Shown one piece after another: positions 1 through 64,000 of a stretch of DNA of 64,000 nt (position 1 is the stretch's first letter; each line of letters starts with the position of its first letter). Below the pieces are notes generated by a model. It saw only the letters and a list, made by a program, of their open reading frames with translations. It was not told the DNA's origin and did not search any database. Source of the stretch: Anthoceros angustus (lineage: Eukaryota > Plantae > Anthocerotophyta); assembly GCA_010909165.1 (NCBI GenBank), contig MU008162.1, positions 248,001-312,000 of the forward strand. The letters are read 5' to 3'. A program made the translations under genes and the position numbers.

Positions 1-244
1 TTGTTAGCGGCCCCACCAGCGGTGCCTTTCTCTGTAGACGCCCACCTTCAACCGAGCTCGCAAGTGGACCTGGATCGTCCAACCAGGCAATGCACGCACT
101 TTGCACACAATGCCGATTCATTCCATGCTTTCGGCCAGGCCGAGAGATATTCCATGGAGGATGTATCTACCTGGCAGGAAGTACATTGTTGGTTTTGATT
201 CGTTGCCATGGGGAGAGGAGGAAGTGAATTGCATTGAGGTGAGT

Positions 245-2173
245 TCATCCAAAGCCCTTGCCTTTCTTCTCAGATCTCAAGGGAGAGGCTGCCCTCTTTT
301 CTCTTTCCAGGGAGGCCAGCCTCGACCAGCAGCTGTTGATGAGGTCCAGCAGGAGCTGCTTCTTGTTCAGTCGGTAGGAGATGGCCAGATTCCGGGTTGG
401 AGATGCCGCTTCTTCCTTGCTGCTGCGGAGGAGGAGGTCCTGGTCTTCCACAGCTGTGGTTGGGAAGCGGCTGAGCAGCATTGCACAGAGTGCTACCAGA
501 GTTTGCAGGACGTTGGACTCGTTCACAATGCCCAGGGGGGCATCAGGCCCCCAGTCCTGGAGAGCATCCAGGCTCTTGTTTCGTAGGCTGGCAGCATCGT
601 CTGCGAAGAGCACGCGGAGAGCTGCGAGAAGGCGGCCGTCGACTTGCGATCGCCCCAAGGTTGTCTGAACAGGTACCATGCTCATGGGGATCAGCAGGGA
701 AGAGGAGAGGAGATTTGAGAACGAGGTGAGTGTGGTGTTGGCATGAGAGCTTACCATGAGACCTGCACCGGCACCTTGTAGGCGGAGCTGGACGAAGATG
801 GCCTGCTGCCATGGGGCCGGGGAGGCAAAGCTTGCAAGCTTGCTAGGCTGCTTCACACCTGCAGCAGCCCGAGCTTCGTCCAGCATGGACAGCACCACAT
901 CAAACCTGAGATCCACTGTGTCGTGCGGGTTGTTTGGAAGGACGAAGCCGTAGTCCAGGAGAAGAAAGTCGTTGCTCAGAGGACCGTAGTTCAACACGAT
1001 GGGAGCACCTTCAACCAGGTCCTCCTCAGCTACAACCTGTACAAGAAAGAAGCTGTACATTAACAACAACAACACAGCCATGTATACTTCTCTGTTCAGC
1101 TCGTAAATGAGCCAGGTACGTCACCTGGAGAGCGAAATCCCCTCCTTCACCGTCATCCATGTTCTGCTGCTCCAGTCTGGCGTTGGCGTGGAAACTGTGG
1201 TTACACATGTCGACAAGAGGCAGCAGCTTCCGACTGCCGCTTCCATCATCCAGCTGCTTCGAGGTCTGAACTCTGAATGCCCTGCTTGAGACCGCAGCCA
1301 TGGCCCAGCCCAGTGATCCGGCATCCACGTCCAGGTTGCAGAAGGGATGACTTGCGTCATCCAGGCCCCCGAGAACTGAGGGAATGTCATGCTTCGCAAA
1401 CTGGAGCAGGAATTTGCACCTCTTGTTCACCTGCCCACCACCCAGCCCAAGCAAGGATTTCAACATCATCCCAAGGTGGCATGGCACCCACCAACACAGC
1501 CAATTTACATGCTTCTTTCCAGACCTGCTGTATCAAGGGAGGGTACTGCAAACTGGCAATGTCCTCTCCGGAGAAGAAGATGGGCACACTGAAGCGCTGT
1601 GGCAAGATGCTGATGTAAGGCCACCAGAAGGACTCCACCTTGGCCCTCTCTGCCAGCAGCTTGAGGCCCAGCTTGAGCGTCCACAGCTCCTCTGCCACAG
1701 GCTCGAGTCAGAGAGGCTTGCCCGCGGATCCTGTTGCGGCAAAATCAAATCCAGAGCACATCAACCTCCCTCCACGCCGCAATCGGCTCTGCAGCTACCA
1801 GCAGCTTGCAAGAAAGCTCACCTGGCACCCGGTCCGTAAGCCGGCGCAGAGCCCGGTCGGCAGCAGCGTCGGACGCTGCCGGCGGCAGGGACAGCAGCAG
1901 CTGCGAGGGCAGGCTGATGAGCCTGTGCCCCGCCTGCGCAGGCCGGGCAGCCACCAGGCCCAGCCCGTCTCCATCGCGCTCCACCCTCAAGCCCGGCCAC
2001 ACCGCCCCGCCCCCTTGCTGCACCCACTGCACCAGCCTCCCGCCCTCATCCCCCGTGCCACTGCTGCTCCCGCAACAGCGAATTCCGGAACTGCGGAGGC
2101 AGCGGGTCGTGATGGACGCAGCCGCAGCTGCAGCTGCTGGGTGAAACCCGATTCCCAATCCCCGCCTCCCCAT
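245..2173 (-). CDS. SET-domain protein lysine methyltransferase, Rubisco LSMT/SETD3-like (5 exons, probable transit peptide)
   Basis: Spliced ORFs give LKLGLKLLAER..WWPYISILP, LGWAMAAVSSRAF, LLPLVDMCNHS and IVLNYGPLSNDFLLLDYGF (SET N-H and Y-G motifs), followed by an LSMT substrate-binding region. GT-AG introns read at about 1821-1693, 1540-1431, 1124-1037 and 756-671. Start codon uncertain (2173 or 2209). Confidence 0.85.
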
Positions 2174-2373
2174 CTTCCTTGCGCTTGCCTCAAACTTCCA
2201 AGTTATCATCAACCCACCTGCAATGTAAACGGATTTGATGCTGGGGCTGGATTGTCACATTGTTGGGTCCTGAAAGATGGAGTCGACAGTTTACGAGCCC
2301 ATCATTTTCTTCGACAATCATGCTGCCTAGCCGGTGCATTCCGGTGTGGAGGTGGAGCTCAGCACCGTGAGGA

Positions 2374-5007
2374 ATGGCAGCCCAGCAGGCAGGGAGTGCG
2401 GCGCTGCTGCTGGCCCCGAGCTGCGGGCATTTGCAGCAGCGGATTGTGGGCGCCCAACAAGTGGTGCCGGGGAATGGCAGCATTAGCAGCACTAGCAGCA
2501 GCAGTGGCAGGAGCAGCGTAGGAGAGGGGTGGTGGAATGGAAAGGGCAGCGGGGGGCTGCATGCAGACAGGGCAAGGCAGGAGCTGCTGTGGAGGCAGTT
2601 CTTTCTGGATCCTTCCATGTGGTGGGACAACAGGTTGGACAAGAAGGGCAGCCGGTCTCCCGACTTCAGGCACAGGGAATCCAGGGATGTGCTCTGGCTC
2701 AACAGCTTCTGCAAGCCTGCATGGGTGGATGAGCAGCTGGCCGCTTGGGACACCACCCTGCCCGCAGGCTGGGGATCCGGAGGAAGGGAGGAAGGGGGTG
2801 CCCAGGCCGTGAGCAGGCTGTGTGACGAGGGGCTGCTCCGTGAGGCTGTGGATGCTCTGGGTGTGCTGGTTGAGAAGGAGACGCGAGTTCCCAACTCTGT
2901 CATCTGCGGGCTGATCAAGAGATGTGTGGCGGAGAAGGATTTGGCTCTGGGGGATCGTGTGCGTCATCTGTCTGCCAAGCTCGGGTACGAAGAGAACACG
3001 TTCTTGGCAAACAACATAGTGCGGATGTATGCTTCTCTGGGGAGGTTGGAGGAGGCCACCGACGTGTTCAGGCAGGTGGCTGATCCGGATGCCTTCACCT
3101 GGTCTGCCATCATCTCTGCTCATGCTAAGCACGGGGAAGCCAGGGAGGCCATCAAGCTGTACCAGGAGATGGAGAGCTCCGGTGTGAAGCCGGATGGGCA
3201 CGTGTTTGTTGCAGCCCTGCAGGCTTGTGCTAGTGCAGCGGACTTGGAGGCTGGGAGGCAGGTGCATGCAGGTGTAGTGGGGTGTGGGTTGGAGCCTAAC
3301 TTGTTTGTGTCCAACGGGCTGGTGGACATGTATGCAAAATGTGGCAGAGTGGAGGATGCACGCAGGGTTTTCGACAGTGCGGTGACGAGGGATGTGGTGA
3401 CATGGAATGCCATGATCGGCGGATATGCTGAGCAGGGGCTGGGTCGGGAGGCGCTGGCTCTGTATGCAGGCATGGCTGAGGAAGGGAGGATTGTGCCTGA
3501 CCGTGTCACGTTTGCCTGCCTCCTCAAGGCATGTGCATGTGCTGGGGACTTCGTGCAGGGGCAGGAGGTGCATGACGAGGTTGTTCGAAGAGGGCTTGAA
3601 GGAGACACCGTGGTTGGCACCTCCCTGGTGGACATGTATGCAAAGTGCGGCAGGGTAGACGATGCACGCAGGGTGCTGGACAGGCTGCCCACTCGAGATG
3701 TGGTGGCATGGACAGCCATGATCGCAGGGTACGCGAAATGTGGCATGCTGGAAGAGGCTCGCAAGTTCTTCGACAGTCTGCCCACCAGGAACGTGGTGAC
3801 ATGGACGGCATTGATTGCAGGATACGCAGAGCATGGCCTGGGGCAAGAAGCACTTGCTCTGTATGAAAAGATGGAGGAGGAAGGGCTGATCCTAGCCAAC
3901 TCCCTCACCTTCGCCTCCCTCTTGAAGGCATGTGCGACGCTGGGTGCTCTCCAGCAAGGCAACCAGCTCCATCTCCAGGTTCTGGAGAGAGGCCTGGGAG
4001 GGGACAAGGTGGTGGGCACCTGCCTGGTGGACATGTATGCCAAGTGTGGGAGGTTAGAGGATGCACGCAGGGTGCTGGACCGTCTGCCCACCAGGGATGT
4101 GGTCACCTGGACAGCCATGATAAACGGGTTCGGGCAGAGCAACGAGGGCCACAAGGCCATCCAGTGCTTCCAAGAGATGATGCAGGAGGGCGTGGAGGCA
4201 AACGAGACCACCTTCACCTGCCTTCTGGTAGCCTGCAGCCACGAGGGGCTGGTGAGCGAGGGGCGGCACTTCTGGCAGTCCATGGTGGAGGAGTGGGGCA
4301 TCAAGCCCACCGTGGAGCACTACAACTGCATGGTGGACATGCTGGGGCGGGCAGGCCATCTGGACGAGGCAGAGGTCATGTTGCTGTCATGTGAGGCCAA
4401 CGACGTGGGGCTCATGGCCTTGCTGAATGCCTGCAAATGCCATGGTGACATACCCAGGGGCACCCGCCTCTTCGAGAAGCTGGTGAGCATGGACTCCCAG
4501 GATGCGTCTGCCTACGTGCTCATGGCCAACATGTACGCAGACGCCGGTAGGTGGGCAGACGTAGAGAGGATCGAGAGGTTGAGAAGGTGTGCAGGAGCTA
4601 GCAAGAAAGCTGCCATGGCAGGCATCGAGGTGGGCAAGCGTGTACATGCATTCGTTGTGGGTGAAGAGAAGGGGGACATATTGTCCAAGGTGAAGAGTGT
4701 GAATAAGCGGTTGAAGGAGGAAGGAGGCCATGTGCCCCACACGGAGCTGGTCCTGAAGGCAGTGTCGGAGGAGGAGAAAGAAGACGAGCTGTGCGGGCAT
4801 GCTGAGAAGTTGGCTCTGGCGTATGGCCTGTTGAACACTCCAGACGGCACAGCTCTGCTGGTAACCAAGAATCTTCGAATGTGCAATGACTGTCACAGCT
4901 CCACCGAGGCGCTGTCCAGGATAGAGAAACGGGACATCGTTGTGAGAGATGCACACCGTGTCCACCGATTTGTGGACGGATCTTGTCACTGTGGTGGCAG
5001 GCCTTGA
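2374..5007 (+). CDS. Intronless PLS-class PPR protein with N-terminal PDF (OSB-type) motif, about 16 P/L/S repeats, E1/E2 and DYW:KP domain ending GRP (candidate organellar U-to-C editing factor)
   Basis: 877-aa ORF with repeats such as VVTWNAMIGGYA / LVDMYAKCG, HAEKLA and CNDCH zinc-site motifs, and C-terminus CHCGGRP. aa 73-109 read WRQFFLDPSMWWDNRLDKKGSRSPDFRHRESRDVLWL. Confidence 0.95.
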   Translation: MAAQQAGSAALLLAPSCGHLQQRIVGAQQVVPGNGSISSTSSSSGRSSVGEGWWNGKGSGGLHADRARQELLWRQFFLDPSMWWDNRLDKKGSRSPDFRHRESRDVLWLNSFCKPAWVDEQLAAWDTTLPAGWGSGGREEGGAQAVSRLCDEGLLREAVDALGVLVEKETRVPNSVICGLIKRCVAEKDLALGDRVRHLSAKLGYEENTFLANNIVRMYASLGRLEEATDVFRQVADPDAFTWSAIISAHAKHGEAREAIKLYQEMESSGVKPDGHVFVAALQACASAADLEAGRQVHAGVVGCGLEPNLFVSNGLVDMYAKCGRVEDARRVFDSAVTRDVVTWNAMIGGYAEQGLGREALALYAGMAEEGRIVPDRVTFACLLKACACAGDFVQGQEVHDEVVRRGLEGDTVVGTSLVDMYAKCGRVDDARRVLDRLPTRDVVAWTAMIAGYAKCGMLEEARKFFDSLPTRNVVTWTALIAGYAEHGLGQEALALYEKMEEEGLILANSLTFASLLKACATLGALQQGNQLHLQVLERGLGGDKVVGTCLVDMYAKCGRLEDARRVLDRLPTRDVVTWTAMINGFGQSNEGHKAIQCFQEMMQEGVEANETTFTCLLVACSHEGLVSEGRHFWQSMVEEWGIKPTVEHYNCMVDMLGRAGHLDEAEVMLLSCEANDVGLMALLNACKCHGDIPRGTRLFEKLVSMDSQDASAYVLMANMYADAGRWADVERIERLRRCAGASKKAAMAGIEVGKRVHAFVVGEEKGDILSKVKSVNKRLKEEGGHVPHTELVLKAVSEEEKEDELCGHAEKLALAYGLLNTPDGTALLVTKNLRMCNDCHSSTEALSRIEKRDIVVRDAHRVHRFVDGSCHCGGRP

Positions 5008-5607
5008 TCCCGACCCAACCCTTTTTGTTTCTCTTCAGGTCCACCGAATTATCGCCGGCCACCGACATGTTATCCGTGCCGGTCATAGGTAAACCTGGCG
5101 GACGCCGACCAGCCCCAGGCGGGACGCCGGGACCGCAACCCATTTACACATGTACATGCAGTATGTATGTACTAACCGGCAGCTGTGACGAGTACTCCGC
5201 TGAGTTATATTTTAATTCATTTGACCGATCCCTGAAACTGGTCCCGCCCTTCGCCGGGATGCGCTGGTTGGGCTTGTTGAGAGCGGATAGTCCTTCCGGA
5301 TGTAAGTCGGGGCAGCACTTGGGTCTAGCCTGGTCCGGGGCTGACGTTCAAGGCTGGTGGATCTGGACCTAGTTTGTAAATCTACAAAGGGGTTAGGTCT
5401 CTCTCTCTCATGCAAGACCTTTGATATAGTGTTATACCTCACACCCTTACATTCATCCACACATATACATAGCACTAAATACCGATGATGTTGCTACAAT
5501 GCCAATATATAGAACAAGAAAAGATGTTGATGCCTACCTGCTCGTCCTTTAGCAAACAAAGAGGCCTGCACATTCACTGTCAACTCACAATGCGAAAAGA
5601 ACTACGT

Positions 5608-5814
5608 ATGCAATCGTGATCGTGGGGGCTAGTCCCCCTGGCATTATGGATGCAATCGTGATCGTGGGCGCTAGTCCCTGTGGCATTACGGATGCAATCG
5701 TGATCGTGGGGTCTAAGTCTCCCTGGCATGGTGCCCTTCGTTGGGTTTTTTCCCCTTTGTTTTTGGGGTGGATGGGTTTTTCCCATCTTTTTTATAATCA
5801 AGTCTTCTTTTCCC
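5608..5814 (+). mobile_element. 5'-truncated 3' end of the CRE/RLE-like LINE family, with its first ~41 bp triplicated
   Basis: Near-identical to 9596-9700, 25490-25613 and 31565-31684 (reverse strand): GATCGTGGGGGCTAGTCCCCCTGGCATGGTGCCCTTCGTTGGGTTTTTCCCC...TTTTATAAT.AAGTCTTCTTTT. Confidence 0.7.
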
Positions 5815-5838
5815 TAAAACAACAGTTGTTTTAGGAAC

Positions 5839-6075
5839 CTATAGCTAGGATGAAAGCATGTCCTCCTCACAAATTCAAATTGCTCCCTATCGCTTCCTAC
5901 AGTCTTGCTCCCTACCTATTCCCAGCATGTGCCACAAACTAGGTAGGTGGGCACACCCTATATAGCTAGGACGAGGGCCTGTCCTCCTCATAAATTCAAA
6001 TTGCTCCCTATCGCTTCGTACAGTCTCGCTCCCTACCTACTCCCAGCATGTGCCACAAACTAGGTAGGCAGGCAT
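5839..6075. repeat. Tandem duplication, unit about 121 bp, 2 copies
   Basis: TATAGCTAGGA..TCCTCCTCA.AAATTCAAATTGCTCCCTATCGCTTC..CCCAGCATGTGCCACAAACTAGGTAGG occurs twice in tandem. Confidence 0.85.
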
Positions 6076-6194
6076 GCTCCTAGCTTCGTTCAGCCGTGTT
6101 CACATAGTCCCTTTTCTTCTCGTATATGTGTATGTTGGATATACGTAATTGCTTTCTCCCTTAAAGAGTTTTATCCAAATTCTTTTGGTGGGTT

Positions 6195-6410
6195 GATCGG
6201 AGCTCCATGGTCTAGCACCTTTGAGTAGCACCCTTGAGTCAGATGATTGCTGCGATGGGCCCTGTTATAAAAAAGCCTTATGGCACTGCTTGTTGCAAAA
6301 AGTCCTACATGGCCGCTTGTTGTAAAAAGCTCTACGGGGCCACCCGTTGCAAAAAGCCCTATGGGGCTGCCTATTGTAAAACGTCCTGCAGGGCTACTCT
6401 GAATTAAATC
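6195..6410. repeat. Dispersed repeat with ~30-bp subrepeats (TTGTAAAAAGCCCTA..GGGC); second, shorter copy at about 7470-7590
   Basis: Shared G(G/A)A(G/A)CTCCATGGTC.AGCACC(C/T)TTGAGT start and GGGCTACTCTGAAT-like end; about 5 subrepeats here, about 2 in the second copy. Confidence 0.65.
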
Positions 6411-7399
6411 CATGATCAAGTTTACTAAAAAAATCTTTTGGTTGCCTTGGATGTAGTTAGAAGAGCTAGTGTGCCGTATTGTGTTTTAGTAAGACTATGC
6501 AAGCATGAGGCCCAAGCCATTTGTACTCATGACTTGATCCATACTCTATTCAATTGGGTGACTGATTCGTGTTTATATTGAGTTGTATGAATGATTCTTC
6601 ATTCTCGATGCTCATGAGATACATTGGGTTTCACTAAAGATGGTCGGCCAATTGGAACACAACACTTTAGTGTAACAAAATCCTTTGTATTAAGGATCAA
6701 AATAGAACTTAAATTTAAATTAATTTGATATATATTTATGTTGTGGACAAAATAAATATATAACTAACTCATTTTTAACGAGAGAAAGGCCGATTAGTTG
6801 ATGTCCTTTTTAAAAAAATATATATCTTGACTTTGCATTCATACAAAATTTCATGTTAAAAGACCTGAAGTTTCATTTTAAACGACCTTCAGAGTGGATC
6901 TCTACCAGGAGGGGGTATCACCTACTCTCAATTGTTTTTAATCTTTGGGTGATCTATTTGTTGTCGGGCCCATGTTCTAATATAAAAATCTCTACTTCAC
7001 CCACAATGGACCTCATATAGTACGGTTCTTTGAGGGCTTCTAGGTGATATATCCCCTAATATGAGATCACTTCATGGCTTCTTTGATGTGTTTTATTCAC
7101 CATGAATTGTATGTCATACTGTAATTTATGTCAACTTCAGATTGTGTAGATAAGTCATGAGGAGATGACATATAGAACCAACAAACGACTAAATCACTAT
7201 TTAGTTAGCATACTAAGAAATGATCTTAGAGCTTATTTTAAAATTCATGAAAAGATTCACACAAGTTTTTAATATTTACATAAGTTATATTATTATTTTT
7301 TCAATATCACTTAAAAGGATATAAGTGGATCAATAAAATGTTGCTAATATACTCCCTTCAGGAATGACATCTACGCGGAGAAAGTTGCTCGGAGAACCA

Positions 7400-7458
7400 A
7401 GTCTCATGGCGGCATGTCCGTCTTAAGTGGACTTAAAATAAATTGATTGATTGATTGA
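7400..7458 (+). mobile_element. LINE/SINE-like 3' terminus: hairpin, AT-rich spacer and (TTGA)n tail
   Basis: AGTCTCATGGCGGCATGTCCGTCTTAAGTGGACTTAAAATAAA resembles the termini at 31045 and 60907 and is followed by ATTGATTGATTGATTGA. Confidence 0.6.
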
Positions 7459-7730
7459 CCGAAATACTTGGGTCCATTGGAACTCCATGGTCAAGCACCC
7501 TTGAGTCGGATCATTAGCCCGATGGGGTGGTTGTAAAAAGCCCTACAGGGCTGCCACATGTAATAAACCCTATGGAGCTACTCTGAATACTCTGATATAT
7601 CTCGTTCTCTTCTCACCAAAAAATAAAATGTTGCTATTACCATGGTACATAATTTAACCATTTTTTAAAAATATTATAAGAAGCATAGAAAGCAGCCAAC
7701 TTGCGTGCACATTGGTTGGCCCTTCTCATG

Positions 7731-8195
7731 TTAATGTGATCTAATAAGCCCTTCCTTTGTAGACCAAGATAAATATGTAGCAAAATCAGGATTTGTTTGA
7801 CAAAAAATTCTAGCAATCCCGTCATCATCCACCTGCAACCAACAATTTCCTTGTGTGTGTGATGCCCATAGTGTAATAGCCTTGTCATTCTTGAATACCA
7901 AATTTCCTCCTCCTTGCATTATTAAACTAAAATTTGTACAACTTGAAGGATCTTGCTCTGGTGTGCTTGTCCATATTGCGGATATTGAATGCTCATATGG
8001 TGTAGGAGATAGTACCAATAAGGCTATTTGGCAAGTCTTAAGTACCTCTAGAGCATACAAGTTGTTCAAGGATGTAAGTGGTGTATCATACATGGAAAGT
8101 GTTTCACCACCAAATAAGCTGTTTAAAGTTAAACGACTTTCAATATGCAAAATAGATGTTGCAAGAAAAAAAAATTTTAATATCATCGCCATCAT
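7731..8195 (-). CDS. Secreted bulb-type (GNA-like/B-lectin) domain protein, intronless, AT-rich
   Basis: Hydrophobic N-terminus (MMAMILKFFFLATSILH), then LTSLNNLYALEV, SLIMQGGGNLVF, TLWASHTQG and WLQVDDDG, which match degenerate B-lectin QxDxNxV subdomains. Confidence 0.65.
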   Translation of the reverse strand: MMAMILKFFFLATSILHIESRLTLNSLFGGETLSMYDTPLTSLNNLYALEVLKTCQIALLVLSPTPYEHSISAIWTSTPEQDPSSCTNFSLIMQGGGNLVFKNDKAITLWASHTQGNCWLQVDDDGIARIFCQTNPDFATYLSWSTKEGLIRSH

Positions 8196-8534
8196 GTTTT
8201 TGGTATACCTTGGTTGCAAAGCAGTGTTTATGAAGTTGTAACCACATGTTTGGAAACATGCGACTTCAATTAATGTAAATATTTGTAGACACTACTTTTG
8301 AGGAATAGAATATTAGCCGGTTATATGTACTACACAATATTATGGGGTACATAATGGAAGTGAATATGCATATCCTTTATTGATTCAATAAAATATTTTT
8401 TATAATTTCAATTTTTTTCGATGTTCTCTACTTTTTGAGTAATGTGCATTTCACTTTCAAGACTAATGAAATTTTGAAGTGCTTCTATTTGCACATGCAA
8501 GTTGAAAGAAAGTTCCAAAGTCTTTACTTTGTCT

Positions 8535-9047
8535 ATGGAAGCCATAAGGTTTGTTGGTTTGGCATGTTTGCTTGTCATGGCAACAAGAAGTTTTGCAATG
8601 AATCATGACCTTGAGAGAGCTAGACAGAATGCGTATTTTTCTACTTCGGCATATAATGACGTTGGAAACTTAATGATAATGGGTCAAAGCATATCACCAG
8701 AAGTTCAGCTTACCTCTTCCAATAAACGATATACCTTGAGTGTGGAATATTCTTGTAATTTAATAATATGGGATAATAAAAATGGATATCGCACTTCTGC
8801 TGTATGGATAGCAGTAATTCCAAATGTATATCGATATAATGATTGCGTTCTCACTATGCAAGAAAATGGTAATTTAACTCTTACAAGGAGTGCTTCATAT
8901 TCATTTTTTCCTATTTGGTCAAGTAACACAGCAGGAAGGTGTTATCTTGTTTTACAAGATGATGGGTATGCTAAAGTTTATAAAAGGATCGGACCAAATG
9001 TTGCAGATAGAGAACTCGTTTGGTCATCTTTTCCAAATGCTAGTTAG
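8535..9047 (+). CDS. Secreted bulb-type (GNA-like/B-lectin) domain protein, intronless, AT-rich
   Basis: Signal peptide MEAIRFVGLACLLVMA; LTSSNKRYTL, CVLTMQENGNLTL, PIWSSNTAG and YLVLQDDGYAKVY are typical B-lectin pattern. Confidence 0.8.
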   Translation: MEAIRFVGLACLLVMATRSFAMNHDLERARQNAYFSTSAYNDVGNLMIMGQSISPEVQLTSSNKRYTLSVEYSCNLIIWDNKNGYRTSAVWIAVIPNVYRYNDCVLTMQENGNLTLTRSASYSFFPIWSSNTAGRCYLVLQDDGYAKVYKRIGPNVADRELVWSSFPNAS

Positions 9048-9595
9048 ATATCAAAATTGCTAAAATACTAAGGTGTACAACTATGAAACAATATGCTACA
9101 TAATAGTATGGTATTATTAGTAATTATGATATTTTATTATATTTTTTTAAATTCTTCTAATATTTTGATACTGGTGAGAAACAAATTTTGCTAAACATGT
9201 GGGAAGGTGAAAGGGAAGCTAGTTTCTAAAAGCTTGTCCCTTTCGCTCCATTCTTGGGATAAGAGGGAAATGTGGAGACTTATAAGAGTACAAGAGGAAC
9301 TTGCGAAACTTGAAGTTCCACCCTGGAAGAGGAAGTGCATGAGTGGATGCATATCCACCCCGATCATGTCCGGTAAGGGGGAGAGCGCTGCTGCCTTGTT
9401 GATTCTATGCATGGGCTGGTGTCCATGACAACTATGCCTCCATCGTTGTCCATATATATATTGTGTCCTCACGCCCGCATTGTGTGCTGTATCATCGCTG
9501 CCTCACTTATTGGCTTATTGGTTTAGATTAGTCTAGCCTGTTGTGCTCGACAGGCCTTTGGGCATCTTATCCTTTTGTGTGATTATTCAATTTAG

Positions 9596-9700
9596 AGAAG
9601 AAAAATTTATAATAAAAAAAGATGAAAAAATCCAACCACCCCAAAAACAAAGGGGAAAAACTGAACGAAGGGCACCATGCCTGGGTGACTAGCCCCCCAA
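9596..9700 (-). mobile_element. 5'-truncated 3' end of the CRE/RLE-like LINE family
   Basis: Reverse complement of the 5700-5814 sequence, somewhat diverged. Confidence 0.65.
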
Positions 9701-10373
9701 TTATGCGATTATTCAATTTGCAAGGTTTACATATCCGCTAAACCAAACAAGCAATATTAGTGTATGAAGTGGGGCAGGGTGACGTCAGTAAGCTACGTGA
9801 TTTGAAGTAGTGCATTGTTCACGACCGCTGGTGCGGTAGCCTATGCGCGTAGGTGCGTGAGATGAGGAGTTGACAGCCCTAGGCTAGCCCTCCATGTTCA
9901 TCGGCCAGTGTTCCGGTGCTCGGTGCGCATGCAGGACATGATGTACACAGGAGTGTGTAAAGTGCGCATACCCAGCTGCCTTCCCGGGAGCCGGGAGCTG
10001 AGCGAGTGCATCCCATTCCGCGAAGGGCCGGATCCGATCCATTGTGGGCTGGTCACCACATCTCTGGATCTAGTACATGGTGGCGAGTGGCAAGCGATGG
10101 CGATATCGATGGGGATCCGGAGGAGGTACCGGCGTGAGGTGTGAGGACACGACTCCTGAAGGACAAAATGAATAACGGAGTTCACGAGCAGAGAGCAATC
10201 AGCTCCAACCACCCCTAAAGCACAACGTCTGTCACATGTCGTGTGGCGCCCAAATAGATGCAGTGCGAGGAGTCACATTCACGCTTGAGGTATGTGTAGG
10301 CGCGCGCAATGCAGGCTAGGGATGATGGTACCAATCTTAATGTTAAAGCGGGGCCGGCTTGCTTGCAGGTTAG

Positions 10374-10441
10374 TCCCTGGTCCCTGGTCCCTGGCCCCTG
10401 GCCCTGGCCCTGGCCCCTGGCCCCTGGCCCCTGGCCCCTGG
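10374..10441. repeat. (CCCTGG/CCCCTGG)n simple repeat upstream of the CASP-like gene
   Basis: About 10 contiguous 6-7 bp units are directly visible. Confidence 0.9.
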
Positions 10442-11410
10442 TCGTTCAGGAGTTTAGGTGCACGAGAGGTCGAACCAAAGCAGGAGTCGGAGTGAGGACT
10501 GGAGGTAGCCTGAGCTGTGCTGGGACGGATGTGTACCTCTAGCTACTGTACAGCTACCCGTCTTCAATCTCGCCACCAACGTTCAGTACGTTACGTACTT
10601 GTTGAATCACGAGCGGAAGTTGGGTGTTGGGGAGAGTCACCGTACAATTGCAAACTTGGTTGCATCCATGGCCGAGGGCCGCTAGCCTGAGCCACGCGAT
10701 TTCACGCGAGCGAGCCAGACAAAGTTGATCGGAGTTGGTGGCAGCTCACTCTCTGCCTCGCCAACCCTAGGCTAGCCCACCTCTTTTGCTTCTTGTTCGT
10801 TTCAAGGCTCGCCCGGCCCTCCTTATATGCATGTGCTCCGGGTCGTAGCTACCACTTGAAAGGTAGCAGCACAGCACCGGTACCGCTGGCTGGCGCTAGC
10901 ATGCCTTCGCCACGGTGCAGCTCCTTCGCGATCGAACCCTTCCGCCGGCGCCGGGAATCAGTTTAATCGATAGCCATCTTTTCCAAGTTGGATATCTAGT
11001 TTTGCAGGCTGCAACAATTGGCAGGCCAGGCGTAGGCGTAGGCCTGCATTCACGGCCCCCCAAGTCCGCCACGGAAGGAAGGCTTTTAGCCTGCAGGAAG
11101 TTTACGTGAGGTACTCAGGCCAGGCATCTCGGTTTCGGTTGCAAGTATCAAGCTCCCAGGAATTGTCTGCAAGGAGCCGCGCGATCCGGCTCCGGCTCCG
11201 GCTCCGACACCGGATCTGGATCCGGCCCCGCCGCCCAGGTACTAATCCAATCTTGCTTTCGAGCGCATTATAGCAGTAGCTGTGAGCAACAGTCGTGGTG
11301 CAGCAATGCATGTAATACAGTGAGCGCTCGTCAAATTCATACAGGCCGTGGGCTTGCAATCGGCAGGATCCGGACCTGTCCACATGGCTCATACCAGGCA
11401 CTTGGAAGGC

Positions 11411-12285
11411 ATGACAGAGCAAGGGAAGATCACCGTGTCGTACAACGGGGCGGCCGCAACCAGTCCTGGCAACGGCAACGTGCCTGTGAAGCAGGGCCTG
11501 GCGATCACTCGCTGGGATGCGCTGCTGCTACTGTTGCGCCTCACGGTTATCGCCTTCACTGTCGCCTCGCTGCTGCTCTTGGTCATGGATACCCAAACTG
11601 TGAGCTTTCAGTTTGGACCTGTGACCATCACCAAACTGTCCAAATACTCCGATGTCCACGCCTTCAGGTTCACCACCGCCTCCGCCTCCCTAGGCTTCCG
11701 CAAACGTCACTAGTCAATTGCTGCTGCAATGGACGGAATGTTGACGGGATATCTGGCCGGGATTAGGACTTCCATGTAACTCTCCCTGGACTTCCCCCCT
11801 TTTTTTGCTGCAGGGGATTGGTCTACACGGAAGGCGCAGTTGCTGGGATCATGTTGCTTCAGCTCCTCCTTGAGCCGTGTCTCAAAATTGTGCGTACTTC
11901 AACGCTTCATTGGACGATACTGTTGCTGGATCAGGTATGCACATTTTGCCCTTCAACTGTTACAAGTGCAGATAGATGCATACAAGCCCTTTGTTGATCC
12001 TCACCCTCATCCCGGTTTCGGCTTAAATCGCAGGCTACCACCTACGTGCTGCTCACCGTAGCAGCTGCTTGTGGAGAGGTGGCATGGATAGCTAAGAAGG
12101 GGGAAGAGAAGCTTCTGTGGGAACCTATTTGCCCCATGTTAAACCATTTCTGTGGGCAGGTCGGTAAGGGGCTGGCTTTGGCTACCATCGCCCTGTTACT
12201 GCTGGCTATCATCTCCTTACTTTCTGCCTTCCGCCCCAGATATTATGTACTTCCCGATCGTCTTCCCTCTGCCTTCCCCAAGTGA
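11411..12285 (+). CDS. CASPL: CASP-like (DUF588/MARVEL) four-TM protein, 209 aa; exons 11411-11667, 11814-11934, 12034-12285
   Basis: LLLRLTVIAFTVASLLLLVMDTQT, SKYSDVHAFR, LLDQ|ATTYVLLTVAAA and W..IC...NHFC.QV are CASPL motifs. GT-AG introns keep the frame (257+121+252 nt). Confidence 0.88.
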
Positions 12286-12435
12286 GAAACCCAAATTAGC
12301 CTCACCTTCCTTCACGGTACATGTCACGTGACACAAAGACAGACCGTCGGAGCAGGAAACACGAGCCTTTGCAGTGGGCGTGACGCTCCAAACTCGTATA
12401 ATATCGACTAGGTAGGTAGTTTAATTGTGTCATTT

Positions 12436-15400
12436 TCATGGGTTCTGTTGACAAGTAGCCTCTGGGTCGGACCGGAAACGCTTCGCTGGCTGAAATATTG
12501 GGTCTTTAACCTGTCGCAAGGTTGAAGCCTACCAGATTACAGACAAGAAAACAAATAACAATCATGACGTCACACATTAGTTCGAGAAGAGGACTGACCT
12601 TGCTGGCTTTCCGGACAACACACTCAGCCATCGTGGAAGTATTTCGGCTACCTGCAGTAGTTTTGCCCTCATCACCATATGCTGACTTACTCTCAGCTTT
12701 TCGGTGAAATTCAGGGGAACTCTCCCGGGACAGGGCATGCTGCAGAACACAGGCAAATGTAAAACGTGCTCCTCCAGCTGATGGACATACAGTAGCTTCC
12801 CAATTCAGAAATAACGGTTGTGGGGAGAATGTCGCTTACAGTGCCTACTCTATCCGGTGAAGACGGTCTCTTCAAACCAGAACAAGACGTACTCGTAGGA
12901 AGTGTGACCCCAGCTGCGGATCTAGCATTAATTGCAGCCCCCTTTTCTACCTTGATTGACTCATCTTGTTCTCCTGGATTGTGACCCAAGCCTATGTTAC
13001 TTGCTAATCAACCAAAAAATCCAGAGAGCCTTTGGAAACATTTCTAGCGGTCCCGACATCTACAAGTGATACGAGAAACAAACCAGGTATTCCAGCCTCC
13101 TGTTCTACAGCTCTTGCAATGCTGCAATCTTGAAGGGCTCGTAACACCTGACCAAGCACCCAGGACTACCACTTACCGAGTACACTTGCAACCACCGTGC
13201 TACTCAGAAAACCAATAAAGTAAAAGGCCTCCATTGATCCCACATTACGAGTTAATCGTGTACTGTTCAAGGGATGTTCACTTGTGACAAAAGACACTGC
13301 AGTTTCCTCGTCTGCACACGTGAGGGGGCAGTTCTCCTACAGCATGTACCTGTAGATGCATACCTGAGTTTCTATGTTCAAACTCTGTCGTACTTGTTGC
13401 AGCTTGGCTTCAGATTCCTTTGAGTGTAGTACCCGTCTTCCTGCACATTGAAAACCAGTAAGAGCCAGCACTTGGATTTTTGAACAGTGCACATAACACA
13501 AACTCTTTTGCATCACCCAATCTCCTATTGCTTGATAGTTCCTCGATGTAGCCCTCATTAGCCATTCTGTCCATGAGTTTTCGAATTGTTGCAAATGGTG
13601 GCCGTCCAAGCTTGCAATGAAGGTTCGTAGTGGTTACATAGTCCATTAGTAGCACGTGAGAAAGGGCCTGCACATGTGGAGACAGGTCTGACATTACCCG
13701 GAAGATCTACCTGTACACTATGCTGCCGATTAACGTCCTTTTGTCTTTGGTGCAATTGCAGATGAGCATCCTGGGCGAGCACCAACTGGTGTTGGTTTTC
13801 AAAATAGGGCTTCACGTGTGCTTTATTACCTGCAGATAAAGGCTGTCCGTCCCTTCCTCCCGCACATACGTCTTAGCGGCTTGAGGATCATTTACCAGGG
13901 CGCCCCGTGAGTCCTTGGCACAAGCAGTATACTCAGCTATACTTGAAGCATTCATCCGTGGTGCCTCTCGCCTTCCTTTTGCCTGAGAAAGCTAAGAAGG
14001 ACAGGAGTCTAAGCCACTGTGAGTTCTGAGCTCCTCACGACAATGCCGCTGCTTCTCGTACTTTGCCCGCTTGTAAATGCAAACAGTGAGCTTCAACAAG
14101 TCCAGACAAACCTCACTCCAAACCTTGTAACGATCTTTTCCAACTGTAAAGATGACGTTTGCTTGGATAAGGCGGCCAAGAATCTCTGGTTAAAAGGAGA
14201 ATCAATTAACCAAATCCCGACCGCCGGGTTGTTCTGAAGAGAGGAATCTGAAGCAACCTAGTTCTGGGTCGAACGGCAAGGAATGTACCTTCAACCAACA
14301 TCTGTATATAACAGAGTGAGCAACAGAGATGGTAAGTTGCTAAGCCACCAGCAACCATGCCATAATTAAGCTTTGCAGGCATCAATGCGGATTTAGTACC
14401 ACCGAGATGTCTGGGAAATTCTGCAGTATGTCTGAAGTATTGAACTCGTTGATCTCTCTGGAAAGCACCCAGTTCTGTACTTGCTCGACACTTCCTGTGA
14501 AAAATCACATTTATATACAGTCTTCGAACAAGCATCCGAAGCACCAGCTGTAGATGTCAGAGAGACATTAACTCTTGGAGGTCGAAGGTTTTACCGTCAG
14601 CTTGAATCATTGGAACAAGCTGCGTGCATATGTGTGGGTTCTCTTCCAGAAGGCCATTGACATCTGGCCGAGAAAGTGCAGGTTGATAGATAGCTAGCTA
14701 CTCACGTGCAATAGTGCAGCCAGGGAAACAGCCTGTGCTGTCAGCAACCACAGAAGTTCGGAGGTGACAGGAGTACCTTCTTCCATGGTGCAAGCCCCAT
14801 TGTCCTCCTGCACATGAAAAAGACCCTGATTGCAAACGCTGAACCTCAAGCACGATTATGCAAATATATCTGAAGCATGGGTGGGCTTGAAGACAGAAAA
14901 ACGTCATCCCACCACTGTCAGTCGTCAGACCATTATGGTAGAACTGCACATCACCTTCCCATGTGCATGCTCTACCTCCAGTGTACACAGCTTGGGATTG
15001 ACATCTGAATGTTGATCTGATTCTGACTCGGAGGTTTCACTGTCTTGACAGCCAAGGTATGGGCCTCCAGCATCCTTCATCTCCTCATTGTCCCCATCAC
15101 AAGGATCTAAAATGCTTTTAACCTGGCAAAGAGAAAGTGGTGCAGAATAACGTAATGCAAATGTTTGCAGAAAACTGGTCACTCTTAAAGAAATCTTCAC
15201 TGCAAGTGCAAATATCTCAAGCCAACAGTCTGGCAAGAATAAGAAGCCATGTTTGTTTCTGTTCCTCCATGCAGGTTCAAGTAAGTGGATGCTAGCGATT
15301 TATGATTAACGACAATATCAACCTTAAGAGAAATTGCAAAGTGCTTGCTATCCACATCACCAACTGCCAACTTCACCGGAGCTCGAGACCAGATGAGCCT

Positions 15401-17176
15401 TTCGTCACCAGAACAAGCTCGGAAAAAAGGTGGCTCGTAGTCTGGTGGCTGTAAATGGAAATGCACTTGAGTCAATGGTAAACAAAAACACTAGGACACA
15501 GGTTACCTTGGCCCTCTGCCAGGCAACTTGAAATCAGAATTTATCTGGAGAAGCTTGGCAGCTGCAGCTGAGATTCTACTCAGTTCAGAGATCCCTAAGT
15601 ATGTACCACAATGTCGAGAACACCACAACAAATTGCGAGCAGTGCAGTGTTTGCCATGCCCATGCTTCATTCTCGCACATAAATAAGTGGCAATAAATGC
15701 GTCACTTACCGTGACATCCTCGTAGTAAAATAACTTCATAAGGATGGTTCGCTGTACAAGACAGAGCCGTGGTGAGTTCTACTCGGAAGTCATTCAGGTT
15801 TCCGGTCCCGAGTGAGCCAGCCATTACCACAGATGTATGTCATGCGACGAACTCTAATGCATGCCCTTGGCCTCAGTGAACATTTAGGCTAACCTCGTCG
15901 GGAATGTGGTCCAGGGTGCGCATAAGCTGGACGAGTGTACGCACCATCTTGCAAGCGGCATTCCTGACAAACATTTACAGTCCCTTGCTGATTGTTTCTA
16001 CCTTTGCACGGTCATGAGGCAAGCAAACAGGTGCAACTGCAGGGCGGCTACTGATCGGGTGTCAATTTCCAGGTTCCAGGTCCACCCCACAGAAGAGATA
16101 ACAGGAAAAAGCATCATGCTAACATAAATGATTGACAGGAGGTAGAAGGCCTCTCAGTACTTCATCTGTGTAGGGCTAACATCGTCTGGAGTGCTGGTAG
16201 CAAAAGTTCTAGCACGTCGAGCGTCTCCGTTCCTCATAATGTTCATAGAGACGTCGTCGGATGAGCCTGTGGAGTAGCTGAAAGAAACTGAAGAAATGAA
16301 CAGGTCAGCTGCCAAGGAATTAAATGGTCAAAGCCGAGCGAGCTTCCTGAAAACGAGCAAGGCCCAGTCCGTCTTCTCACAGGAGTATTCTTCGATTAGA
16401 GATGTCTCTTCTGCATTGCAAAGGCTGAACAGCAGAGTCTTGAGGTACTTGTTGTGTAGAGCATCATAAACCCCTGGAAGAGGATGACAAGGCGACGAGG
16501 ATGGGCAGAATTGGGTGGAGGTACCAAGTTCACGCGAAGTTCCTCATTTACCTTTCTCCATCCAGTCAATGAGCCTTCTGGCTTCGTTGTCTAAAGGCAA
16601 TAGCTTCTTTATTTTCATTTCTGGTCAACATATGAGCTCTTGAATCAGCACACCACGATCGATCCAGGAGCTCTGAGACGCCAGAACTCTGAACAGCAGG
16701 TAATCTGATGGCATTGGAGACAAGTGAGAATGGATGTCTACCAAGGGCAGGGACGAACTTGTCAACAAAATATTCTTCAGGAAATAAGCCCCTAATGTAT
16801 GTGATGTTGAAAATTGCAATCCTCATAAGGTTCCGAGTCTGCAGAAATAGAGCAAGTCGGCATTCATGAACTTAAAGGCACAGCCCTGATCCACTTGTCA
16901 GCTGCCTGTTTGGCTTTACTTCTCAAGCAAGCCGGTAGGCCAAGGAGTGCAGACAGTGGTCCGCGAGCTGCTTTTGTAACAACTTTCCATAGATTTACAA
17001 ACTTGGAGCCAAATGCATCGAGATGCATCAATTTCAAGAACCTAAGGGCCTATCCCTACTAAGAAAAATCGCAACGTTCTCGCAGATGAGAAAGGAAGCA
17101 TGCGCATCGATACCAGTTGCAAAGACTGTTGCTCGGAGACACATCGAGTGGCTTGCTTCACAGGCTGTGTTTGCAT
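12436..17176 (-). CDS. ASY1: Meiotic axis HORMA-domain protein ASY1/HOP1/PAIR2 (HORMA + SWIRM/winged helix + C-terminal closure-motif region), many exons
   Basis: Exons read VSEQQSLQL|[112 protein letters not shown] and RKASK|[13 protein letters not shown], colinear with Arabidopsis ASY1. Start codon tentative. Confidence 0.93.
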
Positions 17177-19319
17177 TTGTTGGCACGTCCCCTGGTAACA
17201 GATGCTGATTACGACAGCAAACAAAGTGCAAACGCAGGACAAAATCCTGTGCGACCTTCACACACTACAGAATTCGGGGAACTCAACAACGAGTGCATGA
17301 ACAAGCTGTTAGAATCGTCTTCCTCCACCTGCCAAACACATGTGGACGGTCGCGACGTAGGCTTCTACAGCTACACAAAATTAAAGCTAATCACCGCAGA
17401 ATGCGGAACGCTCCTGCAAAGTCCACAGCCTACACATCTTCCAACGCACAATCCTTCCAAGAAGCAAAAGAAACGACGCTGGTGATCTGGAGCAACAAAG
17501 GTCCAACCTAGGATCAAGGACTCCTTAGACTTACCATGTCTTACCGCCTGCAGGCTCCAATGAACAACGGTACAGCGTCGTTGGAAGCACAAAACCCGTT
17601 GCAACACGCCAACAAACCTGCAGCAAACCGCAGATCAAGGCACTGAACATTCTTAAGCGCTCTCACATCGCACATTCATGACCGCGGGCATCTTTCGCAC
17701 AGAATACGCACACAAAGCGCTACCAACGGCGCCACGACTTAAAAAAACACGCTCCGTCTCAAAGCGTGCAGAAGCAGCGCAGGCACCATCGATGTGGCGC
17801 GGGATTCCGCAAACGCCCGCAAGCTGGCCACTTGAAGAAAGGAGGATAACGTGGCGGAGAAGTAGGCGCGAAAACGGGCGGGAAAATAAGAAGCGTTTCG
17901 GGAGCGAGGTAAGAAGCGGGATCTCGACTCCCACCGAAAGCACGTGTGCCATCTTGGGACAGTAAAGACACAGCTCAAGACGAATTGCTGTCGTCCGAGT
18001 CGTTCAAGGAGCCTCCAAGCGAACGCATATCATATCTAGATTATCGACAGCGAAGGCGGTTTCAAGAGAAATGAGAATCTTCTGCCCTGACTGTTCAGAG
18101 TCATTCCAGAATGGCCTTCCAGAGGACCTTGTGAAATGTGATCAACTGCCCTGATCTTTGCGAGTAAAGTTGCAACAATTTGTTGCAGGGACGTTGGAGT
18201 TGTCTTGTCTGGAGACACCACGCGAAATGGCATCCACAGCCACTAGCAGGCAAAACCATCCTCGATCCACTCTCTCAGCGTCCGAAATGAAGTGGAGATC
18301 CCGAGACCAGCATGGATCCTGGGGTCCCGGGCAGCTCCGCTTCCACAGCCACAATACGGGAAGTTGCAAGAACTTGTGGCAGAAAATGCATGGAGGATGA
18401 ATTCAAGGGCATCAGGATGGGAAGCCCGATGCAGTGCCGTAGGCAGCACTTTTGGTAAAGTAGAAAGAAAGGAAGGAGAGGGAGATCAATTGGCCTTCCA
18501 GGAGGGCAGAGTTGAACCTGGTGTACGGGAAACAGACTGACAAATGAGGCACTGCAGCATTGTCGAAGAGCAGGGTCCTGGAGGAGTTCGATGAGGATTT
18601 GATGGAAGAAAGAGAATTGAATTCCACACATGTGCCTCCCTGGGTCTTCAACTCTGACCTCTTGGCATTGCGTGGACTTGGACGCTGGTCATTTATTAGC
18701 AGGGTATTATCCTTGAGTAGGAAATGCGTGCCGTCGCCTTAAGGCGAGCTACTTCTCTGCCTTTTAAGGATGCAGGCAATGATGCCACTCCTCACCTCAC
18801 AGTCTTCACTCGAGTCTGGGCTTGAAGGAAGTTTCGGCTGCAATCTTCAGCTGCTGGCTGGTCTGGAATCTCCTTACACTCTGTCCTCGAGCCTACTGAG
18901 TCCAAATGCTGAGGACTGCAAGCTAGCTATCTATCTAGATAGAGTCTAGATTGAGGGCCAGTCTGTCAGTTTGTCAATCGTCTTCGTGTACGTTCATACC
19001 TCCTGCAGCAGAAGCAGAAGCAGGTAGCATTGTAGTGCAGTTCCATGCTGTCTCTGAAAATTCTTGCTTCCTTCTTCCAAAGAGATATGTTGGAGAAGAT
19101 GTGCTCCAGGGAGGCCTGCCTGAAGTAGCTGGAGGGAGGTGCATGGCACTGTATGTTAGACACATACAATAGATTTCTTGGGTTGTACAGATTTATCCAT
19201 ACAAATGTCGGGCAGTCCTTGATGGAGTGAAGTCGTGGTTGCCTGCAAGATCGAGGTGCTGAACAATTGGAGACTGGGATAATATTGTGGGCTGAGAGGA
19301 GAGACACAAAGCTTGTACC

Positions 19320-21327
19320 ATGGCTTGCACAAGGTTGAGGCTGTGCATGCTTGTGCTGGTGCTTGCGGCATTAGTACTGGTCGGGGGAGCTGATGGAGCA
19401 AGCCTGCAATTGGGATTTTACCTGAAGAAGTGCCCGACTTTGGAGGCCATTTGTCTCACTGTGATGCGAGAAGCATTGGCCAGGGATGTCGAGAACGCGG
19501 CACACATTCTCCGGCTCTGGGCACACGATTGCTTCGTGAACGTAAGCCTTGCTATGGACAGCTGGATTCATCTTTGTTGACACCTTGAAGTTCCCACGTG
19601 CTTTGTGTGTGTTTGTGTGCCATGCTCTCAGTTGGCGTGTATGTCTTGATTTCCTCGAACCCAGGGCTGTGACGCTTCCATCCTTCTGGATCCAGTTCGA
19701 GGCCGGCCACTAGTGGAGAAACAGTCCCCACCCAATCTCACTTTGAGGGGATTCGAGATCATCGACGACGCAAAAGCTAGAATAGTGGCTGCATGTCCCA
19801 ACGCTCAGGTTTCTTGCACGGACATCACTCTGTTGTTGACAAGGAATGCAGTCGTTCTGGTAAGCTCACTTCCTGCTTGAAGATGTTGCCCACTGCCCAC
19901 GTTGGACATGTATGTTGAGGCACTTGCTCGAAATTGAAATCACCCACAGCCTGCGTCGCTTGCAGACAGGAGGGCCCTTCTGGGACGTGACTCTGGGCAG
20001 GAGAGATGGCAACCGATCCTTGGCTTCTGACACAGGAGACCTGCCTAACCCTTTCTTGAACCTGAGTGGCCTCAATGCCCAGTTCAGCAAGAAGGGGCTC
20101 TCGCTTACAGATCTGGTGATTTTGTCAGGTACTTTTGAATAATTCCTCCCTTGTCAGACCAGTTAGCCAGTGATTGCAAATTTGGGATCCTGATGAGCCC
20201 ACCTTGAATGTTCAATGAATGGTGGATGTTTGTTGTCTCCAGGGGCGCACACCCTCGGTTTTTCCCACTGCAATTCAATCCAGAACCGGCTCTTCAGCCC
20301 GAACGGCAGCGTGAGCGTTGATCCCGGCATGAACAAGTCTCTGGCCAAGATCCTGCTCAAAAAGTGTCCTCGGAAGGGGTTCAACAATAACCACCCAACG
20401 GCCGGCTCCATGTTGGACCTGTCCACACCCGACCTGTTTGATAATCGCTACTACAGCGATATCCAACAGTCCTTCGGGGTCTTGGGATCCGACCAGATGC
20501 TGTACACCACCCCCCGCTTGAAGAGGCTGGTGGATCAGCTGGCTGCCGAGCAGGATGTCTTCTTCAACAACTTCGTCACCTCCATGATCAAAATGAGCAA
20601 GATTGGAGTGAAGACGGGCACAAATGGAGAAATCAGAGCGAACTGCAGGGTGGTAAACCCTCCAGCACCCCCCTCGTCGCACCCGCCTCCACCTCCTCCC
20701 CGCTCTACCGCTGCTACTCCTCCTCCTGTTATCTCCTCTCCTCCTTCCCAGCCACCTCCACCCCCTGTTCTCGTGCCTCCTACTCCTCAGCCACCTTCTC
20801 CTCCTCCTCCTTCTCAGCAACCTCCAGCTCCTGCTGCCTCCGCTACCCCTCCACCTGATCAGACTGTTGTCTCTCCACCTCCAGCTGATCAGACCGTTTC
20901 ATCACCTCCTCCTCCTCCTCCTCCTGATCAGACCGTTTCCTCACCTCCTCCAGCTGATCAGTCTGTTTCACCACCTCCTCCTCCTCCTGATCAGACCCTT
21001 TTCTCACCTCCTCCTGATCAGACCCTTTTCTCACCTCCTCCAGCTGATCAGACTGTTTCACCACCTCCTCCTCCTCCTGATCAAACTGTTTCACCACCTC
21101 CTCCTTCTCCTGATCAGACTGGTTCCTCACCTCCTCCAGCTGATCAGACTGTTCCCTTTCCTCCTCCTGCTGATCAGACCGTCTCATCCCCTCCTCCTGG
21201 TGATCCTATTGTCCTCACTCCCCCTCCTGCCGCTGCTGCTCCTCCTCCATTTGCTTCTGTCATATCCATCTCAACGGGTGTATCTATTTCCACTCCTGGC
21301 CCTCCTCCTCCAAGTGAGTCAACATAA
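19320..21327 (+). CDS. Class III secretory peroxidase with ~220-aa Pro-rich extensin-like C-terminal extension; exons 19320-19541, 19665-19859, 19966-20128, 20243-21327
   Basis: Signal peptide, RLWAHDCFVN|GCDASILLD (distal Arg/His), LGRRDG, LSG|AHTLGFSHC (proximal His), TPDLFDNRYY and F..SMIKMSKIGVKTGTNGEIRANCRVVN, in the classic 3-intron layout. Confidence 0.95.
20868..21215 (+). repeat. Coding tandem repeat, about 11 units of CTGATCAGAC..TCACC(TCC)n encoding PPPP(A/P)DQTVS
   Basis: GATCAGAC/GATCAAAC-type cores recur every ~30-39 bp within the peroxidase tail. Confidence 0.9.
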
Positions 21328-21856
21328 ACCTTTTGGCAGGATAAAACTCGAGCGATGTAGAATCCACGTTAGACTTGATGGAAACGTGTGCAGCCTTCAA
21401 GAAGAGTATTGGCGTAAGCCATCACTTGAAGGCTGCACAGGATTAGATCCTATTGAAGTAGAATAGATTAGGGTACGTGTGTGGATTGCAGAAGTGTTGT
21501 AAACAGGACTGAGTCGAAATGGAGTCTTGGCGTAAGCCATCCACTGAAATAAAACGGTGCCTGTGAAGAGCGTTGTCCAACGTTTTCCCTGCATCTTTCC
21601 AGCGAAAAAATGCAAACTTACTCTGATCAGTCATCTATCCACACCTCTGGAGTTCAAGGAGCGACGGTTCTGAACGCAAGAGGTGGTGATATCTATCGAA
21701 TTTTTGCCACAGGAGTACAAGATCCAGTTTATCCAACCTCCATCTCACCAAGCTGGCCAGCATTACACAACACTCTGCGAAAGCGCTGGGACTATACTAG
21801 ATCCTCCCCGGAACAAAACCTAAAACTGAAGAATGTGGAATGCGGACATATACAAT

Positions 21857-22350
21857 CTACTTCTTGCCTCCACCTTTACCCTTGACAGGCTTCCTCTTCT
21901 TCTCAAAGACGATCTCCCCTGAAGTGAGGACAGGGATTTCCGACAGTCCTCCCATGATCCCGTACCTTTGCTTGAACTTGTCCACTCTGTCTGTGTCCAG
22001 AACGAGAGCAGTTTTGTTCCCCTGGTAAAAGGGATGGTTTCCGGACCACACATCCACCACGTACTCCTCCTGCGTGCCCCCGGTGGTCATGACGAGCTCG
22101 CCATTACAGTACACTTTGGCTTCGCTGCACCACTTGGGGTGAATGTCCTTCTTCCTACACGACACCCTGGCTACGCCTCTGTCCACCTGCAGGCCCACGG
22201 CACCTCAGCTCGGGAGCGGCGGCCGCGATGGAAAGCGGGAGGGCAGGCATTGACACTGACCTGAATGGTAGCCGCTCCGGAGAGAAAGCACGAGGACGAG
22301 GAGGAGGAGGCGCCGGTCCAGCAGCGGCCCAAGGCCACGACGGACGCCAT
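21857..22350 (-). CDS. PRPL31: Nucleus-encoded plastid 50S ribosomal protein L31, 139 aa; exons 22350-22261, 22186-21857
   Basis: Ser-rich transit peptide, then RKKDIHPKW..AKVYCNG..TGGTQEEYVVDVWSGNHPFYQG. The GT-AG intron keeps the frame. Confidence 0.93.
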
Positions 22351-22686
22351 CGCCACAACCTTCTTCGCTTCTGCTGCGAACACGACGGAATTCGGGGAAG
22401 CTGGATAAGGAAAGGAGAGACGAACCAGAAAACGGGTTGCCGGTCACCGGTCACCCGATGAAGAACGGGGAAATATGTGCCTTCTTCTCATAGCACGGAG
22501 AGTTCTCCGGAACTACGCAGTCAAGTGGTTTTGGGGCGGATAACTACTGGGAGGGGATGCTTACCGCAGGAAAGTCTCTCAAAGCATCGCTGTATTGGAG
22601 CATGGAATAAAATTTCACAAGAAGAAAAAGTACCGGCTCCTATCCGGTTCGCGGGTTCGGAGGAGAGGCGGGGATTGGCAATTGGC

Positions 22687-23514
22687 ATGGCAGCGTTGGC
22701 GGGTGCCGGGAGGTACGCCGTGCGGTCCTTGAGCGGGCCTGCCAGAGGCGTGGCGAGGTATTCGCAGGGCTCTGGTGAGGTACCAGGGGATGGCAATTCG
22801 GGAAGCTGGGGGCATTCTCTGCAGGAATTGGATGAAGAGCAGAAGGAGCTTCTTCGCAAGAAGTTGGTTGCCCCCTTGTTTTTGATTGATATGCCTGTTG
22901 CAAGAGCAGGCAAGGAGGGGATGGAAAATTGAGAGTGACAATTTGTGGTGGAATTGAATTGCTGCAGATTGCTGCACAGGAGTCGTCAACGAGGGATCCT
23001 GGAGTTGGACCTTCTTGTAGGAGGGTGGACGCGTGACAATGTAGCGAGTCTGGATGCCAAGGGCCTGGGAGCCCTGGTTCAAGTGTTGGCCGAGGTAGAT
23101 GCTTGTGTTGGTGAAGATTTTCACTGTTAATGTCTGGTTTACTTTCTCTTCACCTCGGAAGGCTTTGTTGTGTTGTGACTGGAGCAGGAGACTCCTCATC
23201 TGTGGAGCTGGGTTTCGGGGCAAAATGCAGCACCCGAGCACCTGGCTCAGAACCCTGTAAGTCAAGTTAGGTTAGGCTAGGCTAGGCTTGATCTTGTTGA
23301 AGCAGTTTGGCATGTGCACGAGCGTGAGCGTGAGCGTGAGCATGAGAAAAAGCATGTGTTGTCGTGACAGGTTTTCCGGGCTTTGAAGCAGCAGGTGACG
23401 AGGAACTTGCAGGCTCATGCTCCAGAGGAAACTAGGGCAAGCCCTGGCCAGCCTTGGGTTCGGGGCTGGGATGATATTCGCAGGCAAGGAGGGCCACCGG
23501 CAGGAAACCAGTAG
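22687..23514 (+). CDS. SDHAF2: Succinate dehydrogenase assembly factor 2 (Sdh5), 4 exons
   Basis: KLLHRSRQRGILELDLLVG (RGxxE motif), ETPHLWSWVSGQ and the plant-type C-terminus GQPWVRGWDD..GNQ. Exons about 22687-22862, 22968-23094, 23188-23256, 23371-23514. Confidence 0.92.
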
Positions 23515-23659
23515 GCAGTCTAACGTGCTTTAAGGTTGAATGGACCTACTTCTGGGATGCCATGGCATGATGTTTCTATCTCGACCTGGGTAGCTACTGA
23601 CCTACTTAGCACCGCACCTTCAGTGGGAATGTCCGTGACTTATGATTGCTAAACAAGTC

Positions 23660-23770
23660 TCAAGAATATTGTAAGGGATGGGTACCGTGTGCATTGATTC
23701 ACACCTGGTTGTTGTAGTTGCAAGGGTCGACCGTGAGAATATATAGAATGAAGAACCAGCAAGCGCTCAA
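23660..23770 (+). pseudogene. Isolated 3' remnant of a DYW:KP (GRP) PPR gene plus its 3' flank
   Basis: 23671-23736 reads VRDGYRVH*FTPGCCSCKGRP*. The DNA, including GAGAATA..ATGAAGAACCAGC after the stop, matches 28330-28420 in inverted orientation. Confidence 0.75.
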
Positions 23771-25489
23771 GTGTGTCCGCCAGAGTATTTCTTTCTTTCT
23801 TGAGCGTGAATGTGCTTGCTGAACTCCATTTCTTTCTTGGGCGTGAATGTGACCACCTCCACATGCATACATCCGCAAGACATTGTTGCCCGTCTTGCAA
23901 GATTTCACTAGAGCCTTGGCCAAAGTGCGAAACCATGCTGACCAACCTTCCATGTTAACGTTCATGCTGACCAAGTTCTAAACTTCTAACTTCTAAGCCA
24001 GGGGCAGGGCACTTGCAATATTAGCAAACAGCATTGTGCTTGCAAGCGCGGATTAGGATGGATGGGAGCGTGTGGGAAACGAAAGAGTGTTCTTGTCCTT
24101 GGCTCTGCCTAAGTAGCCCCCGGCTCCGACCGTTATCCGTCCAAGTCTTACATGGTTTGTCTAGCTAGCCTACTGGTGAGCCTAACTACCTACTCTGTCT
24201 ATCACCCACCCAGGCATGCCCTAACTTGTTGTGGCTAAGTCTTTGTCCTACAGCCCATTTGCTCCACTGACCGTGTGGCTCAGCATGTCCATCGAGCCAC
24301 CATGGTCGGCTCGTCCTTCACGGTTGCTCACCGTGACATCCTCCTTCTTCCTCTGAAGTGCTTCTCAAGAACTCTATGGTGTAATCTATTGCTATCCCCT
24401 CCTCCTTCCTCTAGACGGGACCCTTCTCACTGTTGTGCCCTACAGTTCACAAGCATTATATTGATTGTTGTCGTGCCTTCCCCTCCCCTCAACCAATTGC
24501 CAAACATGGGTGCATGTGGGCAGTTCCTCGAAATGTGATGTGGAGCTGCGCACAAGAAACACAAACCCTTGGCCAATAACTCTTCTTCATCCAGCTGTCC
24601 CAATTCAATTTGCCTCAGCTCTGGCTACTGATTTGCATGCATGTGCTGCAGATGTAACGGGCTGTCTAGCGCTAACGTGCTCCGTTTGCGGCTTCCAAGT
24701 TTGGCCCTCCTTCTCATGTCATCATTCTGGTAGGCTCTAGACCTTCATCAAACAGCCTACCCTCTCGCAGAGCTTGCTTGCTCTTGAACAGCCTGTGTCT
24801 GTGCTCTCTCATGCTAGGTCATTTGCAACCTTTGTGCATGTTCAGCAATCTCAGGGTCTTCTTGCTCTTCCGGAGAAAACCCTTGGATTCTGTAATTCTT
24901 CAAAATTGCTGCTAACGTTCGCTGACCCGTGCTACGTTTAGCGTTTACGGCTTTCGACTTAGGTTTTTCGTGACGTGGGCATTATTCTAATGATTTATAA
25001 AGTTGGAATTTTGCCCTTACAACCAGACCAGCAGGCTACAAAATTTATGGGCCGCCTCGATTAGCTGGTCAAATGCTGATCATCTGCTACGAAGTCATGC
25101 AGGATTGTGCGTCTGAAAATCCGACTTAGGTCTTAGCTTTGGCGAGCTGAAAAGTCTTTAAGATGATCGTGCCTTACTAATCAGCTTGGCCGACTCTCCA
25201 CTTCTCATCATAGCTTCGCCCCAATGTGTTGACTTCTCACATATATATGTACACCAAATGAGGCTGGCCCTGGGAGTTTATGTGGTAATAGCCTTGAGTT
25301 CGACTCTTTTAGCAAAAGAAGAGAAGAAGTTAGAGGGAGAAGAACACCACAGGCTTGCAAATTTCACGGAAGATGGTCCTTGATTTTTAGCGGAGTGGAT
25401 ACAAATGATACTAAGGCCTTATTCGTGGGCCATAGTATTGATAAATATAGCTTCGACCGTCAAAAAGGACTTAATGAAGTTTTATATTG

Positions 25490-25613
25490 TAGGGGAAAAA
25501 AAGACTTTATTATAAAAAAGAGATGGGAAAAACTCATCCACCCCAAAAACAAAGGGGGAAAAACCCAACGAAGGGCACCATGCCAAGGGGACTAGCCCCC
25601 ACGATCACGCATC
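25490..25613 (-). mobile_element. 5'-truncated 3' end of the CRE/RLE-like LINE family
   Basis: Near-identical to 31565-31684. Confidence 0.7.
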
Positions 25614-25730
25614 ATTATATATGGTATCTAATTTTATCCTGACATATGAATATAATATCAACTACCTAGTCATTTTCATTGTTTGAATTTACCATAAACA
25701 AATTGATAATTTTTCTACACAATCAATTGG

Positions 25731-27437
25731 TCAAAGCACACACCTACACAAAGGGCATGTTGTTCTTAACTTCCCAGATGTCCACCTACGTAAGCATACA
25801 TTGTGGAATACATATAAGTAACAAGTGATGGAAACTTCATTTTCGAGAGGATGGGGGCATACTTTGAAGGAATTTAATGAAGAGCAGAAGGAGCTTCTTG
25901 GCAAGAAGTTGGTTGCCTCATTGGTTGATTCATTTTTGATTGACGTGCATGTTGCAATAGCCTGCAGGCAAGCAGGAGATGGGGAAATGGGAGTGACAAT
26001 GGGCATGGCAATGGGAGTGACAATGGGCATGGCAATGGGAGTGACAATGCGCATGGCAATGGAAGTGACAATGCGCATGGCAATGGAAGTGACAATGGGC
26101 ATGGCAGTGGGAGTGACAATGGGCATGGCAGCATTGGCAAGTTCTGGGAGGTATGAGGTTGGCATGGCAGCGTTGGCAGGTTCCGAGAGGTATGTTGTCC
26201 CGTGGTGCCTCACCAAAGCCCTGTGAATACCTCACCCTGCGGGGAGGTATGTTGTCCTGCAGTGCCTCACCAAAGCCCTGTGAATACGTCACCTTGCGGG
26301 GTGGAATGTTGTTCCGCAGTGCCTCACCAAAGCCCTGTGATATGTTGTCCCGTGGTGCCTCACCAAAGCCCTGTGATATGTTGTCCCGTGGTGCCTCACC
26401 AAAGCCCTGTGATATGTTGTCCTGGTGCCTCACCAAAGCCCCTGATACGTTGTCCCGTGGTGCCTCACCAAAGCCCCGTGGATACGTTGTCCTGGTGCCT
26501 CACCAAAGCCCCGTGATACGTTGTCCGTGGTGCCTCACCAAAGCCCCGTGATACGTTGTCCTGGTGCCTCACCAAAGCCCCGTGATATGTTGTCCCGTGT
26601 TGCCTCACCAAAGCCCTGTGATACGTTGTCCCGTGGTGCCTCACCAAAGCCCTGTGATATGTTGTCCCGTGGTGCCTCACTAAAGCCCTGTGATATGTTG
26701 TCCCGTGTTGCCTCACCAAAGCCCTGTGATATGTTGTCCCGTGGTGCCTCACCAAAGCCCTGTGAATACCTCACCCTGCGGGGAGGTATGTTGTCCCGTG
26801 GTGCCTCACCAAAGCCCTGTGAATACCTCACCCTGCGGGGAGGTATGTTGTGCCGCAGTGCCTCACCAAAGCCCTGTGAAAACCTCACCCTGCGGGGAGG
26901 TATGTTGTCCCGCAGTGCATCACCAAAGCCTTGTGAAAACCTCACCCTGCGGGGAGGTATGTTGTCCCGCATGCTGTCCCGCAGTGCCTCACCAAAGCCC
27001 TGTGAAAACCTCGCCATGGCGGGAGCTATGTTGTCCCGTAGTGCCTCACCAAAGCTCTGTGAAAACCTCACCATGCCGGGAGGTATGTTGTCCCGCAGTG
27101 CCTCACCAAAGCCCTGTGAAAACCTCGCCATGCCTCTGACAAGCCCGCTCAAGGACTGTTTGAAAAACTCCACATGGAAATTGTTTCTTCTTTCGGGAGT
27201 GAAAGTGTTTCTTCTAGATGGTGAGTTGCGTTCTTGCCACCTCCATATAATAATACTTACTACTATACGAAGTATTATAACTACTATATATAACCAGTTG
27301 TTTGAAATATTGGAAATAATCGTAGCTGATACCTTTTGTAAAGTACATGTGAATGGAAGATACCCTACCATCATTGATAGCTGTTGTGTAATTAACGTCC
27401 CCGTAAAAAATATAAGAGCCCAGAAAAAAACTAACAT
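25731..27437 (-). pseudogene. ATL-like TM + RING-H2 gene interrupted by a ~1.3 kb SDHAF2-derived repeat array
   Basis: 27437-27160 encodes a hydrophobic N-terminus homologous to 34555-34820 and 35180-35400. 25826-25731 encodes FHNVCLRRW..TTCPLCR (RING C-half), homologous to about 35690-35760. Confidence 0.65.
25827..27160. repeat. Complex minisatellite derived from SDHAF2 exon 1/intron 1: 6 x 24-bp unit plus about 20 x 33-57-bp units
   Basis: The GTGACAATGGGCATGGCAATGGGA unit starts at 25993, 26017, 26041, 26065, 26089 and 26113. The core TGCCTCACCAAAGCCC(T/C)GTGA occurs about 21 times from 26205 to 27120 and is the reverse complement of SDHAF2 22762-22780. Confidence 0.92.
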
Positions 27438-28354
27438 TAAACAAGTAAATTGATGACTATATCAACATATAAAGTTAGATATACATATATAGTTGGAATT
27501 ATGCGTAAAATCCTTGGACCTTGGTTTCAGAATAAGATGATGATTATATCAACATATAAAACTACATATACATATGTAGTTGGAATTATGCATAAACTCC
27601 TTGGACCTTGGTTTCAAAATAAACTCATGATTATATCAATATATAAAACTACATATACAAATATTGTTGGAGTCATACGTAAACTCCACACTCTAGCACC
27701 ATATATATACACAATCTCATATCGTCTTATAAAGATCTAATTGTTCATATAATATAGAAGGTACAAGAAAAAGTTAAGTGAAGTGAAGCAATAGGATCCC
27801 ATTTTTAGTAGTTTATATTATAATATTTTCTTCTCATTTAGTAGTTTATAATATTTTCTAGTTTTACTTAGTATAGGAGAATCCGACCACTGTTTTAGTC
27901 TTCTGGGGTGTGATGTGTACAGAAAATTATTTTTTAGTGTTCTAGGGTGTGATGTATATAGAAATTGTTGGTGAATGGATGAGAACATTACAACAACTTA
28001 TGCATATGTAGCATATGTAGCACCTTTTTTTATTGGCAGTTTCTTTTCAGACTTTTATATTTTTCCCCAGTCTCTCCGTCCAAGTTGTTTTTCAGTGCCC
28101 ACCTCTGCTGCATGAATTTACTGCCGCGATTCTGTGATGCAACCAGAAACTTTGCTGGCAACAGGAGCCGTGCCACTGCACATCCGCACTTGTCCACCGG
28201 AACGCAGCCCCGCCTGCAGCCGGGCTAGCCAGGATTTCTGTAGCCCACAAATTTCCCAGCTCTTCCCTGTTCCAAGCTTTCCAAAGCGCTTCTGTGCTGA
28301 GTTGCGTGTGAGACGGCTCTGGTCCTCTGAGCACTGGCTGGTTCTTCATTATTC

Positions 28355-29885
28355 TCACGGTCGACCCTTACAACTGCAACCACCATTGGGGAATCGATGC
28401 ACACGATACCCATCCCTTACAACGATGTCTCTCTGTTCAAGCCTTGACATGATCTCCGTGGAACTGTGGCAGTCACTGCACATGCGCAGATTATTCGTTA
28501 CCACCAGAGGTGTCCCACTCGGAGTGTTCAAGAGACCAAACGCCAGAGCTAGTTTCTCAGCATGCAGCATCTTCCTTTTCTTTCACCAAACTTGTGAGGT
28601 ACGTGCCCTCCTTCCTGCTTCATACGTGCACTCGTGCTCTCTACCTTTAGCGCAATGTCATCTCTTCTTTCTCCCACCACAATGCTGTCCAGCATTGTGG
28701 TAGGGAAGCAGGGTCACATCCACAATGTCATCCAGTTGTCCATACACAACAAGCGCCTCATGTCCGAGCCCTTGCTCAGCATATCCTGCTATCAGGCCAT
28801 TCCATTCACCACATTCTTTGTGTTCATGCTGTCAAAAAGCTGGCGTGCATCTTTCAGTTCACCACACTTTGCATATCCAGAAATCAGGGAATTCTATGTC
28901 ACCACATTCTTTTTGGCCATTCTGTCAAACACCCGGCGTGCATCTTTTAGTTCGCCACATTTTGCATACATGTCCACCAGGCAGTTGCCAACAAACAAGT
29001 TAGTAGGAATGCCACTCTGTACCACATCACGGTGCACTCTTCTGCCAGATTCCAAATCGCCAGCAACTGCACAAGCTTCAAGGGCAGCTACAAAGACGTG
29101 AGCATCCGCCTTGGCACCTGACCTGCGCATCTCACGGTACAGTTGTATAGCCTCATGAGATTTCCCATGCTTGGCATATGCAGAGATTATGGAAAACCAC
29201 ATGAAGGCATTAAGTTTACGCACCCTGGTGAACACATTCACGGCCTCCTGCAGACTACCTCCACACGCATACATGCGCAAGACATGGTTCCCAAAGTATG
29301 CATCCAACTCGTACCCAAGTTTGACAGTGAGGTCATGAATTCGTCGTCCCACAACCAGATCCTTCTTAGCCGTACACAGTTTCAGCACATTGTACAACAG
29401 AGACTGAGAAACAGCAGAGTCTCTCTGCGCCAGAGATTCCAAGGCTCCAACGGCCTCAGCAAGCTTCCCCTGCTCACATAACATGCTCACGGTTCCAGCC
29501 GTCACGAGGCCCACTTCCGATCCTGCACGCCTGCCAGGTGCATGCTTATTCGAAGAGCCCGACTTGGAAGCAGAGGCTCCATGACCCATCTGCATATCCA
29601 AGGAAACGAGCAGTTCATCAACCCAAGCTTGAGCTTGTTTAACCACAGGACCTCGCCAGATTCTTTACGCCGGAAGTCAGGCGAACGGGAGCTCTTCTTA
29701 TCTCGTCTGTTATCCCACCACATGGTAGGGTCCAGAAACAATTGTTGCCACAAGTGCTTCGCCTCCTGGCAACGACCATCGCTGGAGAAGCCATCGCCAC
29801 CCACACATTTTCTCAAAGTGGAAGTGCTGGGCTCCTTACACTGCTGCACCTGGAGGCTTGGTTGTTTGCCACCAGTTGACTCCAT
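28355..29885 (-). pseudogene. Decayed paralog of the PDF-PPR-DYW:KP(GRP) gene
   Basis: WQQLFLDPTMWWDNRRDKKSSRSPDFRRKE, frameshift at about 29625, TGG>TAG at 28894-28896, a large internal deletion of the PPR/E region, then HAEKLALAFG..CSDCH..CSCKGRP. Confidence 0.9.
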
Positions 29886-30289
29886 ACAGTGCGGTGCGCG
29901 GGAGCTCCAAGTAACATCCCTCTACACACACAAATTTGTTGGGTCCATAACGGATCCGGTTGCCATACTGTGGCCATGGTTCAGGGACCGCCGTCAAACC
30001 ATGAGATGCCCAAATTCTGTGTATCGTCATGCCACCCTGAAGAAAGTAGTAATTTTATCTAACAAGGGAAAACGATGGGAAGAAGCCCATCCAGCAGGGG
30101 ACAACCAAGGAGGAGCCCACCCTGAAGTAGTATTTACATTGGATGTTGAGATGTAGTGAGAGGTGGTTTTATCCCCGCTCCTTCAATGAGTGTGATCGTG
30201 ATTATTCCTGCTCCAGCAATGCCATGACTTGAGTCATCACGTAGACAGTCACAGTAGACAAGACAACTCTACTGCTTGGTGCCTCACCT

Positions 30290-30420
30290 CGTGTTGCTTG
30301 GTGAACCACTTCTTCTGAAAAGTCATGTGTTGAGAGGTGCCCGAGTCGATGAACCGAGTATTAGGGTCGTGATTTGAGCAGGATACCAAGGCTGCAATGT
30401 AAACCTCCTCATAGAGCAGC
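30290..30420 (-). mobile_element. Ty1/Copia gag-pol fragment (protease-adjacent region)
   Basis: RFIDSGTSQHMTFQKKWF resembles the Copia W..DSGAS.HMT motif. Confidence 0.6.
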
Positions 30421-30519
30421 AAGCCATAAATTTGGAAAATCATTTCACTTCAACAAAACAAATTTTACTTATATATTTGGTGAAGCTTACTGGTAAAAAG
30501 CTCATGGGGATTAATGATC

Positions 30520-31086
30520 CCCCTGCTCTTTCTTGTCCTTGTGGCAACACAGTATCGGAAGTTGTTTCCGAGACGGCGGATCGTGCTCGCCGTGTTTTGA
30601 ACTTGAGAATTCCTCGTCTTGGTCATGATATTGTTGCACCACTTGTGGCTGCAAAGGAGTTTCTCAATAGGCTAGAGGTCGATGTGGTCGTTCCTCGAGC
30701 CTTCTGGCTTGGAAAGGATCCTGGTAGGGAGCGCATATTGATTATGACTATTCATTCTATGGATGATCGCCTCTAGGTTACGAAGGCTAGGTTTATGTTA
30801 CGAACAACTCAGTTGTATATCAATGAGGATCTTGCACCATGGCAATGGAAGACTAAGAAGGAAAAGTTACCCGCTTTCAGAGCAGCTCGTGTTGCAGGTC
30901 AAGTGGCTTGCTTTCGTGGGGTTGGCCCTCGTTCACGCAATTTCATTGACACTGTTGATTGATTGAAGATTATTTGTCTTGTTTGAATTTTACCTTTATA
31001 TTAGTCCAGACAGTTTACTGCAATCTATGTAGTTATCATAATTCAGTCCCATGACGGAAATCCGTCCTTAGTGGACTTAAATAAAA
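30520..31086 (+). mobile_element. Non-autonomous LINE derivative carrying only a decayed ORF1 (L1/L2-type RRM-CTD) and a hairpin 3' end
   Basis: ETADRARRVLNLRIPRL..RILIMT..LYINEDLAPWQ is ORF1p-like. There is no ORF2 before the terminus at 31045-31086. A second copy lies at about 60170-60950. Confidence 0.7.
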
Positions 31087-31322
31087 TTCTTCTTCTTCTT
31101 CTTCTTCTTCTTCTTCTTCTTCTTCTTCTTCTTCTTCTTCTTCTTCTTCTTCTTCTTCTTCTTCTTCTTCTTCTTCTTCTTCTTCTTCTTCTTCTTCTTC
31201 TTCTTCTTCTTCTTCTTCTTCTTCTTCTTCTTCTTCTTCTTCTTCTTCTTCTTCTTCTTCTTCTTCTTCTTCCTTCTTCCTTCTTCTTCTTCTTCTTCTT
31301 CTTCTTCTTCTTCTTCTTCTTC
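31087..31322. repeat. (TTC)n microsatellite of about 236 bp forming the LINE tail
   Basis: Directly visible; two small interruptions near 31271-31281. Confidence 0.98.
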
Positions 31323-31547
31323 ACTTACTACTTCAGTGATGTTGGCTTCCTCCGACTTGTCCTTGAGGCTCTATGGTCCCACCCTCCTTACCTTTGATTG
31401 CTTTTCGTTGAGCAGTAGGTGACTATATGTAGAAAGCTTAGTCGCTCGTGACTGAATGTAGAGAGCTAAGTCGCTCCCTTTCACCTTGATCCTCGGGGTC
31501 CTCCTTGGTTGTCCCCTGTTGGATGCGCTTTTGCTATCATTTTTTCC

Positions 31548-33021
31548 CCTTAATATAACATAAGAGAAAAGAAGACTTTATTATAAAAAAGAGATGGGAA
31601 AAACCCATGCACCCCAAAAACAAAGGGGGAAAAACCCAACGAAGGGCACCATGCCAGGGGGGACTAGCCCCAACGATCACGCATTTCAAAACTGCCCCCT
31701 CCCCGGTATTCTTGTCTAGCCTAAGGAGTTTCGACAAGTGGGTTATGCAGGTTTTAGGCGACATCATTGGCCCAGGCACCTTCGAGTGTGCGGCTGGGGA
31801 TCTAGCGAAGCGGCAGGCGTTCCTTCCCGTCGCTTTTGGGGGCACTGGTTTGCTGGCCACGGAGGCCTCTGCCAGCGCTTTCTTAGGAGTTGGGCCTCTC
31901 GCCCCATCTTGTCCTCCCGTTTCTTAATTCGGCATTCACATATCCTGGAGGCTTTTGTCACGGGCGTAGAGGACTGGACTTTTCCCTTGCAGGCTTCGCT
32001 AAGATTAGCCAGGGACTCTTTATCCTCCGAGGCGAGGGCTGCCATGCCGTCTTTTTTCTCGCTTCCCGAGGTTGGGCTTCGGGGGCTTCAGGCGTCCCTC
32101 CTGGAGAAACAGTACGGGCAGGTGCAGTTGGCCTTCCTCCGGGATTCTTCCATTCCTAGGCCCACTCGGGCTCGTCTTCACTTTTGGTCGGGGAAGAGGG
32201 CAGGTTCCTAGCTTCTGGCTCGACCCAGTATTTCAGGAGTTCCGCATCGCACCAGCAACTTTTTCCACCGCGATGCGTTTTCGCATTGGCTTGGTCCATC
32301 CTCTGGCGTGCTCTCTTTCAACTTGCAACCGCGGGGCCCCTCTCGATGACTTTGGGACGCACTTGGCTCGCTGTCCCGCGGGTGGGCAGCGTATCGCTAT
32401 GCATGATGCCGTCCGGGACGTCATGTTCTCTATTGCTAGGGAAGGCGGGTTCCTTCCATTTAGGGAGCGCCCTCACACTCTGCTCAATGGGGTCTCGCTT
32501 AGGGCAGATCTATTTTTGACCTGGGGGGATGAGGTTTTGGTTGCTGATGTGGTTGTAACCGATCCCACCTGGGATAGTGTATGCGAACATGTTATTCTTA
32601 ACCCTCCAGGTTGGGCGGCAGAGGGATGCGCGACGGCTAAGGTCCATAAGTACTCTCCTATGCAGGACGGCCACGCCTTCGTCCCCCTTGCCATTGAGAC
32701 TCACGGAGCCATGGGCAAGGATTTCTCTAGGTTCGTCAAGGCCTGTGCCAAGGATTATCATAGCCGCAAGAATGGGGTTGGCCTCCCCCTTTCTTGTATT
32801 ATTGCCTTCTTCCGGCAAAGGGTTTCCATCGCTCTGCAGAGGGTGTCGGCCAACGCATTGTAGAGAACGACAGCGAGCGAAGGGGATGCAGCTTCTTCGA
32901 CACCGGTGGTAAGTAGGCCTTTTCACATCCCTGACCACGGAGTTCTTCGGGCGGTCCGTTCGGAGACGGTACCCTGGCCGATGCGCAAAACAAAAGGAGA
33001 GGAACCTTTATATAACATAAG
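31548..33021. mobile_element. 5'-truncated, 5'-inverted CRE/R2-like (restriction-like endonuclease) non-LTR retrotransposon with 17-bp TSD
   Basis: + strand 31685-32985 encodes QAFLPVAFGGTGL (post-RT), C..C......D.FG.H...C (CCHC), MHDAVRD, RADL..VADVVVTDP, KVHKY and FVPLAIETHG. The 3' end is inverted at 31565-31684. TSD: CCTTAATATAACATAAG (31548-31564) / CCTTTATATAACATAAG (33005-33021). Confidence 0.8.
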
Positions 33022-33246
33022 GGCTACTCCACCCTTATAACTATATCCCTTCTCTCACAAGAATTCTTTACTTTTCCCCACATACAATTGCAATAGGCCT
33101 GTAACAAGGAGCCCCTCTCTCTCTCTCTCTATCATCCTCCCCCTCTTTACACCCCTTTTGACAACTATTTGTTTATGGTTCACCCTACCCTCTTCATTAC
33201 ACCCTGTCTTGACAACTATTCGTTAACGTTGCCCACACCAGAGCAG

Positions 33247-33410
33247 GAACAGGACCTGCAATTCTCACCTCTCACTCTAACCACATAACTATTCCATTTC
33301 TTTATCGATATTTTTTACTTGTCTACACACACCATGCAGTCATTCCACTCCTTTATCTCTAGAATAGTCTCTCTCACTTAGTCTTACCCAATCACTCCAA
33401 CATACTTTCT
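33247..33410. repeat. Dispersed ~165-bp repeat (LTR-like), second copy at about 36957-37122
   Basis: AACAGGACCTGCAATTCTCACCTCTCACTC..CTTGTCTACACACACCATGCAGTCATTCCACTCC..CCAATCACTCCAACATA is present twice. 31400-31475 also matches 36900-36955. Confidence 0.8.
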
Positions 33411-34554
33411 ACCCTTTGCCCCTAACCAATTACTCCAAGTCACCTATACATGGGTTAAATAATTTTTCCCAAACCACAATTGCAACATGATTGTAACGAA
33501 GAGTATGTCTCTCTCATCTCACTCCATCTTGATATTAAGTAATTTTATTTGGATTATATTGGTTGAAAATTATTTTTATTGTATACTAGAGCATTCCTAG
33601 TCTAACTTAATGCTATTCGTCGCGTCAGACGACGCGTCTATTGTCGGGTCTCTCCAGGATGGCCTGTCGTTGCCATCGCTTATGAACGACATCGTCCAGT
33701 CTCTCTATCCGTCAATTGTCCGCGCATCGCAGGCACACGTCCTCCCGGGTGCCCTGCGTCATACCCTTAGTATGTGCCACCCAAAACTAGTCCCCCAACA
33801 CACACAACTTACCCACTCATGCACTTGCTTCACCTCCATGCCGTAGAATCCATTCTCTTTTTCATCTACGATGTTGGTTCAGATCGTGTCGGGCGACCTT
33901 CCGGCCCCCGCGCACTCTCCCAAAATGTAGTACCTCCGCTCGCTAGTTCTCGATCGATCCCTAGGGTCACACAGCTCAGTCACCCACATAGGCTTGCACA
34001 CCCATAGCCACGGAAGAACATGCTACACGTTCATCCTCACAAGATGACGGCCTCCCGCCGAATCCAAGCGATCCACAAACTACGTTTGGCAAAACTGAAC
34101 ATTTGGTTCGGTCCTCGTCCTGCTATCTCTGGTTTAGAGGCAGGTTTATGTTGCACGAATACCATGACCTCCTTAGGAAAAGGAACACGAGGAATGAAAA
34201 CTTGGAGGCAGACTGCCAAAGTCCACAAAAGCTAATCCCAGTTACGTCAATCTCAAAAGCAGCTGCGTATTTTTCTACGAGCTAGAAATCGTTGATAAAC
34301 GTTTAAGTATCATCAGATTATTGTTTTATTAGCAGGTTTTTGTGGACTTTTGTATTTTTTCTATCCTAGGATGCGATGGGTATAGAAAGTTACTTTTTTT
34401 GTTACTGAATTGATGGAAAATTTACATTCCACTAAATTTAGAGGGCCCTGAACAACCTTACAATAACGTATGCATATGTAGCATATGTAGTTTGCATATG
34501 TTGATATAATCATCAGTTTATTTTTTTATTAGCAGGTTTTTGTGGACTTTTGTA

Positions 34555-34820
34555 CTTTTTCACGGGAGATCAATTACACAACAACTATCACTACATTTAG
34601 GGTACCTTTAATTCACATGTAATTCAAAAAGGGTACTAGTCGGTTACGACAATTTCCAACATTTCAAACAACTTGTTCTTTATACTAGTTACAATGTAAT
34701 ACTTGGTATAGTAGTATAGTGATATGGAGGGGGCAAGAACACAACTCACCATAAAAAAACAATAGGCTAACTCACGAAAGAAGAAACAATTCACATGTTG
34801 TCTTTCTCAAGTTGGAATGA
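34555..34820 (+). pseudogene. Truncated N-terminal fragment of the ATL-like gene family
   Basis: DNA matches the reverse complement of 27160-27410; no RING follows. Confidence 0.6.
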
Positions 34821-35278
34821 ATCACAGCAGAAAATGAATGGCCAATATGCCTTCATTCATTTGAAACTAGAAATTTTCCATCGATTCACCAACAAAAAAT
34901 ATAACTTTCCATGCCCATTGCATTCTAGGATACTAAAAACGTGGTCGGATTCTCCTAAACTAAGTAAAAATAGAAAATATCATAAACTATTAATTGAGAA
35001 GAAAATATTGTAATATAAACTTCTAAAAATGGAATCTTATTGCTTCACTAAACTTAACTTTTTATAGTACCTTCTATATTACATGAACATTTAGCTTTTT
35101 ATAAGACGATACCAAGCCTGTGTATATATTGTGCTAGAGTGCTAGCTAGTTGTAAGTTGTATACCCAAGGTGCTCTTGTTTACCCGTGTGATTTTTTATG
35201 GGGAGGTGAATTATACAGCAACTATCAATAAAGTTACAAAATTTTTCATCTACAAGTATTTTACAAAGGGTATTAGTC

Positions 35279-35809
35279 ATGACTCTTTCGAACATTTCAA
35301 ACATTTGGTTACTTATTATAATACTCGGTGTAGTATTTCATCTTATATTACTTGATCTGATATTAATATGGTTGTGGCAACAACAAAATTCTTTTTCCGC
35401 AAGAAATCGAGAGTTTAATAGACATATCGTTAACAAGGAGAAGCTTCGCGCACGGCAGAATACATCAGACTCAAACATCAGGAACAAGAGCAGTTGTTCT
35501 AGGGCAATAGAGACCCCAAGGCATAGGGTGCAAGAACACAACTCACCATTAACAAGAAAAAAGCTAACTCCCGAAGAACGAAAAAGTTTAATTCATGAAA
35601 CAGCTATTATAGTTCCAAAACTTTTAGGAGGAGTACGATGTCTAATATGCGCTGGACAGTTTAAAAGGGGAGATGAATTTTCTTTCATTAACTCCCGACA
35701 TTGGTTCCACAGTGTATGCTTAGTTACATGGACATTTGAGAGTTGCCCTGTGTGTGGCTTTATGATTTGTTCTACAACCTGTATCTTCTGTGGCTCTATG
35801 TTTGGATGA
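35279..35809 (+). CDS. ATL-like single-TM RING-H2 protein (third ligand Cys>Ser), intronless, AT-rich
   Basis: TM segment IWLLIIILGVVFHLILLDLILIWLW; RING CLIC-x14-S-R-H-W-F-H-S-V-C-x8-CPVC. May be non-functional. Confidence 0.6.
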   Translation: MTLSNISNIWLLIIILGVVFHLILLDLILIWLWQQQNSFSARNREFNRHIVNKEKLRARQNTSDSNIRNKSSCSRAIETPRHRVQEHNSPLTRKKLTPEERKSLIHETAIIVPKLLGGVRCLICAGQFKRGDEFSFINSRHWFHSVCLVTWTFESCPVCGFMICSTTCIFCGSMFG

Positions 35810-37099
35810 GTTAATTATTAGATATGATATCATATGATGGAAACTCTATGGGGTCTCACTCGGAGCTCCATTGATCCCCTAGCTATATTACATATAGACA
35901 ATTGTTTTAGTAATATTTAGCTCGATTCAACCATACATTACATGTTCAATTTGGGATTATGAATGAACTATTAGTGATCAATGGCCTAAGCTAAGATCAA
36001 ACTAGTAGTTTGTAAGCTGTGATCTGCCTTGTTTTTCTCGGTGCCTAGTCTGGTGGCTGCTGGCCACCATGAATGCTCTTGTCGACCCTGTTGGGGCTTT
36101 TGACGTTGTCTTATTTGTCCTTGTAATCATAGCCCCTATTTATCGAGAAAAATTAAGCTGTGATGTGCCAATATGTTATGTTCATTGTATCTAGAAGCCT
36201 ATGCAAGGTGTTATATGAGAATATGTTTTGTTGATTTGAGTTGCCCATCAATAGGATCCTTTGCACACGTCCCGCATTGTCCCTCCCTCTTCCCGTATAT
36301 GGTGAATCGTTAGACCTGTGTCCATCGTCCCTAAGTAATCAGATGCGACCTGGATACCGGGGTCTAGAGGCAGTTTTATTGTCCCTAGGGTTGATATGAA
36401 GGCCCAAGTCTTGGACTATGCCAGGCAAATGTCTAGACTTGCCCTTAGTGATACGGCAAAAAGATTCCTCAAAACTTTGTTCATGCACTGTGCGCACTGT
36501 AGGAGAGGTGAAGCCTTTTCTCTCATGCCTGGTAGCCGGCTTAACCTATGTGCACCTAGCATTCTAGTTTGGTCTTTCGGTCTCACTTATCTTACCTAGT
36601 CTCATCCGGTCGTGTCAAAAGAGTGTTTACACGTTCAGAACTTGTCATGGATGAATTGAAAACATTTTTGCGGCAACCGGTTAGCGCAAAGATAAATAGG
36701 ATCGAAGCTATCATTCGGTGAGAACCTTAGATGGTTAGATTTGACCTTAAATGTTTTACTTGATATATAGATGAGAATAACTAGATTTTTAATATTTAAA
36801 ATAAAATGAATATATATATTTAATTCTAAATAGATAAATATTATGCCTATTGGATCCAGGCTTTCTCCCATCGCATGTTGTCCTTGACCAGCTTCTCGTT
36901 CTTGTTGTTCGTTGAGTAGGAGGTGACTATACATAGAGAGCTTAGCTAGTCGCTCCAACAGGACCTGCAATTCTCACCTCTCACTCCAACCACATAACTA
37001 CACCATTTCTTTATCAACATCTTTTACTTGTCTACACACACCATGCAGTCATTCCACTCCTTTGTCTCTAGCATAGCCCCTCTCACTTAGTCTTACCCA

Positions 37100-39500
37100 A
37101 TCACTCCAACATATTTTCTACTATCGTACGAGGTAAGTACTTGCATTCGTATGAGCACGTCCTTGACAGACAACCAAGCAAACAAATCAAATATGCAAAT
37201 ATAGGTGCAAACCAATAACAATAGGAGAGAGTAGCTCATATGTCGTGGCACAAACACACTCTCCCCATGAGAACAACGCGCAAATTCCTCACACATATCA
37301 TCGCTCTCGGAGTCAAAGCTTAGGCCTCCTCACAAAACTCTTGCATTGTATATCTAGAGCGTCTCCTCACAACACTCTTGCATTGCATATCTAGAGGGCC
37401 TCCTCGCAACACTCTTGCATTGCATATCTAGAGGGCCTCCTCACAACACTCTTGCATTATATATCTAGAGGACAAGCTATGATAATTATGAGCTTGTACT
37501 TTGAAAGGGTCTATATATACTAGCCCTTGGCATCGGCATATTCCTAAGATATCCTTTTGGCATCAGCATATGCCAGAAATATCCTAAGAATACACTAGAA
37601 TATGCAAGGAATATGGTAAAGTATATTACTTGTGCTTATCCACTTAGCTATTGCTAACCATATTTAATTAACACTAATCGACGCTTAATTAGCATAAGTA
37701 CTTTATATTAATCAACACTAATTACTTACTTAAAGATAAGTAATTAGATTAAATAATGCTAATCAAACACTAAACCCAAGTGCTGAGATTAGTGTCACAC
37801 GGCATGACAGCTATCGCACGAGGTAAGTACCTGCATTCATATGAGCACATCCTCAATAGATAACCAAGCAAACAAATCAAATATGCAAATATAGGTGCAA
37901 ACCAATCCCCCCCTGATAATGTGAGACTCTAAGTCAAAACATTATCATTAGTAGGACTACACACATATGCACCTCATTTAGCGCATTGTGCACAAAATCA
38001 ATCTTCTTCGAGAATACGATCCAGAGGTTATAACCTTGTCAATGAGTGGAGGGCTGTCTTCAGCATCCTCATGCGCATGACCAACATGTCATCTGTTTAC
38101 TCTCCACCGGTTGCTCGCTGTTTTCTTCTTCCCTTGCTGGGCATGTGCCTCCTACGGAACACTGGTTCATCCAATGTTAGTTCTATGTGGAACTTTCCCT
38201 TGGTGTACTTCTCTATCTTCGCAAGTGTGAAAGCAAACACATGTCGTGATGCCTCCAACAACTCCTTTAGCTGACACCGTTGATTGCTCTTCAACTCAAC
38301 GCTTGTTAACCACTCATGTGTCTGTGGCTCAGATGGCTTGCACGCTTCCTCTACATGCTCACTCTCCTTGCCCTCCAAACTCGCCTTCTCCTGTTGAGAT
38401 ACGAGTGCTGGAATGTCCTTCATGAAGATGTCGCTCGGATGGCTTGCACGCTTCCTCTATGTACTCATTCTCCTTGCCCTCCAGACTCACATTTTCTTCT
38501 TAAGATGCGAGTGTTGGAATGTCCTTTGCCCATCGAACCTACTGCTTCAACCCCGCCTTCTTTTGATTTCGAAGTTGGTAACCGACTCCAGCGCTGAACA
38601 ACCAGGTCATCATGTTCATGTCAAATGCTTGCCCAAGCAATCGATACCGTTCCTTCTCGATCACTCTCGATGTCTTCGTGGCTCATGATCAAGCCGCTTG
38701 GTGAACGACCTTGCAGACTTCAGATGTTCCAAGGGAGCAAGGTTAGTCCGCATGGACTTCAACCTATGAGCCCTCGAACCAAATTGAGCTGCATCCAATA
38801 GTAGCTCCTGATCCAACATTCCTCAGATCTTGCCAAAGTCCTCATGGTCTTGTTTTTCACGCTCATGCATGCTGGCACATTCTCCAACATGTATCCACAA
38901 GGCCTTTCTTGCCCTTTCTAGATCAAGCGCAAGGTCCTCATCAGGTGATAGTCTTTTACACTCCCAACCTGCGATGACGAGGTCCACTAGTTGCCCAAGA
39001 CAGCTCAAATGGGACAACCCTATCATACGAACATCCATCGGTAGCGTCTTCTAGTAACCCTTCACTGACTCCCATTTCAGGAGGTTAGGGTACTCCCCCA
39101 TCTATTCCCTTACGTGCTTTTGTGATGCAATCCTTGCTTTCGGATCCGGGTCACAATGCACGTATCTTCATACTTTGATGCCATATTTTAGTACTGCTTC
39201 CAAGCCGGTGCTGATGCTTCTAAAGAGTTCCACTAGCACTGTGCCGTCTTCCCGAGGTTGCCATGTGATCACCTGAGTGTTTAGGTCACAAACAAGCTCA
39301 ACCCTAGGCAAGAACTTACAGCGATTCTCCGGCTCATAGGACACTGGTCCTCTTGCACCATCCTCCACCACTTTTGCACGGCTCATTGCTGCAATCATCA
39401 GCTCCGTCCGGCTGACTTGAAAAACCTCCTCTCAGGGTGGTTGCAACCCTAGCTTGTCGTCATCCTCTTCGTCATTCTAACTTGGTCTTCCAATCTTACT
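37100..39500 (-). mobile_element. Ty3/Gypsy LTR retrotransposon remnant (gag-like region, pre-RT linker, PPT, LTR-like duplicated blocks)
   Basis: QLKELLEASRHVFAFTL..GKFHIELTLDEPVFRRRH (38097-38290); polypurine run at 37908-37916; duplicated ~105-bp block at 37120/37812; 4 x 37-bp tandem at 37322-37470. Confidence 0.65.
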
Positions 39501-39934
39501 AAGATAAATAGGATCGAAGCTATCATTCTGTGAGAACCTTAGATGATAAGATTTGACCTTAGATGTTTTACTTTATATATAGATTAGCACATGTTTGTTT
39601 CTTCTTGACTGGGTTTCCAAATCTGGTTATTGGGCTAGGTTAGTGTCATTTGGGTTAGGGTAATCTTTCGAGGCCTGAGAAGCTTGGGTCCTCTCGCCTT
39701 CCTATCTCACCTAGAAGTCCCTACTAGAATTCTTTGTGATGTTACACTGTTTGTTAAGATTTGGACCCTCATGTTCTGCTGCAATTTTGGATCCCGTCGC
39801 AATAATCAAGATGGCATCGAACGCGGGGACGTAAAACCTCACTCATTGGTTGCTTGTTCGAGCAAAGGACCACTTTCTCCAGAGTCGAAATTCCCCGAGA
39901 ATTTCGTCTTCATAGAAGTTCCCCGAGAGTGCCT

Positions 39935-40597
39935 TCATTCTGTGTACCTTCATTCTGCTGCCGACCCTCCCATCTTCCACCGAGATGTCAAGTCTTCAAA
40001 TATACTCCTCTACCATAACCTGAATGCGAAGGTGGCAGATTTTGGCATCCCCAAGCTGGCTCCTACCATGGCAGACACTCATATTTCCACAGGAGCAATA
40101 TTATCCAATGCACCATGGGCGACATTGACCCGGAATATTATGCCAGCTTCCAGCTGACTCCCAGGAGCGATGTCCACAGCTTTGGCGTTTTGCTACTAGA
40201 GCTCATCTTTGGGAGGGGATACGATGCTAGCTTGGCGAACCTTGCACTTTCTGCTAGGGACAGGGGGGAGTGGGCAGAACTGATCGACCCGTTGTTGGTG
40301 GACGCATATACTTCAGCCAATGGGAAGGCATCGATAGACAGTGTGGGCGCTTTGGCTGTCGGGTGCTTGGCCTCCAGATCCCTAGAGCGTCCTGAAATGA
40401 GGGAGGTCTGGAAGGAGATGCAAACCGCCTGGCTTCTATTGGACTCGGACCCCTCCTTCCAGTCGGATTCTGTCAGCCACTATCTGCAGCCACAGAATAG
40501 TTACCGTGATGACTTCATGTCCCAGCAAAGTCCCCACACGTCTCTGTGCTGTAGCCCCAGCACAAGCGGCCCTGAAATTGAGATGAAACATCTCTGA
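39935..40597 (+). pseudogene. WAK-like receptor kinase fragment (C-lobe only, frameshifted)
   Basis: [29 protein letters not shown], then after a frameshift [33 protein letters not shown]. The N-lobe is absent. Confidence 0.85.
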
Positions 40598-41317
40598 TTT
40601 CAACAATGTCATGTAGGTTCCAGAAGTAAGCTACATGTGGACGTAGACGCATGATGGACTGATTTGTTGTTGATGAATTTACTACAGCCAGCATCCTGCC
40701 AATAAGCTGCTGCCCACACCTTGTTTTTCGCTCATTCTAGGGGTTAGACTGCACCACAAGCTGCTCCACATCTTTCTCTTGGTATTTCAGGTCCCGACCC
40801 AGGCTTCTTGCCCTACCTCCTGCTGACAAAATCCTGCGGTCATAGTATCCATCTCGCAAAATGTTACATGAATCTCACAAACAGGGGTTGCCTGTGCACA
40901 TGCTGCGGACGAGCTCTTGCTACATATGCTACCATGGCTGGCGAAATTAAGCTTTGTAAGGGGCAACCAACAAAGCATGAAACGTAACTATCACGCACAC
41001 TCACAGGTGAATAAGCACATCTGGTGGGCAGTATCGATCGAAAAAGACACAAAGCGCGCCCCGCAGAGCCTTCGTTCATGTCTAAGTAATACCCTCTGAC
41101 TGTGAGGTTTCTGACTTCTGCTGCTTGACGCAGCTCTGCTGTCTTCGAAGTAACGATAAGCAAAGCGAGCTCATCGTTGTTGCTGTGCTTTGCTTATGCC
41201 TTGCGAGAACTCCTGTCTCCGGAGCCAAAAAATGTTTTCCTAAAGGACTAACTTGGTTTTGACCTCAGCTTTTTCCTGAACGTTTGCAGCCCACATGCAG
41301 AGAATCTGCACACGGGT

Positions 41318-44300
41318 TCAGGACTCCCTGTTGGTCACAATGTTGAGCTGGTGCATGGCATCCAGGAGAGTGTCCATGTTTAAGGGCTTGTTTATGTATG
41401 CGTCCATCCCTGCGTCCATGCACTTCTGTTGGTCGCTTTCCATACCTCCGTGTGCTGTGAGTGCAATGATGGGGAGGTGGCCGCTGCCTTCGATCTCCCT
41501 TATCCTCACGGTGGCTGTGTAGCCGTCCATGACAGGCATCTGTTACCAAGAATGAATTAAAAGGTTAGGCACATCACAACACGCCATCCTGCCTCCGTCA
41601 TCACTACAATATATTCTTTTCGTCCCAAGGCCTTCCCAGGTGCAGGGACAAGCTTACCTGACAATCCATGAGGACAAGGTCGAAGACGTTTTGGGAGCAG
41701 CTGGGCTCACCGGGTACCTTAGCTGAAGGACTAGCAACAAGCTCAGCCACCATCTCCACAGCCTCTTTACCATTACCAGCCACCTTGACCAGGGCACCCT
41801 CCTTCCTCAGCAACTGACTGGCGATTCTCTGCATGACCACAGTATCCTCCACCAGAAGAATTCTGACCCCGGCCAATCTGCCTCCCGTCTCCTCAGCGAC
41901 AAAAGGCTTGGGAGCAGCTGCTTCTCTGGGAGCCCGCTTCGCAGGTAATATAGGACCCACTTCAATCCCTTCCGCCTCCACGATCTCCAGCTGCACATGG
42001 TCCAGGGGACCTGCAGCACTCTGTACCGTCCACCCTCCATTTCCATTTCTCCTCTCCTCACTATCTCTAACTGGGCTATCTTTGCTACAAGGAACTGCAG
42101 GGATGTCGGTGCTTTGTCTACCTCTATCAGGGCTGCTTTTGCCGGACTGGATCTGAGGAGGTACTGTCTCTATGGGCTCCTTCTTGCCTTCCGGACCTTG
42201 CCCTTGCCCTTGCCCACTGCTGGTGCTAGTGCTGGAATTGTTCAACCTGGAAGGAGAAGGAGGCCGCAATAAAAAGCTCCTTCGCTTTTCTCCAGCCACA
42301 TCCTTCCGGTACCTGCTGTTGATCTCCTCAGCCAGAGCTGCCAGACGAGAACCGTGAACCGGTTTCGAGAGGGTGGAGTCGGAGCGGGTACGAAGACTCT
42401 GCCATGCTGCCGAGGCAGCGTACCCAGCATCAGGGGAGACAATCCACACAAGGTGGAGGAAGTAGCCGTGGGTGCTGCTGGACCGCCTGTAGTTCTCCAA
42501 CTCTGCGCGGAACTTGCCGGGCTGGAACTCCTTGCCCTGCGGAATGAGAGCCACGTCGATAAGAGCAATCACCACAGGGAAGACGTCCTGTACATTTCCC
42601 TTGGATGCCTCCGGCAAGCTGCTGCAGCTGGAAATTCTGGGAGGGGAGTATCTGGAAGGAGAAGTCTGGCGGTAGGAGACCCGAGGAGAGACGTGGTGGG
42701 GGTAAGATTGGGGTGACGACTGCGGGGAGCCGTGATGCAGGATGTTGGATATGATACAGCGGAAGGTGGTAGGGATGTCATTCCACTCCGGTACGTCCCA
42801 TACGACTGCTCCTCTCTTCTCCATCCAAGTGTACACCAGCTGCTTGCCAGCCTTGCCCTGCATGGCCAGCAGTACCTGTACATCTCCCTCCTCCCTCCTT
42901 GCTGAGAGAGACAGCCGGCTGTCCTCCTTGATCAGATGTTGAGCCAAGGTGAGGGGACGGATGCTCAGACTTTTCCTGAAATTGTCAGCAGAGCTCTCCC
43001 TGCCCTTGCCCGAAATGAAGAAGCGCCGGGTAGACCGTGGTGGCACTTCCTTGGCAGCCTTCTGGAAGGTGAGGTCGAATTTGATGAGTGTGCCCGGCTC
43101 CTGTTTGTTGGCAACCCAAATGTGCCCACCCATAATATGTACCTGAAAGGGGCACAAAATTAGACGGCTTGCCTTCCAGGAGATGCGAAGAGAATTCCAA
43201 GACAACAAACAGACAAGACGCCTGTGATTGAAGATGGGGCCATTCTGTCTTCACTCTGGCCCACCCAGGAATCAAATCAAACGGGCCCTAGCAGAACAGT
43301 AGTGTAGGCAGAGAAAGAGATATGGAGATAGAGATGGTGAATGAGAGTGCACCAGTGATCGGACGACGGCGAGGCCAAGCCCTGTACCACCATGTACACG
43401 ATGGACCCTGGAACTTGCTTGCACAAAATTGTGGAATACAGCTTCCCTTCTGGCAGGAGGTATACCAATCCCCGTGTCATCAACTTCGAACTCGTACTCC
43501 ACGCTGTCCTGGGCCACTGTTGCTCCGTTTCTGACATTACCTGACGTGGGTTCGTGCCACCTGAAGACTCCACACTGAGCCATTCTCCTGAGCCAGCCCT
43601 GGGGCCGGCGGGGCATCCTATCGTCCACGGAAGGAGCATGCACCGGCTTAGGCCAGGCACGCACAACCACCTGCCCGCCTTCTCCAGTGAACTTCACAGC
43701 GTTGCTCAGGAGGTTGCTCAGGACCTGCTTGACATGCCGGGAATCCCCATTTACCCATTTACAGTTGTCTATACTGTCGTCAGGAAGGTCCAGGACAACC
43801 TCCACATCCTTCTTCAGGCCAACAACAGCGAATGTGTCCACCACCTCCTCTAGAGTGCTGACCAAGTCGAAATCAGTTGGGTTGAACTCCAACTTGCCTC
43901 CTTCGATATTGCTCAGATCTAGGATGGAGTTCATGATACCTGTTTGCAGAAGAAACACACACACGATACGGAGTTAGGAGAGACAGAAGCTGGATGCTTA
44001 CAAAACTTGAACACAGTCAAACGGCGACGAAGATTTCTTGCCTAGAAGACTGTTTGCACAGGACTTCATTTGGACCATGCTAGCTTCCAGCTCCGAAGCG
44101 ATGGATGCCTTGTCCGAGAGTATCATGTCTATCAACCCGATGATGGCGGCCAACGGAGTTCGCAGATCATGACTCATGTTGGCAAAAAACTGATGCTTGT
44201 GATGGGTTCGCTTCTCCACCGACTTGACAGCCTTCACTTGAGCTATGTATGACTGCTCTCTTTGCATGGCTCCACTCACCCCCTTGGTCAGCAACAGGAC

Positions 44301-46312
44301 CAGAAAACAACCCACCAGCACAAGGCCAAGGGCTACACACGCGAATATTAGCAGGAGTCGATGGCCACCATAACCCAGCATGCTCTTTCGAGGGATCACA
44401 ACCACAGCAACCTGCACACAGTCGAACGCAGCTTTCAGCACCAGTTTCAAGACATAACACACAGAAGACAAAAATAAAACCCAAGAGTGAAGATACTTGC
44501 CAGGCATTTGCAGGAGGTGTCCAGAGGCACGCTCTCTATCCTATACCGGCCTCCATTAATCTTGGCATTCTCCGCCACGTAATGCTCAACAGCCAGGCTA
44601 CTCATATTCCCCAGCCTTACATCCAGATACTGCGCTGCAGCAGCCACCACAGGGTTGTTGGAGTACTCCGCTTTGAGCTGCTGCTGAGGAGCCACGGGTG
44701 GAGGGTTGGGAAGTCCGGATTGCACCACCAGATGGCCCTGCTCGTCGGTAACAAAGAAGTCTCCGTTGTGCAGATCCTGCTTGCCCAGCCAATAGGCTAC
44801 GCTGGACAGAGACGTGGAAGCGAGCATTACTCCAGCTGGTGTCAGGGAACCTGGAAGCACAAGGGCTTGCATGGACAGGAGAAGCACGTCCCCGTCTGCT
44901 GTCATGGAGCTGGTCCAGAAGACACGACCCGAGTCATTCAAAGCCTCCTGCACCAGAGAAGGATTCGGAAGAAACAGGAAGCAGTCCAGAGAAGAGGACG
45001 ACGTCCCATTGGTGGCCCGCCCAGTGCTCTGATCCACCGGCTGGAAGTACCAGTCGTAGGAAGGAGGGGTGATGCAGAGAGGTGATGTGGCAGTGTAAGA
45101 GGACTGCACGCTCGAAGGGCCAGCAAAGAGAAGAGACGTGTTCCTGGTGCTACTATAGGCAAAAAACTCTCCGGTTGCAGCCAGATAGCCCAGAAGTCCA
45201 GTGTCAGGCCTGGTAGCGTACGCGATCCAGAGATAGGGAGCAACCTGCAGATGACAGACACACATCCTCTTCAGTCTTGCAAAACAGCAGAAACATGATA
45301 ATTCCGTCTTAAAAAGTGCCGAGGACTGGAGAGCCCCGTAACCTGTTGCAGCAGCTGCTGGTAGTCAGAGATCGAGGAGGACGTTAGAAGTGATGAAGCA
45401 AGAAAGCGTGCCAAAGCCTGAGCCGAGGCTGCGTTGGTCTCCAAGCCGCGCTGGAAGCTGTCCTGCGCTGCCTGCAGAATCCCGCCCTGCGCAGTCAGGG
45501 ACGCGGAGGTGACAGACCTCCGCAGCTCGTATAAGGATGCGTGGTAGGCCGAGACGGCGAACACCACGACCACCAAGGTCACCATAATCTGCACCACCCA
45601 CGAACATACACACACCCACCATGAGCTCCACCGCAGATCAAGCAGGAAGCAGGAAGGAGAAGGCTGGAGCCTGGCCGACCATGAGTGCGACTCTGGAGCA
45701 GAACATGGGCGAGTGCGCAATCCTCCACGCTGCTGATCCGGACGCCGCCGGCGCACACGCATCCACGAAATTGGTGAAGCAGTCCTGATGGGCTCCTCCT
45801 CCTCCTCCACCTCCTACTCCTCCTCCTCTGCTGTCCTCAATTGTTCCCAGCCCGCACATCCTGAACCCGTCTCCCGCACCCCCGCATTTGGCCCGCCCGG
45901 ATCCCATACTGGCAGCCAAGGTGGGCAATCCCGCAACCCCCTGCTGCTGCTGCTGTGGTTGCTGCTGGAGATGCAGCTGCGAAGGCGGCTGCCGGGAGGA
46001 CCCCCCTCCGCGGTCCAGGGCGAGGGCGGTGTTGGTGGTGGAAGTCCTGGGGCTGTCGTGCGTGACATCGCTGGTGTAATCGCTATCGTCCACAGCCGCC
46101 CCGGAGCTGGAAGACAGCACTCCCAGCGGATCCCCCCGCATCCCCTGGATGGTGTAGTGCACGCAGCTGGAGCCCAGGTTCATGCAGAAGCTCCCCCAAT
46201 ACAGCCGCTCGTCCCTGTGCCCGCCCCACCTCTCCCTCTGCTCCTGCCCTGGTCCCTGCCCCTGCTCCTGCCCTGGTCCCTGCCCCTGCCCATCCCCCTG
46301 CTGATGCGCCAT
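41318..46312 (-). CDS. CKI1: CKI1-like hybrid histidine kinase (TM, extracellular sensor, TM, HisKA, HATPase, receiver)
   Basis: VAPYLWIAYAT..FFAYSSTRNTS and WYFQPVDQSTGR resemble the CKI1 sensor. ANMSHDLRTPL, QVLSNLLSNAVKFT, EVDDTGIGI, HGGTGLGL, LVLMDCQ|MPVMDGY and KP are kinase/receiver motifs. CKI1 rather than AHK1 is judged from the sensor motifs only. Confidence 0.85.
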
Positions 46313-49300
46313 GGACTCCGCAATGCGCCTCATCCTCTCCCAATTCCCGCCATCTCAGCTCCCTACCTCCTACCTAAGGCTCCCGTCGCCCATCTCCCTG
46401 GTGGGCTCAACTTCACCTCAACCAGGCCCAAGATTTGCCTCACCTCCAGCCACCGGCAGACCCATAAACAGACAGATCCCCACGACGCTCATCGCGGCGG
46501 GAGCAGCAACTCCTCTTCCCGGAGCTACATGCTGCAAAAATCCCAACCCAAACCTGTTAAATTTTTTTTTCTCTTCTTCCGTTGCCCAAACTTCGCGACT
46601 CGGGGACGGCACGCTTCCACAGAGCTGGAGGGGGCGGATTGCCGGGTCAGGGATGGAGAACCCAATGCCCAGGCCGAGGCCGAGCTACATCTGCGAGGAA
46701 GCAGGCAACCAGGAGCAGCTCAGCGCAATTCCACAGCACTCCATTCCATTCCCTTCCCTTCCCGGGTCAATCCGATCCCGCCGGCGCAATGCGACCAGGC
46801 AGGCGCATTCACGCCGACTCGGGGACGGGGCAGCGGGAAGCACGGGCACCATAAACACACGCAACAAAGCCGCACAATCGCGAAGTTGGGAAACCTGCAA
46901 CGCCAGGCCTCCGGGAGGAGCACAAGCGGCAAAAGCCGCTGCTTGGGCCGCTCATGAAGTGGTGTGCGCTCCTGGCGGGGGGCAGCTCTGGCAGCGGCAG
47001 CCGGAAGCTTCGCGGAAGGAGCGCAGCAGGGCCAGGACGGCGCAAGTACATACATCCAAGCGAGGGAGGCCAGGGAGATGGCAAATTGCGCCACAGGCCC
47101 ACAGGCGGGAACGACAGAGAGCGGGCAGACAGCCGGGGCGTGCGCACGCCTACCGCGACTCACTCGACTCAAAAAACGACTCCCAAACGACTCAAACGAC
47201 TCAAAACCACGCACGCTACGCACTCCCGACCTCGGCCTCGGCCTCGGCTGCGAGCACGCAGCGGGTCAAAAAGTGGGGCGTGGCGCGTGCCGGGGATTTT
47301 GGCAAAGAAGTGGAAGGAAGGGGAAGGGCAAGGACGAGGGCGGGGCCCAGCGCCGGGCCCCGCCGGGTGGGTGGGGCCTAGTAGCGGGCCCCGCCCGTGA
47401 TGGTGGGGCCCGCGGGATGCACGAATGGGACCAGATTGGAGAGGGGCGGGGATTTGCGAGCCTGGGAGCCTGAGAGCCTGGTGGGACTTGTTTGAAATTA
47501 AAAAAACGCCCTGGCCGGGTTGGCTTCGTGGGCCCTGCCATATCCACCGCCACCGCCACCGACACCGCCCACCCGCCTTAACCATGGCCTTAACGGCCGC
47601 GCCCGCGTCGTGTCGTGCTTCCCCTTGCCGGAGCCCGACCTTGTTTCACGACTCTGGGCATTCGGGATTCGCGATTCGGGATTCGCGATTCGCGATTCGC
47701 GAATTCAAGTTTCGCGATCGCCGCCCTCACTTATCACGCCGCGCAACGGTAATTTGTAATTACCCCTACCCGGCCCGGCCCCGGCCCCGGCCCGCGCAAG
47801 CCAACCCAAGCCAAGCGGGTTCAAAGCAAACAAAGCTTGTACCGGATCCGGATCCGGATCCGCCTCCGCCACCGAGGGCCAAGCCTCATTATGCCGCCTT
47901 GTCGTTGCAACGTTGCTGTGATCCAGCCTTTGCGTGGTAGGGATTTTGTGATTTGGTTTGGGGGAATGATTTGTCCTTAACCCAACCGCTCTTTTAACAC
48001 CTGCATTGGCGTTTTGATTAATGTGCAACAAGATTCCAAGTTGCTCTAGCGCAAGTACATTGTGCAGCCATTGCACGGCTACAGTTTATGTACATACACA
48101 TTTAGTGGTGTTGAACTTTCATCACATTTGGTACAAAGCGGAAGGACTCAAAACCAGAATATTGCAGGGTTCTTGTGTCTCAAGGTCTTTCTTGGACAAC
48201 CGCACCAATGACATTTTGCGTGAGATCACCCCTTGTATTGAATTGACTTGGGGTGCCTTAGAAAGGACCCAGGTCGACATGTGTGGATGTTTTCTTGTCG
48301 CATAGTACATAAAATGAAAAAGATGACCCCACACGCCTCTCACGATCACACTCTCAGTACACTTTCTTCTTAGTAAGTTGAGAAAGCCGACCAACCCATG
48401 CGCCTCAAAGTCTCTCTCCTGGGAAACCAGCGTGCGGACGATTCATATGTACTTCGGAAGAAAAGAAAGACGACCACAGCCTATGCACCTCAAGGTCTTT
48501 TTTGAAGTACAAGCCTGCTCCTAGAAAACCACGGGACCAACTCATGCGACCGTTTCTTGTTAGTAAGATGAATAAGCCAAATTCGAATGAAAAGGAAATC
48601 TCGTTTATTGAAAATCTATTTTAGAGTTGAAGGGTGGAAAATGATATTGAGTCAGTGTGTACGTTCAAGCTTGATATACCTTATTCATTAGTAGCCCATG
48701 TTAGCTTGTACACATATGGCTATTATGTATCTTAGCACATTAGCGCAGCCACTTATCTTTCCCGCTGTGCTGATTGCTTTAAATGTTGTGAGCATGTGAT
48801 GATTCTAGTCCTTACAAGTGATAATGGAGAAAATATGAAAGAAATCAATCTTAGTCTACTAGGGGCCGTGTTACTTGATTGTTATGATCGTTGTGAGATG
48901 TGATGTGTTTCTTATCACCAAGAACAATGATGAAAAGAATTGAAAGAAGACATCAAGAGTAAAAATGGGTGCATTACCAAACGTTCTTAGGCCAAAACAG
49001 ATAGTGTTTTATAAATGTCGTACGATGTGATGTGTTTGTTATTGCTATGAACAATGAGGGAAAGAAATTGAAAGAAACCATCAAGGGTAAAATGGATACA
49101 AATATTCTTCAGTAAAAATAGATACCTACAAACAATGGAGACACTTGTCAATGTGGATTACTTACCAATGCATGAAAAGACATGATTGTCCATTTGGAAT
49201 ATAACCAAAAGTTTACATTTCGATGGGAAGTCTAAAAAACTCTGTTCCCCTCATCCATAGCAATGGACTTGTATTTGCTGACATGTCGAGGTTAAGTTGG

Positions 49301-50538
49301 TGCATATGATATAACCATGCTAATTAGATTAAGTTTTTTTTGAAGGATTTGATGTATATGGTTGATCAATAAAAATATAGAAGTAAATCAAAGTATAAGT
49401 TGGTGCATATGATAGAACCATGTCAATTAAAATAATATTTTTTGAAGGATCAGATATTATACGATTGAATAATAAAAATATATAAATAAATCAAATCATA
49501 TTTCTACAAAGTCTCTAACAAAACTGAGTTATATTTGTGTTGTATCTTGATAAGGTAAATATATTAATCATGATGTAGATATTTTTTTCAGTTTAATCAA
49601 TGTATATTCATATATAAATATAATATATAATGTAAATGGTTAGTTTTTTTAAAATAATTATGCAGTACAATTTAGTCCAAATTTTGGATAGTTGTTATGA
49701 CAACGACTGCACTTGTTATCACAATACTTTCATCCCGTCGCTGTCAGGTCCTATACTCCGATGTGCAACCGCTGGGTGTGGCCTTGCAGCGGGCAGGCCA
49801 GCAAGGTGCTAGTCAACCTGGAAGGGGAACAGAAAATGCCTGCCTGTTCTCGTGCTCCAGCATGGCAAGATGAGGCAGGTCGCTTGTTTTTGTCAAAATC
49901 ACTTCCACCATCGTCATCCCACCAGCCTGGGAGCCGATGGAGCTCCCTTGACGATGTTCAACAGCTCCACAGTGGCAGTAAATGCTGGCCATGGCAGCCA
50001 GCTACTTCACCTCCAGGACCAACTTCAAGGTGGGCAGTGAGAATTCCAGCAGCAGATCCTTGAGCCCTCATCTCGCTGTACATCTTGCTTGGAAGCCCTT
50101 GTCTGCAGGGATGTTATTTACATGCTGTTTCCATCTTGGTAGCATGGAAACAGCACTGCTGCCAGTGCTGCTGCCAATCGCGCTTGGCGGCTGGCCATTT
50201 CTACATCTGTGTTCGAGGTTCTATGGCGTACCGATTTTGTCACGACGGAGGTCGTTATGCTTTTTATTTTTTCTGATGGTGAGGTGGAGCACCAGCTTGG
50301 TGGATCGGGCGGGGCTCCGCCTGATCAGGTTTAGCGGCCGATCAAGGCCGATCGATCGCTGGGCAGATCGATCTCCGCAGCAATCAGACCATCGCGGGCA
50401 GGGCGGGCCTGATCGCAGGCCTCCTGGCCTCAAAGTGGCAGCCTGTGCCGCGATCAGGCCTGCCTTGGCCTCAAAGTGGGAGGCTGAGCTCTCGCTCTTT
50501 GTAGCTGGCCTCCAGCGCCTCCGAACTAGAACACTCAC

Positions 50539-51011
50539 CATTAAGACTGGATTACAAGTTTTCTCAGGCTGCAAGGCCTTTTCCCTGGGAGAAGAACTTA
50601 AATCGTGCGTTTGTCCAAGATTTTCTGCTGCAGCCTCCTGGGAGGCTGAAGGTCGTTGAGATGCCGGATGGTTGCTGAAAGAGTTGCACGGGAACTCCCT
50701 CACGTCTTCTGCAAACGGAACCTCATTGAAGTAAAATGTATCTTCCTGTCAAAATCCCATACATGCGTTCAATATGTAGCAAAACCGTCCAGCAACAGAC
50801 CATCTTGACTAAAACCAAACCTCAACAAAAAAAAGTGTTTCTGCTCTAGCGCAAAACTGTTTCACTTCCTCACAGGCTTGGAGAGGTACACTCGTCCATC
50901 CTTCATCCGAGCACTCACCATTGTGTCATCAGTTGCAGGATTAGGTTTGAGGACTCCAATGATAACATTTGCTTGTCTTTTTCTCCAGATACACCGAGCA
51001 ATGCCAACCAT
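50539..51011 (-). pseudogene. KU80: Two-exon internal fragment of Ku80 (exons 51011-50919 and 50745-50539)
   Basis: MVGIARCIWRKRQANVIIGVLKPN..DDTM|EDTFYFNEVPFAEDVREFPCNSFS..ENL..DL..EKALQPEKTCNPVL aligns with plant Ku80 VAIVRCVWR.GQGNVVVGVLTPN..FYFNVLPFAEDVREF. No other Ku80 exons were found nearby. Confidence 0.75.
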
Positions 51012-51370
51012 GGCACAGTGTTGAGGAGCGACTGTTGAACATACCCAAGCCCACCACCACGGCATCCAGAACTGACCTTATGTTAAGGAGTTTTGGTAGA
51101 GACAGCGGAAGATGGAAAAACTAGCAACCATGGAGGAAATGGATACAGTGATACAGCGGGCTGGGGCACCTCCCAAAGGCACTTGGTCGAGGACAGGGGC
51201 AATTTTCCTTCTTCACGCTAAGCAGTTTTAGTAGTGTTCATTTTATGGTCCGTCACCGAGAAGAGCGACTTCGAGTTTATTTTAACGACTATATATGTAT
51301 ATGGGATCCCAGAATCGTTTACGGCTTGCTGTTCACCGCCGCCGGAAAGCTGCCTGCCTGACCTTCCAAC

Positions 51371-52753
51371 ATGGGCAAGGCGAAGAAGACTCGGAAGTTC
51401 GCGGAGGTGAAGCGCATGATTACTCCCAAGGCTATAAAGAAGTACGTATGTGCGGTCTCCCTCACAATCGAGTTGTTGGTAGTTTTGGTGGTATTAACAG
51501 GATACGTGTTGCAGGTACAAAGAAGAAGTCCTCAATCCTGCAAAGAAGCCGTCTGAGAACGAAAAGCTTCCAAGGAATGTGTGAGTAGTTCATCACCTAA
51601 GCTTGTTGCTTGTAAAGGGATGTGAGATACTGCTAGTACTGTTTGCTCTGACCAGGTCCGATCACGCCGCTTACTCATGTCTGTGGTGTGTTGTCAGCCC
51701 TAATACTTCATCCGCCTTGTTTTTCAAGTACAACACTGCGTTAGGGCCACCTTATCAGGTTCTGGTGGACACTAACTTCATCAATTTCTCCATTCAGAAC
51801 AAGGTACGCTGGCTGCCTGACTTTTTTGCTGTGTCCGTGGGATTACCTTGGAAGCTTGCTTAGCAACTCTTGTTTGTTACTAAGTTGGCCCTGTGGTTTG
51901 CAGCTGGACTTGGAGAAGGCCATGATGGATTGTCTTTATGCAAAGTGTAAGGATTGAGTTTGATGGCTTTTGCAACATGTCTTCTGAGACAACTTTTAAG
52001 ACTCCGTTTGGGTATGATGGCTTCACACCCTGTGTGTGTTTGTTTACCTTCAGGCACTCCCTGTATCACAGACTGCGTCATGGCAGAACTGGAAAAGCTT
52101 GGTGAGAAGTATCGGGTGGCACTCAAGTAAGAGCATTCTTCCGTTTCAGACGTGCAGTAGGGTTCCGTCCCTCTCTGGACTGGTTGCTAATATTTCCCCC
52201 CTGCAGAATTGCGAAGAATCCAGGGTTCAACAGGTTGCCCTGTACTCACAAGGGAACCTATGCCGATGATTGCCTTGTCCAACGAGTCACTCAGGTGGGG
52301 AAAGGGATGCTACTTTTGATCTAAGCCAATTGCACCCGTTTTCTCCAGAAGTGTTCATGTTGTAACAAAAGCTTCTCCTTGCAGCACAAGTGCTACATTG
52401 TTGCAACATGTGATCGAGATCTGAAACGACGTATACGCAAGGTTTGAACTCACTCTCTTTCCAGTCCCGTGCAAGCTCTTCCATCTCTAATCAGCAGTTG
52501 GCTTTCGTATATATCCAGTGACACATACCTTGCTTTCTGTTCCATTCAGATCCCAGGTGTGCCCATCATGTACATCGCTCAGCACCGGTATTCCGTTGAA
52601 CGGCTACCAGAAGCGGCTATTGGAGGAGGTGAGTCCTATGTTAGCCATAAGGGATATTCGTTTTCGAGATCCATGTGCATATCTCAATTGTTTTTCATGG
52701 AATGTTCTCCTTATCAGGATGGTGTTGTGTGTCTTGCAGCTCCGAGAATGTAG
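51371..52753 (+). CDS. FCF1: rRNA-processing PIN nuclease FCF1/UTP24, about 9 exons
   Basis: [80 protein letters not shown]|IPGVPIMYI. Confidence 0.95.
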
Positions 52754-53402
52754 CGGTGCCAAGATCGCATTTCTTACTTCTGTCTTTCTGCACGGGCTGT
52801 TAAAAATACTCTCTGCCTGTGGGTATGACTTGGTCACATCTCCTTATTTCTTCGGTGGAGAAACCCTCATTCCAAGTTCTTCTTCGCTGTGCTGTCTTAT
52901 CTTTTACCTCGTGTGTCTGTCGCAGATGAGCAAGTTGCTGGAATATGGGAGTCATATATATAAATGTGTTATTTATATTTGGAGGTTGAAGAAGATTATT
53001 TTTGTCGCGATACAGATTTTTTCTGTTTCATTAATTTGGGCAGGATGGTTGGGTTCGTTGTTTCGATCGCCTGCTATGGTCGATGAACAATGAAATATTC
53101 TGAAATGGAGCTGACGGCGATGTGAGATTCATTTTGATGAGTAGGCAGAATCTATCCACTTCACACTAGCAGATTTGGCTGGAAAAAATATCTTCGATTG
53201 TCTATGAACCAGCTGTGACTGTAGCATAGATAAAGTGTTGAACGCTTCAGCGGTTTTACACAATGTAACAATGTACTGCACCATATCTTACCTCAATCAA
53301 ACTGAACGTAAACTAGAGATTCACAAACATCTGTATAATGGTCTAGCCAGCTCTTCGCGTATGGTCGATCACTCTGGAGTATCGTCAAGTCAAGATGTCA
53401 GC

Positions 53403-55448
53403 CTAAGCGGGTGTAAGAACTGGGTCGGTTGCCTTTTCCGTGTAGAAGTTCTTGCCATCCGTCTTCAGGAGGTACCGTTGTCCATTGACGACAGCATACA
53501 TGGTACCTGCAGCCATAACCCGATAACTCCAATTAGCCTTTGAGGGGCATCGTGGATTTTGAAGGATTGGATGTGAAGAATCGTACCAGGAGCTATGTAA
53601 TCCACAAGGTGGTCGGGTGTCCAGCTACCGCTACCGCAGGGGCAAGCAGCGTGAATCTGAATGCCAGTCACAACGGCATAGTCGGCCTTCTTCGGGTCAA
53701 CCACTTTGGAGATCAAATCGTCGATATCCTCCCTAATGACCTGCAAAGCCGATACCAATTGAACGTCTGGAAGCAGATCTTAACAGGGAAGTTTGCTAAG
53801 CAAGTAGAGGGCATCACCTGTTCAGCGGCCTTTGTCACATCAATAAGGCTCACTTTGGTCTTGTTCTTTGCAGCGCTCTGCGGATACTGCGGGTTAAGTA
53901 GTGAGCGAATGTTTGGCCATGATTTTACTGTAGATACACTGGCAAGAATGAGCACTAACTGACCCAGTTCAGCAGCTTGGCCTTGAGCAGGCCGAACTCC
54001 ATGTCGTCGAGGGGCAGAGGTCCTGAGTGCGGAGAGGCACCCCGTTCAATCTCGCCCTTGACTGCGAGGAGAGCTGCACAGGCAGTGGAAGGCTTGGCCT
54101 GGCCCTCTCTCTTGACAAGGCCCTCGTTACCTGTAAGAAGGCATGGGATGTCAGTGCGGTGCAGAAGGGAAGGGATAACTTACTCACTGAAAGGCAGGCA
54201 GTAGCCTAGCACAAAGTAAAGAGTAAGATCAGAGCACTGCTTACCTTGCTCATCAACACCAATGTGAGGGAAGGCGAAAAACACATCTGCACAGCAAGAG
54301 AACAGATCAATGTAAGCGACAATAACTGAAAGTAGAAGGTCCAGCCTTGACTGCTTCAAAAGTAGGCAACGTATGACAGGAAGCTCACACTTCTCTCTGT
54401 CCTGCTTGGCATCTGGCGCGTGGCCAATGCCAGCCTTGAACCCAACTTTCCCACACACGATAGCACCACCAAGACCAGCGATGTTGAAGGTGTCACCGTA
54501 GATCTGAGACAAACAGTCCATGTTCAACCAAAGGAGCAGGACAGCAACGAAGTACGAAACGAGTAACCCAGCTCCCAGATATACCCACCTCTTCCACAAG
54601 GCCGATCAGTGGTCTTGTGATCTCATCTCTGCAAGTACTAACCAACGCAATGGTGTTCTCCCTGCCTCAACAAACAATGCTGGACATGAGGAACTAGCTA
54701 CGGCAACCCCAATCCAGAGACATTGCCTAGCAATCCGACAACAGAGACAGCCACAGCGTGCAGGCCCCATACTTGGTGAAGCCAAGGCCAGCCAGAGCTG
54801 AGCCCACGCTCTTCACGAACTTGTTGTCCACAACAGCCACAGAGAAGTCGGTGGAGATCTTCTTCAACGTCGCAGGAGCGAGTTCCCGGCGGGGCTTCTG
54901 CAGCTTGGAGAGGGGAGCCGGCGGGGCAGCCGGGGCAACGGGGGCCGGGGCAGCACCACCCCGGGTCTTCAGAGCAGCGAAGATCCCCACAGCCGCCAAG
55001 GCCGCCGCCACGTACAGGAAGACAGGCGACTTCCCAGAGCCCTCTACGGGCGCAGAGGGAGGAGGAGCTTCCACGGAAGTGGAAGCGGAAGCGAAGGGCA
55101 TGGTCTCCCGGACTGCAGAACACAGCGCCACCAACCAGGCCACCCCGTTCGATCAGACACGCAAACCCACCACCCAACGATTTCCGACAGTCAATATGCA
55201 GGCAGAGAGAAACAGGGCGGGGCAGCAGAGGCACCAGAGGCAGCATAGCTCTGCTGCGGCTGCGCCTCCAGCTTCAGCTCCTCCCCAACGGACTGCGAGT
55301 TCGCAGACGCGGAGGCTGACACTACATGGAGCCTGCGGGAGCCTGAGAGACGCAGAGGATCAACCCCGCGGGCAGGGAGGGCAGGCGAGAACCTGCGGAC
55401 GTCGGCGGAGAGAGCAAGGCCCGACATGCTGCACATTCCGGCTGCCAT
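53403..55448 (-). CDS. LCIB: Limiting-CO2-inducible B/C family (theta/beta-type carbonic anhydrase fold) protein with transit peptide and N-terminal hydrophobic helix, about 9 exons
   Basis: Spliced: GLGFTK|ENTIALVSTCRDEITRPL, TFNIAGLGG..CGKVGFKAGIGHAP, EKYVFFAFPHIGV, PSTACAALL, SLIDVTKAA, EDIDDLISKVVDP.KADYAVVTGIQIH, VDYIAPG|TMYAVVNG. Colinear with Chlamydomonas LCIB. Confidence 0.92.
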
Positions 55449-56499
55449 AGCTGCTTTCCTGGATACGCAGCTGGCCAGCTCCCCTCATCAAGCAGGGGAA
55501 CGTTCATAAACTGGTGAGAAGAGCCCCCAAGCTGTGGTCCCTTGAAGCCTGGTGACAAGTTGCTTGCCGCAGCCAGGCCTCATCAGCACAGCTCCTCCCT
55601 GCACCACCCACTTCAGATGATGCTCGTATTCTACCCGGTCGGGATTTCCCAGCCACTAATCCGGCCTGTAATCCGTTTCACTATCCGTGTCAACATCGGG
55701 CTGGAATCTGCCTTATTCCTGCCCGAGCCACAACCACCCCAGACCCCGCGCCCGCGGATAGACCCAGCCTCGTGGCCACCAACCACCTGTCCCGTACCCC
55801 TCCCGCCTTCCACCCACTTGCTCCTGCCTACTTGCGTCGGAAACTGCAGGCTGTCCCGCCCTGCCCCTCCCGTTTTGCTTGGCTGCTGTTTCCGCTCTCT
55901 GCTCCGCCTGCAGCTGCTGGGTTCTCTAGTCCTGGACGCGAATCCGTGGCCACGAGAAGCAGTCGCCATCCTTCATGCTTCCTGCTGGCGCTGGTTTGCG
56001 CTTCCCTCTTCCTGGTTGGCGGAGTGGTAGTTCGGTGTGGCGCTTCCATCAGTTTCTATCTCCTTTGAGACTGTAGAGCACAGTAGTAACTAAAATTGCA
56101 TATGCTCCTCCCTGCAGGAGGCAGACTGTTATCCTCCTACAGGTGCGACAGTTCCTTCTTGGGTAGCACTGAGCGGATAACCTAAAGGCTTCCTGGCCCG
56201 TGCACGCCCTGCTTGAGATACCTATCCAATTTTCCTTTTCACCAGTCCGTCCAACATTCTCGGAGCATCCTCTTTGGCTGCCATACTTTGTGCATGCGTC
56301 TTCTTTTACTCTGAAAGCTGTTACGACATCAGCCTCATGAAAGGTGAGAGTTCTTCCTTGTTATTGTATCTCCAAGTGAAGCTGCTTCCCCTCCTCCAAA
56401 GCCAGGGTACCCACACCTCCTCTGCAAACCCGGGTACCCACACCTGCATTTGCTTGGAGGTGATACGCAAACGTCTCACATTTCGGTGCCTGCGTGGGG

Positions 56500-56680
56500 T
56501 CATCCAGGAGCATCCGGTGAGCCTCAGGTGCTGAATCATGCACCTCTAGGCATCCAGGAGCATCCGGTAAGCTCCAATTGCTGAATTACGCAGCTCTAGG
56601 CACAAAAACCCATCTTCGAGAAACATCCGGTGACCTCCAAGTGCTGAATCATGCAGCTCCAGGCACAAAAACCCATCTCT
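56500..56680. repeat. Imperfect tandem repeat (CATCCGGT.A.C..CA..TGCTGAAT.A.GCA.CTC.AGGCA), 3 copies
   Basis: Directly visible, period about 48-70 bp. Confidence 0.75.
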
Positions 56681-58399
56681 ATCTCCAGAGTGTTCGGCCA
56701 CTTGCAGGCTGCCCATCCGCCAACGCTGGCTTGCAGAGATTGCTTATCCTGTGGAGGCAACGATGCTGCACTCTCGTTGAAAGAAATTCAGCCCTCCGGC
56801 AGCCTGCTCATGGGCAGAAGCAAACCATAGGCCTAATCCATTGAGACCCCGAAACCCACCACCCCCCTTGCGCCGGCTGGGCGCACTTGATACAGGCTCT
56901 ATCAGTGTGCATTCCCGCTTCCGCCATGTCAACAGCAAATGCGCGAGTATGGTATGTCATCGTCTGATCTCCAGGCCACTTTCTCGGAATGTTTTCAAGG
57001 AGATGAGTCTAGATGTCATCACCACCGCCCTGGTACAGGCCCGTAAGCCAGCTATGTAGTGTTAAACATGTGTGAACACTGGTACCCGGACGATGCCAAG
57101 GACTGGAGAACTATTCTTTCCTCCCGCTTTCAACGGGATTATCTGATTAATGATCTCGGGAGGACATTGTGACGACATTGTTTTGCATGTGACAGATGTA
57201 ATCCGTATGAGGTCTTGTACAAGAGTTTGCATACTTCTGTGTTTTCACCAATTTTATATAGCCCTAAGGTTGTTTAGATAGATTAATTCTCAAAAAATAT
57301 CATTCAAGATTGTTGTTTGCGCATCTATTTGATGTACATGGATGTTGTTGAAGGCAGATAGAGCAAGCATGACCCGCAAGGAAATAAGCTTCACTACGGG
57401 CTGAGGGTGCTTTCCTTTTCGATAATCCAAGTGATGGTTTTGGGTGAAACTCCTTACAACAAGTCGGGCTTTTTACTTTAAAAGGCTTTCAACAAAATTG
57501 CATTTTTTTTCTTCGGTATCCATTTGCTGCTGCTATTAAGCATCTTATGCAGCCCATTTTGCTCTAGAGGTGCAGCTGTTAGAAGTAAGTCTTCAAAGCT
57601 TGTGTAGCTATACGTGTTTCTACTACTTCTCCTTTGGATAGCTAATCTTATAGCTAATCTACATATTTTTAATAAGATAATAAAATTAATAAATTTTATT
57701 TAAAAACCTTTGTAAGGAACTGCTCAAAGTTCTCAAATTAGATCTTTCAAAAACAACTAGAACCTTACCGTCTTCTAGAAATAGGCATGAGATTTTTCTA
57801 AATGAAAGTAAGAAAAACAAACACCATAATTTAAACTATGATCAAGAATATGAAATATCAATGCATAAAGGGCAGCTTACCCTTATAAATGTAACAAATA
57901 TCATTTTATCTCTCTTGAAAGAAGATAGATTCAATTCAATTTAAACCGGCATGGGTTAAAAGCATCTATTGGAATCTATTGGAATCTGGCATGGGTTAAA
58001 AGCATCTATTGAAATCTTCGAGGTAGAGATCATATTTTGAGGTATTTTTTATTGTTTTTATATGCATGCATTGATACGTATCATCAAAGACTCGTTTTGA
58101 GTATATTCGTCATTTTTGGGATAATTGGTGATGTTAACTCAACAATCACATTTAACAAAAACTGAGATCAAGTCTCAATCTTATCAAACAGAAGTCTAAT
58201 TGTTTTTTTTTTTTTGTTAGAAACATGCTTTATTGTTTGGAACAGGCGTTCTCTATTAGAAGTTTCTCATTAAATATTTTTTTTGTTATAAATATCTTTC
58301 TTTATTAGTAAACAACCCCACCGCTTTGCAATGAACATGTGTTGAGCCGGCATTTTGATAGATATATGTATAGAAAACTTTATGGTGCAGACGGTTTGC

Positions 58400-58760
58400 A
58401 GCTTTCAGCCTTCTGCGATGGAGATTGGGCCAGTGACCTAGACACGAGAAGAAGAGTAGCAGCATATTGCTGCTTCATTTGAGGATCTATGGTGTCGCAA
58501 CATTTTTTCTTTCTAGCACAGAGGCTGAGTATGGATCCATGTCTTAAGCAGCACATGAGGTATTATGGATTCGAACCTTACTCAAGGGTCTTGGCCAACT
58601 TGTAAGGTGCCACTTACGTGTGGTGTGACAACCACTTAGCGATTGCAATATCTCGTAATATTGTTTATGACAAGTGGTTGAACAAAAGGAGGTAGAGGTA
58701 ATGTATATCTCTAGAGGTGAGAACATTGCAGACCTTCTGGCAAAACTCTAGTTAGGCATA
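58400..58760 (+). mobile_element. Degenerate Ty1/Copia RNase H fragment
   Basis: FCDGDWASDLDTRR, STEAEY, CDNHLAIAISRN with stops and frameshifts. Confidence 0.75.
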
Positions 58761-60169
58761 TGCATGAGAGGCATACTTGGGCTGCAAACATTCAACAGAT
58801 TCCTGTAGTAGCAAAGACATAAACAACTCACTAATCTATGTCTCTCTCTAAGTTTTGTGCAACGTACTATGGGAGAAATTTCTACGTATCAAAGGTGCAA
58901 TGGTCTTCTCTCTTGCTTTTTCTCCATGCTTTATCTTTTCCTTGAAGGCTACACGGACCACCAGAGAGTTAGAGCTCATTAAGAAGGGAGGAATAGAAGC
59001 TGCAGAATATGACTAAGTGAATGTTACTTGAATTGTTGAGGCTGTCAAGGGTGCCTCAAGTTTCTTCATTCCTTCTGAAGTGCTACCAACTTTCTCCGTT
59101 TTGTCCTCTTTCACACCTTACACATGGTTCGGCTGTTGTTTGTCTTTCTCCTTGGAAAATTTGCACTTTACTTTCCGCTCTCCTCTTCTCATTATTTGTG
59201 ACGTATTGGGTGTGAAAGGTTCACTAGAAGTCCTTCTGGTAGCTGTCAAGTCGTTCAAGTCCATGGGCAGGGGAATCCTTATGATCTTCTCAATAATCTC
59301 TGTAGGAGTGATGTAGGGCCTTCGAGATTCTCTGGGAGCAAGCATAAAGTAATACTCAAAGACAGGGGCAGAATGCACTATGCCGACCTGATCTCCGGGC
59401 GCTCCACACTGCGTCAGAGTTGCTCCATAAGCAAGTACCCAGCACAAATTAGCCTCTCTTGGTGGATACGACACCACACTCTCGCGTAACTTATCTATGA
59501 GTTCTGTCCACTCCGTCGGCAATGATTCCAGCCATAATTAGCTCCACGGATTCAGACCGAATTTGATATTATTTGTGATAGTGCAAAAGGTGGCCAAGGA
59601 GATAGTCTAGAAGGTTTTGTCTTCATTCGCCGGGACTGGGTATTTAACGGGCGCCTTTTATTTTTTGTTCGTCTACTTCTTAGAATAGTATATGCTTGAA
59701 TCTCTAACAAGGAAAGGACTAAACATATTTATATTCCTTATATCAAATAATTAATAATATCGAATAATGTTACTATCTAGTATATGAACATCAAGGAAGA
59801 CGATCTTACAAAGCTCTAGCATGGGGTGCTGGAATTGATATTGCGGGGAGTATGGGGTGGAGGTGGTCGCAATGAGGATTTAGGGTTTTTGGTGCGGCGG
59901 CTGTGGTGGGTGGTAATGGAGGAGGTTGCAATTATTTTTATTTTTGTTGATTTTTTGAGGTTATGGCTTCCATTATCGCTAAGCGTAAAACAACTAAATA
60001 GTAGACAATAGGGTATCAATATTGGAGACTAGATTACGTAATATTGAGAACAAATATGAAGACAACAGGGTATCTGTATTGGAGACTAGAGTATGTAATA
60101 TTGAGGTGGAGAATATTTCCTTAAGGAGAAAATATTAGTCTCTTTTGGTTAAGCACCAATCTTTGGCAT

Positions 60170-60950
60170 GGGACTCGGAGGACGAGGGGGATGAGGAGGG
60201 CTAGGACGACGAGGAAGATGAGTTCAATTCCGTAATGGATGATCTTATCGATAAGAGATTTAATAGTCAGGATGTTATCATTAGAAAATTGCAACAGGAT
60301 CTTGAATCGGCAAGCTCATGGGCTAAAGATTTTGAGGCGTCTTTCCAGGTCAAGTTTAATTCATTGCTTTTACAAGTCAATGCCTTGCAAATCTCTATTC
60401 CTTGTGTGGGTTGCTTGTCGAAGACATATCCGGTACCTAGTTTAGAAGGTGAGAATTTCTGGTCTTAGTAATGACATTGTTGCACCACTTGTGGCTGCAA
60501 AGGAGTTTCTCAACAGGCTAGAGGTCGATGTGGTCGTTCCTCGAACCTTCTGGCTTGGAAAGGATTCTAGTAGGGAACACATATTGATTATGACTTTTCA
60601 CTCTATAGATGATCGCCTCCAGGTTATGAAGGCTAGGTCTATGTTACGGACAGCTCACTTATATATCAATGAGGATCTTACACCATTGCAATGGAAGACT
60701 AAGAAGGAGAAGTTACTCGCTTTCAGAACTATTCATGCTGCAGGTCAAGTGGCTTTCTTTCGTGGGGATGAATTGGTGGTGTTTAGCTCTCGTTCATGCA
60801 TTTTCATTGACATTGATGATTGATTGAAGACTATTTGTCTTGTTTGAATTTTACCTTTACATTCGTCCAGACCATTTTACCACAATCTATGTCGTTGCCA
60901 TATTTCAGTCCAATGATGGAAATCTGTCCTTAATGGACTTAAATAAAATT
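60170..60950 (+). mobile_element. Second ORF1-only LINE derivative (coiled coil + RRM-CTD-like ORF1, hairpin 3' end)
   Basis: High DNA similarity to 30620-31086; acidic/coiled-coil N-terminal part; YINEDLTPLQ; terminus AGTCC..GGACTTAAATAAAAT. Confidence 0.7.
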
Positions 60951-63501
60951 CTAGAAGATATTCTCTAGAAGATACACAAGTTTGTTATTTTTAGGGCACT
61001 CTTCATAACCTATTTTTAGGGCGTTCTTCATAACCTATTTGGTATATTGTACTAAATCATTTCTAACATTCCCTCTCAACATATTAAAATTATTCCCTTA
61101 GGCCTAGCATCTCGCTAAACCCAGCATGTTTGTCTAAAGTTAAGCCTTTGGTCTAAATATCTGCTGGCATGTTTCCTGTTGGACAATACTCTAGCACTAC
61201 CTTTGACATTTGATCTTCTCTGTAACAAAGTGATGTTTCACTTCGATGTGCTTGGTTCTAGCATGAAAAGTTGCATTCTTGGCTAAGAAGATTCAATCTT
61301 GATTGTCGTTGAAGATTGTTGTTGCTTCTTTTTGCTTGAATCCCATTTCTTCTAACAAGTTACGCAACCATATTGCCTCCATGATTGCAAAGCATGTTGC
61401 CATATATTCTACTTTGGTAGGGGATAAAGCCAGAGTAGGTTGTCTTCTACTATTCCAAGAAATGGCTCCGCCATTCAACATAAAACTCATATCCAGTTGT
61501 AAACTTCCGACTATCAACATCTCTTGCCCAGTTTGAAACGCAATATCCTACCACTTGGACTTCCTGCTGATGCTCCTATTGATACACCAAATTCCTATGC
61601 TTTGTACCATTCAAGTACCTCATTATCCTCTTTACGGCTTGAAAATGCTGTCGTCTAGGGTTAGCCATGAATTGACTTCCAACTCCTACTGCCTTTGCAA
61701 TGTCAAGCCTTGCCCATGTAGACAAATATGTGAGGCAACCAATAGCACACTCGTAGAGAGTTTTATCTACCTTTTCCTTTGCTTCTTCAGTTGTAGGAAT
61801 CATCTCTTTTGAGAGCTTCTCATTTAGCATCATTGGTGTCTTCACAGGCTTGCACTCTTGCATTTCAAAGAGCTTAAATACATTCTCAATATATGTCCTT
61901 TGGCTCAATTTTTTTTTCTAGTTAGCTCTGTCTCTCATTACTTCTATCCCTAGAAAGTAATGAAGTTCATCTAGATCTCTCATGTCAAAACCATCATAAA
62001 GACTCTTCTTCGTATTGTCTAAGAGTTCCAAATTATTGCAAACAAGCATCAGATCATGCATATAGACTATAATGATCATCATGGACTCTCCCACTCTCTT
62101 CAAATAGATGTTCCAACTTTCTTGAAATCTCTCGCTTGGAAGAACTTGTCAATCTTAACATACAAGGTAAGTGCAAATTGCTTATTAATAAAGCCATAGA
62201 TTGCCTTTAGCAATTTACATACCTCATTTTCCCGCCCTTACGCTTCATATCCTTCTGGCTGGTTCATGTAGATCTCTTCTTCCAAATCTCGATTTGGACA
62301 TCCATGTGATGTATATACCATGACTGATTTCATAACCATATGAAGGGAGGTTGCGGTCTATGTGCTCATATATGATGGTCGTTGTATGGGTCTTGCAGTA
62401 TTACCCTTTGGAGATAGCGTATGTCAAGTTCTCTTTAGACTCTCAGCTCATGGACCTACTTCCGAACAAGTGCTGAGCGAACATACTTTCATTCTCCCCC
62501 CTCCTAAGCAACTGAGAACACATTGCTAGACAAGAATCAGATGTAGGTGAGTTTGCTGCCCTGAGTATCTGTAAGAGATTGCAATGTTTGTCCACCTGAA
62601 GTATGCAAGGGACATTAATATGTGATGGTGTGCCTTGCAGCCAAGAAGTTAGAGCAAGCTGAAAGCCAACTACCACCTTCAGGGCGCATGGGTAGCTTCT
62701 TCACCGCTAAATCGTAAAATGCTGTGTCATCGTGCAGTCTTCTTGTACACATAAACATTCATATAGAAGTAATGTTAGTTGAGCTTGATCAGGTGAGAGT
62801 GTGATGCACCTTTAGAAATCTACTACCGGAACTGAACGCCTTTTCTTCTAGCACTTGTGTTCAATCTGATCGGAGAAGCGGGGAGAGGGAGGGACCTTTG
62901 CACGGTTTGCACCCTCAAGCATCATCTTGGTTGGCCAGCTTGTTGGCACGCAGACCAGATATACGGTGTAGGTGGCACACTCTTGAACATGTAACCCCAA
63001 ACCCCAGCCATCAATTTGCACACATGATGGCAAGCCGTTGCATCTGTATTCATCGAACAGGAGCGAACATCGAGGGCCTTCGTATGGGAGCCTGAGATAT
63101 CCAACAAAAATGTGCATGTGTGTTCTAGGTGAACATAAACATGTGTATATGTGTGAGAAAAACCCTAAACAGTAGGAAAAAAACCTGGATGACAACATCC
63201 GAACACCTGAGCCCAAGTTGTGAGACATTTGTACCGCATACGGCCTGTCATGCGATGATGTGGCCCGTGTAAGACGAAAGAATCTTGAAGATGCCGAGGC
63301 ATCTAAGTGTAGAATACTGGCAAAGAAAAAGTTGTCACACACAAGCTGCCTGACTTCAGTATTCCATAGATATTCTCTAAAAGATACATGAGTTTCTAGA
63401 AGATGTACAAAGTTTGTTAGTTTTAGAGCACTCTTCATAGCCTATCATATTTAGGGTCGTCATAATTTATTTTAATATATTGTACTAAATTATTTCTAAC
63501 A
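60950..63501 (-). mobile_element. Internally deleted Ty1/Copia LTR retrotransposon (RT-RNase H remnant, PPT, paired LTR starts)
   Basis: DMRDLDELHYFLGIEV, YECAIGCLTYL..RLDI, WNSRRQPTLALSPTKVEY. LTR blocks ending ..TGTACTAAAT.ATTTCTAACA at about 61067 and 63501. PPT-like TTGAGAGGGAA lies next to the left LTR. Confidence 0.85.
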
Positions 63502-64000
63502 AATGAAACGGCTGCTATGTTTGCCCTGAACGACCATGGTTTCCAAGCAATGGTGGCCGGTGCTGTGGGCTGAAACCTGGCATACCCTATGGGTCAATCG
63601 GACCAAGGTGGTCTACGCAGGAGAGAAACCCAACCACACAAGAAATGATGTCTTTGATCTACGAACTAAACCACATTGTACACGTAGACTGCTTGATGGC
63701 ATCACCTCCATATGCATCTCTTCCATGGCTGGCAATGAGAGAGGCTCTCCCTGCCCGAGGACTGAGAAAGGCTCATTCATCGGGCAGTCGTCACTAATTC
63801 GATCGTTTGTCACAATTCATGCTTCACAATCCGCGTGTCACAGTCTGTGCTTCACAATCCGCGCTCCTAGCTCCAGTGGATTGCTCGCTGGAGAGCACTT
63901 GCAACCATGGACTCGCTCCTGTAATCCATGTGGGGGAGCTCTGGGGAGCCACATGCAGCAGCTGCTATTGAGCAGGATGGCGGAGCTCGTCGAGGCTGTG

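What the first reader, a model, noticed from the sequence alone, without database searches (positions are those of the whole stretch)
54900..55448. LCIB with a single predicted transmembrane anchor and intact metal ligands
Seen: after the transit peptide comes PVFLYVAAALAAVGIFAALK (about 54968-55027), then a Pro/Ala linker (GGAAPAPVAPAAPPAP), then the LCIB domain with CRDE, FPH and TAC ligand motifs intact. Established: Chlamydomonas LCIB/C is a soluble stromal CO2-recapture protein that relocates around the pyrenoid, and hornworts are the land plants with pyrenoids and LCIB. Inference: this land-plant version is fixed to a chloroplast membrane and acts as a carbonic-anhydrase CO2 trap at the envelope. 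I recall envelope localisation being reported for Anthoceros LCIB, so the feature may be partly known.
Basis: partly seen in the sequence, partly recalled or inferred. Interest (0 to 1): 0.72.

Follow-up and report, generated by a model that had tools for sequence, protein, structure and literature searches.

The report
Membrane-anchored LCIB carbonic anhydrase gene
This land-plant (hornwort-type) gene encodes the CO2-capturing enzyme LCIB with a built-in membrane-spanning helix and flexible tether, which probably explains why hornwort LCIB sits on the chloroplast envelope, and green algae related to land plants carry the same anchor module.

Summary
On the minus strand, a 9-exon, 425-aa LCIB gene (55448-53403, all introns GT-AG) encodes these parts in order:
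- a transit-peptide-like N-terminus;
- a Ser/Pro-rich stretch;
- an uncharged 18-residue hydrophobic core (helix aa 101-120, window 55026-54967);
- a Pro/Ala linker;
- an LCIB_C_CA domain with the Cys/His/Cys zinc ligands intact (C195, H255, C279).

AlphaFold2 on exon 2 predicts a 21-residue helix exactly there (pLDDT about 80-84), followed by an unstructured linker.

Two 2024 preprints already show that Anthoceros agrestis LCIB lies at the chloroplast envelope and overlaps TIC40. Neither mentions a transmembrane helix. The localisation and the CO2-trap model are therefore known. The anchor itself appears undescribed in the searchable literature.

The module is not a land-plant invention. The same collinear arrangement occurs in Klebsormidium nitens, Closterium, Mesotaenium and a pedinophyte. 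Volvocine LCIB lacks the helix and has a long C-terminal tail instead.

My best reading is a TIC40-like N-terminal anchor in the inner envelope, with the enzyme facing the stroma. Which face of the membrane it occupies is unproven. No other hornwort LCIB could be retrieved, so conservation within hornworts is untested.

Interest is moderate.

The parts
55235..55448 (-). Exon 1. It holds the start codon (55448-55446) and a transit-peptide-like presequence (aa 1-71): Ser/Ala/Arg-rich, with only 4% acidic residues in the first 50 aa.
   Evidence: blastp aligns the model from residue 2 onward to the Klebsormidium-type protein P0009.
55113..55234 (-). Intron 1, 122 nt, GT..AG, phase 1.
   Evidence: Joining across it restores one open frame from the ATG through the helix.
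54773..55112 (-). Exon 2 (aa 72-185). It encodes the pre-helix Ser/Pro stretch, the helix, the linker and the first two helices of the LCIB domain.
55027..55098 (-). Ser/Thr/Pro-rich pre-helix segment, aa 77-100 (50% S+T+P). It includes a FASAS motif that aligns with FASVS in Closterium and other streptophyte sequences.
   Evidence: The comparison with the Ser/Pro-rich insertion signal of TIC40 comes from PMC2667645.
54967..55026 (-). Predicted transmembrane helix, aa 101-120, with core V102-L119.
   Evidence: Kyte-Doolittle 19-residue value 2.28 and shuffle control. AlphaFold2 helix at aa 101-121, pLDDT about 80-84. It aligns with the hydrophobic segments of homologues.
54892..54966 (-). Basic residues K120 (last residue of the helix part) and R122, then the Pro/Ala linker, aa 121-145.
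   Evidence: 56% A+P. AlphaFold2 gives no secondary structure here, pLDDT 50-58.
54589..54661 (-). Exon 3, carrying the CRDE motif: zinc ligand C195 (54633-54631), D197 and R201.
   Evidence: Pfam PF18599. PDB alignment to CrLCIB, CrLCIC and PtLCIB4. Codon check.
54389..54503 (-). Exon 4, carrying the IYGDTFNIAGLGG block of the LCIB core.
54245..54286 (-). Exon 5, carrying the FFAFPH motif: zinc ligand H255 (54266-54264).
53964..54130 (-). Exon 6, carrying the STAC motif: zinc ligand C279 (54080-54078).
53818..53886 (-). Exon 7 (23 aa).
   Evidence: It tiles the Klebsormidium protein in order.
53587..53740 (-). Exon 8, the C-terminal part of the LCIB domain.
   Evidence: Pfam 29.5 bits, profile positions 172-216..
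53403..53506 (-). Exon 9 and the stop codon (53405-53403). There is no long C-terminal tail of the kind seen in volvocine LCIB.

Best explanation
The window holds the single-copy-type LCIB gene of a land plant, which by inference is a hornwort.

The precursor would be imported into the chloroplast through its N-terminal transit peptide. The retained module (Ser/Pro-rich stretch, 18-21-residue hydrophobic helix, Lys/Arg, then a Pro/Ala linker of about 25-30 residues) would act as an N-terminal signal-anchor. It would fix the LCIB carbonic-anhydrase domain to the inner envelope membrane on a flexible tether.

I infer that the domain faces the stroma, with the short N-tail in the intermembrane space. 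I infer that insertion follows the TIC40-like post-import route. At the envelope the enzyme would hydrate incoming or leaking CO2 to bicarbonate in the alkaline stroma, as in the published hornwort model.

The anchor module was inherited from streptophyte-algal ancestors rather than invented in land plants.

Shown here: the gene structure, the helix, the linker, the ligands and the shared module in algae.
Shown by others: envelope localisation of A. agrestis LCIB.
Inferred: that the helix is the anchor, the topology, the insertion route and the enzyme activity.
For: Gene model:
- 9 exons, all introns GT-AG and 77-122 nt long, one open frame of 425 aa.
- The exon translations tile Klebsormidium and Closterium proteins in order with contiguous junctions.

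Family:
- PF18599 scores above its cut-off on the ORF holding exons 4-5 (42.9 bits) and the ORF holding exon 8 (29.5 bits).
- PDB matches to CrLCIB 5K5W, CrLCIC 5B5X and PtLCIB4.
- C195, H255 and C279 fall in columns that are at least 90% conserved across 49 rows.

Helix:
- Kyte-Doolittle value 2.28, with only 72 of 20000 N-terminal shuffles reaching it.
- AlphaFold2 helix at aa 101-121, pLDDT about 80-84, followed by an unstructured linker.

Topology hint:
- The 30 residues after the helix hold 6 K/R and 1 D/E. The 30 residues before it hold 2 K/R and 3 D/E. By the positive-inside rule (established knowledge) this puts the C-terminal side in the stroma.

Route hint:
- The 24 residues before the helix are 50% S+T+P, with a Pro at the helix start.
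- TIC40 needs a Ser/Pro-rich region in front of its transmembrane domain to reinsert from the stroma, and post-import proteins keep prolines there (PMC2667645).

Localisation:
- LCIB::mVenus overlaps TIC40 and forms a ring under the envelope.

Ancestry:
- The collinear module is present in K. nitens P0081, Closterium P0042, P0093 and P0096, Mesotaenium P0087 and pedinophyte P0036.
- An AU test does not reject a clade of the window protein with the Klebsormidium and zygnematophyte sequences (p = 0.415).

Land-plant origin:
- A PPR-E-DYW ORF lies at 2374-5007.
- Among land plants LCIB is reported only from hornworts (PMC8075897).
Against: - No dedicated transmembrane or targeting predictor was available.
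- AlphaFold2 on the full Klebsormidium homologue left residues 1-144, including its hydrophobic segment, at pLDDT below 50 with almost no helix.
- Several algal segments are Gly/Ala-rich and only marginally hydrophobic, with Kyte-Doolittle values of 1.5-1.8.
- Confocal overlap with TIC40 cannot tell an integral from a peripheral protein, nor the stromal face from the intermembrane space.
- No transcript or other hornwort sequence could be retrieved.
- In-frame GT..AG pairs that would remove the helix exist within exon 2, for example 55047-54967, so alternative splicing is not excluded by sequence alone.
- The window protein sits on a long branch and its placement in the tree is unresolved.
Confidence: 0.6

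Rival explanations
1. The helix is a stop-transfer signal. It arrests in the TIC channel, the N-terminus stays in the stroma, and the LCIB domain is left in the intermembrane space. There it would equilibrate CO2 and bicarbonate between the two envelope membranes rather than trap CO2 in the stroma.
For: - Stop-transfer is the route described for single-TMD inner-envelope proteins, and the helix itself is what arrests translocation there (PMC5853536).
- The helix core has no proline and contains two Phe and one Tyr. Stop-transfer TMDs tend to lack Pro and to be rich in aromatic residues.
- Published imaging cannot separate the two faces of the membrane.
Against: - The charge bias places the C-terminal flank on the stromal side.
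- The Ser/Pro-rich pre-helix region with a Pro at the helix start resembles post-import proteins, not ARC6 or PHT.
- Hydration of CO2 is driven by the alkaline stroma in the published models. An intermembrane-space enzyme would not trap inorganic carbon.
Confidence: 0.13
2. The hydrophobic segment is the h-region of a cleavable second targeting signal, of the thylakoid-lumen or envelope-sorting type. It would be removed, so mature LCIB would be soluble or only peripherally bound.
For: - The arrangement of transit peptide followed by a hydrophobic stretch is also the layout of bipartite lumen signals.
- An LCIB-family enzyme is reported in the diatom thylakoid lumen (reference listed).
- Residues G114-I-F-A117 would formally satisfy the -3/-1 rule for a type I signal peptidase (my reading of the sequence).
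Against: - There is no twin arginine and no Ala-x-Ala after the helix.
- K120 and R122 follow the helix directly. Basic residues early in the mature part hinder export (established knowledge, recalled).
- The hydrophobic core is 18 residues, long for an h-region.
- The tagged protein is at the envelope, not in thylakoids, and forms a thin layer.
- The basic residue after the helix and the linker are conserved in algal homologues.
Confidence: 0.1
3. The helix anchors LCIB in thylakoid membranes, for example the outermost thylakoids close to the envelope, rather than in the inner envelope.
For: - Stromal intermediates with a TMD can be routed to thylakoids, and TMD identity decides between envelope and thylakoid.
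- Light microscopy has limited resolution at the chloroplast edge.
Against: - The signal overlaps TIC40, not chlorophyll.
- It forms a ring below the envelope.
Confidence: 0.05
4. Gene-model artefact. Either the real mRNA skips the helix through an exitron-like in-frame splice, or translation starts at M76, so that exon 1 is not coding.
For: - In-frame GT..AG pairs span the helix.
- An ATG at 55101 precedes the helix.
- No transcript from this species could be found.
Against: - Homologous transcripts from Klebsormidium-type algae (a Logan 1773-nt contig and Trinity ORFs) keep both the presequence and the helix.
- GC3 in the helix codons is 0.80 against 0.66 for the whole CDS, so the segment looks coding.
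- The candidate internal introns are GC-rich and lack a pyrimidine tract.
- A protein starting at M76 would carry an ER-type signal-anchor, which conflicts with the chloroplast localisation.
Confidence: 0.04

Closest known systems
Anthoceros agrestis LCIB (AagrBONN_evm.model.Sc2ySwM_368.2612.1; Robison et al. and the Szovenyi-group preprints, 2024)
   Same: It is an LCIB-family protein of a hornwort with conserved zinc and catalytic residues. It has been localised experimentally to the chloroplast envelope together with TIC40. It is proposed to act as an envelope CO2 trap.
   Different: I could not obtain that sequence, so identity or orthology with the window gene is inferred, not shown. Short stretches of the window CDS were not found in the held supplement. 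The preprints do not describe a transmembrane helix or a tether.
Chlamydomonas and volvocine LCIB/LCIC (PDB 5K5W, 5B5X)
   Same: Same fold family (PF18599). Same CRDE, FFAFPH and ACGAL-type ligand motifs. About 35-45% identity in the domain.
   Different: The volvocine proteins have no hydrophobic segment between the transit peptide and the domain (Kyte-Doolittle 1.0-1.4). They carry a C-terminal tail of about 100 aa that the window protein lacks. They are soluble and relocate around the pyrenoid.
Klebsormidium nitens KFL_002100040 (P0081) and Closterium LCIB homologues (e.g. P0042)
   Same: Collinear architecture: presequence, Pro-rich stretch, hydrophobic helix with Pro at its start, basic residue, Ala/Pro linker, LCIB domain, no C-terminal tail. 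The Klebsormidium type has the highest identity to the window protein, 48% over the domain.
   Different: The algal helices are more Gly/Ala-rich and less hydrophobic. Their localisation is unknown. Some zygnematophyte paralogues lack the helix (P0006, P0088, P0084).
TIC40 (inner-envelope protein with an N-terminal anchor)
   Same: Layout of transit peptide, then a Ser/Pro-rich region, then a single TMD. By recalled knowledge the large C-terminal domain of TIC40 faces the stroma. TIC40 was the co-localisation marker for hornwort LCIB.
   Different: There is no sequence homology. The insertion pathway for LCIB is untested.
Diatom theta-CA (Pt43233) and PtLCIB3/4
   Same: LCIB-family zinc enzymes. 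The PtLCIB4 motif CSDEVTRPL aligns with the window's CRDEITRPL.
   Different: The diatom lumenal enzyme uses a different targeting solution. PtLCIB4 has Ser where the window and the green-lineage proteins have Arg. The functional meaning of that difference was not checked here.

Membership tests
LCIB/LCIC beta-type carbonic anhydrase family (Pfam PF18599 LCIB_C_CA) | Domain match above the Pfam gathering score | tested here: met
   The ORF holding exons 4-5 scores 42.9 bits and the exon 8 ORF scores 29.5 bits, against a cut-off of 25. Exons 3 and 6 give sub-threshold matches at the expected profile positions.
LCIB/LCIC beta-type carbonic anhydrase family (Pfam PF18599 LCIB_C_CA) | Cys-His-Cys zinc ligands | tested here: met
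   C195, H255 and C279 align with the conserved Cys, His and Cys of CrLCIB (5K5W), K. nitens, Volvox and Closterium. The columns are at least 90% conserved across 49 rows. Codons verified.
LCIB/LCIC beta-type carbonic anhydrase family (Pfam PF18599 LCIB_C_CA) | Catalytic Asp next to the first Cys (C-x-D-E motif) | tested here: met
   CRDE at aa 195-198. The C, R, D and E columns are nearly invariant.
LCIB/LCIC beta-type carbonic anhydrase family (Pfam PF18599 LCIB_C_CA) | Measurable carbonic anhydrase activity | not testable with these tools
   This needs an enzyme assay or complementation with the soluble domain (about aa 146-425).
Hornwort LCIB (envelope-localised) | Encoded in a hornwort genome | tested here: inconclusive
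   A PPR-E-DYW gene and a class III-type peroxidase in the window point to a land plant. Among land plants LCIB is reported only from hornworts. No hornwort sequence was available for direct comparison.
Hornwort LCIB (envelope-localised) | Localisation at the chloroplast envelope | not testable with these tools
   Published for A. agrestis. Not measured for this gene.
Single-pass inner-envelope proteins of the TIC40 type (post-import insertion) | Transit peptide, then a Ser/Pro-rich region, then one TMD near the N-terminus | tested here: met
   aa 1-71 are transit-peptide-like. aa 77-100 are 50% S+T+P. The helix spans aa 101-120. The criterion comes from PMC2667645.
Single-pass inner-envelope proteins of the TIC40 type (post-import insertion) | Soluble stromal intermediate, with the C-terminal domain in the stroma | not testable with these tools
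   Only the charge bias (6 K/R after the helix, 2 before) speaks for a stromal C-terminus.
Bipartite thylakoid-lumen signal (Sec/Tat) | Twin-Arg or basic n-region, short h-region, Ala-x-Ala cleavage site | tested here: not met
   There is no RR. The h-core is 18 residues. There is no AxA, and K120 and R122 follow directly. This is my reading of the sequence; no predictor was run.

The most novel reading that the evidence does not exclude
The presequence, Ser/Pro stretch, helix and Pro/Ala tether form an ancient, portable envelope-anchoring cassette of LCIB. It was already present in the streptophyte-algal ancestors of land plants, and possibly earlier, since a pedinophyte has it. On this reading an envelope-tethered CO2 trap is the ancestral state. 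The soluble, pyrenoid-relocating LCIB/LCIC of Chlamydomonas, which lacks the helix and has a C-terminal tail, is the derived one. The cassette (about aa 1-145) would then be a ready-made tag for placing a carbonic anhydrase on the inner envelope of crop chloroplasts.
Probability: 0.4. Interest if true: 0.65.

Novelty: new variant of a known kind. Interest (0 to 1): 0.45.

Why it matters
Reaction-diffusion modelling cited by the hornwort papers says that, when thylakoid stacks are the diffusion barrier, LCIB works best at the chloroplast envelope. Hornworts are put forward as the blueprint for a simple, passive CO2-concentrating mechanism in crops.

Knowing which sequence element puts LCIB on the envelope turns a microscopy observation into a testable, transferable part. 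The element can be deleted, swapped or fused to a reporter.

The analysis also raises a question the published model takes for granted: whether the enzyme faces the stroma or the intermembrane space.

The presence of the module in Klebsormidium and zygnematophytes suggests that envelope-tethered LCIB is older than land plants. This bears on whether the carbon-concentrating chassis is ancestral.

Tried and rejected
Searches for other hornwort LCIB proteins, all without result:
- The representative search with the ORF holding exons 4-5 gave 50 hits, none above about 55% identity and none from a hornwort.
- Word searches with P0009, with an alignment that included the window's exon translations, and with exon 2 alone gave no hornwort protein. 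Exon 2 alone gave no hit at all.
- Exact look-ups of the PPR-DYW ORF and of the exon 2 ORF found nothing on record.

Other attempts that failed or gave little:
- I searched the held supplement of the Bonn-strain preprint for six short stretches of the window CDS and found none. The plasmid sequences are apparently images.
- The published Nature Plants version and Jin et al. 2016 are not held. Statements about PtLCIB4 residue numbers and the S47R mutant rest only on PDB entry names and alignments.
- Exon 6 alone found no PDB match. The third ligand was placed by multiple alignment instead.
- AlphaFold2 on the full K. nitens protein gave a confident domain but an uninformative N-terminus.
- The quick tree left the window protein unresolved on a long branch, so I make no claim about its exact sister group.
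All searches used exon pieces.

Rejected:
- The plus-strand ORF 54758-55450 and the other overlapping ORFs are by-products of GC-rich sequence.

The window is a land-plant contig, not human.
Full report
**What is in the sequence.** The feature lies on the minus strand. Reading 55520-53300 in reverse complement and joining open frames at GT..AG boundaries gives a 9-exon gene. The exons are:
- 55448-55235
- 55112-54773
- 54661-54589
- 54503-54389
- 54286-54245
- 54130-53964
- 53886-53818
- 53740-53587
- 53506-53403, which includes the stop codon

The CDS is 1278 nt and encodes 425 aa. Introns are 77-122 nt and less GC-rich (0.44-0.60) than the CDS, which has GC 0.59 and GC3 0.66. The exon translations tile the Klebsormidium and Closterium proteins in order, with contiguous junctions. 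tblastn finds no second copy in the window.

**The observation.** The hydrophobic segment PVFLYVAAALAAVGIFAALK is aa 101-120, window 55026-54967, in the middle of exon 2.
- It is preceded by a 24-residue stretch that is 50% Ser/Thr/Pro.
- It is followed by TR and a 56% Ala/Pro linker that runs to about aa 145.
- It is the only part of the protein with a 19-residue Kyte-Doolittle mean above 1.6 (maximum 2.28).
- Shuffled N-terminal regions reach that value in 72 of 20000 trials.
- AlphaFold2 on the exon 2 translation, with 15 homologous N-terminal regions as alignment, predicts a helix at aa 101-121 (pLDDT about 80-84). Residues 122-150 have no secondary structure (pLDDT 50-58). Two helices follow that begin the LCIB domain.

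Pfam PF18599 is matched above its cut-off.

**Whose gene it is.** The window also holds an intronless 877-aa PPR-E-DYW ORF (2374-5007) and a class III-type peroxidase piece. PPR-DYW editing factors are characteristic of land plants (established knowledge). Li et al. 2020 report LCIB in hornworts and in no other land plant (PMC8075897). A hornwort origin is thus a reasonable inference, but it is not proven. No hornwort protein is reachable in the collections, and exact look-ups failed.

**What is already known.** Two 2024 preprints localised A. agrestis LCIB.
- Robison et al. found LCIB::mVenus at the chloroplast edge, overlapping TIC40::mScarlet, and concluded that it is 'membrane-bound'. They argue from reaction-diffusion modelling that an envelope position is optimal when thylakoids are the diffusion barrier.
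- The second preprint saw a thin ring under the envelope and proposed the same role.
- Neither the main texts nor the held supplements mention a transmembrane helix, anchor or hydrophobic segment in LCIB.
- Full-text searches for LCIB with 'transmembrane' plus Anthoceros or Klebsormidium found nothing that describes one.
- The journal version of Robison et al. is not held, so I cannot exclude that it is mentioned there.

**The anchor module is older than land plants.** I scanned the region upstream of the LCIB domain in all full-length homologues retrieved.
- A hydrophobic segment (Kyte-Doolittle 1.6-2.7) followed by a basic residue and an Ala/Pro-rich stretch is present in Klebsormidium nitens (P0081) and three Klebsormidium-like transcripts. 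It is also present in many Closterium paralogues, in Mesotaenium (P0087), in several unnamed streptophyte-like transcripts and in a pedinophyte (P0036).
- An alignment of these N-terminal regions is collinear with the window's exon 2. The shared order is a FAS(V/A)S motif, a Pro-rich stretch, the helix (usually with a Pro at its start), K/R, the Ala/Pro linker, and then the start of the domain.
- Volvocine LCIB (P0027, P0069, P0072, and the CrLCIB crystal construct P0075) has no such segment. The full-length volvocine proteins also carry a long C-terminal tail that the window protein lacks.
- Some zygnematophyte paralogues also lack the helix.
- In a quick maximum-likelihood tree the window protein is a long, unresolved branch whose highest identity (48%) is to the Klebsormidium type.
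- An AU test does not reject its grouping with the Klebsormidium and zygnematophyte sequences (p = 0.415). This permits inheritance of the module but does not prove it.

**How it most likely works.** The layout matches TIC40: transit peptide, Ser/Pro-rich region, single TMD and, by recalled knowledge, a large C-terminal domain facing the stroma.
- TIC40 is first imported into the stroma and then reinserted. The Ser/Pro-rich region in front of its TMD is required for this, and prolines in front of the first TMD mark post-import proteins but not stop-transfer ones (PMC2667645).
- Stop-transfer, in contrast, leaves the N-terminus in the stroma (PMC5853536). For LCIB that would strand the enzyme in the intermembrane space.
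- The charge distribution argues for the C-terminal side being stromal: 6 K/R against 1 D/E in the 30 residues after the helix, and 2 K/R against 3 D/E before it.
- I therefore favour a TIC40-like anchor with the N-tail in the intermembrane space and the C-terminal domain in the stroma. The catalytic domain would sit on a flexible tether of about 25-30 residues at the stromal face. There the alkaline pH drives CO2 hydration, as the published models assume.
- These steps are inference. Nothing here shows that the helix is retained, is integral to the membrane, or has that orientation.

**Weak points.**
- No dedicated transmembrane or transit-peptide predictor was available.
- AlphaFold2 on the whole Klebsormidium protein gave a confident domain (pLDDT above 90 from about residue 180) but an N-terminal 144 residues below pLDDT 50 with almost no helix. 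Structural support therefore exists only for the window's own, more hydrophobic, segment.
- In-frame GT..AG pairs that could excise the helix exist in exon 2, so RNA evidence is needed.
- The window has Arg in C-R-D-E, like CrLCIB/C, where PtLCIB4 has Ser. I could not read Jin et al. 2016, so I draw no conclusion about activity.

**Verdict.** Two things appear to be new relative to the searchable literature. First, the envelope localisation has an obvious sequence basis in a helix-plus-tether cassette. Second, this cassette is shared with streptophyte algae and so is not a land-plant innovation. A specialist would not find this very surprising. It is useful, though, because it makes the anchoring mechanism, the membrane topology and the portability of the cassette directly testable. 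I rate interest at 0.45 and novelty as a new variant of a known kind.

Noticed in passing
window 2374-5007 (+): Intronless 877-aa ORF with PPR repeats, an E motif and a DYW deaminase domain. It is an organellar RNA-editing factor of the land-plant type.
   Followed up: partly
window 245-1081 (-): ORF with a Rubisco LSMT substrate-binding domain (PF09273, E = 1.8e-14). It is probably one exon of a SET-domain methyltransferase gene.
   Followed up: no
window 20215-21327 (+): ORF whose first 110 residues match the C-terminal part of the plant peroxidase domain (PF00141).
   Followed up: no
window 41604-43208 (-): 534-aa ORF with a weak, sub-threshold match to the start of a response-regulator receiver domain.
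   Followed up: no
window 56390-56445 and 56501-56602: Two short tandem repeats (27 bp x 2.1 and 50 bp x 2.0) about 1 kb upstream of the LCIB start codon, in the presumed promoter region.
   Followed up: no
window 45788-47400: The most GC-rich part of the window (0.63), with long overlapping ORFs on both strands and no Pfam match.
   Followed up: no
P0001 (Mesostigma viride, 866 aa) and P0036 (Pedinophyceae sp. YPF-701, 774 aa): Proteins with two LCIB domains in tandem behind an N-terminal hydrophobic segment. In the tree the two domains of each protein are each other's closest relatives, which suggests independent internal duplications.
   Followed up: partly
P0108 (MMETSP transcript, 695 aa): An LCIB domain fused to ankyrin repeats, with an N-terminal hydrophobic segment at residues 23-41.
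   Followed up: no
window 55095-55081 (FASAS, aa 78-82) and alignment A2: A FAS(V/A)S motif about 20 residues upstream of the helix is shared by the window protein, Closterium and other streptophyte sequences. It could mark a processing or sorting site.
   Followed up: no
P0069, P0027, P0072 versus the window protein: Volvocine LCIB proteins carry a C-terminal extension of about 100 residues. It is absent from the window protein and from the Klebsormidium and Closterium homologues. Presence of the tail and presence of the N-terminal helix appear mutually exclusive in this sample.
   Followed up: partly
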